Shown: piece by piece, positions 1 through 64,000 of the stretch
How the letters are laid out: each line of letters starts with the position of its first letter
Numbering within the stretch: the first letter of the stretch is position 1
NCBI GenBank assembly: GCA_964655855.1
Contig: CAZZPE010000002.1
Coordinates: 89,076 to 153,075, forward strand
DNA from: an uncultured Bifidobacteriaceae bacterium
Lineage (GTDB): Bacteria; Verrucomicrobiota; Verrucomicrobiia; Limisphaerales; UBA11358
Direction: 5' to 3'
DNA: 64,000 bases
Translations under genes and position numbers: made by a program
Notes under the pieces: generated by a model
The model's database searches: none
Told to the model about the DNA's origin: nothing
What the model saw: the letters and a program-made list of their open reading frames with translations, nothing else

Positions 1-286
1 CGCCAAGCCAATGCTGGTTCGTCAGCGCGAGCAAATAGAGCGAACCGGAAAAAAACACAATGCCCGCCAGGAAACAGCACCACGCGCCGGCGGAAAACGG
101 TTTTCGTCCGGCAAGCAGGAACAGCATCACGGCGTGGATGAAGTGGTAGAACACGGCTTTTTCCCAAATCGCCGCCGTGCCATTTTGCGCGAGGATGTCT
201 TTCAAGCCGTGCGCGCCGAAAGCGCCAAGTGCCACGGCCAGAAATCCGGTCACCGCAGCGACGCGCGTGGCCGTTCCCCCGCTCAT
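1..286 (-). CDS. DUF423 family membrane protein; 3-prime end lies outside the window
   Basis: Minus-strand translation from ATG at 286 reads MSGGTATRVAAVTGFLAVALGAFGAHGLKD...; GAFGAHG motif and hydrophobic helices are typical of DUF423. ATGA start/stop overlap with the upstream gene. Confidence 0.6.
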   Translation of the reverse strand, partial: MSGGTATRVAAVTGFLAVALGAFGAHGLKDILAQNGTAAIWEKAVFYHFIHAVMLFLLAGRKPFSAGAWCCFLAGIVFFSGSLYLLALTNQHWLG

Positions 287-1308
287 TTTGTCGCCGCGTT
301 GGCGTCGGCGCGCTGCTGGAGCTGGCGTTCGAGATAGGTGTCCTCCGGCGCTTCGAGCCAGGCGGTCAGCCAGATGTTGCCGAGCATCTGCCCGGCCTTG
401 ACGAGCTGTCCGTCAAGAAACGGCAGGCCATCCATGCCCTTGCCGGGCTCGCCGGTGAGCTGGCCGTTTTTTTCCAATTCATAAAGCGGCTCGACCAGTT
501 TGTTTTGCTCGACAAGATAATTCACCGCCGCCCGAAAAACCCCGTCCGGCTGATCCGCGTTGGCGATGCGCGCGGCAGGCTGTATTTTTCCGACGAGCGT
601 TTCCACCTTTATCCCGCCGGTTTTTTTGAAATAGCCGCCATCAATCCACGGGTGAAACGTCGTCCGGGTCGTGTAGCCCTTCGGATTGTCGCCAATCCAC
701 CCGTTGAAATGCACCGTCGTGTGGAGTGGCTGGGAACCGTCGCCGACGTAGTGCCCCATCACGCCCATCACATAAATGCAGTCCGCCTGCGCGTTGGCAA
801 TTTCCTCCGGCGTGCCGCCATATTGCCGGAACGCCTTCAGCGAACTGAAATCGGATTTCAACTTCTCGTAGTTCTCCGTGATGGCCCACGGCAAAAATCC
901 GTCCAGCTCGCGCGTGTGGTCGGCGTCCTTGTCCGGATCAATCGGCGGAAACTTTTCGGGATGCGCCGCGCGCGCCCTCGCGATGTCCGCCGCGAAATCG
1001 TAGCGCATCATCGGCAGCGTCTCCGGCGTCAGGTCGTAAAGCTTCAAATCCTCCAAATCAATGTAATGATCCGGGGGATTGAAATTTTTCAACGGCAGAT
1101 CGCCCACGTTCCGCCAGCGGTCCGGCTCGCCCGCCAGAAATTCGATGCGCCCTTTCAACGCGGGCGTCATCTCAAATCCGCCAAAATCCTTCGGCAACGA
1201 CGCCAGCGCCAGCTCGTTGATGGCGTGATGCCCTTCGTAATCCCACGCGCCAGCGCCGAAGGTAAACACGCCAAATGCAGCCGCAACGACAAACAATTTG
1301 CTTTTCAT
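283..1308 (-). CDS. Secreted phospholipase C / S1-P1 nuclease superfamily protein
   Basis: N-terminal signal peptide (MKSKLFVVAAAFGVFTFGAGA), then WDYEGHH, resembling the mature-N-terminal Trp/His zinc ligands of this superfamily. Confidence 0.5.
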   Translation of the reverse strand: MKSKLFVVAAAFGVFTFGAGAWDYEGHHAINELALASLPKDFGGFEMTPALKGRIEFLAGEPDRWRNVGDLPLKNFNPPDHYIDLEDLKLYDLTPETLPMMRYDFAADIARARAAHPEKFPPIDPDKDADHTRELDGFLPWAITENYEKLKSDFSSLKAFRQYGGTPEEIANAQADCIYVMGVMGHYVGDGSQPLHTTVHFNGWIGDNPKGYTTRTTFHPWIDGGYFKKTGGIKVETLVGKIQPAARIANADQPDGVFRAAVNYLVEQNKLVEPLYELEKNGQLTGEPGKGMDGLPFLDGQLVKAGQMLGNIWLTAWLEAPEDTYLERQLQQRADANAATK

Positions 1309-1352
1309 AATTTATTCCTGCCGAATCTTTTGCTAACGATGGTTGCGGCGCA

Positions 1353-2216
1353 ATGAAAATCATCACCGACGAACGCTGCACCGGCTATTCGCACGAGGGC
1401 CATCCCGAACGGCCGGAGCGAATCAGCAGCGCCGTCGAGCGGCTGAAAAGCCAGACGGAACTGCAACTCCGCTGGACCGGGCCGGGCCGGGCGGAAGACG
1501 CGCAAATTCTCCGCGCCCACTCGCCGGAACTCCTGGCGCGCCTGCAAATCCCGCGCGATTTCGACGACGATACCCCGTTTTGCGAAAACATCGCCGGCTT
1601 TGCGCGCACGGCCGTCGCCGCCGCGCTCGACGCGCTGAAAGCCGCGCGCGCCGGTGAAAATGTCTTCAGCCTCATGCGCCCGCCCGGCCATCACGCCACG
1701 CGCGACCACGCGATGGGTTTTTGCTACCTGAACAACACCGCCATCGCCGTGCTCGAAGCCCTGGCAACCGGAACAAAACGCGTCGCCGTTTTCGATTTCG
1801 ACGTGCATCACGGCAACGGCACGGAAGCCATTTTGCTGGACCGGCCCGGCTGCGCGGTTTTCTCCGTCCACCAGTTCCCCTGCTTTCCCGGCACCGGCGC
1901 GGCGAATGCCGGGACAAACTCCTTCAATTATCCCGTCGCGCCGGACACGCCGCGCGAATCGTATCGCGCCACACTTGCCCGTTCGCTCGGCAATTTGAAA
2001 AATTTCCGACCTGACCTCGTCGCCGTGTCCGCCGGTTTTGACGCCTGCGCGCACGACCCGCTGGCCAACGGCACTTTGCTGGCGGAGGATTTTCATTGGA
2101 TCGGCCGGTCGCTGCGCGAACTGGGCCTGCCGTTCTTCAGCCTGCTCGAAGGCGGTTACAGCCACGACCTGCCGGAACTCATTTTTGCCTATCTCAAAGG
2201 GATTGAAGGAAAATAG
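1353..2216 (+). CDS. Histone deacetylase-family amidohydrolase
   Basis: Motifs RPPGHHA and FDFDVHHGNGTE, with the C-terminal EGGY of class HDAC/AcuC enzymes. Confidence 0.85.
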   Translation: MKIITDERCTGYSHEGHPERPERISSAVERLKSQTELQLRWTGPGRAEDAQILRAHSPELLARLQIPRDFDDDTPFCENIAGFARTAVAAALDALKAARAGENVFSLMRPPGHHATRDHAMGFCYLNNTAIAVLEALATGTKRVAVFDFDVHHGNGTEAILLDRPGCAVFSVHQFPCFPGTGAANAGTNSFNYPVAPDTPRESYRATLARSLGNLKNFRPDLVAVSAGFDACAHDPLANGTLLAEDFHWIGRSLRELGLPFFSLLEGGYSHDLPELIFAYLKGIEGK

Positions 2217-2237
2217 TTTTTTTGGCAGGCTCGGCTT

Positions 2238-2786
2238 GTGAATTCGCCAGCCATTCTCATTCCCACCGAACGCATTGAACGCAGCATCCTTTTGATTCGC
2301 GGCGAGAAAGTCATGCTCGACGCCGACTTGGCGGAGATTTATGGCGTTGAAACCAAAGTTTTGAATCAAGCCGTCAAACGGAATGCCACCCGTTTCCCGG
2401 AAGATTTCATGTTTCAATTGACGGAAAGGGAGAAAATGGAGGTGGTCACAAATTGTGACCACCTCGTCCGAATCAAGTTTTCGCCGCATCTCCCCTTCGC
2501 CTTCACCGAACACGGCGCGTTGATGCTGGCAAACGTCCTGAACAGCGAACGCGCTGCGCTGACCAGTGTGCAAGTCGTCCGCGCCTTCGTGCGGCTGCGG
2601 CAGATGCTCGCCTCCAACGCCGAACTTTCCCGCAAGCTCGCCGCCTTGGAGAACAAATACGACGCACAATTCAAGATTGTGTTCGACGCCATCCGCCAGT
2701 TGATGACGCCACCCGAACCTAAACGCCGCGAAATTGGATTTCATGTCAAATATGACGACGACAAACCGAAGGCGAAAAAACCATGA
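2238..2786 (+). CDS. ORF6N domain protein (KilA-N-related DNA-binding domain)
   Basis: IRGEKVMLDADLAEIYGVETKVLNQAVKRNATRFPEDFMFQLT is the hallmark ORF6N N-terminal signature. GTG start; 4-nt overlap with the prmC start. Confidence 0.7.
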   Translation: MNSPAILIPTERIERSILLIRGEKVMLDADLAEIYGVETKVLNQAVKRNATRFPEDFMFQLTEREKMEVVTNCDHLVRIKFSPHLPFAFTEHGALMLANVLNSERAALTSVQVVRAFVRLRQMLASNAELSRKLAALENKYDAQFKIVFDAIRQLMTPPEPKRREIGFHVKYDDDKPKAKKP

Positions 2787-3691
2787 CCGTTCTTGAGGCG
2801 ATACAAAAGAGCGCGGATTTCCTTGGCAAAAAAGGCGCCGAGCCGCCGCGCCTGCAGGCCGAATTGCTCCTCGCGCACGCGCTCAAGCTGCCGCGGATGA
2901 AGTTGTATTTGAACTTCGATCGCGTGCTGACACCGGCGGAAATGGACGCGCTGCGCGAACTCGTCAAACGCCGCGGCCAGCGCGAGCCGCTCCAGCACAT
3001 CGTCGGCTCAACCTCTTTTTGCGGTTGTGAAATCGCCGTGAACCGCCACGCCCTCGTGCCGCGGCCGGAAACGGAACTGCTCGCCGAACTCGGCTGGCAA
3101 TTTCTTAATTCAATTTGGGAGGGTCGCCGTGTCGGCGACCCAAATTCAGGGACGGCGACACGCCGTCCCTCCCAAACCAGTGTCCCTACCGCCCTAGACT
3201 TCGGCACAGGCACCGGCTGCATCGCCATCGCGCTCGCGACAAAATGTGCAACAGCTCAAATTCTCGCCACGGACATCTCTGCGGAAGCGCTTGCCTTGGC
3301 GAAAGAAAATGCAGCACGAAACCAAGTTGCAGAACAGATTGAATTTCTGCAAAGCGACGGCTTTGCCACGCTGCCGAAAAGTGAACGCTTCGATTTGATC
3401 ATCAGTAATCCGCCTTACATTCCGTCCGCCGAAATTGCCACGCTCCAGCCGGAGGTCCGCGATTTTGATCCGCGCGCCGCGCTCGACGGCGGCGCGGACG
3501 GGCTGGATTTCTACCGGAAGCTTGCGGCGGAGGCGAAGCCGTTCCTCAAGCCGGATGGGAAAATTATGCTGGAATTCGGTGACGGCCAGGCGGAGGCAGT
3601 CAAGGCCGTTTTTGAAAATGAAAAGTGGATTGTCGAGGCGGTGCAGGAGGATTACAGTCAACGCGAAAGAATTTTGATTGCTCGATATTAA
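2783..3691 (+). CDS. prmC: Release factor glutamine N5-methyltransferase
   Basis: HemK architecture: PRPETE, SAM motif LDFGTGTGCIA, catalytic NPPY (ISNPPYIP). Carries an in-frame repeat insertion at 3114-3176. Confidence 0.85.
   Translation: MTVLEAIQKSADFLGKKGAEPPRLQAELLLAHALKLPRMKLYLNFDRVLTPAEMDALRELVKRRGQREPLQHIVGSTSFCGCEIAVNRHALVPRPETELLAELGWQFLNSIWEGRRVGDPNSGTATRRPSQTSVPTALDFGTGTGCIAIALATKCATAQILATDISAEALALAKENAARNQVAEQIEFLQSDGFATLPKSERFDLIISNPPYIPSAEIATLQPEVRDFDPRAALDGGADGLDFYRKLAAEAKPFLKPDGKIMLEFGDGQAEAVKAVFENEKWIVEAVQEDYSQRERILIARY
3114..3176. repeat. 63-bp double-hairpin palindromic element inside prmC (family A)
   Basis: tttgggag-[gggtcgccg tgt cggcgaccc]-aaattc-[agggacggcg aca cgccgtccct]-cccaaa. 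Two perfect stem-loops closed by a tttggg/cccaaa outer stem. Same architecture as 15377-15421 and 63365-63420. Confidence 0.8.
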
Positions 3692-3695
3692 ATTC

Positions 3696-3780
3696 AACGC
3701 AAAGACGCAAAGATGCCAAGACGCAGAGTTTAGAGAATTCCATTTTTCTCCGCGACTTTGCTCCTTTGCTTCTTTGCGTT
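3696..3780. repeat. Long inverted repeat of aacgcaaag/ctttgcgtt type (family D), between prmC and murA
   Basis: Left arm aacgcaaagacgcaaagatgccaagacgcagag pairs with right arm ctccgcgactttgctcctttgcttctttgcgtt. Related copies at 27624-27708, 30463-30492 (half) and 57530-57596. Confidence 0.75.
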
Positions 3781-3787
3781 AACAATC

Positions 3788-5050
3788 ATGGAAAGTTTTT
3801 TGATCAAAGGCGGCGTGCCATTGCACGGCGAAGTGGAAATCAGCGGCAGCAAAAACGCCGCGCTTCCCATCATGGCGGCAACGCTGCTGACGGATGAACC
3901 GTGCGTCATCCGGCGTGTGCCGGACTTGAGCGACACGCGGTTCATGGCGCAAATCCTCGCCTCGCTCGGCGCGTCAGCCAAGCTTGCTGACGGCACGCTC
4001 ATCGTTCGGGCGAAAAAAATCCGCGGCTACGCGGATTATGAACTGGTGCGGAAGATGCGTGGTTCGATTTGCATCGCCGGACCGCTGCTGGGCCGGCTGC
4101 ACCGGGCGCGGATTTCGCTACCCGGCGGCTGCATCATCGGCGCGCGGCCCATCAATCTGCACTTGAAAGGCTTCGAGGCGCTCGGCGCAAAAATCAAAAT
4201 CGAGGGTGGCTATGTGGACGCGACAGCGAGGAAACTTTGCGGCGCACCGATGTTTCTCGGCGGACGCGCCGGCTCGACGGTGCTCGGCACGGCGAACGTG
4301 ATGATGGCGGCAGCGCTGGCCGACGGCGTCACAGTCATCGAAAGCGCGGCGTGTGAGCCGGAGGTCGTGGATTTGGCGCAGTTTCTGTGCGCGATGGGCG
4401 CGAAAATTTTCGGCGCGGGCAGCCCAACCATCACCGTCACCGGCGTCAAGAAATTGCATGGCGCGGAGCACGAGGTTATTCCCGACCGGATTGAAGCGGC
4501 GACGTTTGCCATCGCCGCCGCCGCGACGAACGGCGAAATCACCATCCACGGCGCGCGAGCGGATCACCTGCGGGCGGTATTTGACAAATTGAACGAGGCG
4601 GGCGTGAGCGTTCAAAAGCGCGGCTCAAATCTAGTCGTTCGGCGAAAGGGAAAATTGAAACCGTCGGACGTGACGACGCTGCCGTATTCCGGTTTTCCGA
4701 CAGACGTGCAGGCGCAGATGACGGCGCTGTTCACGCAGGCGCCGGGCATCAGCATCATCACCGAGCGGATTTTCGAGTCGCGCTTCATGCACGTGAGCGA
4801 GCTGGCGCGGCTGGGCGCGGACATCGAGATCGAGGGACCGAGCGCGATTGTGAAGGGCGGGCGGCCGTTGAGCGGCGCGCCGGTGATGGCGAGCGATTTG
4901 CGCGCGTCGGCGGCGCTGGTGATTGCCGGGCTGGCGGCCAAGGGCACGACGCAGGTGAACCGGATTTACCATCTGGACCGCGGCTACGAGCGGATGGACG
5001 CCAAGTTGCGGAAGCTCGGCGCGCGGATTCAGCGCGTCGAGGAGAAATGA
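3788..5050 (+). CDS. murA: UDP-N-acetylglucosamine 1-carboxyvinyltransferase
   Basis: MESFLIKGGVPLHGEVEISGSKNAALPIMAA... and full-length EPSP/MurA-fold similarity. Start moved to the ATG at 3788, just past the family D repeat. Confidence 0.9.
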   Translation: MESFLIKGGVPLHGEVEISGSKNAALPIMAATLLTDEPCVIRRVPDLSDTRFMAQILASLGASAKLADGTLIVRAKKIRGYADYELVRKMRGSICIAGPLLGRLHRARISLPGGCIIGARPINLHLKGFEALGAKIKIEGGYVDATARKLCGAPMFLGGRAGSTVLGTANVMMAAALADGVTVIESAACEPEVVDLAQFLCAMGAKIFGAGSPTITVTGVKKLHGAEHEVIPDRIEAATFAIAAAATNGEITIHGARADHLRAVFDKLNEAGVSVQKRGSNLVVRRKGKLKPSDVTTLPYSGFPTDVQAQMTALFTQAPGISIITERIFESRFMHVSELARLGADIEIEGPSAIVKGGRPLSGAPVMASDLRASAALVIAGLAAKGTTQVNRIYHLDRGYERMDAKLRKLGARIQRVEEK

Positions 5051-5189
5051 ATTTTGTGGATCGCGCTCCGGAGGTTATTTCCCGGAAACAAAAGAGCGCG
5101 CGAGCAGCCGTTGGCGCGGGCGCGAATAATTTCGCCCGCGCAAACGGCTCCCCGCACGCGCATTGCTTCCGTTTCAAACTGGTGCGTTT

Positions 5190-5525
5190 TCATGCGGCGA
5201 CGAGTTCGCGGCTGTCCGCGTAAATGCGCGTTTGCCGTTCGACTTGGCGCACGGCAGCGGCGGTTTTTTCCTCGAACAGCACCGGGAACACCAGCAGCGG
5301 GTAAAACGTCACCCACGCCAGCGCGGCGGCTTCGTTGGCCGCGCGCCGCAGCGGAGTGTTCAACTCCGGCGTCGCCCCGGCCAGTTGCTCGGTGAGGAGC
5401 CTGGTTTTGAGCCGCTCGAACTCGGTTTCCCGGGTCGCGCGGAACGGCGCGGGCGGCGCGGGCCGCAGCTCAAAGCGCGTTTCGGGGCCGAACTCGGCCG
5501 GCACCCTTGTTTTGTTTATGTTCAT
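5190..5525 (-). CDS. Hypothetical protein
   Basis: 111-aa ORF in a gene-free gap. No recognisable motif. Confidence 0.35.
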   Translation of the reverse strand: MNINKTRVPAEFGPETRFELRPAPPAPFRATRETEFERLKTRLLTEQLAGATPELNTPLRRAANEAAALAWVTFYPLLVFPVLFEEKTAAAVRQVERQTRIYADSRELVAA

Positions 5526-5561
5526 GTCTTTCCTTTCATTTTGGTTTTGGCTTGAAAACAG

Positions 5562-5600
5562 AAAACCCGCGATTGACTTGGCAATCGCGGGTTCCTGAAA
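5562..5600 (-). terminator. Rho-independent terminator candidate
   Basis: Minus strand reads aacccgcgattg-ccaagtc-aatcgcgggtt followed by ttctgttttc. Confidence 0.55.
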
Positions 5601-5613
5601 ATCGTTCGCTCGT

Positions 5614-5724
5614 TTAGAATTTCAACCCCACGATGCCCGATGGACGGGAGCCGCGCTGCCAGTTGGCCATGCAGCCAATGACCGGCGCGTGCTTCAGCAT
5701 CTTGATTGCAAACGTGGTTCTCAT
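5614..5724 (-). CDS. Candidate 36-aa small protein
   Basis: ATG at 5724 to TAA at 5614 gives MRTTFAIKMLKHAPVIGCMANWQRGSRPSGIVGLKF. Followed about 15 nt later by the terminator hairpin. No obvious Shine-Dalgarno. Confidence 0.25.
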   Translation of the reverse strand: MRTTFAIKMLKHAPVIGCMANWQRGSRPSGIVGLKF

Positions 5725-5830
5725 GTTTAACCGGCGATAAGAAACACCATTTCTTTCCATTTGTCAAAGTGTTTTTGCGGGGAAAAAATGCGTTGTCGGA
5801 TGCCCAAGGGGTGCTAAATTAACTCAAAGC

Positions 5831-6832
5831 ATGAGCGAACAATTACGAATGGTCACCTGCGGCTGGTGTGAGACGAAGGTTTTCATCCCCGGCGATTTGC
5901 AGCCGCTGGGCACGGTGCCCTGCACCAAATGCGGCCATCCCATTATGATGCCGATGATGCTGCGGCAATTCGAGCTGCGGAGCATCATCGGGTCGGGCGG
6001 CATGGGCACGGTGTATCGCGCCTGGGACACCACACTGGAACGCATGGTGGCGGTGAAGCTGATGAAGAAGGAGCTGCTCCAGGATACGAAGGCGCTGGAG
6101 GCTTTTTACCGCGAGGCCCGCGCCTGCGCACGGTTGAACCACACGAACATCGTCCACCTCTACACGTTCGACGAATGGGAAGGACAGCAATATCTCGTCA
6201 TGGAGCTGGCCGACCGCGGCAGCCTGGACGCGCGCATCGAAAAATTGCGCCTGCTGCCCGAACTCGACGTGCTCGACATCGGCATCAAAATCGCCTCCGC
6301 GCTCGACATGGCGCTCAAATACGACCTGCTCCACCGCGACATCAAGCCGGGCAACATCCTCTTCAACGCCGACCACGAGCCGAAGCTCATTGATTTCGGC
6401 CTCGCGCGCAAAGCCGACGTGGAACACGAAGTCGAAGACGTGACTTGGGGCACGCCATATTATGTCGCGCCGGAAAAAATCAAGCGCGAGCCGGAAACTT
6501 TTTTGTCCGACATGTATAGCCTCGGCGCGACGTTGTATCACGCGATGACCGGCCATGTGCCATTCGACGCGCCGACCATTGAGGAGGTCATCGTCGCCCA
6601 GGTCAACACACCGCTGACACCGCCAAATCTGGTCGTGCCGGAAATCACTCAGCCGGCAAGTGACGCGCTGGTGAAGGTGCTGGCTAAAAATCCGGGAGAC
6701 CGCTACTTGAGCTACGATGAATTTATCATGACCCTCGAAGCGGCGCGCAGCCTGTTGCTACGGCAACAATCCCAGTTCCCGCAGACCCAGCAAAAATCGA
6801 AGGGGCTGACCAGTTGGTGGAAACGGCAATAA
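5831..6832 (+). CDS. Ser/Thr protein kinase with N-terminal zinc ribbon
   Basis: CGWC...CTKC ribbon, then Hanks kinase motifs GSGGMGTVY, VAVK, HRDIKPGNILF, DFGLAR, GTPYYVAPE. Confidence 0.85.
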   Translation: MSEQLRMVTCGWCETKVFIPGDLQPLGTVPCTKCGHPIMMPMMLRQFELRSIIGSGGMGTVYRAWDTTLERMVAVKLMKKELLQDTKALEAFYREARACARLNHTNIVHLYTFDEWEGQQYLVMELADRGSLDARIEKLRLLPELDVLDIGIKIASALDMALKYDLLHRDIKPGNILFNADHEPKLIDFGLARKADVEHEVEDVTWGTPYYVAPEKIKREPETFLSDMYSLGATLYHAMTGHVPFDAPTIEEVIVAQVNTPLTPPNLVVPEITQPASDALVKVLAKNPGDRYLSYDEFIMTLEAARSLLLRQQSQFPQTQQKSKGLTSWWKRQ

Positions 6833-6934
6833 ACGCGATCGCCAGCGCGACCGGGTGTCCTTGACTGGAAAACTTACCGGTTGGGTTTTATCGGGGAACA
6901 GGCATTGGAAGCCGCAAACCGGTTCCGGCGGTTT

Positions 6935-7447
6935 CTACCATGCGCCTTCGGTCAGCAGTTCTGTGATGTTGCGCGCCAGATCCTCCGCCAGCAGCGGCGT
7001 TGACTGGCGCTCGGAGTCTGCCAAATCCGTTCCCACCTGGACAAGCGTGTAGCCTTTCACATTTTTGTCGAGCAACACCTTGCCCGTGGCGCGGTCGCGC
7101 GCCGTGACGTGCGCGGTGAGTTCCACGCGGTAATTCTCCGCCGTCGTGACATCCGTCCGCAAAAAGCTCACGCCTTCGCGGCGATAGCTGGCTATCACGC
7201 CGGTGACGACGACATCGCCGGGATCGCGGGTGGCGAGGCGATAGGTGCCGTCGGTCTGCATCCGCTCGCGCAGCGCCTGCGTCACCGCGTCGCCCAGGCG
7301 CGGCTGCAGTGTCTGGTTGTTGAAGGGAACGATCTCAACGGATTTTTCACCGGCGACCACACCGTTGACCGGTCCGAGGTGGTAGCCGGCACAACCGGCG
7401 GACAAAAACGCCGACACGCAAATCGCAAAAAAAATCAGCGGGCGCAT
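6935..7447 (-). CDS. LptE-like LPS-assembly lipoprotein
   Basis: Start set at MRPLIFFAICVSAFLSAGC (lipobox LSAGC). About 170 aa, with LptE-like pattern (VPFNNQT...PRLGDAVTQALRE). Sits directly downstream of a BamD-like gene. Confidence 0.5.
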   Translation of the reverse strand: MRPLIFFAICVSAFLSAGCAGYHLGPVNGVVAGEKSVEIVPFNNQTLQPRLGDAVTQALRERMQTDGTYRLATRDPGDVVVTGVIASYRREGVSFLRTDVTTAENYRVELTAHVTARDRATGKVLLDKNVKGYTLVQVGTDLADSERQSTPLLAEDLARNITELLTEGAW

Positions 7448-7448
7448 T

Positions 7449-8456
7449 TCAACTGGCGGGCGGGTTGGGGACGCGCTGCTTGAGTTGTTCGATGCGCTGG
7501 CGCGCCTGCGCGGCGAACGGCGAGTTGGGGTCGAGCTGCAACACCTGGTTGTAATAAACCAGCGCCCCAACACGCCTTTGCTCCGCGTTCAAAACCTTGT
7601 TCTGCTCGTAAAACTGCGCAATCCTGAAATTGCCCTCCACCTGCTGCATCTTGAGCGCGATGATCGCCTTCTGCGCGTCCGGCACGCGCTTGTCATCGGG
7701 GAACAGCGTGAGGAAATCCGTGTAGGCCGCGATGGCCTGCGCGGCGGTGCCCTGGTCATATTCGGCGGTGGACGCCTGCTTTTGATACGACAAGCCTTCG
7801 CGGTAAAGCGCGTCGGCGGCAATGACCGGCTGGTTGTAGTAGCGGTCGGCGGCGGTGGCATAGGCCTTCACCGCGTCGGGATAATCCTTCTGCTTCTCGC
7901 GCGCCGCACCGATGCGCAATTGCGCATGCGGCGCAACGTCGCTGAAAGGCCCGTTGGTGACAATGGTGCTGAACAGCTTGGCCGTTTCATCCATCGAGCG
8001 GTAAAGCGGGATGGTGCCCCACAGCCTGAAAAATTCACCGCCAAGAAAACGGTTGGCAATTTCATACTGACGCCACAGCACGTCTTCGTAACTTTCGCTG
8101 TGCGGATACTTGTTGATGATGGCCTCATAGGCTTTGAACGCCGCCTCGTCCTTGCCCGATGTTTCGAGGCAGCGGCCGATGAGATATTCGGCGCGCGGCG
8201 CATAATCCGAAAGCGGCCACACCCGCACGATGCGATGCGCCGCATGGAGCGTCACATTGTAATTTTTGTTGGTAAACGCCTGCTCCGCCACCTCCAGCTG
8301 CTCCTTGGCGCGCGGTCGCTGCCAGTTCGCCTTCTGGCCGTAAGGCTCATAATACCAGCCCTCGCCCGGAGTGTAATACAACGGTGCCGGCGAGCGGAAC
8401 GGCAGCAGCATCGCGCCCGCAATCAACAACAGCAAAAAAACGAACCGGCGGTTCAT
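7449..8456 (-). CDS. BamD/YfiO-like TPR outer-membrane assembly protein
   Basis: Signal-like N-terminus (MNRRFVFLLLLIAGAMLL), then repeated TPR-like helices. Start chosen at the internal ATG at 8456. Confidence 0.5.
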   Translation of the reverse strand: MNRRFVFLLLLIAGAMLLPFRSPAPLYYTPGEGWYYEPYGQKANWQRPRAKEQLEVAEQAFTNKNYNVTLHAAHRIVRVWPLSDYAPRAEYLIGRCLETSGKDEAAFKAYEAIINKYPHSESYEDVLWRQYEIANRFLGGEFFRLWGTIPLYRSMDETAKLFSTIVTNGPFSDVAPHAQLRIGAAREKQKDYPDAVKAYATAADRYYNQPVIAADALYREGLSYQKQASTAEYDQGTAAQAIAAYTDFLTLFPDDKRVPDAQKAIIALKMQQVEGNFRIAQFYEQNKVLNAEQRRVGALVYYNQVLQLDPNSPFAAQARQRIEQLKQRVPNPPAS

Positions 8457-8507
8457 GCGGCGAAAGTAACGGGCTGGAATCGGCAAGTCAAGACGGGCAA
8501 ATTGAAA

Positions 8508-9014
8508 TCAGCCCCGGTAAATGATCACCAGCCCGTAATCCGTCATCACTTTCTGGGTTTGCACGTCAAAGTGCTCGTAACTGATGGTGTGGACGCTGAT
8601 GATGTTGTGCTCGCCGACCTCCGCCAGACTTTTTGAGACGATCTCGTCAAACTTGTCATGACCGGCGTCAATGCACTTGTCATGGCGCACGGTCCGCACG
8701 CGAATCTGCTTGTCCGCGCCCTTGGCGACGGCTTCGAGCGGCACGGCCGCTTTTTTGATGAGACTTTCGCCGGACGTGGCCCGCACCGGCACCTTGAGAT
8801 GGAATTCCACCTTGGCGGCGGCGGACGACGCCATGGCGCTGGGCGCGAGGCTCGGCGCGCTGACTTCCTCGGACGCGGCTGGAGCGGGTTTCCCGTTTTT
8901 TTCGGGAATGGTGATGTTTTCACCGCAAGTGGGGCATGGGATTTCCGAACCGGCGCCTGCGGCATCCACGGACAGTTCCTGACTGCAATTGGGGCAGTTG
9001 AAGATGATTTCCAT
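8508..9014 (-). CDS. Zinc-ribbon domain protein, function unknown
   Basis: N-terminal CPNC...CPTC ribbon, Ala/Pro/Ser-rich linker, about 90-aa C-terminal domain. Confidence 0.5.
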   Translation of the reverse strand: MEIIFNCPNCSQELSVDAAGAGSEIPCPTCGENITIPEKNGKPAPAASEEVSAPSLAPSAMASSAAAKVEFHLKVPVRATSGESLIKKAAVPLEAVAKGADKQIRVRTVRHDKCIDAGHDKFDEIVSKSLAEVGEHNIISVHTISYEHFDVQTQKVMTDYGLVIIYRG

Positions 9015-9295
9015 AAGTGTGATTTGGGTTGACTATGCCCACAGATTATCACCAAAGAGTTTTGAAACCAGTAAAAAAATCGCGGAAATTGCAAATTCCC
9101 ACCGGTCAAGGAAATCACAACGCCCGCTCACTGCATTCGATTTTCCGGCCGGAACTGTGGCATCGGAGACTGGGGAGAATCGCCCTTCGCCGTCCAAACA
9201 ATCCAACCCGGCTGGAACAAATGAAAAGCCGCTTTCCTTATCGAAAGACAAGAAAAACGGCTTTCAGTTCAGATCGAAACTTTCAGGAACAACAA

Positions 9296-9748
9296 TCAAC
9301 GCCCGCCCTTTTCATCATTCTTCCTCGGGGCAGACTTTGCCGGCCCGCCATGCCCAACCGGCTGGACATGACCCCGGGCATCTTTTCGGAAACGATCATT
9401 GCGGATGGCGTGCTCCCGCCAATCAGCATGCCCCCTTTCCCATCCATGGAAACGCTCCAACCGGAAGGGTTCACAGACCAGCCACACATCACCGGGTCCC
9501 AAGTAGAAATACTGGTCGCCAACGACACCGACGAATTCGTCACCATCCCAGACATAAGTGTCAGGAACCATCACTGGTTCTTCCAGCACCACCGGCGCCG
9601 GAGCGACATATACCGGCTGCGGTGCGACATACACCACCGGCCGGAACACCACCCGTCCATCCGGCTCAACGACACAGCCCGACATCAGCACACCAATCCC
9701 GCCTGCCGCCACCGACAGGACACACATACGCAAACATTTTGATTTCAT
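9296..9748 (-). CDS. Hypothetical lipoprotein
   Basis: Signal peptide with lipobox (GVLMSGC). Confidence 0.45.
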   Translation of the reverse strand: MKSKCLRMCVLSVAAGGIGVLMSGCVVEPDGRVVFRPVVYVAPQPVYVAPAPVVLEEPVMVPDTYVWDGDEFVGVVGDQYFYLGPGDVWLVCEPFRLERFHGWERGHADWREHAIRNDRFRKDARGHVQPVGHGGPAKSAPRKNDEKGGR

Positions 9749-10331
9749 TGTTTAATTCTTTTTCAATTCTCGTTTTTGAGCCTGCCGACTCCGTGTTTGA
9801 AATTTTCACGGCACAGATGTCACGGGAACGACATTGTCTGGCAGGCCGATCCCGCTTTACCGAGGAAGAACACAGCCGGACGACCGTCATTCAGACGGCC
9901 GTTTTGAAGATACTGTTTCCGCCATACCGGAAGATCATCCTTTAATCCCAGGAATCCGTCAACTCCAATCCTGCAAACCGAACATACGAACGGTCAAATC
10001 GCCGGCATAGGATGCGCGGCAGGTGTCAGTTCGCCGCGTCGCGTGAATTTCCGGAGTTGGTGTCAGCCTCTTGATTCACGACCAAACCAAAGGGGCATGG
10101 AAGCCATTTTGAAAAACGACACCTTCCAGTTTTTCAAGGCGTCTTCAAACGGCAGGCTGCTTTTGGTTGCGTCACCGGCCTTGGCGGTTTTTGACATGGG
10201 AAAATGCCGATAAACGCCGCTCAAAAAGTCCAGCCTAAAGTCGAAACGCCCCGCATCAGCCACAAATTACGCGGATTGCACCGATTCCGAACAAAATAAG
10301 CCAATACAAAGACGTAAGGATGTGGAGGCGT

Positions 10332-12308
10332 TTATTTCGGCACCGGTGGGTTTAAGCCTCGGCCAATTTTGTCCAAAAACCCATTTGCCATTGACTGCAA
10401 GAAATCAGATGACATTTGCCTCCATGTAGGACTACCATTGTTGAAATCGGCAAAATAACTTATCAGATCAAGATTAATAGTAGTTGTATTGTCAGCATTT
10501 TGCTCTACAAATATTAAATACTGGTTAGCGTGCAGACTAAGTATCAATATCGAATGTTGAGTGGAGGTGGTCGTAATAATTCCCGTTTCAGCGTTTGAAT
10601 GAATTGATTCTTCTTTTTGTTGCGTTAGAATATTGAGCGTCGAATTCCACACTTTATTGAATGGAGCAGAGTATGTTCTTGTGTAATTAGGAAAAAGTCT
10701 CGCATTTTGAGTCGAAGCAATTAGATGTTGAAACCGCTTTTCATTCGCCTGCCGTTTTTCGGACGCTGCTTGTTGTTCAGACTGTAAGCGAGCCTTTTCC
10801 GCAGCCTGTTCAGCTTCTCCGATTGTTGCTTGCAATTTAACTGCGGCGGGATCATCAGGGTCAACAGCCAATGCTTTGGCAATGGCTGCTTTCGCGTCGA
10901 CAAGTTGTCCAGAATCAAGGGCTTCTTGTGCTTGCCCCATCGCTTGAAGATACTGTTCGCTGGTCAACTTTACTGAAAAGTTCGTTACCGCATTTTCGAC
11001 TGCGGAAATAATCAAATTCGTTGCCACATAACCATTGAGATTCAGTCCCACGCTTGAATTCCCCACTGGAACGCGATTAAGAGTCAGAGGCGTCTTGCCG
11101 ATTTCTTTTTCTTTGCGAATAACAGTCGCGCCTGCTGGCACGCTCATTAACTGAATCATGCCATAGCGAAAAACAAAAGGTTGTTTCACATTTTCCTTCG
11201 GGCTGACGCCGACATCTGCCATGAGGTCGTTGTCGCCGTCGGAAACGGTCAAATTATATGTTGCTGGCTTCAATTCTTGTAGCGTGATTGGCGTCTTTCC
11301 AATTTCTACGCCATTTTTTAAGACAACCAATCCAGTCGGTTCGCTCGTGACTTCAATTGAACCGTAGGAAAATTCCATTTTCTTCGTTGTGACACTCCCG
11401 CGAACTGCCGAGACAACCGAATCCAATTCCCAATCGCGCCTCGTGATAGACAGGGAATAATTTCCAACCGGCACATCTTCAATGTGTGCGGGTAGTTTCC
11501 CTTGCCAACGGTGTCCACCGCCAGACATCTCGTATTCCGCATCGGCGGGAACAGAGGACAATTCTACCTTGCCCAAATTCAACTCGACGGTTTCATTCGT
11601 TGTCTGCTGGCGCTGGACGTCAACGGTGCGAGTTTCCTGATAATCTCCGCGCTTGACAACCAGTGTGTAATTTCCGACCGGCAATTTTTCCACGTCCAAC
11701 GGCGCTGCGCCTTGATTTACAGTTTCACCGCCACGCTGCACAAGCACTGTGGCGGGCGACGGATTGACTATTACAACCAAATTCCCCTTGCTTGTCTCCA
11801 AAGGCAGATTCCCCAAATCTTTTATCCCGTAAAAAACCCAGAAATGCTGTTCATACGGTTCAACGTTTTGCATGGCGACGGAAATATCATGCCGGCCGGG
11901 TTTGAGATGATCACCGCTTCCGAAAAGCTGTCCGTCCACCGTTATTTCAGGCATTTGTCCTTTGGACATTTCCTTTCCATCTAGGACAAATCCGTATGTC
12001 AACGCCGTTCTCGCGGCGATTGATTTGTAAAGAACTGTCCCGCCATAAATGAGCGCACCGATGATTGCCAGCACAACCAATGCTGGTGGAATCGAAGTTT
12101 TACCTGTTCCAGCATTTATAGGTTGGGTTGGCACAGGGTCAGCGGGTGCCGCAACAACTTCGCGGCACGGTGTCCATTTTTCAGAATCAGTGGGACGCAC
12201 TGGTGTGTCGTCATTCAATACTCCGGCAAACCGCAACTGCGCCAAAGTGGTCAAATCGAGCGGACCAATTTCTTTGCCTGAATTGTCGTAATAAAAATAG
12301 TTTTGCAT
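10332..12308 (-). CDS. GYF_2 (DUF4339) - TM - multi-PEGA domain protein with coiled-coil/TPR-like tail
   Basis: N-terminus YFYYDNSGKEIGPLDLTTLAQL...W (GYF_2 pattern) and one TM (ALVVLAIIGALIYGGTVLY). At least four PEGA-like repeats (e.g. SVPAGATVIRKEKEIGKTPLTL, SEPTGLVVLKNGVEIGKTPITL). AT-rich. Confidence 0.7.
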   Translation of the reverse strand: MQNYFYYDNSGKEIGPLDLTTLAQLRFAGVLNDDTPVRPTDSEKWTPCREVVAAPADPVPTQPINAGTGKTSIPPALVVLAIIGALIYGGTVLYKSIAARTALTYGFVLDGKEMSKGQMPEITVDGQLFGSGDHLKPGRHDISVAMQNVEPYEQHFWVFYGIKDLGNLPLETSKGNLVVIVNPSPATVLVQRGGETVNQGAAPLDVEKLPVGNYTLVVKRGDYQETRTVDVQRQQTTNETVELNLGKVELSSVPADAEYEMSGGGHRWQGKLPAHIEDVPVGNYSLSITRRDWELDSVVSAVRGSVTTKKMEFSYGSIEVTSEPTGLVVLKNGVEIGKTPITLQELKPATYNLTVSDGDNDLMADVGVSPKENVKQPFVFRYGMIQLMSVPAGATVIRKEKEIGKTPLTLNRVPVGNSSVGLNLNGYVATNLIISAVENAVTNFSVKLTSEQYLQAMGQAQEALDSGQLVDAKAAIAKALAVDPDDPAAVKLQATIGEAEQAAEKARLQSEQQAASEKRQANEKRFQHLIASTQNARLFPNYTRTYSAPFNKVWNSTLNILTQQKEESIHSNAETGIITTTSTQHSILILSLHANQYLIFVEQNADNTTTINLDLISYFADFNNGSPTWRQMSSDFLQSMANGFLDKIGRGLNPPVPK

Positions 12309-12311
12309 AGT

Positions 12312-13628
12312 TCAAGGGAGGACGTGTCCAGGAATACTGCAAGTCACTTGTGGATATGAACCGACCGGGTGGAGTGTGTATGTGCCACCCGAAGGACAAG
12401 ACGGAACTTCCCCATTGGCGTTGAGTTTAATGTATGGCTTTACGTCTGTCATAGTAGGAATAGTGCCAACTGATTTTCCAGTTTCCAATGCCCATTCACT
12501 GATGGCTCCATCAATCTGCCGAAGATTGTTGATGCAGGTGTTAGCCCTTGATACAGCCTCCTCCGTTTTTACATTTGTTTCAATTTCTGACATTCGTTGT
12601 GGCGAGACTTGCATAACAGAACCATCTGTTAATACCACGACGTGATGAGTGGGGCAGATCGCCAAAACTTCACGGGGATTTGAATCGTTTACAATTAAAC
12701 CGGAATGTATCAAGTAACTTACATTTTCTGGGCGTAAATGAGCAAAATCTATTGCTGGCCTTTTTGAATCAGAAGGACACAGTAAAACTTTTGTTGCGGC
12801 CAACTCATTGGACATAACCTGAAGATGAAGAAAAGTATTTTTATCGAATCCATCCAATGTTCTATCGCAATACTCCATCGTTCCTCCCGATGCAATTCCG
12901 ACATTAAATGGATATTTATCTCCATGGTCTCCTTCCCATATTCTAAAAGCCAAACCGATCTGCTTTAGATTATTAACACAAGCATTAGCCTGTGATAAAG
13001 TTTCGTCATTTTCTGCTTGAGAAAGTAGTAAAGGATTAGAAGCACTCAATATATGCAATTCGTAAGGAGCCCCAAACCTCCATCCGCCTTCAGTTTTTAC
13101 GCCAATCATTTTGCCCGCATATCTTTCATGATCTCCAGAATGACTCGTAACGCCTCTGATTGTTACATCTCGCTCAAATTCGATTTCCGCCTCAAAATCA
13201 ATCTCATAGTTTTGAGTGGTTGATAAGTCTGAAGAATTTGTTTCCATAAACGACCGCCCGCTCGTTTCTTTAAAATTAACAAGATTGATTCCGTCATTGA
13301 GTAAATTTATCTGTTTGTAGTATGATCGTTTAGCTTCGGCTTCGTGGGGTGGCGCAGCATAATATTTTGCAAAAAATACGATCGCAACGGCAACCAATAG
13401 GCAAACCCATGTCCACCTAATGGATATATTGGAAAATTTTGGCGAGGCTTGTTGCAAAGGTGATGACGGCAGAAATTCACGCAAAGATTTCCATTCTGTA
13501 GAATTTTCAAGGCGTGCCGGAGTATTGTTATTTAACATTCCGACAGCGTGCAGTTTGGCTAGCGCAGCCAAATCAAGCGGACCAATTTCCTTGCCGGAAT
13601 TATCGCGATAAAAATAAGTAGCGCTCAT
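12312..13628 (-). CDS. GYF_2 (DUF4339) - TM - protein with two pseudopilin-like (DUF1559/GspG-like) modules
   Basis: N-terminus YFYRDNSGKEIGPLDLAALAKL...W and one TM. Modules: ANACVNNLKQIGLAFRIWEGDHGDKYPF...LLCPSD, and ANTCINNLRQIDGAISEWALETGK...SCPSGGTYTL. Confidence 0.7.
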   Translation of the reverse strand: MSATYFYRDNSGKEIGPLDLAALAKLHAVGMLNNNTPARLENSTEWKSLREFLPSSPLQQASPKFSNISIRWTWVCLLVAVAIVFFAKYYAAPPHEAEAKRSYYKQINLLNDGINLVNFKETSGRSFMETNSSDLSTTQNYEIDFEAEIEFERDVTIRGVTSHSGDHERYAGKMIGVKTEGGWRFGAPYELHILSASNPLLLSQAENDETLSQANACVNNLKQIGLAFRIWEGDHGDKYPFNVGIASGGTMEYCDRTLDGFDKNTFLHLQVMSNELAATKVLLCPSDSKRPAIDFAHLRPENVSYLIHSGLIVNDSNPREVLAICPTHHVVVLTDGSVMQVSPQRMSEIETNVKTEEAVSRANTCINNLRQIDGAISEWALETGKSVGTIPTMTDVKPYIKLNANGEVPSCPSGGTYTLHPVGSYPQVTCSIPGHVLP

Positions 13629-14461
13629 TGCATTAAGGCTCCTTTGAACAATGCACCCTTTAATTCATCTGACATTCCTTGAGCCATTTGATCTGCATAC
13701 ACAGCCATAAAGATAATTTTAGAAAGCCAGCAGGCTGCAACGATCACGACTGGCACCATAAATGTTCCCATGCGCTCATCAAGTCCCGAAATACGCGTGA
13801 GCCCGACGAACACCTGAAGCACTATTATACAGATTGAAACGAGAAAGATTATTGCCAAAACCTCAATATTGCCAAAACCAAGAATATTACACAGAAGAAG
13901 GTCAACCGCCCAAACGAGCGATATGGCTCCCGCGACAAAGACTTCGCCTCCAATATCACCTTCGCGGCGGTTAATTAAGCGCATGATAAACATCGCCGCC
14001 GCCCAAGTTAGGCAACAGGCCAAAATGGTGAAAAAAAGTTTTAGAAAACCTCCAAAATCGCCGGGGCGTATTATGCCAAAAGTTTTGGTCATATAAACCA
14101 GGAGCAGCGCTATGATTGCATAAACTGCAATAAATACAGCACCAACACCGCCCGCTTGCTTCGAACCTAGTTGCTGGTATGCAGGAAACATTCCACCAAC
14201 TGGATTGGTTAGCAAATTTACCCAGACACTTCTGGCGTGTTGCACCGCTTCGGAAACTTTGGCCATCGTAGGGGATTGCGAAGGCACATTGGACGTTTCC
14301 ACTTTTCCAACCACTGATACACAGGTGACCCACGCCCCACCGCTTTCTGGACGCACCAACGTGTGATCTTTTATTACACCGGCAAGCCGAAATGATTTTA
14401 AGTTTTCCAAGGAAACCGGTCCGATCTCCTGATTCTTTTCGTCCATGTAATGGTAGTTCAT
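13625..14461 (-). CDS. GYF_2 (DUF4339) - polytopic (Yip1-like) membrane protein
   Basis: N-terminus YMDEKNQEIGPVSLENLKSFRLAGVIKDHTLV...W, then about 5 hydrophobic helices. 4-nt overlap with the downstream gene. Confidence 0.65.
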   Translation of the reverse strand: MNYHYMDEKNQEIGPVSLENLKSFRLAGVIKDHTLVRPESGGAWVTCVSVVGKVETSNVPSQSPTMAKVSEAVQHARSVWVNLLTNPVGGMFPAYQQLGSKQAGGVGAVFIAVYAIIALLLVYMTKTFGIIRPGDFGGFLKLFFTILACCLTWAAAMFIMRLINRREGDIGGEVFVAGAISLVWAVDLLLCNILGFGNIEVLAIIFLVSICIIVLQVFVGLTRISGLDERMGTFMVPVVIVAACWLSKIIFMAVYADQMAQGMSDELKGALFKGALMQ

Positions 14462-14600
14462 AGTATTTTTGGCCTTCGAATCTTGACTGTGTTCGATTTC
14501 TTTCGTGTGATGTTTAGACTGTTATCCTTTTGCTCGAATTTTACAACTCATCTTTCAAGCAAACAGCGAGATTTCACTTCCGTCCTTCGCAAGGAGTTGT

Positions 14601-15314
14601 TCACGCATTCAATGGTTGCGTTGGTGGCAGATCGAATTTCTTTCTCATGCCGGCGCTGGCGGGGTCGGTGTAGGGGAATTCACCGTCGGCGGCGTGCTGC
14701 AATTGGCGGCGGCGCAGGGTCAGGCTCACCACCATATTCGTCAGCTTCGTCCGCAAATCCTTGGCATCGCCCTTGCCGCCCACTTGCGTCACCTTGGTTG
14801 CCTTGTAGGTGTCGGACGCGGTCTTGAGATCTGTGGCGTGTTGCGCGGCAATTTTCGGCAGGGTGTCGGTCTTGAGCTTGTTCAAAATGTTGTCGGCGGC
14901 GGTTTCCAGCGCGGGACGGCTGATGTCTATGTTGGTGCCAATGCCGTATTCGGCAAGGGCGTTGCTGTTGCCGATGTATTTGACTTTGGCCTTGCTCTGG
15001 ATGTAATGGACTTTGGCCAGCAGCACCTTTTTGGCGGTGGTCTCGGCGCCGGTTTCCTGCTTGGCGTCGGTGACGGCTTCGGACGCGCCGCCGGTGTATT
15101 GGCTCATTGTCTGCAAATCAGTCCCCAGCTTGGTCATGAAATCGGCCGTGATGATCTGGTCGTCCTGGATTTTGGCAAAGGTCGCGGGATCGCCGGCCAC
15201 GCCGTAAATGGTGTTGGTGTGGCTGATTTCGGCGAGCTGGTGTTTGTCGAGGAGACCGTGGTGTTTTGGGGTTTTGGCGGCGGGTGTGGGTGCGGGTGTC
15301 GGATTATCGCTCAT
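14601..15314 (-). CDS. Hypothetical alpha-helical protein
   Basis: Start set at MSDNPTPAPTP (ATG 15314). The longer ORF to 15428 only adds translated repeat DNA. No known motif. Confidence 0.45.
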   Translation of the reverse strand: MSDNPTPAPTPAAKTPKHHGLLDKHQLAEISHTNTIYGVAGDPATFAKIQDDQIITADFMTKLGTDLQTMSQYTGGASEAVTDAKQETGAETTAKKVLLAKVHYIQSKAKVKYIGNSNALAEYGIGTNIDISRPALETAADNILNKLKTDTLPKIAAQHATDLKTASDTYKATKVTQVGGKGDAKDLRTKLTNMVVSLTLRRRQLQHAADGEFPYTDPASAGMRKKFDLPPTQPLNA

Positions 15315-15324
15315 AGTTTTTATT

Positions 15325-15359
15325 GGGAGTTTGGAGTTGGGAGTTGGAAGCTTGGAATG
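15325..15359. repeat. Heptanucleotide tandem repeat (gggagtt/tggagtt, about 5 units; family C)
   Basis: gggagtt tggagtt gggagtt ggaagct tggaatg, immediately 5-prime of the 14601-15314 gene start. Confidence 0.75.
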
Positions 15360-15376
15360 GCTGCGAAAGGTCTGGA

Positions 15377-15421
15377 GCGCGCGGACATGTCCGCGCCCGG
15401 AAAGCGGCGACATGTCGCCGC
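15377..15421. repeat. Two perfect 18-nt palindromes (family A hairpins)
   Basis: gcgcggacatgtccgcgc (15379-15396) and gcggcgacatgtcgccgc (15404-15421), separated by ccggaaa. Confidence 0.85.
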
Positions 15422-15449
15422 AGTCCATGCAAGCACCGGCTTACGCTGC

Positions 15450-15727
15450 AAATCGGTGGATTTCGCGGATTTTAAGGCAAATCCGCCGGTTTTCCGGGGA
15501 ACTCCGCGCATTGGAAGGCTCACTCCACTGAAACGGAACCGCACTCCACTGGTTTGGATTGGATCTCCGCTGTCCCGCTTTGTTATTCCGCTGTTTCGGA
15601 AAGGCGCTCCGCTGAAACGGATGTCTGCTCCTCCGCTGCGGATTGTCACTCCACCGGATTTGGCGGGCACTCCGCTGCCGCAGGTTGCAACTCCACCGCT
15701 CCGGGAATCCACTCCGCTGGTTTGAAA
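15450..15727. repeat. Degenerate 21-bp tandem array, about 12-13 units (array 1)
   Basis: Units such as ctcactccactgaaacggaac / cgcactccactggtttggatt / ggcgctccgctgaaacggatg / ggcactccgctgccgcaggtt. Conserved core aCTCCgCTG recurs every 21 nt. Confidence 0.75.
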
Positions 15728-15932
15728 TGCGAATGAAGCGCCGTCCGGCCAGACGCCATTGGGCAACAAAAAATCCCTCCCGGAAAGCGAATGCGTCTTG
15801 CTCTCGTGATTTGCAAACGACACCACATGCCATTTGTAACCCATATCCACTGACGTGTGCTTGCCGAGGACTATAAGCAAATTCCAAAATCAATGGCAAG
15901 AAAAAAGATTTTAAAAATAACAAACCGGTTTC

Positions 15933-17264
15933 CTATGCCTCCGCCCGGCTCAAAACTTCGCCATCAGCCAGTCGAGTCTTCAATTTCTGACCGGCCTTCA
16001 CCTTCGCCGCCTCGCGCAGCACCCTGCCCGTCGCCGCGTCCATCGTGATGGAATAGCCGCGCGACAACACCTGCTCCGGGCCGAGCAATTGCAATCGCGA
16101 TTCCGCCGCCGCCAGGCCACTCTTCAAATCCCTGAACCGGACGCGCGCCAGTTCGCGCAGACGATGCTGCGTCACTGCCAACAGCTCGCGCCGCTGCTTC
16201 AGCAGTTGTTTCGGGCGGACCTGACGCAAACGCGCCGCCAGATTTTGGCAGGTGACTTGACGCTCGCTCACACCTTGACGTCCGCAGCGCAGCAAGCTCG
16301 TCTGCAAATCGTCCATCCGCTGAAACAATTCATCCAACCGCTTGCGCGGATGCGCCTGCGTCATCCGGCGCGCAAGACTTTCCACCAATTGCCGGCTCGC
16401 GAACACGCCTTCGGTGATGATTTCCGCCGCCGCGCTCGGCGTGGCCGCGCGCACGTCCGCCACGAAATCCGCGATGGTGAAATCTATCTCATGCCCGACG
16501 GCGGAGACGACGGGAATGGCCGATTCAAAAATCGCCCGCGCCACAATTTCCTCGTTGAACGCCCACAAATCCTCCAGCGAACCGCCGCCGCGAGTGACCA
16601 AAATCAGGTCAAGGCTGAAGGCTGAAGGCTGAAGGCTGAAATCGTTGAGCAGCCGGATTGCACTCGCAATTTCCTCCGAAGCGCCGTCGCCCTGGACGCG
16701 GCAGGGCGCGAGGATGATTTCCAGCCCCGGATTTCGCCGGCGCACGACATGCAGCACGTCACGGATGGCCGCGCCGGTCGGCGACGTGACCAGGCCGATG
16801 CGCTGCGGATATTTCGGCAGCGGCCGTTTCCGTTCCGGCGCGAACAAGCCTTCCGCCGCGAGCTTTTGTTTCAGTTTCTCGAACGCGATTTGCAGCGCGC
16901 CGACGCCCTGCAATTCCACCGCGCGCACGATGAGCTGGTATTGCCCGCGCGCCTCGTAGACCGTCACATCGCCTTGCAGCAAAACCTTCTGGCCGTCCGC
17001 GAGCAGTTCGCGGTGCGGAATCTTCTCGCGGCTGAACAGGACGCAGCTCAACTGCGACGCCGCGTCCTTGAGCGTGAAATAAATGTGGCCGGAGGATTGC
17101 GCCCGGAAATTCGTGATTTCACCGCCCACCCAGACGGAGCCGACCTGTTTTTCGAGCAATGCGCGAACCTGCGCCGTCAGTTCCGAGACGGACAGAACCT
17201 TGCGGGTCTGTTCCACCGGAAACAGCTCGCCAAAATCCCACTGTGATTTGGATTGCTTGCTCAT
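15933..17264 (-). CDS. xseA: Exodeoxyribonuclease VII large subunit
   Basis: VLSVSELTAQVRALLE...VWVGGEITNFRAQSSGHIYFTLKD (OB fold), then LILVTRGGGSLEDLWAFNEE. Start set at ATG 17264. Confidence 0.85.
   Translation of the reverse strand: MSKQSKSQWDFGELFPVEQTRKVLSVSELTAQVRALLEKQVGSVWVGGEITNFRAQSSGHIYFTLKDAASQLSCVLFSREKIPHRELLADGQKVLLQGDVTVYEARGQYQLIVRAVELQGVGALQIAFEKLKQKLAAEGLFAPERKRPLPKYPQRIGLVTSPTGAAIRDVLHVVRRRNPGLEIILAPCRVQGDGASEEIASAIRLLNDFSLQPSAFSLDLILVTRGGGSLEDLWAFNEEIVARAIFESAIPVVSAVGHEIDFTIADFVADVRAATPSAAAEIITEGVFASRQLVESLARRMTQAHPRKRLDELFQRMDDLQTSLLRCGRQGVSERQVTCQNLAARLRQVRPKQLLKQRRELLAVTQHRLRELARVRFRDLKSGLAAAESRLQLLGPEQVLSRGYSITMDAATGRVLREAAKVKAGQKLKTRLADGEVLSRAEA
16611..16640. repeat. 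Heptanucleotide tandem repeat (aaggctg x4) inside the xseA coding sequence
   Basis: aaggctgaaggctgaaggctgaaggctg, read directly. Encodes FSLQPSAFSL in the loop just before the TRGGGS motif. Confidence 0.85.
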
Positions 17265-17367
17265 CGAATTCCAAACCCATTTAGCCATGCCCGCCGCGCC
17301 GAGGCAAGCGCAGGAGGAAATTAACACGGAAATTGACTCTCGTCCGGCGCTGCTTGATGCTGTCGCC

Positions 17368-18678
17368 ATGAACCACAAGCCGCAATCAGCGCATTTTCTG
17401 CCATTGGGCGGACTCCTCATCGGGCTGGCGATTGCCAGCGGCTGCACCGGCCTCCGGCCGGCGGCGCCACGAACGCTCCCTGCCGTCGCCGATTTGCCCG
17501 TCCAGACAAACATGCCCAGCCCGCTCGTCACCGACGACGGCAAAATCATCACGACGCCGAGGCAGTGGCAGGCGCATCGCGCGGAGATGAAGCAGATCAT
17601 CGAGCATTACGCCATCGGTCACGCGCCGCCGCCGCCCGGCAATGTGACTGGACGCGAACTGGAGTCCAGAACGCTCGCCGATGGCAGGACATCCTATCGC
17701 CTCGTGCATCTGGCGTTTGGCCCCGGGGAAAAACTGGGATTAGACATTTCCATTTTTCTGCCCATTGAAACCAACGGAATCAAAGCACCGTTTCCCGTGA
17801 TTGTTCAACCGTCATTTTTTGCAATTTCGGAAAATGCGCCGCCGCCGGCTCCGGCGACGAACGCCGTTGCCAGCGGCACAAATTCCGCGCCCGTGAAAAA
17901 ACCACCGGGCTATCACACCTTCATCACGCCCGAAGAGGCGGCGGCGCAATATTCACAGGCGTTGGATCGCGGTTATGCCGTCGTCACTTTTTTTTACCAG
18001 GATTGCGGCCAGGACGGCGGGGATTATCGGAAGACCGGATTTTTCCCGGCCTACCCGGATTACGACTGGGCGGATCTCGCCGCATGGGCGTGGGGCATGT
18101 CGCGCTGTGTGGATTATCTGGAGCATCAAAGCTTCGCGGACAAATCCAAATTCATCGCCGTCGGCCATTCACGGCTCGGCAAGGCCACGCTCGTTGCCGG
18201 CGCGTTTGACGAACGCTTCGCGCTAGTTGCGCCCTGCGGCTCCGGCTGCGGCGGCACCGGCGCGTATCGTTTCAATGGCAAGGGTCGCGGCGGCAGGGAA
18301 GGTCTGGAGGACATCGTGAATCATTTTCCACAATGGACGATTCCGCGCCTCGCGGAATTTTCCAACCGCGTTGAAAGACTGCCGTTCGACCAGCACTGGC
18401 TCATTGATCTCGTCGCGCCGCGCTTGTTCATCGCACCCGACGGCTTGAACGACACCGCCGCCAGCGTCAACGCGCTCGTCCAGTCTTATCTCGCCGCCAA
18501 GCCGGTGTATGCGCTGCTCGGCGTGCCGGACCATCTGGGCATCAATTTCCGTCCGGGCAAGCACATGCTCGCTCCGGAGGACTGGACGGCCATTTTGGAT
18601 TTATCCGATCAGCAGCTTCGCAAGCGGGACGTGAAACGCCGCTTCGATCAACTGCCGCCGCCGGAACCGGCGCTTTAA
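17368..18678 (+). CDS. Alpha/beta hydrolase lipoprotein, CE15 glucuronoyl-esterase-like
   Basis: Lipobox (LAIASGC). GHSRLGKATL resembles the CE15 G-C-S-R-x-G nucleophile motif. Start set at ATG 17368. Confidence 0.55.
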   Translation: MNHKPQSAHFLPLGGLLIGLAIASGCTGLRPAAPRTLPAVADLPVQTNMPSPLVTDDGKIITTPRQWQAHRAEMKQIIEHYAIGHAPPPPGNVTGRELESRTLADGRTSYRLVHLAFGPGEKLGLDISIFLPIETNGIKAPFPVIVQPSFFAISENAPPPAPATNAVASGTNSAPVKKPPGYHTFITPEEAAAQYSQALDRGYAVVTFFYQDCGQDGGDYRKTGFFPAYPDYDWADLAAWAWGMSRCVDYLEHQSFADKSKFIAVGHSRLGKATLVAGAFDERFALVAPCGSGCGGTGAYRFNGKGRGGREGLEDIVNHFPQWTIPRLAEFSNRVERLPFDQHWLIDLVAPRLFIAPDGLNDTAASVNALVQSYLAAKPVYALLGVPDHLGINFRPGKHMLAPEDWTAILDLSDQQLRKRDVKRRFDQLPPPEPAL

Positions 18679-18739
18679 CCAGCAAATCATCCGGCAAAAT
18701 TCCGTTGTCACCCGGCTTGGGCGGCGCGGTTTTGCCGGA

Positions 18740-21700
18740 TCATTTCGCCAACACGGCCTCATCGGATTCTTCAGGCTGCGGGGCGGCGGCTTCCGTGCCA
18801 TCGGTCTTGTGGAATTTCACGCTGACGATCTTGCTCACGCCGTGTTCCTGCATCGTCACGCCGTAAAGGATGTCCGCCATCCCGATGGTCCGCTTGTTGT
18901 GGGTGATGATGACAAATTGCGAACGTCCCAGGAACCGCTGCAAAATTTTCACGAAGCGGATGACGTTCGCCTCGTCGAGCGGCGCATCCAGCTCGTCCAG
19001 CACGCAGAACGGACTCGGCTTGACTTGGTAAATCGAGAACAGCAGCGACACGGCGGTCATCGTCTGTTCGCCGCCGGACAGGAGCGTGATGCTCTGGAGC
19101 TGCTTGCCGGGCGGGCGCGCGACAATTTCGATGCCGCTTTCCAGCACGTCATTTTCGTCCGAGAGAATCAAGTCGGCCTTGCCGCCGCCAAAAACCTCGG
19201 TGAACATGGTCCGGAAGTTGTCGCGGATTTGTGTGAAGGTTTCCACGAACATCTGCCGGGTCTGGACGTTGATGCGGTTGATAACTTCGAGCAACTGCGT
19301 CTTGGCATTGACCAGGTCGTCGTGCTGCTTGGTCAAAAACTGGTAACGCTGCTCGGTCTCCTCGTATTCCTCAATCGCCACCAGGTTGACCGGTCCAATT
19401 TCATCAAGGCGTTTTTGGAGCGTTTCGATCTGCTGCGCCACCGCGCTCCAATCCGTCGCCGCGCCCGCCGCCGCCATTTCCTCCGGCGTCAGCGTCTGCA
19501 CCTTCGCCGGACCCTCGTCGGCAAACGTGATGGTGATGCACTCGCTGCGGATGTCGTCAAGATTCAGGTGGTATTTCTGCCCGACGCGCTCCCGCAGGTT
19601 TTGGACGGCCATGTTTTTCTGCGCCAGCTCAACGTCAATCGTTCCGCGCTGGCTCTGAAATTCCGCCAGCCGATTCCGCTGGCCGCGCAAATTCTCCTCG
19701 CGCGACGAAATGTCCGCCTCCAGCGAGCTTTTCCGCCCGGCCAGTTCAGCGGCCTGCGCGCCGACCTGTTCGCGCTCGTGCCGCAATTTTTCAACCTGCG
19801 CGCGCGAGTCCAGAATCTCGGATTCCGCCTGTTCCTTGCGGCCGACAAACGACGAAACCTCGCCGCGCCGCTGCTCCAGCGCCTGCGCCAGCTCGCGGAT
19901 GCGCCGTTCCAACGCCTGCTGCTGCTGGCGGAATGACGCCGCGAGCTGCTCCTCCGCCGCCAGCCCAACCTTGCTCTCGGTGAGCGCGGTGTTGGCGGTG
20001 TCGCGCTGCTGCCGGAGATGTTCCAGTTCCGCCGTGAGCGCGGCGACTTTTTCCTGGCCGGCGCGTTCGCGCGATTCCAGTTCGGCCAGTTGCGCCGCCA
20101 GCCCGCTCCGCTTCTGCACCCCTTCCTGTTCATGCGCGGCGAGGCTCTGGATTTCAAAGACGACCGTCTCGATTTTCTGGTGGAGCAGCCGGTTGGAATT
20201 CTGGAGCGCGTTGAACTCGCCCTCGCGCGTGGCGATGGCCACCTCCCGCTCGCGCAATTCCGTCTGCGCCTGCTGCAGGCCCGCCTGCAATTCCGTCTGC
20301 TCGCCCAGCAACACGCCGCGCTGACGGCTCATTTCGGCCACGCGATTCTGAACTTCCGTCAATTCGGCCTGCAGCTCGGTGATCTGATTTTTACGGCCGA
20401 GAATGGAACCCGGCGCCTTGGAACTGCCGTGGCCGTTCAAATAGCCGCCGGTGTAGATGCCGTGCCGGCTCAACAAATCGCCGGTCAACGTGACAAAATC
20501 GCAGCCTGCGTGGCCGTTCTGGATTTGCGCCGTCGCCGTCGTGAGATCGGACGCGATGAACGTGCGGCCCAGAAGCGCCTTCAAAAGTTTGTCCACGGAC
20601 GGATCCGTTTGAACCACGTCCAGCGCGCGGACAAACTGGCCCGGTTTCAAACCGCTTTGCGCGGCGGTCTTGTTCTCGTCGGGCGACAATACCCCTCCGA
20701 ACACGAGTTGCTTGTCGTCGGGAATGGAAATGGAAAGCGCCGCAACGCTCGCGCGGCCCGCCTTGTTCGCGCTCAAGTCCGCGAGAATGGCCTGCGCGGA
20801 TTCCGGCTGCTCGGTCAAAACCAGTTGCAGGTGGTGGCCCAGCGCGTTTTCCACCGCCACGACGAACTGGTCCGGAACGCGGATGCGGTCCGCCAGCGAG
20901 CCGATGACCGAACGCGACTGGCGCAGCGCGGCGACCGCGCCGGCGTCGAAACCCTCGCGCGAGCCTTCAAGCTGTTCGAGCACGTTCAGGCGCGAACGCT
21001 TCTCCGCCTGCGCCTGCAAAAACCGGTCCTGCTCGGCGGACGATTTCTGCAACTCGACCTGCAATTCGTGCAGCCGCCCCTGCCGCTGCTCCACCGAGCC
21101 GCGCGTGGTCTGCGCGTTCAGCTTTTCCACCTCGACGCTCGCGGTGAATTCCTGCAAACGCGTTTCCAGCCGCGCGCGCTCCTCCTCAAGCTGGATTTTC
21201 TCGGCGGAAAGTTTTTCGAGCCGGATGGAGTTGCCCTGCTTCTGCAAATCCAGCGCGGTGATCTCGTTGCGGATGCGCGTCAGATCCTGCGCGGCGGCAA
21301 AGGCGGCGGACTGCGCCTGGCGCAGCGATTCCTGCCGGCTTTTCAAATCCTCCTCGACCTTGTTCAACGCCGACTGCTTGGCCCCCAAATCGAGGCGGTG
21401 CTGCGCCAGCGCGGCCTCGGAGGCGGACAATTTTTCCGCCACGGCCTTCAATTCCTCCTGCGCGGCGCGGCAGCGTTCCTCGGCCTGCGTGATGTCCGCC
21501 AGCGCCTTGGCGTTTTGCGCCGCCAGCTCGCGCAGGCGCTCCTCGTTGAACTGAATCCGGCTTTCGTGCCGGTCCGACTCGCCCTTCAATTCCAGTCCGC
21601 GCTGCTGCATCGCGGCGACTTCGTGCTCCAGCTCCGAAAGCCGTTCGCGCAACTGCTTGATTTCATCCTCGCAGCGCAGCAAATCGGCGGAACCGGTTTC

Positions 21701-22483
21701 AATTTCACCGCGCAATTTTTCAGCGGCGGCATTTTTCTCCGCAATCTCCGCCTGCAGCACGTCGAACTGGTGCCGCGCGAGCTGGGTGTCGAGGTGCTGG
21801 AGTTCCTGGGAAATCTGTTTGAATCGGCGCGCCTTGCCGGCCTGCCGCTGGAGCGAGCCGATCTGCCGCTTCACTTCGCGGATCAAATCCGCGACTCGCA
21901 GAAGATTCTGCTCGGTGTATTCCAATTTGCGGAGCGACTCTTTTTTCTGGCTCTTGTATTTCGTGATGCCGGCGGCCTCCTCAAAAATCATCCGGCGGTC
22001 TTCCGGTTTGCTCGAGAGAATTTGCGTGATCTGCCCCTGCGCCAGGACGCTGTAGCTCGTCCGCCCGACGCCCGTGCCCATGAAAAGCTGCTGGATGTCC
22101 TTGAGCCGGCACGGCGTGCGGTTCAGGAAATACTCGCTGTTGCCGTCGCGGAAAATCCGGCGCGTCAGCGTGACCTCGTCATAAGTCACCTCGACGCCCG
22201 CCGCGCGCAAATTCTCCCCGTCCACATCGCCCAGCGTGAGCGAGACTTCGCCCATGCCCATCGGCTTGCGGCTGTCGGTGCCGTTGAAAATCACGTCCGC
22301 CATTTCGCCGCCGCGCAGCGCCTTGGCCGACTGCTCGCCGAGCACCCAGCGGATGGCATCAGAAACATTGGATTTGCCGCAGCCGTTCGGGCCGACAATC
22401 GCCGTGACTCCGGGCTGAAAATTCAGCGCGGTTTTGTCCGCAAAGGACTTGAACCCAAACAGGGTTAAATTTTTTAGATACAT
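18740..22483 (-). CDS. smc: Chromosome segregation protein SMC
   Basis: Walker [10 protein letters not shown], long coiled coils, hinge, signature LSGGEQT, Walker [13 protein letters not shown]. Confidence 0.92.
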
Positions 22484-22794
22484 GACCTAGCTTTCGGTTA
22501 AATCAACCAAATCCACCGGTTAAAGTCCAGCAAAAAACCACAATATAAAGCACACAACCACCCTTGCGACACAACTAATTGGTGAGGAACCGTGATTGGC
22601 GTCGTGTCACAAAACCACCCCTTTATCCATCAATATGCCATGTTTATACGCCTGTGGAAGGCTTTCGTCAAGTGGTTTTTGACTCGGAAAATCCTGTCGC
22701 AAATCAGCGTTTAATATCAGCCGGCCGGGGCAACAGAACGTAAAAGCGGAGGCGGTTGAAATCGGCGGAATTAACGGTTGATTTGGTTGCGAAA

Positions 22795-22835
22795 ACAAAC
22801 CGGCATGGAGACCGTTTCGCGCCGGTTTTGCTTCC
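22795..22835 (-). terminator. Terminator candidate after atpC
   Basis: Minus strand reads aaaccggc-(16-nt loop)-gccggttt, then gttttcgc. Confidence 0.4.
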
Positions 22836-22842
22836 TGAAAAA

Positions 22843-23253
22843 CTATTTCCTTCGCAGCCGCTTGACCCTGAGCTGAGTCGTGGCATGGGCGAGCGCCGCT
22901 TGAATGTGTGCAGACTCCTCGTTGGTGATTTTTTGGGCGAGCCGGGACTCGGCCAGACGGCGGGCTTCCTCGGCCTTGGCCTCGTCAATGTCATCGGCCT
23001 TGATCGCCATGTCGGTCAGGATGGCCACGCGGTCGGCAGTGACCTGCACAAATCCGTCGCCGACGGCGAGGAAAATCGTGTCCTTCCCCTTTTGCGCGAT
23101 GACCTCGCCGGCAACAAGCTGGGTCATCAGCGGCATGTGCAGCGGCAGAATTCCCATCTCGCCTTCCGTGCCGGTGAGCGTGACCATGTCCACGTCGTCG
23201 GAGAAAATCTTCGCCTCCGGCGTGACGATTTCGAGTTTGATGGTTGCAGCCAT
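22843..23253 (-). CDS. atpC: ATP synthase F1 epsilon subunit
   Basis: LEIVTPEAKIFSDDVDMVTLTGTEGEMGILPLHMPLMT; last gene of the atp operon. Confidence 0.85.
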   Translation of the reverse strand: MAATIKLEIVTPEAKIFSDDVDMVTLTGTEGEMGILPLHMPLMTQLVAGEVIAQKGKDTIFLAVGDGFVQVTADRVAILTDMAIKADDIDEAKAEEARRLAESRLAQKITNEESAHIQAALAHATTQLRVKRLRRK

Positions 23254-23325
23254 TGGGTTCGTTAAATCGTTACATTGTTGAATCGTGAATCGGGCACCGT
23301 TTTAACGATGCAACGATTCAAGGGA

Positions 23326-25676
<2,351 letters not shown>

Positions 25677-25679
25677 GGA

Positions 25680-27212
<1,533 letters not shown>

Positions 27213-27221
27213 AAAATTCCG

Positions 27222-27614
27222 TCAAAAACTCTGTTCCAATTGTTCCAGGCGCGTCTTCACGCTGCCATCGTAAAGGTCGCTGCCCACCTGAATCCGCAAC
27301 CCGCCAATCAGCGCCGGATTCTCGCGGAACGAAATGTCCAGGCCGGCGCCGTAAATTTTCTTCATCCGGTCCACCACATCGGCCTGCAAACCGGCGGCCA
27401 GCGGCGTCGCGCTTTCCACGCGCGCGGCGTGCTGCTCCACATCCAGTTGCACCAGCCGGAGCAGCCGCGACAAAATCGCAACGTAGCCGCGCGGCTTCCG
27501 GGCCACCAGCAGCGACACCGCCTGCCGGACGCGGTTTTCGTCCAGCAAGCCATTGACCTGGCAACTGCGGAACAGTTGCCGGGCTTCGCGCTGCTCTAGC
27601 TTGGAAATTTTCAT
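27222..27614 (-). CDS. atpH: ATP synthase F1 delta (OSCP) subunit, short form
   Basis: C-terminal NPALIGGLRIQVGSDLYDGSVKTRL OSCP signature and operon position. Only 130 aa. Confidence 0.7.
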   Translation of the reverse strand: MKISKLEQREARQLFRSCQVNGLLDENRVRQAVSLLVARKPRGYVAILSRLLRLVQLDVEQHAARVESATPLAAGLQADVVDRMKKIYGAGLDISFRENPALIGGLRIQVGSDLYDGSVKTRLEQLEQSF

Positions 27615-27623
27615 TTCGAAATT

Positions 27624-27708
27624 AACGCAAAGTCGCGAAGACGCGGAGGACGCAAAGCAAAGAAAGATTGTGTCTCATTGCGTCTTTGAATCTTTGCGCC
27701 TTGGCGTT
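27624..27708. repeat. Family D long inverted repeat filling the atpF-atpH intergenic space
   Basis: aacgcaaagtcgcgaagacgcggaggacgcaaagcaaag ... cattgcgtctttgaatctttgcgccttggcgtt; the arms are complementary. Confidence 0.75.
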
Positions 27709-27713
27709 GAAAA

Positions 27714-28223
27714 TCATGCCGTCAGTTGTTTTTCGGTTTCCTCGGCGAGCCGTTTCTGGTCATCAGCGGTCAGCACCTTGCCGGTGACGGTGGCAGTGGT
27801 CTGCACGACCAGCCGTCCGACTTCGCGTTTCAACTCGGCGAGCATCCGCGCATGATCCTGCGCGGAGGCTTCGCGAGCCTTGGCCACGATTTGCTCGGCG
27901 GCGGCGATGGCTTTTTGCGTCTCAACCTCGCGCACGCGCGCGGCGGCGGTTCGCGCCTCCTCGATCAAAACATTCGCCTGATCGCCGGCCTGGGCCATAA
28001 CCGCCTTGCGGTCGGCCTGGGTTTTGGCGAGTTCGGCCTTGATCTTGTCGGCGTTGGCCATGGCCTCGGCGATTTTCTGCCGGCGTGCTTCAAGCATGTT
28101 GAAGACGGGCCGGTAGGCGAACCGCCACAGGATGAACAGCACGAAGGAAAAGCTGATCGTCTGCGCGAGCAAAATCCGCCACTGGATTCCTAAAGCGTCC
28201 ATGGCCGGATTATTTGACGACAA
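27714..28223 (-). CDS. atpF: ATP synthase Fo subunit b
   Basis: Single N-terminal TM, long charged helix, operon position. Confidence 0.75.
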   Translation of the reverse strand: MSSNNPAMDALGIQWRILLAQTISFSFVLFILWRFAYRPVFNMLEARRQKIAEAMANADKIKAELAKTQADRKAVMAQAGDQANVLIEEARTAAARVREVETQKAIAAAEQIVAKAREASAQDHARMLAELKREVGRLVVQTTATVTGKVLTADDQKRLAEETEKQLTA

Positions 28224-28428
28224 GCCACGCGATGACCGCCCAGCCTTCGGCGAGCGCCATGCCGACGAACATGAACGTCAGGATTTTGCCGAACATTCCG
28301 GGGTTGCGGCTCATGGCGATGACGCCACCGGCGGTGGCGATGCCGATGCCGATGGCCGCGCCGCCAAAGGCGAGGCCGATGTGGACGTTGCCCTGAATCA
28401 CAGGGGCGACTGCTTGTGCTAACATCAT
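28210..28428 (-). CDS. atpE: ATP synthase Fo subunit c
   Basis: 72-aa hairpin proteolipid with GxGxGxG-like IGIGIATAGG and carboxylate in helix 2 (MALAEG). Confidence 0.85.
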   Translation of the reverse strand: MMLAQAVAPVIQGNVHIGLAFGGAAIGIGIATAGGVIAMSRNPGMFGKILTFMFVGMALAEGWAVIAWLVVK

Positions 28429-28492
28429 AACTTTTCTTTCTTTTTTTTGGTTGTCGCCACGGCAAACAAAACCGCGGCAAATTCAATATTTT

Positions 28493-29479
28493 TCAGTGGC
28501 CGTGCTCCTCATCGTTGTGTGTGCACATCGTGCCGACAAACGCCACGACCAGCATCGCAAACACAAATGCCTGCACCAGGCAGACGAACGTCTCGTAACA
28601 ATAGGTGAACATCGAAAGGGCCAGGCCGGCTAAAAAGGACGGGCTGTGAAACGTCATGTCCAGGATGGTTTCGCCGGCAAAAATGTTGCCATAAAGACGC
28701 ATGGCCAGCGCCACCGGCCGCGCAAAGCCGATGGACAGCAATTCCATCGCGCCAATGAAAACGAACAGGAGGAAAAACAGCGGATAGGCCCATTTGCTCG
28801 TGTCCATTTTTACGCCGAAGATGTGTTTGATCAGCCCCCAAAAACCATTGTAGCGCACCGCCCAGAAAAGGCTCATCGCCAGAAAAATTCCCGCCATCGC
28901 CACCGTCAGGTTCGCGTCGGTCGTCGGCGGACGGAAAAACGGCTTGTGAACTTCCTCAATGGCAAACGGAAGAAAGCTGCCCTTGGCAGGCGTCCCGACG
29001 CCGATGCTGCCGACGCCCGGAATCAAATCCACAAAATTCGACATGACAATGAATATGAAGAACGTCGTCGCAAACGGAAAAACCCAGCGCGCGACCCGCT
29101 TGTCCAGAATGTCGGCAATCAAGCCTTTCCACCCCTCGATGAGCGCCTCCATCACGTTTTGCCCTTTTGACGGGATTTCCCTGATGCTTTTCCATGTCGT
29201 CAGGCGAACGATGACAACAATGAGCGCCGCGACGATCCAAGTGCAGATCATCGAGTTGGTCACCGGCAAACCGAGGACGGTGAAAATCGCGGGAGGAGCG
29301 GCGGAAACCAGTTCCGCAGCCGGTTCAGCCGTTTGCGCCGTCGCGATGGCCGGGCTTGCGGCGGCTCCTGCCGATGGATTGCCGGCCACCGACGGTAGCG
29401 ACGACTGCGCATTCACGCTCACCGCGAATACCGCGGCAAGGAGCGCGCAGACAAAAATGATGGTGCTGAATCGCTTCAC
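28493..29479 (-). CDS. atpB: ATP synthase Fo subunit a, with about 90-aa N-terminal extension
   Basis: Conserved LAMRLYGNIFAGE arginine motif. N-terminal signal-like segment and Ala/Pro-rich linker. Confidence 0.85.
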   Translation of the reverse strand: MKRFSTIIFVCALLAAVFAVSVNAQSSLPSVAGNPSAGAAASPAIATAQTAEPAAELVSAAPPAIFTVLGLPVTNSMICTWIVAALIVVIVRLTTWKSIREIPSKGQNVMEALIEGWKGLIADILDKRVARWVFPFATTFFIFIVMSNFVDLIPGVGSIGVGTPAKGSFLPFAIEEVHKPFFRPPTTDANLTVAMAGIFLAMSLFWAVRYNGFWGLIKHIFGVKMDTSKWAYPLFFLLFVFIGAMELLSIGFARPVALAMRLYGNIFAGETILDMTFHSPSFLAGLALSMFTYCYETFVCLVQAFVFAMLVVAFVGTMCTHNDEEHGH

Positions 29480-29612
29480 GCAAAAACGTCTTTCGGACGA
29501 CGCAAATCATCCGTCTGCCAGACCGTTTGCCGGTCTGAAAGACCGCAGAGCTTGCCTTGCGGTGAAAAAATTCACAAGAACTTTTTGGAAATTTCTGGCC
29601 TAATGGCGGGAA

Positions 29613-30455
29613 TTAAAGCCAGTTTTGGCGCAGCGATTCCGGCGTTGCCCCGCGGGCGCGCAACGTCCTCAAACTCAAGGCGTCGTGGCGCTTGGCCAGC
29701 CGCACACCGGCCTCGTCCAGCCAGAGCGGGCAATGATAAAACGCCGGCGGCGCCAGCCCCAGCGCGCGGTAAATCAAAATCTGCCGCGCGGTGCTCACCA
29801 GCAAATCCGCGCCGCGCACGACCTCGGTGATCCGCATCGCCGCGTCATCCGCCGCACACGCCAGTTGATACGCCGGAACGCCGTCGCCGCGCCAGACCAC
29901 AAAATCGCCAAAATCCCTTCCCGCCACGAACCGCTGCTCGCCGCAATTTCCGTCCGCGAAGGCAATCGTCTCGCCGTCGGGAACGTGGAAGCGCCAGGCG
30001 AATTTTGAGTTTTGAGTTTTTAATTTTGAGTTGCCCCGGCAGGTGCCCGGGTAAATCACCTCGTCGTCCTCCGCGTGCGGCGCGCGTGCGGCCGACCGGA
30101 TGTCCTTGCGCGAACAAGTGCAGGGATAAATGAAGCCGCCGGCGCGGAGCTTTTCCAACGCGGCGCGATAAACCTCCATCCGCCCGCTTTGATTGTAGGG
30201 CGCGAACGGCCCGCCGCAGTCCGGGCCTTCCTGCCATTCAAAACCAAACCAGCGCAGGTCCTCGATCATCGCAGGGACGAATTCCATTTTGAAGCGGGTG
30301 GAATCCAGATCCTCATTCCGCAAGACCAGCGTGCCGCCATTGGCCCGCGCCCGCCGCTGCGCCAGCCAGAACGTCCGCGCATGGCCCAGATGCAGATAGC
30401 CCGTCGGCGACGGCGCGAGCCGTCCGCGATAGTCTGGCGTTGCCGGAAAATTCAC
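29613..30455 (-). CDS. gluQ: Glutamyl-Q tRNA(Asp) synthetase
   Basis: RLAPSPTGYLHLGHARTF (HIGH-like); catalytic-domain-only length. The annotated ATG at 30530 would translate a family D repeat, so a GTG near 30455 is preferred. Start uncertain. Confidence 0.75.
   Translation of the reverse strand: MNFPATPDYRGRLAPSPTGYLHLGHARTFWLAQRRARANGGTLVLRNEDLDSTRFKMEFVPAMIEDLRWFGFEWQEGPDCGGPFAPYNQSGRMEVYRAALEKLRAGGFIYPCTCSRKDIRSAARAPHAEDDEVIYPGTCRGNSKLKTQNSKFAWRFHVPDGETIAFADGNCGEQRFVAGRDFGDFVVWRGDGVPAYQLACAADDAAMRITEVVRGADLLVSTARQILIYRALGLAPPAFYHCPLWLDEAGVRLAKRHDALSLRTLRARGATPESLRQNWL
30001..30033. repeat. Heptanucleotide tandem repeat (ttttgag-like x4) inside gluQ
   Basis: aattttgag ttttgag tttttaa ttttgag ttg; encodes NSKLKTQNSKF in a loop after the conserved PGTCR. 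Confidence 0.8.
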
Positions 30456-30462
30456 GACAGCA

Positions 30463-30492
30463 ATTAACCACCAAGACGCAAAGGCACAAAGC
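30463..30492. repeat. Family D half-element
   Basis: ttaaccaccaagacgcaaaggcacaaag matches the left arm of the element at 57530-57596. No clear partner arm. Confidence 0.55.
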
Positions 30493-30559
30493 TTTCTTTT
30501 TGGCACAGCGCCGGAAATTAGGATGGACATTTGCCGGGGTTGAATTCTATTTTGCCGCC

Positions 30560-32686
30560 ATGCAACATATTCATTTCTTCAGAAAGCATTTGTCCACGCT
30601 GACCGGTCTTTTGCTGGCCGTGCTCGGCGCCGCCGCAACTTCCCTGCCCGCACAGACGACCAACGCGGAGAGAACGGACACCCTGTCCGTCTTGCCGGAG
30701 GCGGTGCCCGTCCTGCAAATCAAGGCCGACCAGGTGACCGCGCAGGTCAACCCGATGCTTTACGGGTTGATGACGGAGGAGATCAATTTCTCCTACGAAG
30801 GCGGGCTTTACGGCGAGCTGGTGCGCAACCGGACGTTCAAGGCGAACCCGACGAACGCGGTTTATTGGAGCGCCATCAACGGCTCCATCTCGCTGGACAC
30901 GAACCAGCCGCTCAATGCCGCGTTGAACGTGAGCCTGAAGCTGGACACGAGCAAGGCGTCGAAAGATTCGCCCGTGGGCATCGCCAACGGCGGCTACTGG
31001 GGAATTCCCGTCCGGCCCAACACGACTTACCGCGCGTCGTTTTATGCAAAGGGCGAACATTTCAACGGGCCGCTGACGGTCAGCTTGGTCCATGTCGTTG
31101 ATTCAAACAACGTGACCGTCAAATCGCCGCCGGGCAGCCAGGTTTTTCTCGGTGAGACGACCGAGCCTGTTGCCAGCGCGACAATTCCGAAGATTTCCGG
31201 TGACTGGCAGAAATATGAAGTGACGCTGACAACGGGAAACGTTGAAACGTCCAAGGACAACCGGCTTGAAATTTCAACGACGAAGCCGGGGACGTTTTTC
31301 AATCATCACGGCACGGTCTGTTTCCAGCAGGTGTCGCTGTTTCCGCCGACGTTCAACAATCGCCCGAACGGCAATCGGTCCGACATCATGCAGTTGCTCG
31401 CGGACATGAACCCGAAGTTTTTGCGACTGCCCGGCGGCAATTATCTGGAGGGCGATTACTTCAACGAGCGTTTTGACTGGAAGAAGACCGTCGGCGACAT
31501 CTCGCAGCGGCCCGGCCACCGCAGCCCGTGGAATTACTGGTCCACGGACGGTTTCGGCCTGCTGGAATATCTCAACTGGTGCGAAGACCTGAAGATGGAG
31601 CCGTTGCTCGCGGTGTTCGCCGGCTACACGTTGCGGCATGACTATGTCAAACCCGGCCCCGACCTGGAACCTTACGTCCAAGACGCGCTCGACGAGATTG
31701 AATATGTCACCGGCGGCACGAACACGACCTGGGGCGCGCAGCGCGCGAAGGACGGCCATCCCGCGGCGTTCCCGCTGCATTACGTCGAGGTGGGCAACGA
31801 AGACTGGTTCGACCGCTCCGGCAGCTACGACGGACGGTTCGCGCAATTTTTCAACGCCATCAAGGCGAAGTATCCCGATCTGAAGGTCATCGCCACCACG
31901 CCGGTCAAGGGCGTCACGCCGGATCTGGTGGACGAACATTATTACAAATCGCAGGAGCAGATGGAGGCGCAGTCGCACATGTATGACACGCGCAGCCACA
32001 CCAATCAAACCAAGGTCTTCGTCGGCGAATGGGCCACGCGCGTCGGCTCGCCAACGCCCAACATGGCGGGCGCGCTCGGCGACGCCGCTTGGATGTGCTG
32101 CATGGAACGCAACTCCGACATCGTTTTGCTGGAATCCTATGCGCCGCTCTTCGTCAACGTCAGCGACCTCAAGCGGGGCGGTTCAATGCAATGGCCCAGC
32201 GACCTGATCGGTTACGACGCGCTCACCAGCTACGGTTCGCCGTCGTATTACGCGCAGGTCATGTTCAGCACGCATCACGGCGACAACGTGCTCGCCACCG
32301 ATTCGCAGGACATTCCGACCCACCCGTGGCAGCCGCCGCAACGCACCCGCAACGGAGTTCCACAAGGCGCAGCCCCGGCGCCACAAGAGATGCCGTCGCT
32401 TTTCTACGACGCCACGCGCGACAGCCGGACCGGAACGGTTTATCTGAAGGTCGTCAACCGCCAGAGCACATCGCAGCCGGTGCGTGTCCAGATCAGCGGC
32501 GTCTCCGCCGTCGAAGCCGGGGGCCAGGCTCTGGTTTTGAAGGCGGGCAGCCCCGACGACACAAATTCCATTCAAGAGCCGAAGAAGATTATTCCCGTCG
32601 CGGAAAAAGTGGCCGGACTCGGAACGGATTTCACGCGCGACTTCCCGCCGTATTCCATCACGATTCTGGAATTGAAGGCGAAGTGA
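30560..32686 (+). CDS. Secreted alpha-L-arabinofuranosidase (GH51-like) with N-terminal accessory domain
   Basis: Signal peptide; LRLPGGNYLEGDYF, VEVGNEDW and FVGEWA catalytic-region motifs. Start set at ATG 30560. Confidence 0.75.
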   Translation: MQHIHFFRKHLSTLTGLLLAVLGAAATSLPAQTTNAERTDTLSVLPEAVPVLQIKADQVTAQVNPMLYGLMTEEINFSYEGGLYGELVRNRTFKANPTNAVYWSAINGSISLDTNQPLNAALNVSLKLDTSKASKDSPVGIANGGYWGIPVRPNTTYRASFYAKGEHFNGPLTVSLVHVVDSNNVTVKSPPGSQVFLGETTEPVASATIPKISGDWQKYEVTLTTGNVETSKDNRLEISTTKPGTFFNHHGTVCFQQVSLFPPTFNNRPNGNRSDIMQLLADMNPKFLRLPGGNYLEGDYFNERFDWKKTVGDISQRPGHRSPWNYWSTDGFGLLEYLNWCEDLKMEPLLAVFAGYTLRHDYVKPGPDLEPYVQDALDEIEYVTGGTNTTWGAQRAKDGHPAAFPLHYVEVGNEDWFDRSGSYDGRFAQFFNAIKAKYPDLKVIATTPVKGVTPDLVDEHYYKSQEQMEAQSHMYDTRSHTNQTKVFVGEWATRVGSPTPNMAGALGDAAWMCCMERNSDIVLLESYAPLFVNVSDLKRGGSMQWPSDLIGYDALTSYGSPSYYAQVMFSTHHGDNVLATDSQDIPTHPWQPPQRTRNGVPQGAAPAPQEMPSLFYDATRDSRTGTVYLKVVNRQSTSQPVRVQISGVSAVEAGGQALVLKAGSPDDTNSIQEPKKIIPVAEKVAGLGTDFTRDFPPYSITILELKAK

Positions 32687-32694
32687 TTGAAGAT

Positions 32695-32754
32695 GTAGCA
32701 GCGGACGTAAGTCCGCTCTAACTAAAAATTGAGCCGACTTACGTCGGCTGCTAC
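32695..32754. repeat. REPIN-like inverted doublet (family B), between convergent genes
   Basis: gtagcagcggacgtaagtccgctc-taactaaaaatt-gagccgacttacgtcggctgctac. Each arm also contains its own 7-bp hairpin. Confidence 0.8.
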
Positions 32755-32757
32755 AAA

Positions 32758-33618
32758 TCAAATTGGCTCGTCCGGATTAGCCGCCAGCCACGCGCCCAGT
32801 CTGGGCAGCGGCGCGGACAAGACCGCCTGCACCTTGGAAATGTCCAGAGACGTGTCCGGCGCGCGCGCCGGGCCGGGGAAATCCTTCACCGAACCCGGCT
32901 GGATTTCGGTCGTGATTTCCGGCCAGCGTTTGACCAGGAGCCGGCCGATCTCCCAACGCGACAGCTTTTCCGCGCCGGCGACGTGATAAATGCCGGCGCA
33001 ATTTTTTCCCGCCAGCTCCCAGACCGCCCTCGCCGTTTCCACCGCCGGAATCGGACAGCGAAATTCGTCCGTGAACAATTTCATCCCCTGCCCCGCCTGT
33101 TGCAACGAACGTCGCAACTGCTCATTGAACGCACGGTCACCCGACGGGGAAACGCCGCCGTTGATGGACGTGCGCACGACCAGATGGCGCGGATTTTTTA
33201 GAACAATCTCCTCGGCGGCAACCTTGGTCTCGCCATAAACGTGCAGCGGATTCGGCGCATCCTTCTCGACGTAATCGCCCTTGCGCCCGTCGAAGACCAG
33301 ATCCGTGGAGAAAAAAACAAATTGATTCTCCGCCGCCAGTTCCGCGAGAAATCGGGTGGCCTCGACGTTCACGCGACGTGCGAGTCCGGGATTTTTCTGC
33401 GCCTGGTCGGCGCGTGTGACGGCGGCGCAATGGATGACCAGCCCCGGCCGGTCCTTTTCAAACTCGCGGCGGACGGCGGCGAAATCCAGCAGGTCGAGCC
33501 GGTCGCGTGTCAACGCGCGCAGGCGCCGGTGCGGGGCAAATCTCGGCGCGGTCTGGACAAGATAATTGCCGATCAGTCCGCCCGCGCCGGTGATCCAGAC
33601 GAGTTTATTTTGTTCCAT
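32758..33618 (-). CDS. NAD-dependent epimerase/reductase, RmlD-like
   Basis: Rossmann motif VWITGAGGLIGNYL; SDR-extended layout (YGETK). Confidence 0.65.
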   Translation of the reverse strand: MEQNKLVWITGAGGLIGNYLVQTAPRFAPHRRLRALTRDRLDLLDFAAVRREFEKDRPGLVIHCAAVTRADQAQKNPGLARRVNVEATRFLAELAAENQFVFFSTDLVFDGRKGDYVEKDAPNPLHVYGETKVAAEEIVLKNPRHLVVRTSINGGVSPSGDRAFNEQLRRSLQQAGQGMKLFTDEFRCPIPAVETARAVWELAGKNCAGIYHVAGAEKLSRWEIGRLLVKRWPEITTEIQPGSVKDFPGPARAPDTSLDISKVQAVLSAPLPRLGAWLAANPDEPI

Positions 33619-35074
33619 CGGCGGAAGCGTTGGTTTGCGGCAGCCGGCCAATCCACAGGCCGCTGGTGGCGTAATGCCATTCCAATTCAGGAATGCCTGG
33701 CGGGTTGCCGCCGGAGGCGCGGAGAAGCATCCGGTCGGCGGGGCGCATCTTCTTCACCCACGGCTCGTAGGCGGCAAACGCCGCGCCACGGTTCCACTGG
33801 ATTCTGCGGAGCGTCTCCAAATCGTCCGGCCGCATCAAACCGGATTCAAAACCGAGGACGTATTTCCAGTCGGCGGCCGGGTTTTTGAAAAAAGTCTGGA
33901 AGAACACGTCCATGTCGGAGTTGTAAATGACGCCGCCGGCATCGGGCAGCCAGCCGGCGATGCCGGGCGTTTCGGGCGTGACGTATTCCGTCGTGAGGTT
34001 CGCCGTCCAACGGCCGTCGCGGTCGCTGGTGAATCCGAGAAAAGCGCCGGCGGCAATCGCCAGCGTGACGAGCAGGCGCCGGGCGGAATCGAACGAAAAA
34101 TGATTTTCAAAATGCTCCTGCAATTCCAGCGCCACCCAGACCATGAACGCCGGCGTGCCGAAATCCCACCAGAACCGGCGCATTTTTAATCCGAGCAGCC
34201 AACCCAAAACCATCATCACAAAAACCGGATTGAACAGCGCGCGTGGATTCCGGCCGGGGAAGATTTTGCGGCAGAAAATCAAGGCGACAACCGCGAGCAC
34301 GGCGGCGGTTTCGCCGTCGGACGGATACATTTCCGGTTCAAGCTGGTGGATGACGGCAATATTTCCGAACACGCCGAACATGTGCCGCACGGATTGGAAT
34401 AAAAATTCCCACGGATGGCCGGTGAGCGCGCAGCCGAGAAAACTCCCGGCGAGCCAGCAGCCGGAATACCAAATCGCCGGGCGCCAGAATCCGGCGAACA
34501 AAATTGCCGCGCCCGGCAGGCACAGCAAATACCACGAGCCGTGAACCCACGCGGATGCCGCGACGAGCAGCGGCGTTAAAACCAGGGCCAGCCGCCGGGG
34601 CCGGTCTTCCGATGGGCGCGACCACAGGAATAAAATCGTGATGAGAACGGCGTCGGTCAAAATGTATGGCCGTCCGCGCGCGAAGCGGGTGGTGCAGGCC
34701 GGAATAAAAACCGCCGCCGCAAACAACGCCGCCAGCCACGCTTCGGGCCGACGCAGCCACGGCAACGCGCTCAACGTCACCAGCAGCATCAGCGCGATGA
34801 CCGAAAAGACAACCAGCGCATCGGCGCTGCAATTTTGCCAGTTGTGAACCCATGCCAGAATCGCCTGCCAGCCGGGGCTGGGATCAATCTGAAAATCGTC
34901 CCGCATGATGAGGATTTGCTGCCACGATTTGCCGGACACCGCCTTGGCCGCGTGCCGCAGCGCGTCGTCCATCGGCAAAAACCCGTAGCCGATGATTTTC
35001 AGCGGAATGACGATGATGGTGGAGATGACGACAATCCAGACGGACAAGGGAATGTAGCGTTTGAGAGAATTCAT
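33605..35074 (-). CDS. Polytopic membrane protein, function unknown
   Basis: About 10 or more hydrophobic helices plus a C-terminal soluble domain. No diagnostic motif. Confidence 0.45.
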   Translation of the reverse strand: MNSLKRYIPLSVWIVVISTIIVIPLKIIGYGFLPMDDALRHAAKAVSGKSWQQILIMRDDFQIDPSPGWQAILAWVHNWQNCSADALVVFSVIALMLLVTLSALPWLRRPEAWLAALFAAAVFIPACTTRFARGRPYILTDAVLITILFLWSRPSEDRPRRLALVLTPLLVAASAWVHGSWYLLCLPGAAILFAGFWRPAIWYSGCWLAGSFLGCALTGHPWEFLFQSVRHMFGVFGNIAVIHQLEPEMYPSDGETAAVLAVVALIFCRKIFPGRNPRALFNPVFVMMVLGWLLGLKMRRFWWDFGTPAFMVWVALELQEHFENHFSFDSARRLLVTLAIAAGAFLGFTSDRDGRWTANLTTEYVTPETPGIAGWLPDAGGVIYNSDMDVFFQTFFKNPAADWKYVLGFESGLMRPDDLETLRRIQWNRGAAFAAYEPWVKKMRPADRMLLRASGGNPPGIPELEWHYATSGLWIGRLPQTNASADGTK

Positions 35075-35080
35075 GGCAGG

Positions 35081-35986
35081 TCAATCCACAAACCGCTTCG
35101 TCAGGTTTCCATAGGCGTCAATCCGTCGGTCGCGCAGGAACGGCCAGTGCGTTCGCGTCGCGTCCACCTGGCCGAGATTCACCGGCACAATCAAAATATC
35201 TTCCTTGGCTGCCGAAGCTTTGGCAAGGATTTCACCGGACGTTCCGGCGACGAAACTTTGTCCCCAGAATTCAATGCCGTCGCCGCTCACGCCGGAAATT
35301 CTTTCGTGGCCGACGCGATTGACAGCCGCGACGTAGCAGCCGTTGGCGACGGCGTGCGAACGCTGGATGGTTTCCCAGGCGTCGTGTTGAATTGCACCGA
35401 GCTGTTCCTTTTCGCGGGGATGCCAGCCGATGGCGGTGGGGCAAAAAAGGATTTCCGCGCCCTGCAACGCGGTCAGCCGCGCGGCTTCGGGATACCACTG
35501 GTCCCAGCAAATCAGCACGCCGATTTTTCCATATCGGGTCGGCCATGCCTTGAAGCCAGTGTCGCCGGGCGTGAAATAAAATTTCTCGTAGTAAAGCGGG
35601 TCGTCCGGAATGTGCATCTTGCGATAGATGCCGAGCAGCGAGCCGTCGGCGTCAATCACGGCGGCGGTGTTATGATAAACGCCTGCGGTGCGTTTCTCAA
35701 AAAGCGATGCGATGATGACGACCTTGTTTTTTTTGGCGAGCCGGCAAAAGGCGTCGGTGGTCGGACCGGGGATTTTTTCAGCAAGCTTGAAATTCCTGAA
35801 GTCTTCGCTCTGGCAGAAGTATTGCGAGCGGAAAAGTTCCTGCGTGCAGATGATTTGCGCGCCTTGCCGGGCGGCGCGTTCGGCGAGAGCCAGCGTTTTC
35901 TTCAGATTTGCTCCGGGGTTGGCGGAACAGACGCTTTGAATCAGTCCGAGGCAGACGGTTTGGGCGGCGGAGCGTTTCATCGTCAA
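35081..35986 (-). CDS. aguB: N-carbamoylputrescine amidase (C-N hydrolase family)
   Basis: TQELF (Glu), ICWDQWYPE (Cys) motifs and overall nitrilase-fold length. Confidence 0.8.
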   Translation of the reverse strand: MTMKRSAAQTVCLGLIQSVCSANPGANLKKTLALAERAARQGAQIICTQELFRSQYFCQSEDFRNFKLAEKIPGPTTDAFCRLAKKNKVVIIASLFEKRTAGVYHNTAAVIDADGSLLGIYRKMHIPDDPLYYEKFYFTPGDTGFKAWPTRYGKIGVLICWDQWYPEAARLTALQGAEILFCPTAIGWHPREKEQLGAIQHDAWETIQRSHAVANGCYVAAVNRVGHERISGVSGDGIEFWGQSFVAGTSGEILAKASAAKEDILIVPVNLGQVDATRTHWPFLRDRRIDAYGNLTKRFVD

Positions 35987-36987
35987 GCCTTGGGGTTGAT
36001 GCGGATGGTTTGTTCCATCAAATCCGTGCCGCTGCCGGCAGCGGGAGCGGCCGGGACGTTCTGTCCGAACAGCTCGCGGGTGAATTTGCCGAGCGTCTCG
36101 TTCGTCGGACCGTAACCGCCGTGGTAGATGTGGTATTCAAGGTCATACAGCAACTGGTCGGCGCTGGCGTAACGCTGGGCCGGATCGCGCGCGAGGCAGC
36201 GCTGGAGGATTTCATTGAGCGGGCCGTCAATGCGGGAATCGAACTTGCGGAAATCGGGGACGTCCATGTTCAAAATCCGCGAGCGCGATTCCTCGGCGTT
36301 TTCACCCTTGAAAACGTTTCTGCCGAGCAGCAGGTGCGCCAGCACCACCCCGGCGGAAAACAAGTCGGAACGCTTGTCGGTGATCTGGAAGTCCGCCTGC
36401 TCCGGACTCATAAAATCGGCCTTGCCGGCGACGACTTCGCCCTCCTGGTCGGTGAGAAAACCCTTCGCCTTGGCAATGCCAAAATCCGTCAGCTTCACGT
36501 CGCCCTCGAACGCGATCATGATGTTCTTGAAGCTCACGTCGCGGTGGACGATGCCCAGCGGCCTGCCGTCCTTGTCGGTCTTGGCATGCGCGTAGGCCAG
36601 CCCGCGCGCGACGCGGCTGGTGATGAACACGGCCAGCTCCTTCGGCAACTGGCGTTTCTTGTCGGCGAGCTGGTGCGTGAACTGCTCCAGATTCACCCCG
36701 CGGATCAATTCCATGCAGATGAAGCAAACGCCCTTGGCCTCGCCGAGGTGGTAGGTCTGGACGATGTTCGTGTGGATCAGATCGGCGACCAGCTTGGCCT
36801 CGCCGATGAAGTTCTCGATGAACATCTTCTGGCTGGCGAAATTCGGCCGGATGATTTTGATGGCGACGCGCTTGACGAAATCGCGCGCGCCGTGCTGCTC
36901 GGCCTCGAAGACGATGCCCATGCCGCCTTCAAAAATCTTGCGGACAATCTCGTATCGAAAGTCGCTCTCGATGGTGAAAAGCGCCAC
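35983..36987 (-). CDS. Ser/Thr protein kinase
   Basis: GGMGIVFEA, VAIKII, VHRDVSFKNIMI, LTDFGIAK, FMSPEQ. Confidence 0.8.
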   Translation of the reverse strand: MALFTIESDFRYEIVRKIFEGGMGIVFEAEQHGARDFVKRVAIKIIRPNFASQKMFIENFIGEAKLVADLIHTNIVQTYHLGEAKGVCFICMELIRGVNLEQFTHQLADKKRQLPKELAVFITSRVARGLAYAHAKTDKDGRPLGIVHRDVSFKNIMIAFEGDVKLTDFGIAKAKGFLTDQEGEVVAGKADFMSPEQADFQITDKRSDLFSAGVVLAHLLLGRNVFKGENAEESRSRILNMDVPDFRKFDSRIDGPLNEILQRCLARDPAQRYASADQLLYDLEYHIYHGGYGPTNETLGKFTRELFGQNVPAAPAAGSGTDLMEQTIRINPKA

Positions 36988-37070
36988 GCGCGGATGGTCG
37001 GAAATTGCGCCGCGAAGTCAAGCCCGGCGCTTTTGGGTGGAAGAGCTGTAAATTTTTTATTCTTTTTTGC

Positions 37071-37099
37071 TTGCACGATTCGGGCGAAATCCTTTAATT
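37071..37099 (+). promoter_or_regulatory. Candidate sigma70-type promoter for the HU gene
   Basis: TTGCAC, 16-17 nt spacer, TTTAAT, preceded by a T/A-rich tract (aaattttttattctttttt). By eye only. Confidence 0.35.
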
Positions 37100-37167
37100 C
37101 GAGCCAAGTCGCATGACTTTTGGACCAAAATAACAACATAACAACCAATAGGAAGGACACCAACATT

Positions 37168-37455
37168 ATGGCTAAAGCATTATCGAAATCTCAACTCGTC
37201 ACCGCAATTGCCGAAAAGGCTGAAATCTCCAAGAAACAGGCCGGCGAAATTCTCGAACATCTCGCCGCGCTCGCCTACAAGCACGCGAAGGACACCTTCA
37301 CGCTGCCTGGCATCGGCAAACTCGTCCTCAAGGACCGCGCCGCCCGCATGGGCCGCAACCCCAAGACCGGCGAAGCCATCCAGATCAAGGCCAAGCGCGT
37401 CGTGAAGTTCCGCGTCGCCAAGGCCGCGAAGGACGCGATCCTCGGCACCAAGTAA
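37168..37455 (+). CDS. hup: HU-family DNA-binding protein
   Basis: MAKALSKSQLVTAIAEKAEISKKQAGEILE...GRNPKTGEAIQIKAKRVVKFR. aggaagga Shine-Dalgarno 10 nt upstream. Confidence 0.9.
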   Translation: MAKALSKSQLVTAIAEKAEISKKQAGEILEHLAALAYKHAKDTFTLPGIGKLVLKDRAARMGRNPKTGEAIQIKAKRVVKFRVAKAAKDAILGTK

Positions 37456-37471
37456 TTTTAATTACTTTCAC

Positions 37472-37512
37472 AAGAGCGCTCCGGCAACGGGGCGCTCTTT
37501 TTATTTTGTTTT
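37472..37512 (+). terminator. Rho-independent terminator after the HU gene
   Basis: aagagcgc-(12-nt loop)-gcgctctt, followed by tttattttgttttt. Confidence 0.8.
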
Positions 37513-37551
37513 TAATCTGCGCCCATCTGTGAAAACCTGTGGCTAAATTTA

Positions 37552-38901
37552 ATGACCATGAAAACTCGCGTTCGATTCGCCCCATCGCCCACCGGCTACC
37601 TCCACATCGGCGGCGCGCGCACCGCGCTCTTCAACTGGCTTTACGCCCGCCACACCGGCGGCACGTTCATCCTCCGCATCGAGGACACCGACGCCGCGCG
37701 CAATTCGCAGGAAGCCGTGGACGTCATCCTCAACGGCCTCCGCTGGCTCGGCCTGAACTGGGACGAGGGTCCGCTCACTGGCAACGCCACCGGACCGTGC
37801 AAGGGCGCTTGCGGCCCCTATTTCCAAAGCCAGCGGAAGGAAAATTACCAGCGCCGCGTCGAGGCACTGCTTTCCCGCGACCTGGCTTACGAGAAAGACG
37901 GCGCGATCCATTTCCGCATGACGCGCGAGCCGATTACCATTCACGACCTCGTCGTTGGCGATGTTGTCCGCAAATTGACCGACCGCGAGGAGGTTGATCC
38001 CGATTTTGTCATCATGCGTTCGGACGGCCAGCCCGTGTTCCATCTCGTCAACGTCATTGATGATTTGGAGATGAACATCACCCACGTCATCCGCGGTGAG
38101 GACCATTTGAGCAACACCGCCAAGCACATCGCGCTCTTCAACGCATTCGGCGTCAAGCCGCCGCATTACGCGCACATCCCGCTCATCCTGAACGGCGACG
38201 GCTCCAAGATGAGCAAGCGCGACATGGGCGCGTCGCTCACCAGCTACCTCGACGACGGGTTCTTGCCCGAGGCCGTGGTGAATTTCCTCTGCCTCCTCGG
38301 CTGGTCGCCCAAGGAAAACCGCGAGAAGCTGACGCTCGCCGAAACCATCGAACGCTTCGACCTGCCGCAGATTCTCCGGCACAATGCCAAGTTCGATTAC
38401 GAAAAGCTCCTCTGGCTCCAAGGTGAATACGCTCGCGAGCTGACGGACGACCGCCTTTACGAACTGGCCGTCCACACCTTCGCCAAGGCCGGCCTCAACC
38501 CAGACGCCTATCCCCTGCCCTACGTCAAGGCCGCGCTCGACACCTGCAAGGGCAAGTTCAAGCTCTTCAGCGAACTGCCCGCCTACGCCGGTTTTTATTT
38601 CACCGACAAGATCGAATACGACGCCGAGGCCGCCAAAAAAGATTTCGTGCCGGAGAACAAGCCGCGACTGGAAAAGCTCCGCGACGCCTTTGCCGCCGCG
38701 CCCGCGTTCGATGCCGACACCCTCCAGGCCGCGCTCAAGGAAACCGCCAAGACGCTGGGCGTGAAGGCCGGCGTGCTGGTGCATCCCTGCCGCCTGGCCG
38801 TGACCGGCAAAACCTCCGGGCCGAGTCTCTACCATTTGCTCCAAGTCCTCGGCAAGGAACGTGTGATGGCGAGGATTGAAAAGGCGCTGACAGGTTTTTA
38901 G
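37552..38901 (+). CDS. gltX: Glutamyl-tRNA synthetase
   Basis: RFAPSPTGYLHIGGARTA (HIGH), KMSKR (KMSKS). Its last roughly 95 nt are duplicated at 39580-39675. Confidence 0.9.
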   Translation: MTMKTRVRFAPSPTGYLHIGGARTALFNWLYARHTGGTFILRIEDTDAARNSQEAVDVILNGLRWLGLNWDEGPLTGNATGPCKGACGPYFQSQRKENYQRRVEALLSRDLAYEKDGAIHFRMTREPITIHDLVVGDVVRKLTDREEVDPDFVIMRSDGQPVFHLVNVIDDLEMNITHVIRGEDHLSNTAKHIALFNAFGVKPPHYAHIPLILNGDGSKMSKRDMGASLTSYLDDGFLPEAVVNFLCLLGWSPKENREKLTLAETIERFDLPQILRHNAKFDYEKLLWLQGEYARELTDDRLYELAVHTFAKAGLNPDAYPLPYVKAALDTCKGKFKLFSELPAYAGFYFTDKIEYDAEAAKKDFVPENKPRLEKLRDAFAAAPAFDADTLQAALKETAKTLGVKAGVLVHPCRLAVTGKTSGPSLYHLLQVLGKERVMARIEKALTGF

Positions 38902-38949
38902 CCACGGATGAAACGCGTGTTGAATACCAGTCCTGCTGAATCGGCTGCC

Positions 38950-39573
38950 GTAGCGCCGTAGGCGCGACATCTTTGTAGCCCCGGCACAGAAAAAGATTTC
39001 CCAGCTCCGTCAGGAGCGACATATTCGGGGCATGGCCAACACCTACACCCAGATTTACATCCATGTCGTGTTTGCCGTGGAAGGACGGCAAAACCTGATT
39101 TCGCCGGAGCATAACGACGAATTGCAAAAATTCATCACCGGCATCGTGTCCGGCCTGCGGCAGAAATTGATCGCCATCAACAATATGCCGGATCATCTGC
39201 ACCTGCTCGTCGGGCTGCGACCGGATTCGTCCCTCTCTGATTTGGTGCGCGACATCAAGACGGGTTCATCCAAATTCATCAAAGAAAAACGGTGGGTGGC
39301 GGGGAGATTCTCGTGGCAGGAAGGATTCGGGGCGTTTTCGTATTCCCGCTCGCAATTGGGAACCGTCATCCGCTACATTCAAAACCAGCAACGGCATCAC
39401 GCGAAGAAATCATTTCGCGAGGAATATGTTGAATTGTTGGAACGGTTCGGCGTGGTTTACAACGCAAAATTCATTTTCAAAACCGGCGATGAATGATTCC
39501 GGAATATGTCGCCCCTACGGGGCTTGGGATTCTGGGTTGGCGGTTTCTACAAAGATGTCGCTCCTAACGGAGC
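38950..39573 (+). mobile_element. REP-flanked Y1 transposase unit (RAYT-like)
   Basis: Nested inverted REPs flank the gene. Outer pair: 38950-38979 (gtagcgccgtaggcgcgacatctttgtagc) and 39546-39573. Inner pair: 39002-39030 (agctccgtcaggagcgacatattcgggg) and 39497-39524. Confidence 0.75.
39032..39496 (+). CDS. IS200/IS605-family Y1 (HUH) transposase, REP-associated tyrosine transposase type
   Basis: HUH motif (MPDHLHLLV) and C-terminal catalytic Tyr helix (VIRYIQNQQRHH). 154 aa. Confidence 0.85.
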   Translation: MANTYTQIYIHVVFAVEGRQNLISPEHNDELQKFITGIVSGLRQKLIAINNMPDHLHLLVGLRPDSSLSDLVRDIKTGSSKFIKEKRWVAGRFSWQEGFGAFSYSRSQLGTVIRYIQNQQRHHAKKSFREEYVELLERFGVVYNAKFIFKTGDE

Positions 39574-39579
39574 TTGAAG

Positions 39580-39683
39580 CGACCGGCAAACCCGCCGGCC
39601 CCAGCCTCTACCACCTGCTCCAAGTCCTCGGCAAGGAACGCGTGATGGCGAGGATTGAGAAGGCGCTGGCAACAATGAATTGA
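39580..39683 (+). pseudogene. Orphan second copy of the gltX 3-prime end
   Basis: Encodes ...TGKPAGPSLYHLLQVLGKERVMARIEKALATMN*, versus the gltX end ...TGKTSGPSLYHLLQVLGKERVMARIEKALTGF*. About 9 mismatches over about 92 nt by eye, mostly synonymous. Confidence 0.7.
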
Positions 39684-39707
39684 AACAACAGGGAAAGGAA
39701 ATCCATT

Positions 39708-40472
39708 ATGACAAAGCGCTCCGATCTAAAACCGAAGAAAAAAGAAAGAGTGTGCGTGTTACTGGAACGAGCTGGAATTAAGGTTGTAAGAAACCAATAT
39801 TTTCTGTCTGAATGGGCTTATGTTGAATCAGGGAGGGTTGCTGTCCTAAATTTTTGGTTCGCGCAAATGAAGCAACGAGGTCAGGACATTGTTTTTAATA
39901 AGAATTTCCTTGAAGCCTACGACGCGAGAGGGAAGAGGAATCAAGCCAGAGTAAAACAAGCGATTAGAGAAAAACTTCCAATTCGCATTATTGTTCTGGA
40001 TGGAAAGATGGGCAGTCCCAAGGGAAGCATTGTTTCCAAAAGGCAATTGGATCCAGCCATTTGGCGTGTGACTGCTGTTGACCAAAAAACTGGTGATTAC
40101 ACTTTGACGCGAGTAGCAGAAATGGAGAATGCCATTGATGACCTGTCGGCTCCTCCAGAGGGAAATCAGTTTCCAGATAGGGCAAGCGTCGTTGTCCAAG
40201 CCATAAAACGTGATAATCGAGTAAGGGCACACGCGATTAAACGTGCGAGAGGAAAATGCGAATATTGCAATGTTCAGGGTTTTGCTACAACAAACGGTCG
40301 CTTCTATGTGGAAGCCCATCACATTATTGCGCTATGCGATGCGGGACGCGACACGGTTGACAATGTGATTGCGCTTTGTCCACAGCACCACCGGCAAGCA
40401 CATTACGGTAAAGATGCGGAATCTCTGGAGTCGGAATTCATCAAGATTTTAGAGAAGTTGAACAAGAAATAA
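39708..40472 (+). CDS. HNH endonuclease with an uncharacterised about 170-aa N-terminal domain
   Basis: C-terminal CEYC...EAHHIIALCDAGRDTVDNVIALCPQHHRQAH (HNH/McrA-like). AT-rich. gggaaagga Shine-Dalgarno. Confidence 0.75.
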   Translation: MTKRSDLKPKKKERVCVLLERAGIKVVRNQYFLSEWAYVESGRVAVLNFWFAQMKQRGQDIVFNKNFLEAYDARGKRNQARVKQAIREKLPIRIIVLDGKMGSPKGSIVSKRQLDPAIWRVTAVDQKTGDYTLTRVAEMENAIDDLSAPPEGNQFPDRASVVVQAIKRDNRVRAHAIKRARGKCEYCNVQGFATTNGRFYVEAHHIIALCDAGRDTVDNVIALCPQHHRQAHYGKDAESLESEFIKILEKLNKK

Positions 40473-40590
40473 TAGGTGTCCCGCCTTGCGCCCGCCCCTT
40501 TCCGTGGTGCTGCGCTTCCGCCTGCGTTTCACTTCCGCCTTCATCCGGTTTCGACGAGACGTTTTGGGGAGCACATGCCTCGCGCGTGTC

Positions 40591-40633
40591 GTTTTCGGCG
40601 TCGCGCCGAAAACCTCGTCCGGCAAACTTGCCG
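40591..40633. repeat. Two GC-rich hairpins adjoining array 2
   Basis: gttttcggcg-tcg-cgccgaaaac (10-bp stem) and cggcaa-ac-ttgccg. Confidence 0.7.
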
Positions 40634-40676
40634 CTGCATTTCAAACAAAACTGGCTTTTGTTCAGAATAACCGATT

Positions 40677-41000
40677 TTGGGGGATTCTTACATAAATCCA
40701 TGACGAAGGAACATTGATGTTCCATAGATTAACATCAATCCATGTCAGGTTAATGTTCATTCGTTGTAAAAGAATGTTCCTTTGCCACGGATTAATCTTC
40801 TTTCGCTTAAGAGGATATTCGTTCGTCACGGTTTAACATTCGGATGCGATAAATGAATGTTCTTCCATCGTAAAAGAACATTCTCCCGTGACGGATTGAT
40901 GTTCTCCTGTCATGGATTTACGTGATTTTTGGTTCGCGGATGATCCTCCAACCACGGCTTTTCCTGATTTTCTAAAACCGGGTCACGGGTTTCTCCCTTT
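40677..41000. repeat. Degenerate about 21-bp tandem array, AT-rich, about 14-16 units (array 2)
   Basis: Units such as cacggattaatcttctttcg / cacggtttaacattcggatg / catcgtaaaagaacattctcc / cgtgacggattgatgttctcc / tgtcatggatttacgtgattttt. Recurrent GGATT...TTCTCC core. Confidence 0.65.
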
Positions 41001-41131
41001 CCGTGGTGCTGCGCCGTGCCTTCGCCTTCGTCCGCGTGCGCCGCAGGCTTGTCAATTCCAACCATCGGACAGGCTGTGGAGGGATTTTGCTCCGGTAAAA
41101 ACCCTTGAGGGAAATTCGCAAATCTGCTTTT

Positions 41132-43213
41132 ATGCGCGCTTTGAATTCCATGAACAGTCGTTGGGCGGCCATCGTCACAGCAACCCTTCTTGCTTTTGCC
41201 AGCCTTGTCATCGCATGGCAGTTTCGGCATTACAATGATACTGGCGTGGAGAATTGGTTTTCGTCCCTGGGACACACCTATCTTCGAGGGAAACAATTGT
41301 CGGCGATTACCGACATAGTGGAGCGGGAAAGACAAATCACACCGGCGGCCGCAGGGGTCAGACAAATTGATTTAATGTATCCAAAGGATGCGCGCATTTT
41401 CATGATGGACATGATCGGCCCCACCAACTACGACAAGATTGGATATTATTTTTGGGCAACCTATTACCTCTTCCCGCGTGAAATCGGGACAAGTCTGGAT
41501 CACGTAACCCGGCAAACCAAGGACGGCTTTGTCGGCACAACATCCGACTCCATTCAGGAAATTCTTTCCAACGGATATGATGTCAGGATGATGGTGCTGG
41601 ACAAGAACACGAGCGGTTTTCAGCCACTTCGGAACATGCCCATTGGACAGCCGGCCAACCCGGACTGGTTTGGCTCGAAACACGACCTGGTCGTCGCGTT
41701 TTTGCTTCCATTGCTGACGGCGTTTGCGGGAATATGGTTGTTCCGTTTTTTCTTTTCCACATTGGACGGGCGGATGGCGTTTTTCGAACAACTGGCCTGC
41801 GGCCTGGGTTTGGGAATGATGGCTGTGGCGGCGCTTACATTGGGCATCAAACTTTGTGGTTTTCACGGACGCGGGCTGATTCTCGTTGTCACCGCCCTTG
41901 GCGCAACTGCCGAAATATGGCGCGATCGCAGAGTGCTTTTGACAAAGATAACCGACAGTTTCAGGGCGCTGTTTCGCAATCCCATTACGGCAGCCTGCGT
42001 GATAATCGGCCTGTTTGTGTTTGCGATCCTGTTCCATATCGCCGGTCTGCAGGGACTTACCGACCCCGACGCGATGAGGTGGATGCTCAAGGCGAAGATG
42101 ATTCATCTCTACACCGGGCATGAACTGGTGCAGTGGTTTTCCAACCCCGCGCTGGCACATGCGCACCTCGACTATCCGACGCTCGTGCCTTCGCTGCATT
42201 CAGCCACGTATGATTCCATCGGTCATGTGGATGAGTTCGTCACAAAGTTCTGGCCCACCTGGATGCTGCTGTTTCTTCTGATCGCCCTGGCTTCGGCGAT
42301 CCGCATCGGGAACGGCTGGTTTCATGCCGCGCCATTTGCGCTCCTGGGGTTTCTGCTGTTGCCGGCCACGCAGCAATATGTCCAGTGGGAAGGCAGCACC
42401 ATGCCGATGATTTTCTTTACGATCATGGGCTTCATGCAATGCGCCATCTATCTGGCCGGAAAAGACCGCGCCCGGCTTGGACTTGGGCTGACGCTATTGT
42501 TCGGGGCGGCCATGACAAAGTTCGAGGGCAGTATATTTCTGGCGCTGGTGGGAGGCTGGATTTTGCTGCTGCCGTCGGCCCGACCCTCGTTGAAACTGTC
42601 GCCACGCCTCTGGCTGGCGGTGGTGTTCTGTTTTCTGGCGGCCCTGCCTTTTGTCTGCCTGCGTTTTCAAATACCCACATTGAACTACGAATCGAGTTCG
42701 GTTGGCGACGTGCTGCACCACCCGGCCACGTTCTTTTCAACCCTTGCGGATTTGCCCCGCCTCTTGCTGATTGAGTTTGCGCGATTGTTTGTGAATCCCG
42801 ACTTTGCAAACTGGAATGGTGAAGGCGGTCAGCTTCATTGGATCGGCAAATGGGCCGGCCTTTCTTCGCTGTATAATCCTTCCACGCTTGGGGTGGCGTG
42901 GCTGTGCCTGTTGATGACGATCACACTTTGGTTTTCCGTTCCATCACGACGCCAGGTGATCGCATGGACACTCGCAATGTTTGTCGGCGCCACGTTTGCG
43001 TTATGCGGTGTTTTCACAACCTTTGTCAGCATCCACAGCTTGAGCGATGTGATTGGTTATACCAACGATGGAGCGGGTGGACGATATCTTCTCCCGGTGT
43101 TGCTGGCATGGTTTACGACAATGACCATGCTTTTTTCCGAGGCGGAAAGGGCTGCTCAGAAACCCGCCACCGCCACCGCCCGCATCGTGGGAAAAAAGCG
43201 CAAACGCCGGTAG
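41132..43213 (+). CDS. Large polytopic membrane protein, function unknown
   Basis: At least 12 hydrophobic helices over about 690 aa. No diagnostic motif. Start uncertain (TTG 41105 or ATG 41132). Confidence 0.5.
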   Translation: MRALNSMNSRWAAIVTATLLAFASLVIAWQFRHYNDTGVENWFSSLGHTYLRGKQLSAITDIVERERQITPAAAGVRQIDLMYPKDARIFMMDMIGPTNYDKIGYYFWATYYLFPREIGTSLDHVTRQTKDGFVGTTSDSIQEILSNGYDVRMMVLDKNTSGFQPLRNMPIGQPANPDWFGSKHDLVVAFLLPLLTAFAGIWLFRFFFSTLDGRMAFFEQLACGLGLGMMAVAALTLGIKLCGFHGRGLILVVTALGATAEIWRDRRVLLTKITDSFRALFRNPITAACVIIGLFVFAILFHIAGLQGLTDPDAMRWMLKAKMIHLYTGHELVQWFSNPALAHAHLDYPTLVPSLHSATYDSIGHVDEFVTKFWPTWMLLFLLIALASAIRIGNGWFHAAPFALLGFLLLPATQQYVQWEGSTMPMIFFTIMGFMQCAIYLAGKDRARLGLGLTLLFGAAMTKFEGSIFLALVGGWILLLPSARPSLKLSPRLWLAVVFCFLAALPFVCLRFQIPTLNYESSSVGDVLHHPATFFSTLADLPRLLLIEFARLFVNPDFANWNGEGGQLHWIGKWAGLSSLYNPSTLGVAWLCLLMTITLWFSVPSRRQVIAWTLAMFVGATFALCGVFTTFVSIHSLSDVIGYTNDGAGGRYLLPVLLAWFTTMTMLFSEAERAAQKPATATARIVGKKRKRR

Positions 43214-43455
43214 AATGTTTCATCTGCAATCCTGCGATGACGAGTTTTGGTCTGAAGCGGCCCGGTTTTCACCGATGGGCAGAGCTCGCACGCATCAAAA
43301 CATTCTGAACGGAAACGCTCAAACTGCCGATTCAACCGTCGCGGCGGGTGCTGCGCCGCGCCTTCGCCTCCAGTGTCGGTCCGACAACCGGTTTCAATTT
43401 TCATTCGTCATTGACAAGGCCGGATTCAGGTGGAAAATCGGAATCCTATTTGACT

Positions 43456-44064
43456 ATGAAAGCTGTTGCCATCAATGGAAGTCCGCGAAAGGGCGGAAAC
43501 ACTGAAATTCTTTTGAAACAGGTGCTGGCGCCGCTGGCCGCCGCCGGCTGGGAAACCGAGTTCGTCCAGATCGGCGGCGCGAACATCCGCGGCTGCCAGG
43601 CCTGTTATTCGTGCTTCAAAAAGAAAAACGTCCAGTGCAGCCAGAAGGACGATGCGTTCAACCCGTGCTTCAAGAAAATGGCCGCGGCGGACGCGATCAT
43701 CCTCGGCTCGCCAACCTATTTCACGGACGTGAGCGCGGAAATGAAGGCGCTGCTGGATCGCGCCGGGCTGGTGGCGCTGGCCAACGGCGGGTTGTTCCAG
43801 GGGAAAATCGGCGCGGCGGTGGTGGCGGTGCGGCGCGGCGGCGGCACGCACGCATTTGACTCGATGAACCACATGTTCCTCATGTCTGGCGCGATTGTGC
43901 CGGGGTCAACATATTGGAATCTCGGCTATGGCCGGGAAAAGGGCGAGGTGTCCAAGGACGACGAGGCGGCGCGCAACATGAAGGATCTGGGCCAGACCAT
44001 CGCCTGGCTGGGCGCGGCGCTCCAACACGCCGGGAGCCGCCCCGCGATGCCGTCCCGCGAATAA
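43456..44064 (+). CDS. Flavodoxin-like NADPH-dependent FMN reductase / iron-sulfur flavoprotein
   Basis: MKAVAINGSPRKGGNTE...GSPTYFTDVSAEMKALLDR, with a CxxCxxC-like cluster (CQACYSC). Confidence 0.75.
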   Translation: MKAVAINGSPRKGGNTEILLKQVLAPLAAAGWETEFVQIGGANIRGCQACYSCFKKKNVQCSQKDDAFNPCFKKMAAADAIILGSPTYFTDVSAEMKALLDRAGLVALANGGLFQGKIGAAVVAVRRGGGTHAFDSMNHMFLMSGAIVPGSTYWNLGYGREKGEVSKDDEAARNMKDLGQTIAWLGAALQHAGSRPAMPSRE

Positions 44065-44153
44065 TCCGCCGCCGCTGGCCGCGTTTATTTGACCGCCTGC
44101 GGGAAGGGTTGCCCGCCGAAAAAATTCGCGCTGAAAATTCTTTTCGCTAAACT

Positions 44154-45182
44154 TTGCGTGTGGCAAACCCGTTCATCCATTGGATTGAGGCCCGGGGACC
44201 TTATGCGCCGTGGCTGTTTCTGGCGGTGTTCCTCGCGGCGTCGTTTCTGATGCTCTGGCGGCTGGAGGTTTTGAGCGCCAAGGGTTTTGAGGGCACGGTG
44301 CTCGGCACGCTGGTGATGCCGTATTGCACGGGCATGGGCAACCTCATCTTCGCCTTCATCCTCGGCCGCAACGGCGGCTCCGGCGCGGACGTGATGACGA
44401 ACTCGCTGGTCAACAACGTCACGAACATGACGCTGGTGCTGGGCCTGCCGGGGGTTTTCTGGCTGACCAAGGCGCTGCTGTCGAAGGGCAAGTCCGACGG
44501 GAAAAGTCCGGCCAGAAAGAAATCCGGCGCCGCCGTCAAGACGCAGCAGTTGAACCGGCTGGCGCTGCTGCTGACGCTGACGGCCATCCTGTTTTTCACC
44601 GGCGCGGTCTGGGCGATGGGGCGCAAGGGCCGGCTGACCTTTGATGACGGGCTGGTGCTGGTGGGGCTGTTTTTGTTCTGGCAATGCTTCCACATTTTCG
44701 AAGTCCTGAAATCGAACGTGCGCCAGGGAAAGTCGTTGAGCTGGACGCTGCCGTTTGACCTGGCGCTGCTGGCCATCGGCGCGTATGCGATTTACGTCAG
44801 CACGGACCGGCTGGTGATCTGGATTTCGCACATCCACACCGGATTCATCAGCGCCCGATACATGGGCTGGTTGAGCGGCTGGCTGATGGTGCTGCCGAAT
44901 GCGATCCTGGCGGTTTATTACACCTGGCGCGGCCAGCCGGAAACGGTTTATGCCTCGCAGGTTGGCGACTGTCACGTCTCAATTCCGCTGTGCCTCGGCG
45001 TCTATGCGCTCTATCACACGATGGCGATGCCGCCGGTTTTCCATGTGGCGATGTTCATCCTGCTGGGCGCGACGCTGGTGCATTTTTTCTTCGTGACGGT
45101 TCTGGGACGGCTGCCGTGGTTCGCGGGCGTGGCGCTGGTCATCGCCTACGGCTATTTTCTGTGGAAGGGATTGCTGGGGTGA
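44154..45182 (+). CDS. Divergent CaCA (sodium/calcium exchanger)-like membrane protein
   Basis: Two internally related halves with alpha-repeat-like segments (VNNVTNMTLVLGL; GDCHVSIPLCLGV). Weak. Confidence 0.45.
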   Translation: MRVANPFIHWIEARGPYAPWLFLAVFLAASFLMLWRLEVLSAKGFEGTVLGTLVMPYCTGMGNLIFAFILGRNGGSGADVMTNSLVNNVTNMTLVLGLPGVFWLTKALLSKGKSDGKSPARKKSGAAVKTQQLNRLALLLTLTAILFFTGAVWAMGRKGRLTFDDGLVLVGLFLFWQCFHIFEVLKSNVRQGKSLSWTLPFDLALLAIGAYAIYVSTDRLVIWISHIHTGFISARYMGWLSGWLMVLPNAILAVYYTWRGQPETVYASQVGDCHVSIPLCLGVYALYHTMAMPPVFHVAMFILLGATLVHFFFVTVLGRLPWFAGVALVIAYGYFLWKGLLG

Positions 45183-45236
45183 TGGCGTTAAATCGTTTAT
45201 GCGCGCACGCCAAATGCCGATTCAACGATGTAACGT

Positions 45237-45740
45237 TCAGCCTTTCTTAAAAGACTTCGTGTCGTCGCCGGTGCCGGTGATCGGATTGGCGCGGAACTTG
45301 TCGCCCAATCCGGCAAAAGGCTCCTGCGCCATGAGCCAGCGCGGATTTTTGGCGATGGTGTCCATGCTTTCGCGCGTATTGTTGCAAATCAGATAAAGCG
45401 CCCGCCCCAGAACCATGAACGATTCAAAGCCGGTGCCGGTGCCGTGACGGGCAAATTCAAAATCGCCAGTGCCATAATCCGCGTTGAGCAGTCCCGCGCG
45501 CAGGGTGCCGAGATCCTTTGCGAAGTTTGCCATGAAGTCGTCATGACGAGGGCCGACGTAGGCCAGCACGCGCGCCTTGTTGTCCAGCAGCGAGATCACC
45601 GCCCACTCGTCGAAGACGATCCGCCCGTAGCGCGCGTCCATTTGAGCGGCGCATGCCTTGATCTGAACGATGGCTTCTTCAAGCGTCACGGTTCTTTTTT
45701 TGGCCGCGCAGAGCAAAGCAGCAAAGCGCGGCGGATACAA
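45237..45740 (-). CDS. Hypothetical protein
   Basis: 167-aa ORF, no recognisable motif. Confidence 0.4.
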   Translation of the reverse strand: MYPPRFAALLCAAKKRTVTLEEAIVQIKACAAQMDARYGRIVFDEWAVISLLDNKARVLAYVGPRHDDFMANFAKDLGTLRAGLLNADYGTGDFEFARHGTGTGFESFMVLGRALYLICNNTRESMDTIAKNPRWLMAQEPFAGLGDKFRANPITGTGDDTKSFKKG

Positions 45741-45803
45741 GGCAATTTAATTTGCTGCACCGACGGCGGAAAATCCATAGGATGCCGCCGCCGGTTTTCG
45801 CCC

Positions 45804-46634
45804 ATGCCATTTGAATCAAACACGGACAGCATCGCCGCCCGAAAACTGGCGCGGTGGGAGCGCCGCCTTTTCAACATCCTGTTTCTCGCTGCCTACGCGC
45901 TGGTGCTGGCGCAACTCTGGCGGACGATTCATCTGCCCGGCAAATCCGGCTGGCCGGAGGCAGTGCTGCTGTTGCTGGCGACCGCGAGCACCCTCGCGGC
46001 GCTGGCGCGGCATCTGCCGCTGCAAAATGTCCTCTCCACGGCATTGTTCATCGGGCTTGCCGGCGGCGCGGCGACCCGGCTCGATTTGAAAACCGGCATT
46101 CCGTTCGGCCAGCTCACCCCCGGCGGCAACGCCGGGCCGGCATTTGGCCAAACGCTGCCGTGGGCGGTGCCGCTGATCTGGGTCGTGGCGATTTTTAACT
46201 CGCGTGGCACGGCGCGGCTCATTCTGCGTCCCTGGCGCAAAACTCGCGCCTACGGCTTCTGGCTCATCGGCCTCACAACCGGACTGACAGTGCTGTTCGA
46301 CCTGGCGTTCGAGCCGTTCGCGTCGCGGGTGAAACATTACTGGTTTTGGGAACCGACAAAATTTCCGCTCGACTGGCAGGGCGTGCCGCTGGTGAACTTC
46401 CTGGGCTGGGCGGTCGTGACGCTGCTGATCCTCGCGTTCGCCACGCCGATGCTGATCAACAAGCAGCCGCACAAAAGGCTTCCGCCGGATTTCCATCCGC
46501 TCCGGGTCTGGCTCGGCGGGATTCTGCTTTTCGCCGTCGCCACCGCGTTGAACCGGCTTTGGGCGGCGGCGGCGGTGGACGCGGCCATCGGAATTGTCAC
46601 GGCGGTTTTTGCGGTTCGCGGCGCGCGGTGGTGA
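45804..46634 (+). CDS. Polytopic membrane protein (DUF422/carotenoid-biosynthesis-protein-like)
   Basis: About 7 helices. Start set at ATG 45804. Family assignment tentative. Confidence 0.4.
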   Translation: MPFESNTDSIAARKLARWERRLFNILFLAAYALVLAQLWRTIHLPGKSGWPEAVLLLLATASTLAALARHLPLQNVLSTALFIGLAGGAATRLDLKTGIPFGQLTPGGNAGPAFGQTLPWAVPLIWVVAIFNSRGTARLILRPWRKTRAYGFWLIGLTTGLTVLFDLAFEPFASRVKHYWFWEPTKFPLDWQGVPLVNFLGWAVVTLLILAFATPMLINKQPHKRLPPDFHPLRVWLGGILLFAVATALNRLWAAAAVDAAIGIVTAVFAVRGARW

Positions 46635-46642
46635 GGCAACCG

Positions 46643-47974
46643 CTAAATCTCCGGCCCCGGCGGCTCGGCTTGTTTGGTGATTTTCAGCCGCGCCACGCGC
46701 GGGCCGTCCATTTCCTCGACGTGCAATTCGCAATTCCCCACCGTCAATGAATCGCCGGTCTTCGGAAACCCGCCGAGCCTCTGCGTGACCCAGCCGCTCG
46801 CGGTCGCGACGCTTTCATCGTGGTGCATTTCGCCGATGATTTTTCCAAGCTCGTGAACCGGCAGCGTGCCGGCGGCTTCCCAGACATTTTCCCCGGTGCG
46901 GGCCAGCTCCGGCTTTTCCTCGTCAAACTCGTCCTGAATCTGGCCGACGAGTTCCTCGAGCACATTTTCGAGCGTCACAATGCCGACCGTGCCGCCGTAT
47001 TCGTCCACGACGAGGGCGAAATGCAGTTTCCGTTCGAGGAATAATTGCAGCAATTTTTCCAGACGCGCCGTCTCCGGCACATAAATCAGCGGACGCGCCG
47101 CCGGCAGCAAATCCGCCGCCGTCCGCGCCGTGCCGCGCAAGGCATACAAGTCCTTGATGTGAATGATGCCGCGCGTCCTGTCCAGATCGCCGCCGTCGCA
47201 CAACGGAAAGCGCGAGTAGCGCGTCCGCTCCGCGAGCGCAAGGCAGTCGGCCATCGTCGCGCCGGTGTTGATGGCGGTGATTTCGTGGCGCGGGCGCATG
47301 ATTTCGCGCGCCACGCGCTGGCGCAGATCGAGCGCGTTCAAAATCAGGTTGCGTCCGCCCGCCGTCGCGCCCTGCGGCGCCGCCGCGAGCACGAGGCGCA
47401 GTTCGTCCTCCGACGGCGCGCGGTCGCCGGGGCCGTCCAGCACGATGCCCATCCGGCGCACGAGCCAGCGCGCCGAGACGTTCAACAACCAGTTGAAGGG
47501 ATAGAAGGCGAAGTAAAACCAGTGCAGCGGCCGCGCCGCCCAAAGCGCGACCGGCAGGGTCTTTTGAATGGTCAGCCATTTGGGAACGAGTTCACCCACC
47601 ACGATGTTCAAAAAGGTGAGCACGCCGAAACCGACGGCGAAGGAAATGGAATGCTGCCAGAGAACGGACGTGACCCCCAGCGGCTCCAGCAGCGGCTCCA
47701 GCAGGGCCGTGAACACCGGCTCGCCCAGATAACCCAAACCCAGGCTGGCCATCGTCACGCCGAGCTGCGTCGCGCTCAAATACGAGTTGAGATGCCGGAC
47801 GATGTGCCGTGCCATCGCCGCGCGCTTCCAGCCCCGGGCCACCAGCGCGTCGAGCTGCGTCTCCCGGATGCGGATGAGCGCGAACTCGGCGGCGACAAAA
47901 AATCCGTTCACCAGCACCAGCACCAGCACGGTGAGGATTTTCAGGGCGATCAGAATGGCATCATGCGAGTTCAC
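46643..47974 (-). CDS. CNNM/HlyC/CorC-family transporter (DUF21-CBS pair-CorC_HlyC)
   Basis: DUF21 N-terminus (NGFFVAAEFALIRIR), CBS pair, C-terminal CorC domain (GDSLTVGNCELHVEEMDGPRVARLKI). Confidence 0.8.
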   Translation of the reverse strand: MNSHDAILIALKILTVLVLVLVNGFFVAAEFALIRIRETQLDALVARGWKRAAMARHIVRHLNSYLSATQLGVTMASLGLGYLGEPVFTALLEPLLEPLGVTSVLWQHSISFAVGFGVLTFLNIVVGELVPKWLTIQKTLPVALWAARPLHWFYFAFYPFNWLLNVSARWLVRRMGIVLDGPGDRAPSEDELRLVLAAAPQGATAGGRNLILNALDLRQRVAREIMRPRHEITAINTGATMADCLALAERTRYSRFPLCDGGDLDRTRGIIHIKDLYALRGTARTAADLLPAARPLIYVPETARLEKLLQLFLERKLHFALVVDEYGGTVGIVTLENVLEELVGQIQDEFDEEKPELARTGENVWEAAGTLPVHELGKIIGEMHHDESVATASGWVTQRLGGFPKTGDSLTVGNCELHVEEMDGPRVARLKITKQAEPPGPEI

Positions 47975-48960
47975 AATTTCATTTCGCCGAACATGACCTT
48001 CAAGATGTCTTCCAAGCTCACGACGCCCGTTTCCGCGCCGTCGCTGGCCAGCACGATGGCCAGCCGGTGACCGGCGCGCTGCATCAGGCGCAGCGCGACT
48101 TCCAGCCGCATCGTTTCATCCACAAAAAGCGCCGGCGTCATGTGTGCCGCGGCGGGTTTTTGCAGGTCCAGATCGTCGCGGAACAGCAGCGGGCCGAGCG
48201 GCAGCAGCCCGGCGATGCGCGGGCGGCCGTCGCGCATTTCCCGCACCGGCAGGCGCCAGAACCGTCGTTCGCGTCCCAGCCGGAACGCCTCGCCGAGCGG
48301 CGTCTGCGCCTCGACGCCCACCACCTGCGCCAGCGGCGTGGTGATTTGCCGCACGGTGAAATTTTGCAGGTCAAGCACGCGGTTGATCATCACGCGCTCA
48401 TCGCTGGTAAGCACCTGGGCGGATTCCTGCATGACCGAGCGCATTTCCTCGCGGCTGCCGAAGACCCGGCCCGTGAACGCCCGGCCGCCCGTCAGACGCA
48501 GCATCATTTTGGAAATGCCTTCCACCATCGCCACGAGCGGGCTTAACGCGGTGTGCAAAAGGCGGAACACCGGCGCCGCCAGCAGGCACAACTGGTTCGG
48601 ATACGCGCGGAAAAACATTTTCGGCAGCAGGTCGAACAACGCGTAGAACAGAAACACGGCGGCGGCAAAGGCCGCGGCAATCCAGACGTGATGGCCCGAC
48701 AGCGCCTCGTGCAATTGGAGCAGCGTCCAGCCCAGGATCAAAAAGTTGGCGAGCGTGTTGCCGACGAGGATCGTCCACAGGAAATTTTCCGGCCGTTCGA
48801 GAAAGCCGTGCAGCAGTTTCGCCGAGGGCTTGCCCGCGCGCGCCAGCCGCCGCACGCGCAGCCGGCTCAACGCAAACACGCCCGCCTCCATGCCCGACAG
48901 CAGAAATGACAGCAGCAGGCACAGGCACAGCACAATCCAGTTGATGATGTTTGCGTCCAT
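47971..48960 (-). CDS. CNNM-family protein (DUF21-CBS pair, no CorC_HlyC domain)
   Basis: LSGMEAGVFALSRLRVRRLA (DUF21) and a CBS region. Ends without the CorC C-terminal domain. ATGA overlap with the downstream paralog. Confidence 0.75.
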   Translation of the reverse strand: MDANIINWIVLCLCLLLSFLLSGMEAGVFALSRLRVRRLARAGKPSAKLLHGFLERPENFLWTILVGNTLANFLILGWTLLQLHEALSGHHVWIAAAFAAAVFLFYALFDLLPKMFFRAYPNQLCLLAAPVFRLLHTALSPLVAMVEGISKMMLRLTGGRAFTGRVFGSREEMRSVMQESAQVLTSDERVMINRVLDLQNFTVRQITTPLAQVVGVEAQTPLGEAFRLGRERRFWRLPVREMRDGRPRIAGLLPLGPLLFRDDLDLQKPAAAHMTPALFVDETMRLEVALRLMQRAGHRLAIVLASDGAETGVVSLEDILKVMFGEMKL

Positions 48961-48961
48961 C

Positions 48962-50179
48962 TTATTTCAGCTTTTGGACCAGCAACTCCCGCACACGGCG
49001 CTCGTCCACCGAGTGCGCCGTGAGTTTCAATCCTCGAAACGCCGCCGATTCTCCGGCCACGGGCACGACGCCGCACAAATGCGCCAGCAATCCGCCCATC
49101 GTCTCGACCTCCGGCACTTCGCCCAGCGCCGGAAATTCCCGCCGGAAATCGTCCAGCCGCATCGTCCCGCTCACGCGCCAGCGGTCAGGCGGGATTTTTT
49201 CCATGACAAAACCCTCCGGCTGCGCCGCCGCGCGGATTTTGCCGATGAGCCGGCCCAAAATATCCTCCATCGTCACCAGCCCCGCCGTGCCGCCGAACTC
49301 ATCCAGCACAATCGCCAGCCCGCGCTGCTGCTTTTGCAGGCTCTGGAACAGTTGCAACAGGTTCATCGTCTCCGGCACGAACGACGGAAACTCGATCGCG
49401 TCCGCCAGGTCAACCTTCGGGTCCAGCAGCAGCGCCCGCGTGTTCAAAATGCCGACGATGGTGTCCGGCGTCTCGTCGTAAATCGGCAGTCGGCGGTGCT
49501 GGAATTTTTTTGCGGCGGCAATCATCTCCTCCACCGGCGTGTCGTCGGAGATGGCCGCCATGCCGGCGCGCGGCCGCATCACGTCGCGGGCCGTCCGCTG
49601 GTCGAGGCTGATGATTTGGAGGATGATTTCCTTTTCGGACTCGGCGAGTGTGCCCTGCTGGTAGGCCATTTCGAGAAGCTCGAAATACTCCGAGTCCGTC
49701 AACGCCGGCACCGTGGACATCTGCGGCGCGGTCTTTTTCAAAATCGCCACGTTCAGCCACCGCGCGACCCGGTGCAGCGGCGCGGTCGCCTTCTGGAACA
49801 CCAGCAGCGGCCAGCTCACGCGCAGCGCCCAGCGTTCCGGCCGGCGGACGGCCAGCGTTTTTGGAAAAACCTCGCAACCCAGCAGCGTCAGCGCCAGCAG
49901 CGTCAGCAGCGTCAGCGCCAGCATCCAGTGCGCGTTGAAAACCATCCGCAGCGCGACGGCGAGCATCGCGGCGTTGGCAAAGGTGTTGCCGAGCGCGAGC
50001 GTCGCCAGCAAATCCTGCGGGTGTTCGAGCAGCGCCGCGACGATTTTGCCCGCGCGCGGATTTTTTTCCGCGAGCTGCGCCGCCTGCCATTTGCCGAGGG
50101 AAAACAAGGCCGTTTCCGCCAGCGCGAAAAAGAAACTCGCGCCGGCGAAAATCAAAATCGCCACGACGGCCCAGTCCAT
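48962..50179 (-). CDS. CNNM/HlyC/CorC-family transporter
   Basis: FFALAETALFSLGKWQ (DUF21), CBS pair, CorC-like tail (GESAAFRGLKLTAHSVDERRVRELLV). Start set at ATG 50179. Confidence 0.75.
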   Translation of the reverse strand: MDWAVVAILIFAGASFFFALAETALFSLGKWQAAQLAEKNPRAGKIVAALLEHPQDLLATLALGNTFANAAMLAVALRMVFNAHWMLALTLLTLLALTLLGCEVFPKTLAVRRPERWALRVSWPLLVFQKATAPLHRVARWLNVAILKKTAPQMSTVPALTDSEYFELLEMAYQQGTLAESEKEIILQIISLDQRTARDVMRPRAGMAAISDDTPVEEMIAAAKKFQHRRLPIYDETPDTIVGILNTRALLLDPKVDLADAIEFPSFVPETMNLLQLFQSLQKQQRGLAIVLDEFGGTAGLVTMEDILGRLIGKIRAAAQPEGFVMEKIPPDRWRVSGTMRLDDFRREFPALGEVPEVETMGGLLAHLCGVVPVAGESAAFRGLKLTAHSVDERRVRELLVQKLK

Positions 50180-50271
50180 GCGCACATTGTGCGGGAAAAA
50201 GCGGGCTGAAAAAAGGAGAAAGCGTTGGCGCAGATTTCGTTTCAATCCGCGCCGCCCGCAAAACCCGCGGT

Positions 50272-50649
50272 CTATCCCTCCAGAACCGCCGTCGCCGCCG
50301 CGTAATTCTCCGTGTGGCTCAAGCTGACGAGCAGCCGCTGCGCCTGGCGCGATTCAAACAGCGTTTTCCCGTTGCCGTGCAGAATCACAAACGGCTCGCC
50401 GGATTCCTTCCTGCGGATTTCCATGTCGCGCCAGCCGAGTGCCGCGCCGATGCCGGTGCCGAACGCCTTGGAAATCGCCTCCTTCGCCGCAAACCGCACC
50501 GCGAGGAACGGCGCGGGATTTTTGTGCGACAGGCAGTAGGCGATTTCATCCGGCAGCAAAATCCGGTTCGCAAACCGCTCGCCGAATTTTTCATGCGACG
50601 CCTTGATGCGCGCCACCTCGATGATGTCAATGCCGATGCCAAGAATCAT
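50272..50649 (-). CDS. acpS: Holo-[acyl-carrier-protein] synthase
   Basis: MILGIGIDIIEVARI...FAAKEAISKAFG. Confidence 0.8.
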   Translation of the reverse strand: MILGIGIDIIEVARIKASHEKFGERFANRILLPDEIAYCLSHKNPAPFLAVRFAAKEAISKAFGTGIGAALGWRDMEIRRKESGEPFVILHGNGKTLFESRQAQRLLVSLSHTENYAAATAVLEG

Positions 50650-50676
50650 TTTCGATTTGCGGATGACGCCCAATCT

Positions 50677-51483
50677 TCAACCGCGATATTTCTTCATCAA
50701 CGCCAGTATTTCCTTCACGGCCTGCCGCATTCCCACGAACACCGCGCGGCTGATGATGCTGTGACCGATGTTCAATTCCACCAGATGCGGCACGGGGAAA
50801 AGCGCCGCCAGGTTTTTGTAATTCAAGCCGTGGCCGGCGTTCACCTTCAAGCCGAGCGCATGCGCCTGCTCCGCGCCGGATACCAGCCGCCTTAGCTCAA
50901 AATTCGTAGCAGCCGACGTAAGTCGGCTCTGATTAGCTTTTGATTGTTTAGAGTGAGCCAACTCACGTTGGCTGCCACGAGTAAACGCCTCCGCAAACGC
51001 GCCGGTGTGCAGCTCGATGAATTGCGCGCCGGTCCGCGCGCTGGCTTCAATCTGTTTTTCGTCCGGCGCGATGAACAGGCTCACCTCGATGCCAGCGTCG
51101 TTCATTTTCCGGCGCGTCTCGGCCAGCGATTTTTCGGCGGCGACCACGTCCAGCCCGCCTTCGGTCGTCACCTCCAGCCGGCGTTCCGGCACGATGCAGA
51201 CGATGTCCGGTTTTAATTTCAGCGCGATGACGATGATTTCCGGCACGTTGGCCATTTCGAGGTTCAGCCGCGTCTTGACGACTTCGCGCAGTTTCCAGAT
51301 GTCGCGGTCCTGCATGTGCCGGCGGTCTTCGCGCAAATGCGCGGTGATGCCGTGACAGCCCGCCGCCTCGCAAATTTTTGCGGCCTCGATGGGATCCGGC
51401 TCGCCAAATCCGCGTCCGCGAAAGCGCGCCTCGCGGATCGTCGCGACATGGTCAATGTTGACTCCCAGTTTTAGCATAATCAT
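50677..51483 (-). CDS. pdxJ: Pyridoxine 5-prime-phosphate synthase
   Basis: LGVNIDHVATIREAR, HLREDRRH, EVTTEGGLDV, LKVNAGHGLNY, ELNIGHSII. Carries an in-frame family B repeat. Confidence 0.85.
   Translation of the reverse strand: MIMLKLGVNIDHVATIREARFRGRGFGEPDPIEAAKICEAAGCHGITAHLREDRRHMQDRDIWKLREVVKTRLNLEMANVPEIIVIALKLKPDIVCIVPERRLEVTTEGGLDVVAAEKSLAETRRKMNDAGIEVSLFIAPDEKQIEASARTGAQFIELHTGAFAEAFTRGSQRELAHSKQSKANQSRLTSAATNFELRRLVSGAEQAHALGLKVNAGHGLNYKNLAALFPVPHLVELNIGHSIISRAVFVGMRQAVKEILALMKKYRG
50906..50978. repeat. REPIN-like inverted doublet (family B) inside pdxJ
   Basis: gtagcagccgacgtaagtcggctc-(25-nt spacer)-gagccaactcacgttggctgccac; translated in frame as ...AHSKQSKANQSRLTSAATN... Confidence 0.8.
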
Positions 51484-53060
51484 GGATGCACCGGCGCGGC
51501 GGACGGCATCATGGCCGGCAGCCCGAGCGGTTTCTGGCCGGGCCGGATGCGCGGCGGCGGCATGCGCAGATCGAGCGCCGGAAATTGCGGCGCGTCAAGC
51601 CAGTTTGCAAAGGCGAGCAGTTCAATCGCCGTCAGCCCGCCGGGCGCCGTGCGTTTGAAGGCCAGCTCGTTCGGAGCAATTTGCGTGGCCTCGGTGATGC
51701 TGATGCCGAGCGCCGGACTGATGCGGTTGAGCCATTTGCCGGCGGCGGATTCTCCGTCAAGCTGCCGGTGCCGCGTGAGCATGAGCATCAACTGGCTCAT
51801 TTGCGGCAATTCCCCCAGCCGCTCGGCGGTGACTTCCCAATGATAATAAATCAGGTTCGGCTGGTTCAACGCGGCGACCAGTCCCGGCGGCAGCGGCGCG
51901 GATCTGGGGGCATTGGAAAAAAATCCGCCGACCAGAAAATCGCCCGCCGGTTCGCGCACGGCCTGCACGAATGGCGTGATGAACGGCATGCCGTGCCAGG
52001 AAATTTCATTGTTCGTCATCGTCACCGTGAACGGGCTGATGAACTGCCGCTGCCAGTTCGTGTTGGCGGACAACCGCCGGTCCAGTTGGGCGAGCGCGGC
52101 CCGGGCGTCCGGCACCGGCTCGGCGGCGAACGTCTGGAACGGAACCCGCGCCAGCGCCCAGATGAAGAGCTGCTCCGGCTGCGGCTGGATTTCCAGCGGC
52201 TGCATCCAGGGCTGCCTCGACAGCCACGGCGCGACGCCGCGCGCGGCGGTGAAGCTGACGATCTGCTGGCGGATGGTGGCCGCGGGCAGCCGCCAGTTGT
52301 CGAGCGGCGGCAGCGGCTGCGCGAGCGCGAGCCGTCCGGTCAATTGCAAATTGCCGCCGCGTCCGACGGCCTGCATCTGGATTTTCGGGAAATCAAACCC
52401 GTTCAGCGCCGGGAAAATCCGCGCCAGCCGCGGCCAGTCCAGATCGGCGGAAAGCCAGTTGGTTTCCGCATCAAGCGGTTTGGTAGGAATCGGCAGAATT
52501 TGTCCGCGCAACGACAAATTGTTCTGGCCGCAATCAATCACGACCCAGTCGCCATGACGCTCGAAGCTCAACAAATCCGGTGGGTTGTGCTTTTGCAACT
52601 GCCAGACGCCAAGTTCCTTTTGCATGACGGCAACGCCCGTCCAGCTTTGCAAAACCGCCGCCAGATTTTTACTCCAAAGCTGCGCGCGCTCGTCGTCCAG
52701 CCGGATCGCCAGCGCGTATTCCGGAGAACCGTTTGTCGCGTCGCGCATCTCAAAAATCCATTCCGACTTGAGCAAATCGTCCAGCAGCGGACGCAATTGC
52801 ACCGCGCCGTCGTCCGCGCCGACGGCGAGTTTCGATTTGAACCACACGCCCGGCGCGCGGGAAAGCTTGTCGAGCGTCCGGCTTTCCAGCGCCCGCGCCT
52901 CGGCGGAGCAAAATTCATTTGAGAACGCGGCGGAATTGGTGTCGGCGGCAATCCGGTCCGCGCCGGCGAAATGGATTCGCGCGATCAAATCCGGCTGCGT
53001 CTGCGCTCCGGCGGTCGCCGCAAAAAGCAGCGCCGCAAAAATCAATGGCATTTTCTTCAT
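51480..53060 (-). CDS. Secreted hypothetical protein
   Basis: Signal peptide MKKMPLIFAALLFAATAGAQ. No known motif. 4-nt overlap with pdxJ. Confidence 0.5.
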   Translation of the reverse strand: MKKMPLIFAALLFAATAGAQTQPDLIARIHFAGADRIAADTNSAAFSNEFCSAEARALESRTLDKLSRAPGVWFKSKLAVGADDGAVQLRPLLDDLLKSEWIFEMRDATNGSPEYALAIRLDDERAQLWSKNLAAVLQSWTGVAVMQKELGVWQLQKHNPPDLLSFERHGDWVVIDCGQNNLSLRGQILPIPTKPLDAETNWLSADLDWPRLARIFPALNGFDFPKIQMQAVGRGGNLQLTGRLALAQPLPPLDNWRLPAATIRQQIVSFTAARGVAPWLSRQPWMQPLEIQPQPEQLFIWALARVPFQTFAAEPVPDARAALAQLDRRLSANTNWQRQFISPFTVTMTNNEISWHGMPFITPFVQAVREPAGDFLVGGFFSNAPRSAPLPPGLVAALNQPNLIYYHWEVTAERLGELPQMSQLMLMLTRHRQLDGESAAGKWLNRISPALGISITEATQIAPNELAFKRTAPGGLTAIELLAFANWLDAPQFPALDLRMPPPRIRPGQKPLGLPAMMPSAAPVHP

Positions 53061-53091
53061 CAGGAGGCTTTGGTGTGCCAGATGCGCGGGA

Positions 53092-53152
53092 GAGTTTCAA
53101 GTTTTCAGTTTCCGGCCTTCGAATCTGAAAACTTGAACTTGAAACTGAAAAC
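53092..53152. repeat. Inverted pair of heptamer arrays (family C)
   Basis: gtttcaa gttttca gtttcc ... ctgaaaac ttgaac ttgaaac tgaaaac; the arms are largely complementary. Confidence 0.65.
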
Positions 53153-53172
53153 GACATCGGCTTTCATCCGGT

Positions 53173-53661
53173 GTGCCAAAGCTCCGCGCCTTTTTGAAAT
53201 ACTGGCTGCCGCCGCTGGTCTGGATGGCATTGATTTTCACCGCCTCGAGCGACGCCAAGTCCTATCAGCACTCTGCGGGGCTTGTCGAACCCTTCCTGCG
53301 CTGGCTGTTCCCGCACCTTTCGCCGGCGCACGTCGAGTGGATTCACCATCTCATCCGCAAATGCGCGCACCTGACCGAATACGCCGTGCTCGCGCTGCTG
53401 CTCTGGCGCGCGATCCGGCAGGCGGATGGGAAAAATCCGCCTCCGCGCGGCGCGGCGGAGCGCAGCGCAGGCGGATGGAGCCGGCGCGCAACCGGTCTTG
53501 TTCTTTGCATTGTTTTCCTTTACGCCGCCAGTGACGAATTTCATCAGCGCTTCGTGCCCACGCGAACGCCGTTGGTGTCGGACGTGTTCATTGACACCGC
53601 CGGCGGCGCGGCAGGCTTGATGGCGCTCTGGATTTTTGGCCGCTGGCGAAAACGCTGGTAA
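53173..53661 (+). CDS. VanZ-like membrane protein
   Basis: IRKCAHLTEYAVLALLL and SDEFHQRFVPTRTPLVSDVFIDTAG motifs. Confidence 0.7.
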   Translation: MPKLRAFLKYWLPPLVWMALIFTASSDAKSYQHSAGLVEPFLRWLFPHLSPAHVEWIHHLIRKCAHLTEYAVLALLLWRAIRQADGKNPPPRGAAERSAGGWSRRATGLVLCIVFLYAASDEFHQRFVPTRTPLVSDVFIDTAGGAAGLMALWIFGRWRKRW

Positions 53662-53669
53662 AAAACAAT

Positions 53670-56093
53670 ATGAAACGCCCGCTGGTAGCTGTCGTTTCCT
53701 GTTATGCAATCGGATTGCTGCTCGCCATAATTTTCCAGCCGCCGCTCGCCGCGCTGTTTGCCATTTCATTCCTCGTCCTCGTCCTTGCCCTCGTCTTTGA
53801 AAAAATCCGCCCGTTTCTGATCTGGCCGCTCCTCGCGCTCATTGGCTGGACCAACCTCGCCAGCCGGACCGCCGTCATTTCGCCAAATGATTTGCGCACC
53901 TTGATTGGCAATGACGCCGCCATCGTCGCCGTGCGCGGCACCTTGATTGAAACGCCGCACCTGAAAATTGTCGAACGCGACGAGCAGGAAACCGAGCATT
54001 CGCTTGCCAAGGTCCGGGTCGCAGAAATCCGGCGCGGAGAAAACTGGCAGCCGGCCTCTGGCACAATCATTGTCACGACGCCAAATCCGCTCGCAGAAAC
54101 TTGTTTCGCCGGCCAGCCGGTTGAGATTTCCGGCGTCATCGCCCGTCCGCCGCCGCCGCTGGCCGACGGGCTTTTCGATTATCGCGATTACCTCCAAACG
54201 CGCGGCATTTATTACCAGCTCAAAACAAGTTCCACGAATGACTGGAAGATTCTTGAGCCGCAGCTGGATTCGCCGCCGTTGACCGACCGGTTTTTGAGAT
54301 GGTCAAAGCAGACGCTCGCGCTCGGTCTGCCGGTCGAGGATGAGCCGCTGCGCCTTCTCTGGGCGATGACGCTGGGCTGGCGCACGGCGTTCACCGGCGA
54401 CATCGGCGAACCGTTTCTCCGTGCGGGCACGATGCACCTCTTTGCGATTGACGGGCTTCGGATCGCGCTGATTTCTGCGATGCTTGTCGCGCTGCTGCGC
54501 GTGCTGCGGGTCTCTCGCGCCTGGTGCGGCCTCATCGCCATCCCGGCCATCTGGTTTTACACCGCCGCGACCGGCTGGGAACCGTCCGCCATCCGCGCCT
54601 CGGTGATGATGACCGTTGTCCTCGGCGGCTGGGCGTTGAAACGGCCCGGCGACACGGTGAACTCGCTCGCCGCTGCCGCGTTAATCATTTTGCTCTGGGA
54701 ACCGCGCCAGCTTTTCGAGGCCAGCTTCCAACTTTCGTTTTTCGTCGTGCTCGTCATCGCGCTGATGCTCCCGCCGCTGAACAAAATCGCCGACCGGCTG
54801 CTGCGGCACGATCCTCTGCTGCCCGACGAACTGCTGCCGCGCTGGCGTCGCGCGCTCAATTTCTTCCTGCGAATCTTTCTGCGTTATTGCGCGCTCTCGC
54901 TCGCTGCGTGGATCGGCTCCATTCCGCTGGCGGCGAAGTATTTTCATTTGTTCAGCCCGGTTTCGACGCCAGCCAACATCGTCGCCGTGCCGCTCGGCAC
55001 GCTGGCGCTGATGAGCAACCTCGGCGCGCTCGTGTGCGGAACCTGGCTGCCATGGGCAACGGTCTTGTTCAACCACGCCGCGTGGTTTTTCATGGTGGCG
55101 ATGACGGACGTGAGCGAATGGGCCACGAAAATTCCCGGCGCCTACTTCTACGTCGCCGCACCGTCGTGGCTGGAAATCGGGATTTATTATGCCGTCATCC
55201 TCGGCGGGTTGAGCGGCTGGATTTTTGCACCACGCCGGCGGATTTGGAGTGCGGCGGTTTTGATTTTGATCGCCGCAGCGTATTTCTGCCGCTGGGAATC
55301 GTCGCGCGACGAAACCGATTTGACCGTGCTGCCGCTCAACGGCGGCCACGCGGTCTGGGTGGATGCCGCCGGGCAAAAAAACGACTGGCTCGTGAATTGC
55401 GGCGATGAAAACGCCGTCCAGTTCACGCTCAAACCATTTCTCCACGCGCAGGGCGTCAACCGTGTCCAGCACCTTGTGTTGACGCACGGCGACGCGCGCG
55501 ACTGTGGCGGCGCAGAATCGCTCAACGAACTTTTCGGCATCGGCGAATTATGGACCAGCAACACAAAATTCCGTTCGGCGGCCTACCGCGACGCCGTTTC
55601 TGAATTTGAAAAATCGTCGCGCCACAAAATTTTCAACTGCGGCGACACCGCCGGGTGCTGGCAGGTTTTGCATCCCGGCTTGACAGATGGTTTCTCCCAG
55701 GCCGACGATGGCGCTCTGGTTTTGCTTGGCACCTTTCGCAGCGCGCGGATTTTACTGCTGTCGGATTTGAGCCGCGCCGGACAGGGCGAATTGCTTGCGC
55801 GCACGAACGATTTGCGCGCTGACATCGTGATTGCCGGCCTGCCGAACGAAGGCGAGCCGCTTTGCGACGCGCTGATTGACGCCATCCAGCCGAAGGTAAT
55901 CGTGATTGCGGATTCCGAATTTCCCGCGACGCGGCGCGCGGGCCGCGCCTTGAAAGACAGGCTGGAGCAAAAGACAATCCCGGTGATTTACACGCGCAGC
56001 TCTGGCGCTGTTGAAATCGCGACGGACAAACGCGGCTGGAAATTGCAGACGATGGACGGGCCAATAATCAGTTCCGAGCCTTCGTCAAACTAA
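53670..56093 (+). CDS. comEC: ComEC/Rec2 DNA internalisation channel protein with metallo-beta-lactamase domain
   Basis: DUF4131-like N-terminus, competence membrane core, C-terminal HLVLTHGDARDCGG lactamase_B motif. Confidence 0.85.
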   Translation: MKRPLVAVVSCYAIGLLLAIIFQPPLAALFAISFLVLVLALVFEKIRPFLIWPLLALIGWTNLASRTAVISPNDLRTLIGNDAAIVAVRGTLIETPHLKIVERDEQETEHSLAKVRVAEIRRGENWQPASGTIIVTTPNPLAETCFAGQPVEISGVIARPPPPLADGLFDYRDYLQTRGIYYQLKTSSTNDWKILEPQLDSPPLTDRFLRWSKQTLALGLPVEDEPLRLLWAMTLGWRTAFTGDIGEPFLRAGTMHLFAIDGLRIALISAMLVALLRVLRVSRAWCGLIAIPAIWFYTAATGWEPSAIRASVMMTVVLGGWALKRPGDTVNSLAAAALIILLWEPRQLFEASFQLSFFVVLVIALMLPPLNKIADRLLRHDPLLPDELLPRWRRALNFFLRIFLRYCALSLAAWIGSIPLAAKYFHLFSPVSTPANIVAVPLGTLALMSNLGALVCGTWLPWATVLFNHAAWFFMVAMTDVSEWATKIPGAYFYVAAPSWLEIGIYYAVILGGLSGWIFAPRRRIWSAAVLILIAAAYFCRWESSRDETDLTVLPLNGGHAVWVDAAGQKNDWLVNCGDENAVQFTLKPFLHAQGVNRVQHLVLTHGDARDCGGAESLNELFGIGELWTSNTKFRSAAYRDAVSEFEKSSRHKIFNCGDTAGCWQVLHPGLTDGFSQADDGALVLLGTFRSARILLLSDLSRAGQGELLARTNDLRADIVIAGLPNEGEPLCDALIDAIQPKVIVIADSEFPATRRAGRALKDRLEQKTIPVIYTRSSGAVEIATDKRGWKLQTMDGPIISSEPSSN

Positions 56094-56418
56094 CCGAAAC
56101 GTGCCGCGCCTGCGGGATGACAAATTTCTTCACTTCGACGGTGACGCTTTGCGGTTTGAACTCGGATAAAATTGCGCCGGCGATGTCGGCGGCGAGTTTT
56201 TCAATCAGCCTCCAGCTCCGGCCCTCGCCGAATTTCAGCAGGCGCTGCGTGACGGCGAAATAATCAATCGTGTCGGCGATGCCGTCACTTTTCGCGGCGG
56301 CGGAAAAATTGGATTCCATCTCCACCGTCAACAGCAGGCGCTGCGGCTGCGCGCGTTCCACGTCCGGCACGCCGACGCGGTAAAACACTTCGAGGTCAAT
56401 GATGGAAATTTTAGCCAC
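56068..56418 (-). CDS. folB: Dihydroneopterin aldolase
   Basis: LEVFYRVGVPDVERAQPQRLLLTVEM... and 116-aa size, typical of FolB. Confidence 0.65.
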   Translation of the reverse strand: MAKISIIDLEVFYRVGVPDVERAQPQRLLLTVEMESNFSAAAKSDGIADTIDYFAVTQRLLKFGEGRSWRLIEKLAADIAGAILSEFKPQSVTVEVKKFVIPQARHVSVSLTKARN

Positions 56419-57520
56419 GGCGTTTTTTGACTGCAGATTGGCGGTTGCGAATCGCGGATTTTTTCAAAACGGCCTTGAGCAGAATCTTTGTCGGCGTGTT
56501 GAGCGGCAGTTTTTTGGCGGCGGCAAGCGTCAGCCAGCGGAACTCGCGGCCTTCCTCGTTCAGCACCACGTCCGGTTTTTTGCCGGTGCAGCGGCAGGTG
56601 TAGTTCAGCAGCACGAAATGCGCTTCGCGGTAAAACTCCTTTGAGCGGATGCAATCCTGCACGAGCACGAACTCGATGTCCGTCACGCCAAGATTGGTTT
56701 CCTCCTTGATTTCGCGCCGGAGCGCGGCCTCGGAGGTTTCGCCCCACTTGATTTTGCCGCCGGGAATGCCCCACAGCCCCGACCATTTGTGCGTGCGGAT
56801 CATCAGCACCTCGCCGGCGCGGTTGAAAATCAGCGCGCCGACCGTCGCCAGCGGCGGCTCGGCATCCTCCGCGGATTCAACGGGCTTGAGGTTGAAATGA
56901 TTCTTCAGCAGCATGCGCTTCAATTCACCGAGATGCTCGACGATCAAATCCGGTTTGGCCGCGCGCAACTGGTCCACCGTGTTGTAGCCGGTCAGCACCG
57001 CGCAGGAATGGATGCCGCCGTGCCGGGCCGTCTCGATGTCGTGTTCCATGTCGCCGATGAACAGCGTCTCGTCCGGCTGGAGGCTGTTTTCGGCGAGGAT
57101 GTCGCGGATTTTCTCCCGCTTGTCCCAAACGTCAGTGTAGGGCTTGTCGAGAAAGGCGTCGAAGCCGGTGACGCGGCACTGCACCTTGAAATGGTCGGTG
57201 TGGACGGAGCTTAACAGAAACGTGCGGAACTGTTTCGCGCGGCAGAATTCCAGAAACTCCCGCGCGTGCGGCAGTTCGCAGACGGAATCCTGCGACCGCT
57301 TGAACTCGGCGTGAAACCAGCCCTCCAGCTTCTCCATCGGCACGTCCGGCGTGTGGCGGCTGTAAAAATTCGTGAACGGCAGGGAAAATTCCGCGCGGAA
57401 TTCGGCGAGGGACATCTCCGGCCTGCCGGACTGCGTGAGAACGAAGTTGGACGCCTTCAGGACGGCGGGCAAATCGTCCACCAGCGTGCCCGACCAGTCG
57501 AAAATGATGTTGCGGATCAC
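56411..57520 (-). CDS. HAD phosphatase - NUDIX hydrolase fusion protein
   Basis: HAD motif I IIFDWSGTLVDD and motif IV GDMEHD. C-terminal Nudix box GGKIKWGETSEAALRREIKEETNL. Confidence 0.75.
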   Translation of the reverse strand: MIRNIIFDWSGTLVDDLPAVLKASNFVLTQSGRPEMSLAEFRAEFSLPFTNFYSRHTPDVPMEKLEGWFHAEFKRSQDSVCELPHAREFLEFCRAKQFRTFLLSSVHTDHFKVQCRVTGFDAFLDKPYTDVWDKREKIRDILAENSLQPDETLFIGDMEHDIETARHGGIHSCAVLTGYNTVDQLRAAKPDLIVEHLGELKRMLLKNHFNLKPVESAEDAEPPLATVGALIFNRAGEVLMIRTHKWSGLWGIPGGKIKWGETSEAALRREIKEETNLGVTDIEFVLVQDCIRSKEFYREAHFVLLNYTCRCTGKKPDVVLNEEGREFRWLTLAAAKKLPLNTPTKILLKAVLKKSAIRNRQSAVKKRRG

Positions 57521-57529
57521 GCGGGGAAA

Positions 57530-57596
57530 TTAACCACCAAGACACGAAGACACAAAGTTTTTGTTTCCCTTTGTGCCTTGGCGCCTTTGCGGTTAA
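57530..57596. repeat. Family D inverted repeat, between divergent genes
   Basis: ttaaccaccaagacacgaagacacaaag-tttttgtttcc-ctttgtgccttggcgcctttgcggttaa. Confidence 0.8.
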
Positions 57597-57599
57597 AAA

Positions 57600-58271
57600 T
57601 TGGACGTCGTGCTCATCGCATTCCACAAACCGTTCGGCGTCCTGTCGCAATTCACCGGCGACGGCTCGCCCAACCGCACGCTGGCGGAATTCGGCTTTCC
57701 GAAAAATGTTTATGCCATCGGGCGGCTTGACGCGGATTCGGAGGGCCTGCTGCTCTTGAGCGACGAGCCGGCTTGGAACGAAAGGCTGCTGCATCCGCGC
57801 CACGCGCACGAACGCGAGTATTGGGCGCAGGTCGAAAGAATCCCCACGCGCGAGTTGCTGGACAAATTGCAGCAGGGCGTTTTGGTTCAAGGCCGGAAAA
57901 CGCTGCCGTGCCGCGCGTGGATTCTGGAGCCGCAGCCTGAAATTTCATCGGTAGCAGCCGACGTGAGTCGGCTCCAAAATCCGAATGATCAGAGCGGACT
58001 CACGTCCGCTGCTACAAACATAATAATTCCCCCGCGCAACCCGCCCATCCGTTTCCGCAAGAGCGTGCCGGATTGCTGGATTGGCTTGGAGCTGATTGAG
58101 GGCAAGAACCGTCAGGTCCGGCGGATGACGGCGGCCATCGGCCATCCGACATTGCGGCTCGTGCGTGTCCGCATCGGAAATTTCCGGCTGGGCAATCTGC
58201 CGCCGGGACAGTGGAAGATTCTCGACGAACAGGATCGCAGGCTAATTGACGACGCCGGTCCGCAGCGGTAA
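57600..58271 (+). CDS. rluE: RluE/RsuA-family 23S rRNA pseudouridine synthase
   Basis: FHKPFGVLSQF, GRLDADSEGLLLL, PRNPPIRFRKSVP, GKNRQVRRMTA. TTG start. Carries an in-frame family B repeat. Confidence 0.8.
   Translation: MDVVLIAFHKPFGVLSQFTGDGSPNRTLAEFGFPKNVYAIGRLDADSEGLLLLSDEPAWNERLLHPRHAHEREYWAQVERIPTRELLDKLQQGVLVQGRKTLPCRAWILEPQPEISSVAADVSRLQNPNDQSGLTSAATNIIIPPRNPPIRFRKSVPDCWIGLELIEGKNRQVRRMTAAIGHPTLRLVRVRIGNFRLGNLPPGQWKILDEQDRRLIDDAGPQR
57951..58015. repeat. REPIN-like inverted doublet (family B) inside rluE
   Basis: gtagcagccgacgtgagtcggctc-caaaatccgaatgatcaga-gcggactcacgtccgctgctac; translated as SVAADVSRLQNPNDQSGLTSAATN. Confidence 0.85.
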
Positions 58272-58280
58272 ATTTCCCAC

Positions 58281-59297
58281 ATGATTGAAGTTGCAGAGAT
58301 TCATCCACGGGGCGCGATGACCAGGGAAAAGTTCGAGCCGCTGGCGAAGGAAATCTTCACGCTGAAAAAGCAGCTTAACGCCGTCATCCTCGCGCACAAT
58401 TACCAGGTGCCGGAAATACAGGACGTGGCGGATTTCGTGGGCGATTCGCTCGGTCTGGCACAACAAGCGGCCAAAACAGGCGCGGATGTTATCGTTTTCT
58501 GCGGCGTGCATTTCATGGCGGAGACGGCGAAGATTTTGAACCCCAACAAAATCGTGGTGCTGCCGGACAAGGACGCGGGCTGTTCGCTGGAAGAAAGCTG
58601 TCCGGCGGAAAAATTGGCGGCGTTGCAGGCGACCAATCCCAATTTCTGGACGATTGCCTACATCAACTGCAGCGCGGCGGTGAAGGCGCTGTCCGACGTC
58701 ATCGTGACGAGCGGCAACGCGGAGAAAATCGTCAACGCCGCGCCGAAGGATCGTGATCTGCTTTTTGTGCCGGACGAAAATCTCGGCCAATGGGTGACGG
58801 AGCAGACGGGCCGGCCGATGACGTTGTGGAAGGGCAATTGCTACGCCCACGTCGAGTTCCAATGCGAGCAGGTGCTGGCGGCCAAGCGGCAGTTTCCCGA
58901 CGCGAAAATCGTGGTTCATCCGGAAAGCCTGCGCGCGGTGCGCGACCTGGCGGACGCGGTCTGCTCTACGGAGAAAATGATTTCATTCTGCAAAACGGAC
59001 CCGGCGCGGCGGTTCGTCATCGTGACGGAATCGGGCATCATCCACCGGATGCAGAAGGAATGCCCGGGCAAGGAATTCTTGTGCGCGCCGACATTTGACG
59101 CGATGCGCGCGCCGACCGACCCCTGCCGGTGCAGCGAGTGCAAATTCATGAAAATGAACACGCTGGAAAAGGTGCGCGACTGCATGAGGAACCTCGCGCC
59201 GCGAATCGAGCTGCCGCCGGAAATTTTGCAGCGGGCGCGGCTGCCGATTGAGCGGATGCTGAAGATATCGGCAAAGCCTGTTGAAAACGCGGGGTAG
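58281..59297 (+). CDS. nadA: Quinolinate synthase
   Basis: AVILAHNYQVPEIQDVADFVGDSL, CGVHFMAET, YINCSA, VHPES motifs. Alternative start at 58317. Confidence 0.85.
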   Translation: MIEVAEIHPRGAMTREKFEPLAKEIFTLKKQLNAVILAHNYQVPEIQDVADFVGDSLGLAQQAAKTGADVIVFCGVHFMAETAKILNPNKIVVLPDKDAGCSLEESCPAEKLAALQATNPNFWTIAYINCSAAVKALSDVIVTSGNAEKIVNAAPKDRDLLFVPDENLGQWVTEQTGRPMTLWKGNCYAHVEFQCEQVLAAKRQFPDAKIVVHPESLRAVRDLADAVCSTEKMISFCKTDPARRFVIVTESGIIHRMQKECPGKEFLCAPTFDAMRAPTDPCRCSECKFMKMNTLEKVRDCMRNLAPRIELPPEILQRARLPIERMLKISAKPVENAG

Positions 59298-59359
59298 AAT
59301 ACACCCGACAGGCTTTTGAGTGAATGGGGAGGACGCCGGGATGTGGCACTCAAAAAACT

Positions 59360-59806
59360 TCAGTGGGGCGTTCCATACTTGTGAACCGGTCTGTCGTGCA
59401 AAACTCCTTCTGGCAATTCCTCGGTGGCAGCAGGACGGCGAATGCGCGATAAACTTTCCGGCATTATGGAACGCTGCTGCGATAAAGTTTTTTCTGCCGG
59501 TGCGGCTTTAGGCGCTGTGGCCAGCCACGGCTCGACGTTGATTCCCAGCCCGCGCAATTCTTCTTCAAAATAACGCACCACTGCCGCAACAACATCAGGG
59601 GAAACCCTGCCGCTGCCGGTCTCAAGGCGCGAAAGATAAAACTGCGAAATCTCCAGCTTGCCTGCCAGCTCCTGCTGAGTCATCTCCGCATCTTCGCGCA
59701 ATTTCCGAACCGCCGCGCCGATCAACACCACGTCGCCAATGGCGTCGTAAGCCTTGCGATACGCAGGCTTTTGCGAGAGCCGCTGGTGCAATTCAGACAG
59801 GTTCAT
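59360..59806 (-). CDS. XRE-family helix-turn-helix transcriptional regulator
   Basis: LREDAEMTQQELAGKLEISQFYLSRLETG is a classic HTH_3 segment. Confidence 0.7.
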   Translation of the reverse strand: MNLSELHQRLSQKPAYRKAYDAIGDVVLIGAAVRKLREDAEMTQQELAGKLEISQFYLSRLETGSGRVSPDVVAAVVRYFEEELRGLGINVEPWLATAPKAAPAEKTLSQQRSIMPESLSRIRRPAATEELPEGVLHDRPVHKYGTPH

Positions 59807-59877
59807 AACATTTCCCGTTGCCCGCTAAAATACATCTCCTTGCGCCGCTTTGCGAGTGTAGCGGGCGCGGCGAATGT

Positions 59878-59916
59878 TTCTCCCTCTCCTTGGAGGAGAG
59901 GGCCGGGGTGAGGTCG
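59878..59916. repeat. Family F hairpin element (ctctcc/ggagag + ggtgagg)
   Basis: ttctccctctccttggaggagagggccggggtgaggtc. Further copies at 60371-60407, 60488-60527, 60553-60595, 60668-60712, 62330-62390 and 63006-63065. Confidence 0.8.
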
Positions 59917-59925
59917 AGTGTTGAA

Positions 59926-60321
59926 CTAACTTTTGTTTTCCGCCTTCATCGGCCTCGTATATTCCGGCAGCGGATGCGGCGCGCGGGACTGCAATTCGTT
60001 GAAAACGGTGTCGCGGATGCTTTGGGCATTGCGACGCAGATGCGAATTCCAAAAACGCAGCGTCTTGATGCCGCGCGATTGCAGAAATTTTTCCCGTTCC
60101 GAGTCGTGTTTCCGCTGGTCGGGAAAACCGTGCTGGCTGCCATCCAGTTCCACATTCAACTCCGCCTCCTCGCAAAAGAAATCCAGGTAATAATCGCCGA
60201 GCGGATGCTGGCGGCGGAATTTGTAGCCGCTGAACCGCCGGTCACGCAGCCAGCGCCACATCAGTTTTTCCGCCCAGGTTTCATCCTTGCGAAGCTGGCG
60301 GGCGCGGGCGATGTCGGCCAT
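59926..60321 (-). CDS. DUF559 (Vsr-like endonuclease fold) protein
   Basis: ARQLRKDETWAEKLMWRWLRDRRFSGYKFRRQHPLGDYYLDFFCEEAELNVELDGSQH matches the DUF559 signature. Confidence 0.8.
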   Translation of the reverse strand: MADIARARQLRKDETWAEKLMWRWLRDRRFSGYKFRRQHPLGDYYLDFFCEEAELNVELDGSQHGFPDQRKHDSEREKFLQSRGIKTLRFWNSHLRRNAQSIRDTVFNELQSRAPHPLPEYTRPMKAENKS

Positions 60322-60365
60322 GACGGGAATTTAGGAAATGACAATTGATCTGAAAAGTTTGTTTT

Positions 60366-60742
60366 GACGCTCGCCCTCACCTAAATCCTCTCCCCCGGGG
60401 AGAGGACTTCAGCAATCACGCTCTTGGTGATTCGATGAAGCTCCGGCCAGTCCCGCCGCTCGTATTTCCAAAGACGCGGCGAATGTTCCTCCCTCTCCTC
60501 GGAGGAGAGGGCCGGGGTGAGGTCGGTTGTAAAATCCAGTTTATCTTGGTGGACGCCCGCCCTCACCTTTTATCCTCTCCCCCAGGAGAGGAAATCACCA
60601 TTGGACGTTTCTGGTTTTGCGGATGACCGTCCGGCCAATCCCGACGCTGGTTTTGCCAAAGACGCGGCGCGCGTGGCTCCTTCTCCTTGGGGAGAAGGCC
60701 GGGTTGAGGGAGAACGTAAAACTAATTTTGAAGTTTGTGTTT
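60366..60742. repeat. Tandem duplication of an about 185-bp unit, each bounded by inverted family F elements
   Basis: Unit 1 is 60366-60550, unit 2 is 60551-60742. Shared internal core ccggcca(g/a)tcccg.cgct.gt.ttt.ccaaagacgcggcg. Confidence 0.7.
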
Positions 60743-60858
60743 GACGCCCGCCCTCAAACGTGGCGCGGGCGTTTGGCCATGACGCGGCAGGCGGTGGGCG
60801 AAATATCAACGCCAATCCTGCCATTTGACAAAACATACCCCATTTCAGAAAATGCGGA

Positions 60859-62019
60859 ATGGTCAAAAATTGGTTTCAACGGAAAGAGAACCAGCCCGCG
60901 CTTATCACTTCTACGGGGGCGATTATCGCTGCCATCATTGCGGGATTGTTTCTATGGGGAAACGGGTGCTTTTCCAAAACGCCCCCGCCCGCCCCCGCCA
61001 ACACGAATGCCATTAAGGCAGATGGACAGGCAACAGTGAACGTATCAAATCGGAACGATGACCATTCGCAACACATCAATAATTTTTACATTTCGGGAAC
61101 TGGTTATGTTGTCGTGTCTTTGGGGATTGTAGCAGTTTTGTTTTTTGTCGTTCGCTCCCGTTCTCAGTCCAAAACAGAAAAGTCCGAACCCCCAAAAGAA
61201 ACCCCCGCCCCAAGGGAGCTAGCGCCTAGTGAAATTAGAACGCAATCATTAATGGATTGCTTTTCCAAACTCGTGGGAGTCACCACGGCGTTTAAAAATT
61301 ATGTCTGCTATATGCCTGACGAAGAAGAACGGGCCAAAAATAGAGACAACTATGCAAAAAAATTTCGAGGATTTGAAAACGACCTTAAAACAAATTTGTT
61401 CGTTCCAGCGCCTATCAAAAGCCAAATCAAATCTCTTTTAGACGAAATCGAGCGTCAAGTTTCGCACTACATTACCAGCATAGAAACAACTGCACGACCA
61501 ATCAGCAACAAGAATTACCGTGAATCTTTGGAAATTTCAGACTTCGCAAAAGAAGCGTGCCCGCTCCGATTGAAAGCAATCGAGAAAGAATTTCATATCC
61601 TATTGCATCCATCGGGAAACATCCCAAGCATTGATACGGTTAATACCGTCAAAGCTCTATATCCAAAGTTGATCGCGTTAAGGGCCGCATACGACAATTA
61701 TCGGCAAATGATGGAGCCACCATCACGAGATAAGAACTTTAAGGAATTGAAGAAATGCTTTGACGACGCTTACAATTCCTTTTCTGATAACCGCCTATAC
61801 CTTAACGAGACGACCACCGAAAACGTTAATAAAGTATTGACGTTCGTGAACGCCTCTACCACGCAGTTCAGAATGGCCCTAACGGAAGCTGAATCAGATT
61901 ACAGAAACGAAAATGAAAGAGGCACGCTTTTTACCACACACTTTCAAACCGATAATAGCATTCCTACCCTTTACGCGATTATGGAAAGAGATTTTAAGCG
62001 GGTGTTAGGCATAACGTGA
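60859..62019 (+). CDS. Orphan AT-rich protein with two N-terminal TM helices and a helical C-terminal domain
   Basis: TMs ALITSTGAIIAAIIAGLFLW and GYVVVSLGIVAVLFFVV. No recognisable motif. Composition unlike the flanks. Confidence 0.5.
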   Translation: MVKNWFQRKENQPALITSTGAIIAAIIAGLFLWGNGCFSKTPPPAPANTNAIKADGQATVNVSNRNDDHSQHINNFYISGTGYVVVSLGIVAVLFFVVRSRSQSKTEKSEPPKETPAPRELAPSEIRTQSLMDCFSKLVGVTTAFKNYVCYMPDEEERAKNRDNYAKKFRGFENDLKTNLFVPAPIKSQIKSLLDEIERQVSHYITSIETTARPISNKNYRESLEISDFAKEACPLRLKAIEKEFHILLHPSGNIPSIDTVNTVKALYPKLIALRAAYDNYRQMMEPPSRDKNFKELKKCFDDAYNSFSDNRLYLNETTTENVNKVLTFVNASTTQFRMALTEAESDYRNENERGTLFTTHFQTDNSIPTLYAIMERDFKRVLGIT

Positions 62020-62412
62020 ACTAAAAAGGTGCGCGGCATAGTCGCAGTGATAATAAAAGCTGCCGGTCTTTTTGAGGACGCGCGCCAGTTGTTCGCAGCG
62101 CGGGCGCATGTAGTCAATGTAAGCCGTGGTGGATTCGTGGCGGTCGTCAAACCGCCGCTTCTCGCTCGTCTCCGGCCAGAAGATTTCGTAGTTGCGGTTG
62201 GAATTGAACGGCGGGTCAATGTAAATCAAATCCACGCAGCCGTCGGGCAGCTTCTTGAGCTGGTCCAGATTGTCGCCGCAGTAGATGACGCGGGTGTCGA
62301 GGAGGGGGCTGGGCTTCGCGATTGTTTTGCCCGCCCTCACCCCGGCCCTCTCCCCCGGGGAGAGGGTGTCCGCAGGACGGGTGAGGGGTTCTGCGTCTGC
62401 TTTCTTTGCCAT
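62005..62412 (-). pseudogene. Truncated N4/N6 DNA methyltransferase (N-terminal fragment only)
   Basis: VIYCGDNLDQLKKLPDGCVDLIYIDPPFNSNRNY (DPPF motif IV region), then ...GSFYYHCD. The ORF ends where AT-rich DNA begins. A family F repeat is translated near its N-terminus. Confidence 0.7.
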
Positions 62413-62604
62413 GCGCGAAGATTAGGCAACAGCGGGGGCGGCGTCAACGGGGCGGCTCATAAGTTTTTTCTTGCGCGACGGGACAGGCAGGATTAGAACC
62501 CTTTTCACACCACGCCGGATGACGGGGTGTAGCGGGTAAAAATATAATCAGTTTTCCGGCACGGGCTTTTGCCTGCGGGTTCTGGCCGGATGGAGAATTG
62601 AAAA

Positions 62605-62988
62605 ATGAGCTATATTGACCCTGATCTATTACACGGTGCCCTGACGGACGTGGGAACCTTCATCACCAACAATTCGGCGGCCATCACGGCGGGCGGCGTG
62701 ACGGTGGCCTCGCTCTCCACCAAGGCGACGGCCATCCAGACGAGCCTTTCCGGCACGAAAGGCATCCGCGATCAGCAGAAGGCGGCGCTGGCCGTGGCGC
62801 AGCAAAACTTTGCCGCCAGCGCGGCCACGAATTACACGGCGTTCAGCGATTTGATTGACACGCTGGCGGGCGCGGTGGGCAAACACACCCCGGCGGGCCA
62901 ACAGGTGCTGGGCTATCGCACCCATGTGACGGGCGGCAGCCACCATGCCAAGGCCACGCCCGCCACCGCTGCCGCCACGGCAAAATAA
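62605..62988 (+). CDS. Hypothetical Ala/Thr-rich protein
   Basis: 127-aa ORF with ggagaa Shine-Dalgarno and a downstream hairpin plus T-run. No motif. Confidence 0.4.
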   Translation: MSYIDPDLLHGALTDVGTFITNNSAAITAGGVTVASLSTKATAIQTSLSGTKGIRDQQKAALAVAQQNFAASAATNYTAFSDLIDTLAGAVGKHTPAGQQVLGYRTHVTGGSHHAKATPATAAATAK

Positions 62989-63005
62989 GACGTCTAAAGC
63001 GTCTG

Positions 63006-63072
63006 ACCCTCACCCCGTCCCTCTCCCATCCGATGGGAGAGGGTGGCCGAAGGCCGGGTGAGGGTTTTTCTC
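63006..63072 (+). terminator. Family F nested hairpin doubling as a terminator candidate
   Basis: accctcaccc-cgtc-cctctccc-atccgat-gggagagg-...-gggtgagggt, followed by ttttctc. Confidence 0.55.
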
Positions 63073-63097
63073 GTAAGTGCCTCATCCTCAAGCAGAA

Positions 63098-63360
63098 GCG
63101 CGGGGGCTATTTTCAACTCCCCCCTCGCTTTTTGCAAAGTCCCCGGCGCTTTTTGGACAGGCGGCGGGAGAGCTGGCATCGGCGTGGGGGACTTTGGCAA
63201 AGGAAACGGGGGAGCTGGCACCGGCGGGGTCGCCTTTGGCACCGGCGACGGGGGCTTTCGGAAAGGCGCGGTCGCCGACGGCAGGGGCGAGGGGAAAGTT
63301 CGCGCCGGCGCGGGGGCTTTTTCAAAAGGCCGGGTCGCCTGCGCGGACGGCACGGGGGAG
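63098..63360. repeat. Degenerate about 21-bp tandem array, G-rich, about 12 units (array 3)
   Basis: Units such as gggggactttggcaaaggaaac / gggggagctggcaccggc / gggtcgcctttggcaccggcgac / gggggctttcggaaaggcgc / gggggctttttcaaaaggcc. Confidence 0.65.
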
Positions 63361-63370
63361 AATTTGGACT

Positions 63371-63439
63371 GCGGCGACACGTCGCCGCTTTCCCCGACGC
63401 GACATGTCGCGTCGAACCAAAGCGCGGACTTGTCCGCGC
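63371..63439. repeat. Three 18-nt palindromes, two perfect and one with central mismatches (family A hairpins)
   Basis: Perfect: gcggcgacacgtcgccgc (63371-63388) and gacgcgacatgtcgcgtc (63396-63413). gcgcggacttgtccgcgc (63422-63439) has 7-bp arms around a non-complementary cttg centre. tttgg/ccaaa closes the first two. Confidence 0.85.
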
Positions 63440-63447
63440 CTTCCAGA

Positions 63448-64000
63448 TTACAAATTCACAATCGCCGGGTCGCCGTAAAGGGTGAATGAACCGGCGCGGG
63501 TGATTTTCACGTCCATGAGCCGGCCGCGATGGCGGTCGGCGCCGTCGAACAGGACGATTTTGTTGCAGCGCGTCCGGCCGGTCATCCGCGCCGCATTTTT
63601 CCGGCTCGGCCCCTCCACCAAGATCTGCACCCGCCGCCCGATGAATTTTGCGTATTTCCGCGCGGCGATTTCGTTGACGAGTTCGAGCAGCCGGCGGTTG
63701 CGCTCCTCGCGGATTCTTTGCGGGACCTGATCGGGCATTTCGGCGGCGGGCGTGTCGCGGCGCGGCGAGTATTTGAAGATGTAGGCGTTGTCGAATTCCA
63801 CCTCGCGCGCGAGCGAAAGGGTTTGCTCAAAATCCTCCTCCGTCTCGCCGGGAAAGCCGACGATGATGTCCGTCGTGATGCCGATTTCCGGCCTGGCCCG
63901 GCGCAATTTTTTGATAATGCCAAGGAAGCGTTCGCGGGTGTAGCCGCGGTGCATCAGTTTCAAAACGCGGTCGCTGCCGCTCTGCACGGGCAGATGCGCG
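63448..64000 (-). CDS. miaB: tRNA methylthiotransferase MiaB; C-terminal part, gene continues beyond the window
   Basis: ...[36 protein letters not shown], and a TRAM domain ([15 protein letters not shown]...). The reading frame stays open to position 64000. Confidence 0.8.

Follow-up and report, generated by a model that had tools for sequence, protein, structure and literature searches.

The array between the HNH and membrane protein genes

The window, by which is meant the whole stretch of DNA that was analysed, is 64,000 nucleotides long and belongs to a source genome (G000) that is 87% complete. The locus considered here lies between an HNH endonuclease gene (39708..40472, + strand), the N-terminal 170 aa of whose product are without any match, and a gene for a 702-aa membrane protein (41105..43213, + strand), which likely starts at the ATG at 41132 or 41151. 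A gene for an IS200-like Y1 transposase (39032-39496) is located upstream of the HNH gene and the array. The interval between the HNH and membrane protein genes is AT-rich and holds an array of 21-bp units (GC content 0.38 against 0.59 for the genome), an A/T-tract-rich arm and, flanking these, two copies of a repeat element referred to as E. The HNH gene, which occupies the position where gene-linked relatives of the array carry a small gene, stops 213 bp short of the array, and the array ends ∼130-215 bp before the likely starts of the membrane protein gene.

The core of the array (40686..40936, no strand assigned) contains 11 units scored with a position weight matrix, starting at 40686, 40707, 40728, 40749, 40770, 40791, 40811, 40832, 40853, 40874 and 40895, and a weaker unit at 40916. 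All of the steps are of 21 bp except for a single 20-bp step, and the mean spacing of 20.9 bp is close to two turns of B-DNA. The phase is continued by 3-4 decayed units at 40937..41005 (no strand assigned), namely CGCGGATGATCCTCC.., CCACGGCTTTTCCTGATTTT.. and GTCACGGGTTTCTCC. The first-pass annotation counted ∼14-16 AT-rich units; of those identified here 11-12 are clear and a further 3-4 decayed, with a spacing of 21/20 bp. The unit consensus is ATTRAYRTTCnTCCGTsAyGG and each unit includes two quasi-palindromes, GAAyrTTC and CCGTsACGG, 10.5 bp apart. The unit matrix hits both strands at a constant 12-bp offset, indicating that the unit is roughly dyad-symmetric. The A/T-tract-rich arm (40634..40685, no strand assigned) lies between a copy of element E and the array and contains a small hairpin, CAAAAC-TGGC-TTTTG, and the motif ATTTTGGGGG. 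Arms of a similar kind adjoin related arrays.

The same-base match at lag 21 is 0.43-0.46, with z = 6.6-7.0 against shuffled sequences, and the signal persists at lag 42 (z = 4.7) and lag 63 (z = 3.7). When the period was checked with repeat finders, autocorrelation supported it but TRF did not, reporting just a 41-bp period of 2.1 copies at 40750-40836; the array is too degenerate for TRF though not for autocorrelation. Stop codons occur in all six frames across the array, which upholds the earlier argument, made from stop codons in one frame, against an origin in heptad-repeat coding sequence. Related arrays likewise gave no open frame across them, and a coding sequence was rejected since every frame is closed in at least one of the arrays. 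The locus also occurs on an independent metagenome contig with one difference in ∼790 aligned bases, so the array is not an assembly artefact.

Searches for other signals at the array were negative. No match to a sigma-70 or sigma-54 promoter was found next to it, no GG-N10-GC sigma-54 match with ≤3 mismatches within ±750 bp of it, and no terminator match for it; Rfam gave no match at the gathering score or at E ≤ 1. A sigma-54 enhancer was rejected given that there is no GG-N10-GC promoter near the array. No gene or remnant of either of the two small-gene families linked to related arrays (the FN3 and 137-aa families described below) was detected within ∼1.5 kb by tblastn and profile searches. 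The 702-aa gene was compared with its ten closest homologues and none of them has an array upstream, so a role at the membrane protein gene promoter is not conserved, and the regulatory region of that gene was rejected as an identity for the array on the same evidence. A BLAST search with the array against 40 relatives, plasmids and phages gave no match, and a scan of genome contigs for a 15-nt pattern returned only records with single matches in unrelated taxa, most likely by chance.

Repeat element E and the direct repeats

Exact 20-bp direct repeats, CCCTTTCCGTGGTGCTGCGC, occur at 40496 and 40995, 499 bp apart, as first described, and there is no further copy of this sequence anywhere else in the genome. 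The hairpins described with them are also present. The first, at 40591-40613, reads GTTTTCGGCG-TCG-CGCCGAAAAC and forms 10/10 pairs, and the second and smaller one, GGCAA-AC-TTGCC, is seen in the fold. The first-pass annotation had joined array, hairpins and repeats into one composite, and this had to be given up because the hairpin and the first repeat (DR1) lie in an element of ∼135 nt that recurs in another genome of the genus, G043. The copy of element E to the left of the array is full length with a 12-nt insert (40478..40633, + strand), is separate from the array and contains DR1 (40496-40515) and both hairpins. To the right is a partial 5' copy without the insert (40978..41045, + strand), which holds the second repeat, DR2 (40995-41014). 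The DR2 copy corresponds to the first ∼50 nt of the insert-less element, whereas the DR1 copy has the insert as found in G055. A third partial copy, GGTGCTGCGCCGCGCCTTCGCCT, is at 43347..43408 (+ strand; element part 43347-43369), upstream of an FMN reductase gene with its ATG at 43457. This is the related motif that had been pointed out near 43347, and it matches 41004-41026 at 22/23 positions. It is followed by a stretch, CCGGTTTCAATTTTCATTCGTCATTGAC, that by eye resembles one unscored array unit.

A query in which a single repeat was placed between the joined left and right flanks gave a core match of ∼55 nt spanning the junction. Of 162 other genomes of the genus, 17 have this core, with 1-3 copies in each. 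The core reads GCGCCCGCCCCTTTCCGTGGTGCTGCGCyGTGCCTTCGCCTCCGTCCCCG, and some copies extend to a full length of ∼125-135 nt with hairpins. G043 has two copies of ∼125 nt, 405 bp apart (L224 1492-1600 and 1898-2020), which share inner blocks with 40496-40633 of the window, including the hairpin sequence. In other genomes the element often occurs without any array. No structured-RNA support and no Rfam match were obtained for element E.

As DR1 and DR2 belong to different variants of the element, and as its core is present in 17/162 genomes, the direct repeats are not target-site duplications left by insertion of the block between them, and their use as a sign of insertion is withdrawn. A MITE or other insertion with target-site duplication was rejected for the same reason. 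Judged by the sequence comparisons, the repeats and hairpins are a separate element that happens to flank the array and are not the array termini.

Two other gene-less arrays likewise have a short GC-rich repeat on either side, in direct orientation. The repeats at C1:28005-28041 and 28674-28710 (L002 8005-8041 and 8674-8710) are 37 nt long, share 97% identity and lie 669 bp apart, with a 21-nt core that has only three copies in the genome. Those at L030 7694-7729 and 8421-8456 are 36 nt long with 94% identity, at a distance of 727 bp.

Relatives of the array and the genes they accompany

The array had been described as part of the second of three copies of a composite element in the window. 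The other two, copy 1 (15325-15727) and copy 3 (∼63100-63300), share the period only. The best score of the unit matrix was 4.3 in copy 1 and -7.9 in copy 3 against a background mean of 3.8, and comparison of the three arrays found no unit similarity to copies 1 and 3. In the genome the array has one true paralogue, at C1:28087-28388 on another contig and the opposite strand, which is ∼70% identical. At a threshold of 14 bits the genome-wide matrix scan yielded only two clusters, with 18 and 24 hits, the remainder being single hits plus two minor pairs. The two arrays align unit by unit with one 21-bp indel, and they have their 20-bp step at the same place in the series of units. Within the clear units the only gaps are the indel of a whole unit and another of a single base; gaps of 3 bp and more are confined to the decayed distal units. 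The flanks of the two arrays do not align.

Further relatives were sought in a sample of ∼150 other genomes of the genus with a covariance model that covered a double unit and used sequence only. Clustered hits were obtained at five loci in four of these ∼150 genomes, a census that is a lower bound given that only representative genomes were searched and that the model sees only similar units. The arrays of G043:C21 and G123:C170 are orthologous, with 80.6% identity and the same number of units. The model scores them at 24-28 bits, the range of the window's own units, and a landmark, TTCGC(C)TTAARAGGATATTC, is common to them and the window array. A second array in G123, at C206, has an A/T-tract arm in common with the C1 array and different genes around it; it is gene-less and still phased (lag-21 match 0.54). 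G072 has a short array of four units and G053:C1 an array with a variant unit. The 21/20-bp steps hold in the window array, its C1 paralogue and the G123 array. Across paralogues and orthologues the best-kept positions are in the A..TTC core of the unit (0.85-0.88), although the orthologous arrays are only slightly better kept than neighbouring third codon positions (80.6% against 75.8%). Unit number is unchanged at both G000 loci in four metagenome contigs from near-identical strains; a variable repeat of the VNTR/MIRU type was rejected on this constancy and on the equal number in G043 and G123.

The arrays of C1, G123:C206 and G072 all lie between convergent genes. No trace of an FN3- or 137-aa-family gene was detected by tblastn and profile searches beside the arrays of C1, G123:C206, G072 and G053:C1, and no neighbouring gene is conserved across the related arrays. 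Given that no array-linked gene stands beside the window array or its paralogue, both are orphans. Few arrays are as degenerate as these two, whose lag-21 match is 0.43-0.46 where most others reach 0.54-0.66, and they could therefore be decaying.

The G043 and G123:C170 arrays have a gene for a 137-aa protein ∼190-310 bp downstream. Searching with this protein in 80 other genomes of the genus and in G000 gave 11 full-length loci, ten of which have an array of their own ∼120-350 bp upstream. The lag-21 match of these arrays is 0.46-0.63 against 0.15-0.27 at control lags, and each locus has a unit sequence quite unlike that of any other. Two paralogues of the 137-aa protein in G094 that appear very similar by direct comparison have unrelated array units, which makes the adjacent small proteins poor candidates for the binder. 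No sigma-54 match was found upstream of genes of this family. The 137-aa protein has no match in Pfam or the PDB; its predicted structure is a confident all-helical bundle with a Lys/Ala-rich tail (pLDDT 89) for which no fold match was found in the PDB at E below 4, and the model thus gives no evidence of DNA binding. In G000 a 140-aa member is encoded at C5:90727-91149 (L068), for which Pfam and the PDB likewise gave no match and the predicted structure is again an all-helical bundle with a Lys/Ala-rich tail; its family has >100 protein clusters, almost all of them unnamed or hypothetical, and nearly every member examined has a 21-bp array upstream.

The second family with arrays is the FN3 family of G000, for which no kinship with the 137-aa family was detected by profile comparison. 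It consists of five genes. Four have a 21-bp array detected by TRF ∼120-470 bp upstream, and at the fifth, on C9, the lag-21 match is 0.49 against 0.23 at control lags. A sigma-54-like match, TGGCAT-N5-TGCT, lies between array and gene in 3/5. TRF periods with at least three copies in G000 show 21 bp (33 arrays) to be the second commonest after 7 bp (227 arrays), and several of the AT-rich 21-bp arrays are non-coding. One gene-less array, C32:19070-19379, is 92% identical to a gene-linked one, C56:14047-14322, both having 13-15 units of 21 bp. Downstream of the C56 array is a gene of the FN3 family that has a sigma-54-like promoter match, and C32 is without such a gene. Their homology ends exactly at the array ends, which shows that arrays can be copied alone.

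Arrays with a period of 42 bp at C41:2152-2272 and C44:16276-16471 lie 7-91 bp from the starts of small ORFs (..WQVLRLLA.. / ..WPIVQLLA..) that look ArsR-type by eye and form a different gene class.

Interpretation and comparison with known systems

The window array has at least ten head-to-tail, non-coding 21-bp units and is related to a gene-linked array, but it does not share the location of the gene-linked members of the class, ∼100-470 bp upstream of an FN3 or 137-aa small gene. We regard it, with a probability of about 0.5, as a gene-less copy of a lineage-specific class of phased 21-bp arrays and a multi-site array for protein binding on one face of the helix. That the phase is kept at ∼30% divergence, that the unit is dyad-symmetric and that relatives stand in front of genes together point to a function at the DNA level, the likeliest being a row of one-face sites for cooperative protein binding. 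Binding, cooperativity and any regulatory effect at the window array are inferred from sequence. The array would present ∼12-15 roughly dyad-symmetric sites, 20.9 bp apart and all on one helix face, on which a sequence-specific protein, probably a dimer, would bind side by side, and the bound sites may form a nucleoprotein filament or wrap of ∼300 bp. At the gene-linked relatives such a structure, ∼100-470 bp upstream, would presumably set the transcription of the small gene. The window copy may have lost its small gene, or may never have had one, and might now act on the promoter of the 702-aa gene or titrate the binding protein as a decoy would.

An orphan that is active in one of these ways has roughly even odds in our judgement, and a slowly decaying relic is rated considerably lower. 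A broader and tentative idea is that the arrays are self-contained cassettes copied with base-exact ends, as the pairs C32/C56 and window/C1 may illustrate, each nucleating a sequence-specific, chromatin-like filament, and that gene-less copies work by themselves, for example as insulators or as decoys buffering the amount of free binding protein. If true, this would add a new layer of gene control in the Verrucomicrobia, with selection on the 21-bp phase and free turnover of the unit sequence.

The array could instead have been left behind, or copied, without gene and promoter and be drifting without function. This we consider unlikely, although several observations fit it: no gene of the array-linked families, nor a detected remnant, lies alongside; unit similarity is low; the array is set among repeat elements and adjoins the Y1 transposase and HNH genes; and the homologues of the 702-aa gene have no arrays. 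However, neutral decay to a divergence of ∼30% should bring several small indels, and the clear units show only the one whole-unit and the one single-base gap. The gene-less arm and array of the C1 type also persist in G123 in another gene context with a lag-21 match of 0.54, and the gene-linked G043 array is just as degenerate as that of the window (0.45).

A site for a replication initiator or partition protein, derived from an integrated replicon or serving chromosomal segregation, is much less probable. In its favour, ∼14 two-turn units beside an A/T-tract arm resemble the iterons of R6K, P1 and RK2 as well as sopC and parC. The iteron-like spacing (units of the ∼22-bp class) and the A/T arm are present at the window array but DnaA boxes are absent from it, and no canonical cluster of such boxes is present; a single group of four, on C20, is inside apparent coding sequence. 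The Rep_3 initiator is absent from five array-bearing genomes, none of the arrays has a rep or par gene as a neighbour, and plasmid or phage records gave no match. The gene dnaA is on another contig in G000 and 53 kb away in G043, and the genome holds many arrays with different units, several of them before small chromosomal genes. A chromosomal oriC was rejected, there being no DnaA-box cluster and no dnaA adjacent to the array. GC skew is weak on C1, on C2 and on the 794-kb contig of G053, too weak to test an origin.

Little weight is given to a non-coding RNA with repeated modules, such as a CsrA sponge of the CsrB/RsmZ type. A CsrA homologue is encoded in G000 (C17:4336-4491), GGA occurs in most units, as in CAYGGAUU, the paralogous intergenic copies recall many small-RNA genes, and both strands of the array fold far better than shuffled sequences (z = -6.5 and -7.3). 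Equal folding of both strands is, however, already explained by the dyad symmetry of the DNA, and the constant 20.9-bp spacing suits the DNA helix and meets no need of an RNA. The GGA is lost in G123:C206 and only partly kept in G053, and the empty promoter, terminator and Rfam searches (E ≤ 1) count against a transcript. Finally, a mobile composite of array, hairpins and terminal direct repeats, of which the window would hold three copies and which would have duplicated its target on insertion here, is hardly credible even with exact repeats unique to the locus, two other bracketed gene-less arrays and an array copyable alone with exact ends (C32/C56). The repeats and hairpin belong to an element of 17 other genomes that is often without an array, DR1 and DR2 are different variants of it, the sequences of copies 1 and 3 show no relationship to that of the array, and the search for an empty site was negative.

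Arrays in which twelve or more sites of protein size follow one another at two-turn spacing are, to our knowledge, familiar from bacterial plasmid origins and centromeres and not as a recurrent feature before ordinary chromosomal genes. Here at least two unrelated small-gene families in the genome each have their own array. The orphan copies show that an array can persist without a gene, keep phase through ∼30% change and duplicate alone, facts that bear on whether the arrays are promoter accessories or independent functional DNA. They also offer clean bait sequences for finding the putative binding protein. The analysis in addition sets the array apart from the genus-wide repeat element earlier read as its terminal repeats and hairpins. 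A search of the literature on phased 21-bp arrays of this kind found nothing relevant.

The iterons of theta plasmids (R6K gamma origin, P1 incC/incA, RK2 oriV) are head-to-tail units of ∼17-22 bp at two-turn spacing. The window array is like them in its two-turn head-to-tail units and in the A/T-rich stretch alongside. It differs in having no initiator gene, Rep_3 being absent, and in its chromosomal setting; its units are dyad-symmetric where iterons are purely direct, and its genome holds many arrays of unrelated units. At parC with ParR (R1), sopC with SopB (F) and the heptad arrays of pSM19035 a small dimeric protein binds cooperatively and a continuous nucleoprotein structure is formed. 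The long rows of short repeats are similar but there are no parA/parB-type genes near the window array, and the period is 21 bp and not 7, 11 or 43 bp. Sigma-54 upstream activating sequences and tandem operators with a centre spacing of 21 bp (the ARG boxes of ArgR, LytTR-family sites) have 2-4 sites. The arrays resemble these in that the sites precede a promoter and share one face of the helix, and the FN3 family does so further through TGGCAT-N5-TGCT between array and gene in three of its five members. The difference is in the number of sites, 12-15, and in the lack of a sigma-54 match near the window array or the 137-aa genes.

The closest comparison is with the gene-linked 21-bp arrays of the FN3 and 137-aa families. 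The window array and its paralogue differ from these in having neither small gene nor promoter match by them, and the window copy in being flanked by copies of an unrelated repeat element. They are alike in the 21-bp period, in the ∼10-15 non-coding units that make up ∼300 bp and in a unit sequence that varies from array to array while the period stays fixed; in unit sequence the window array is closest to the arrays that precede the 137-aa gene.
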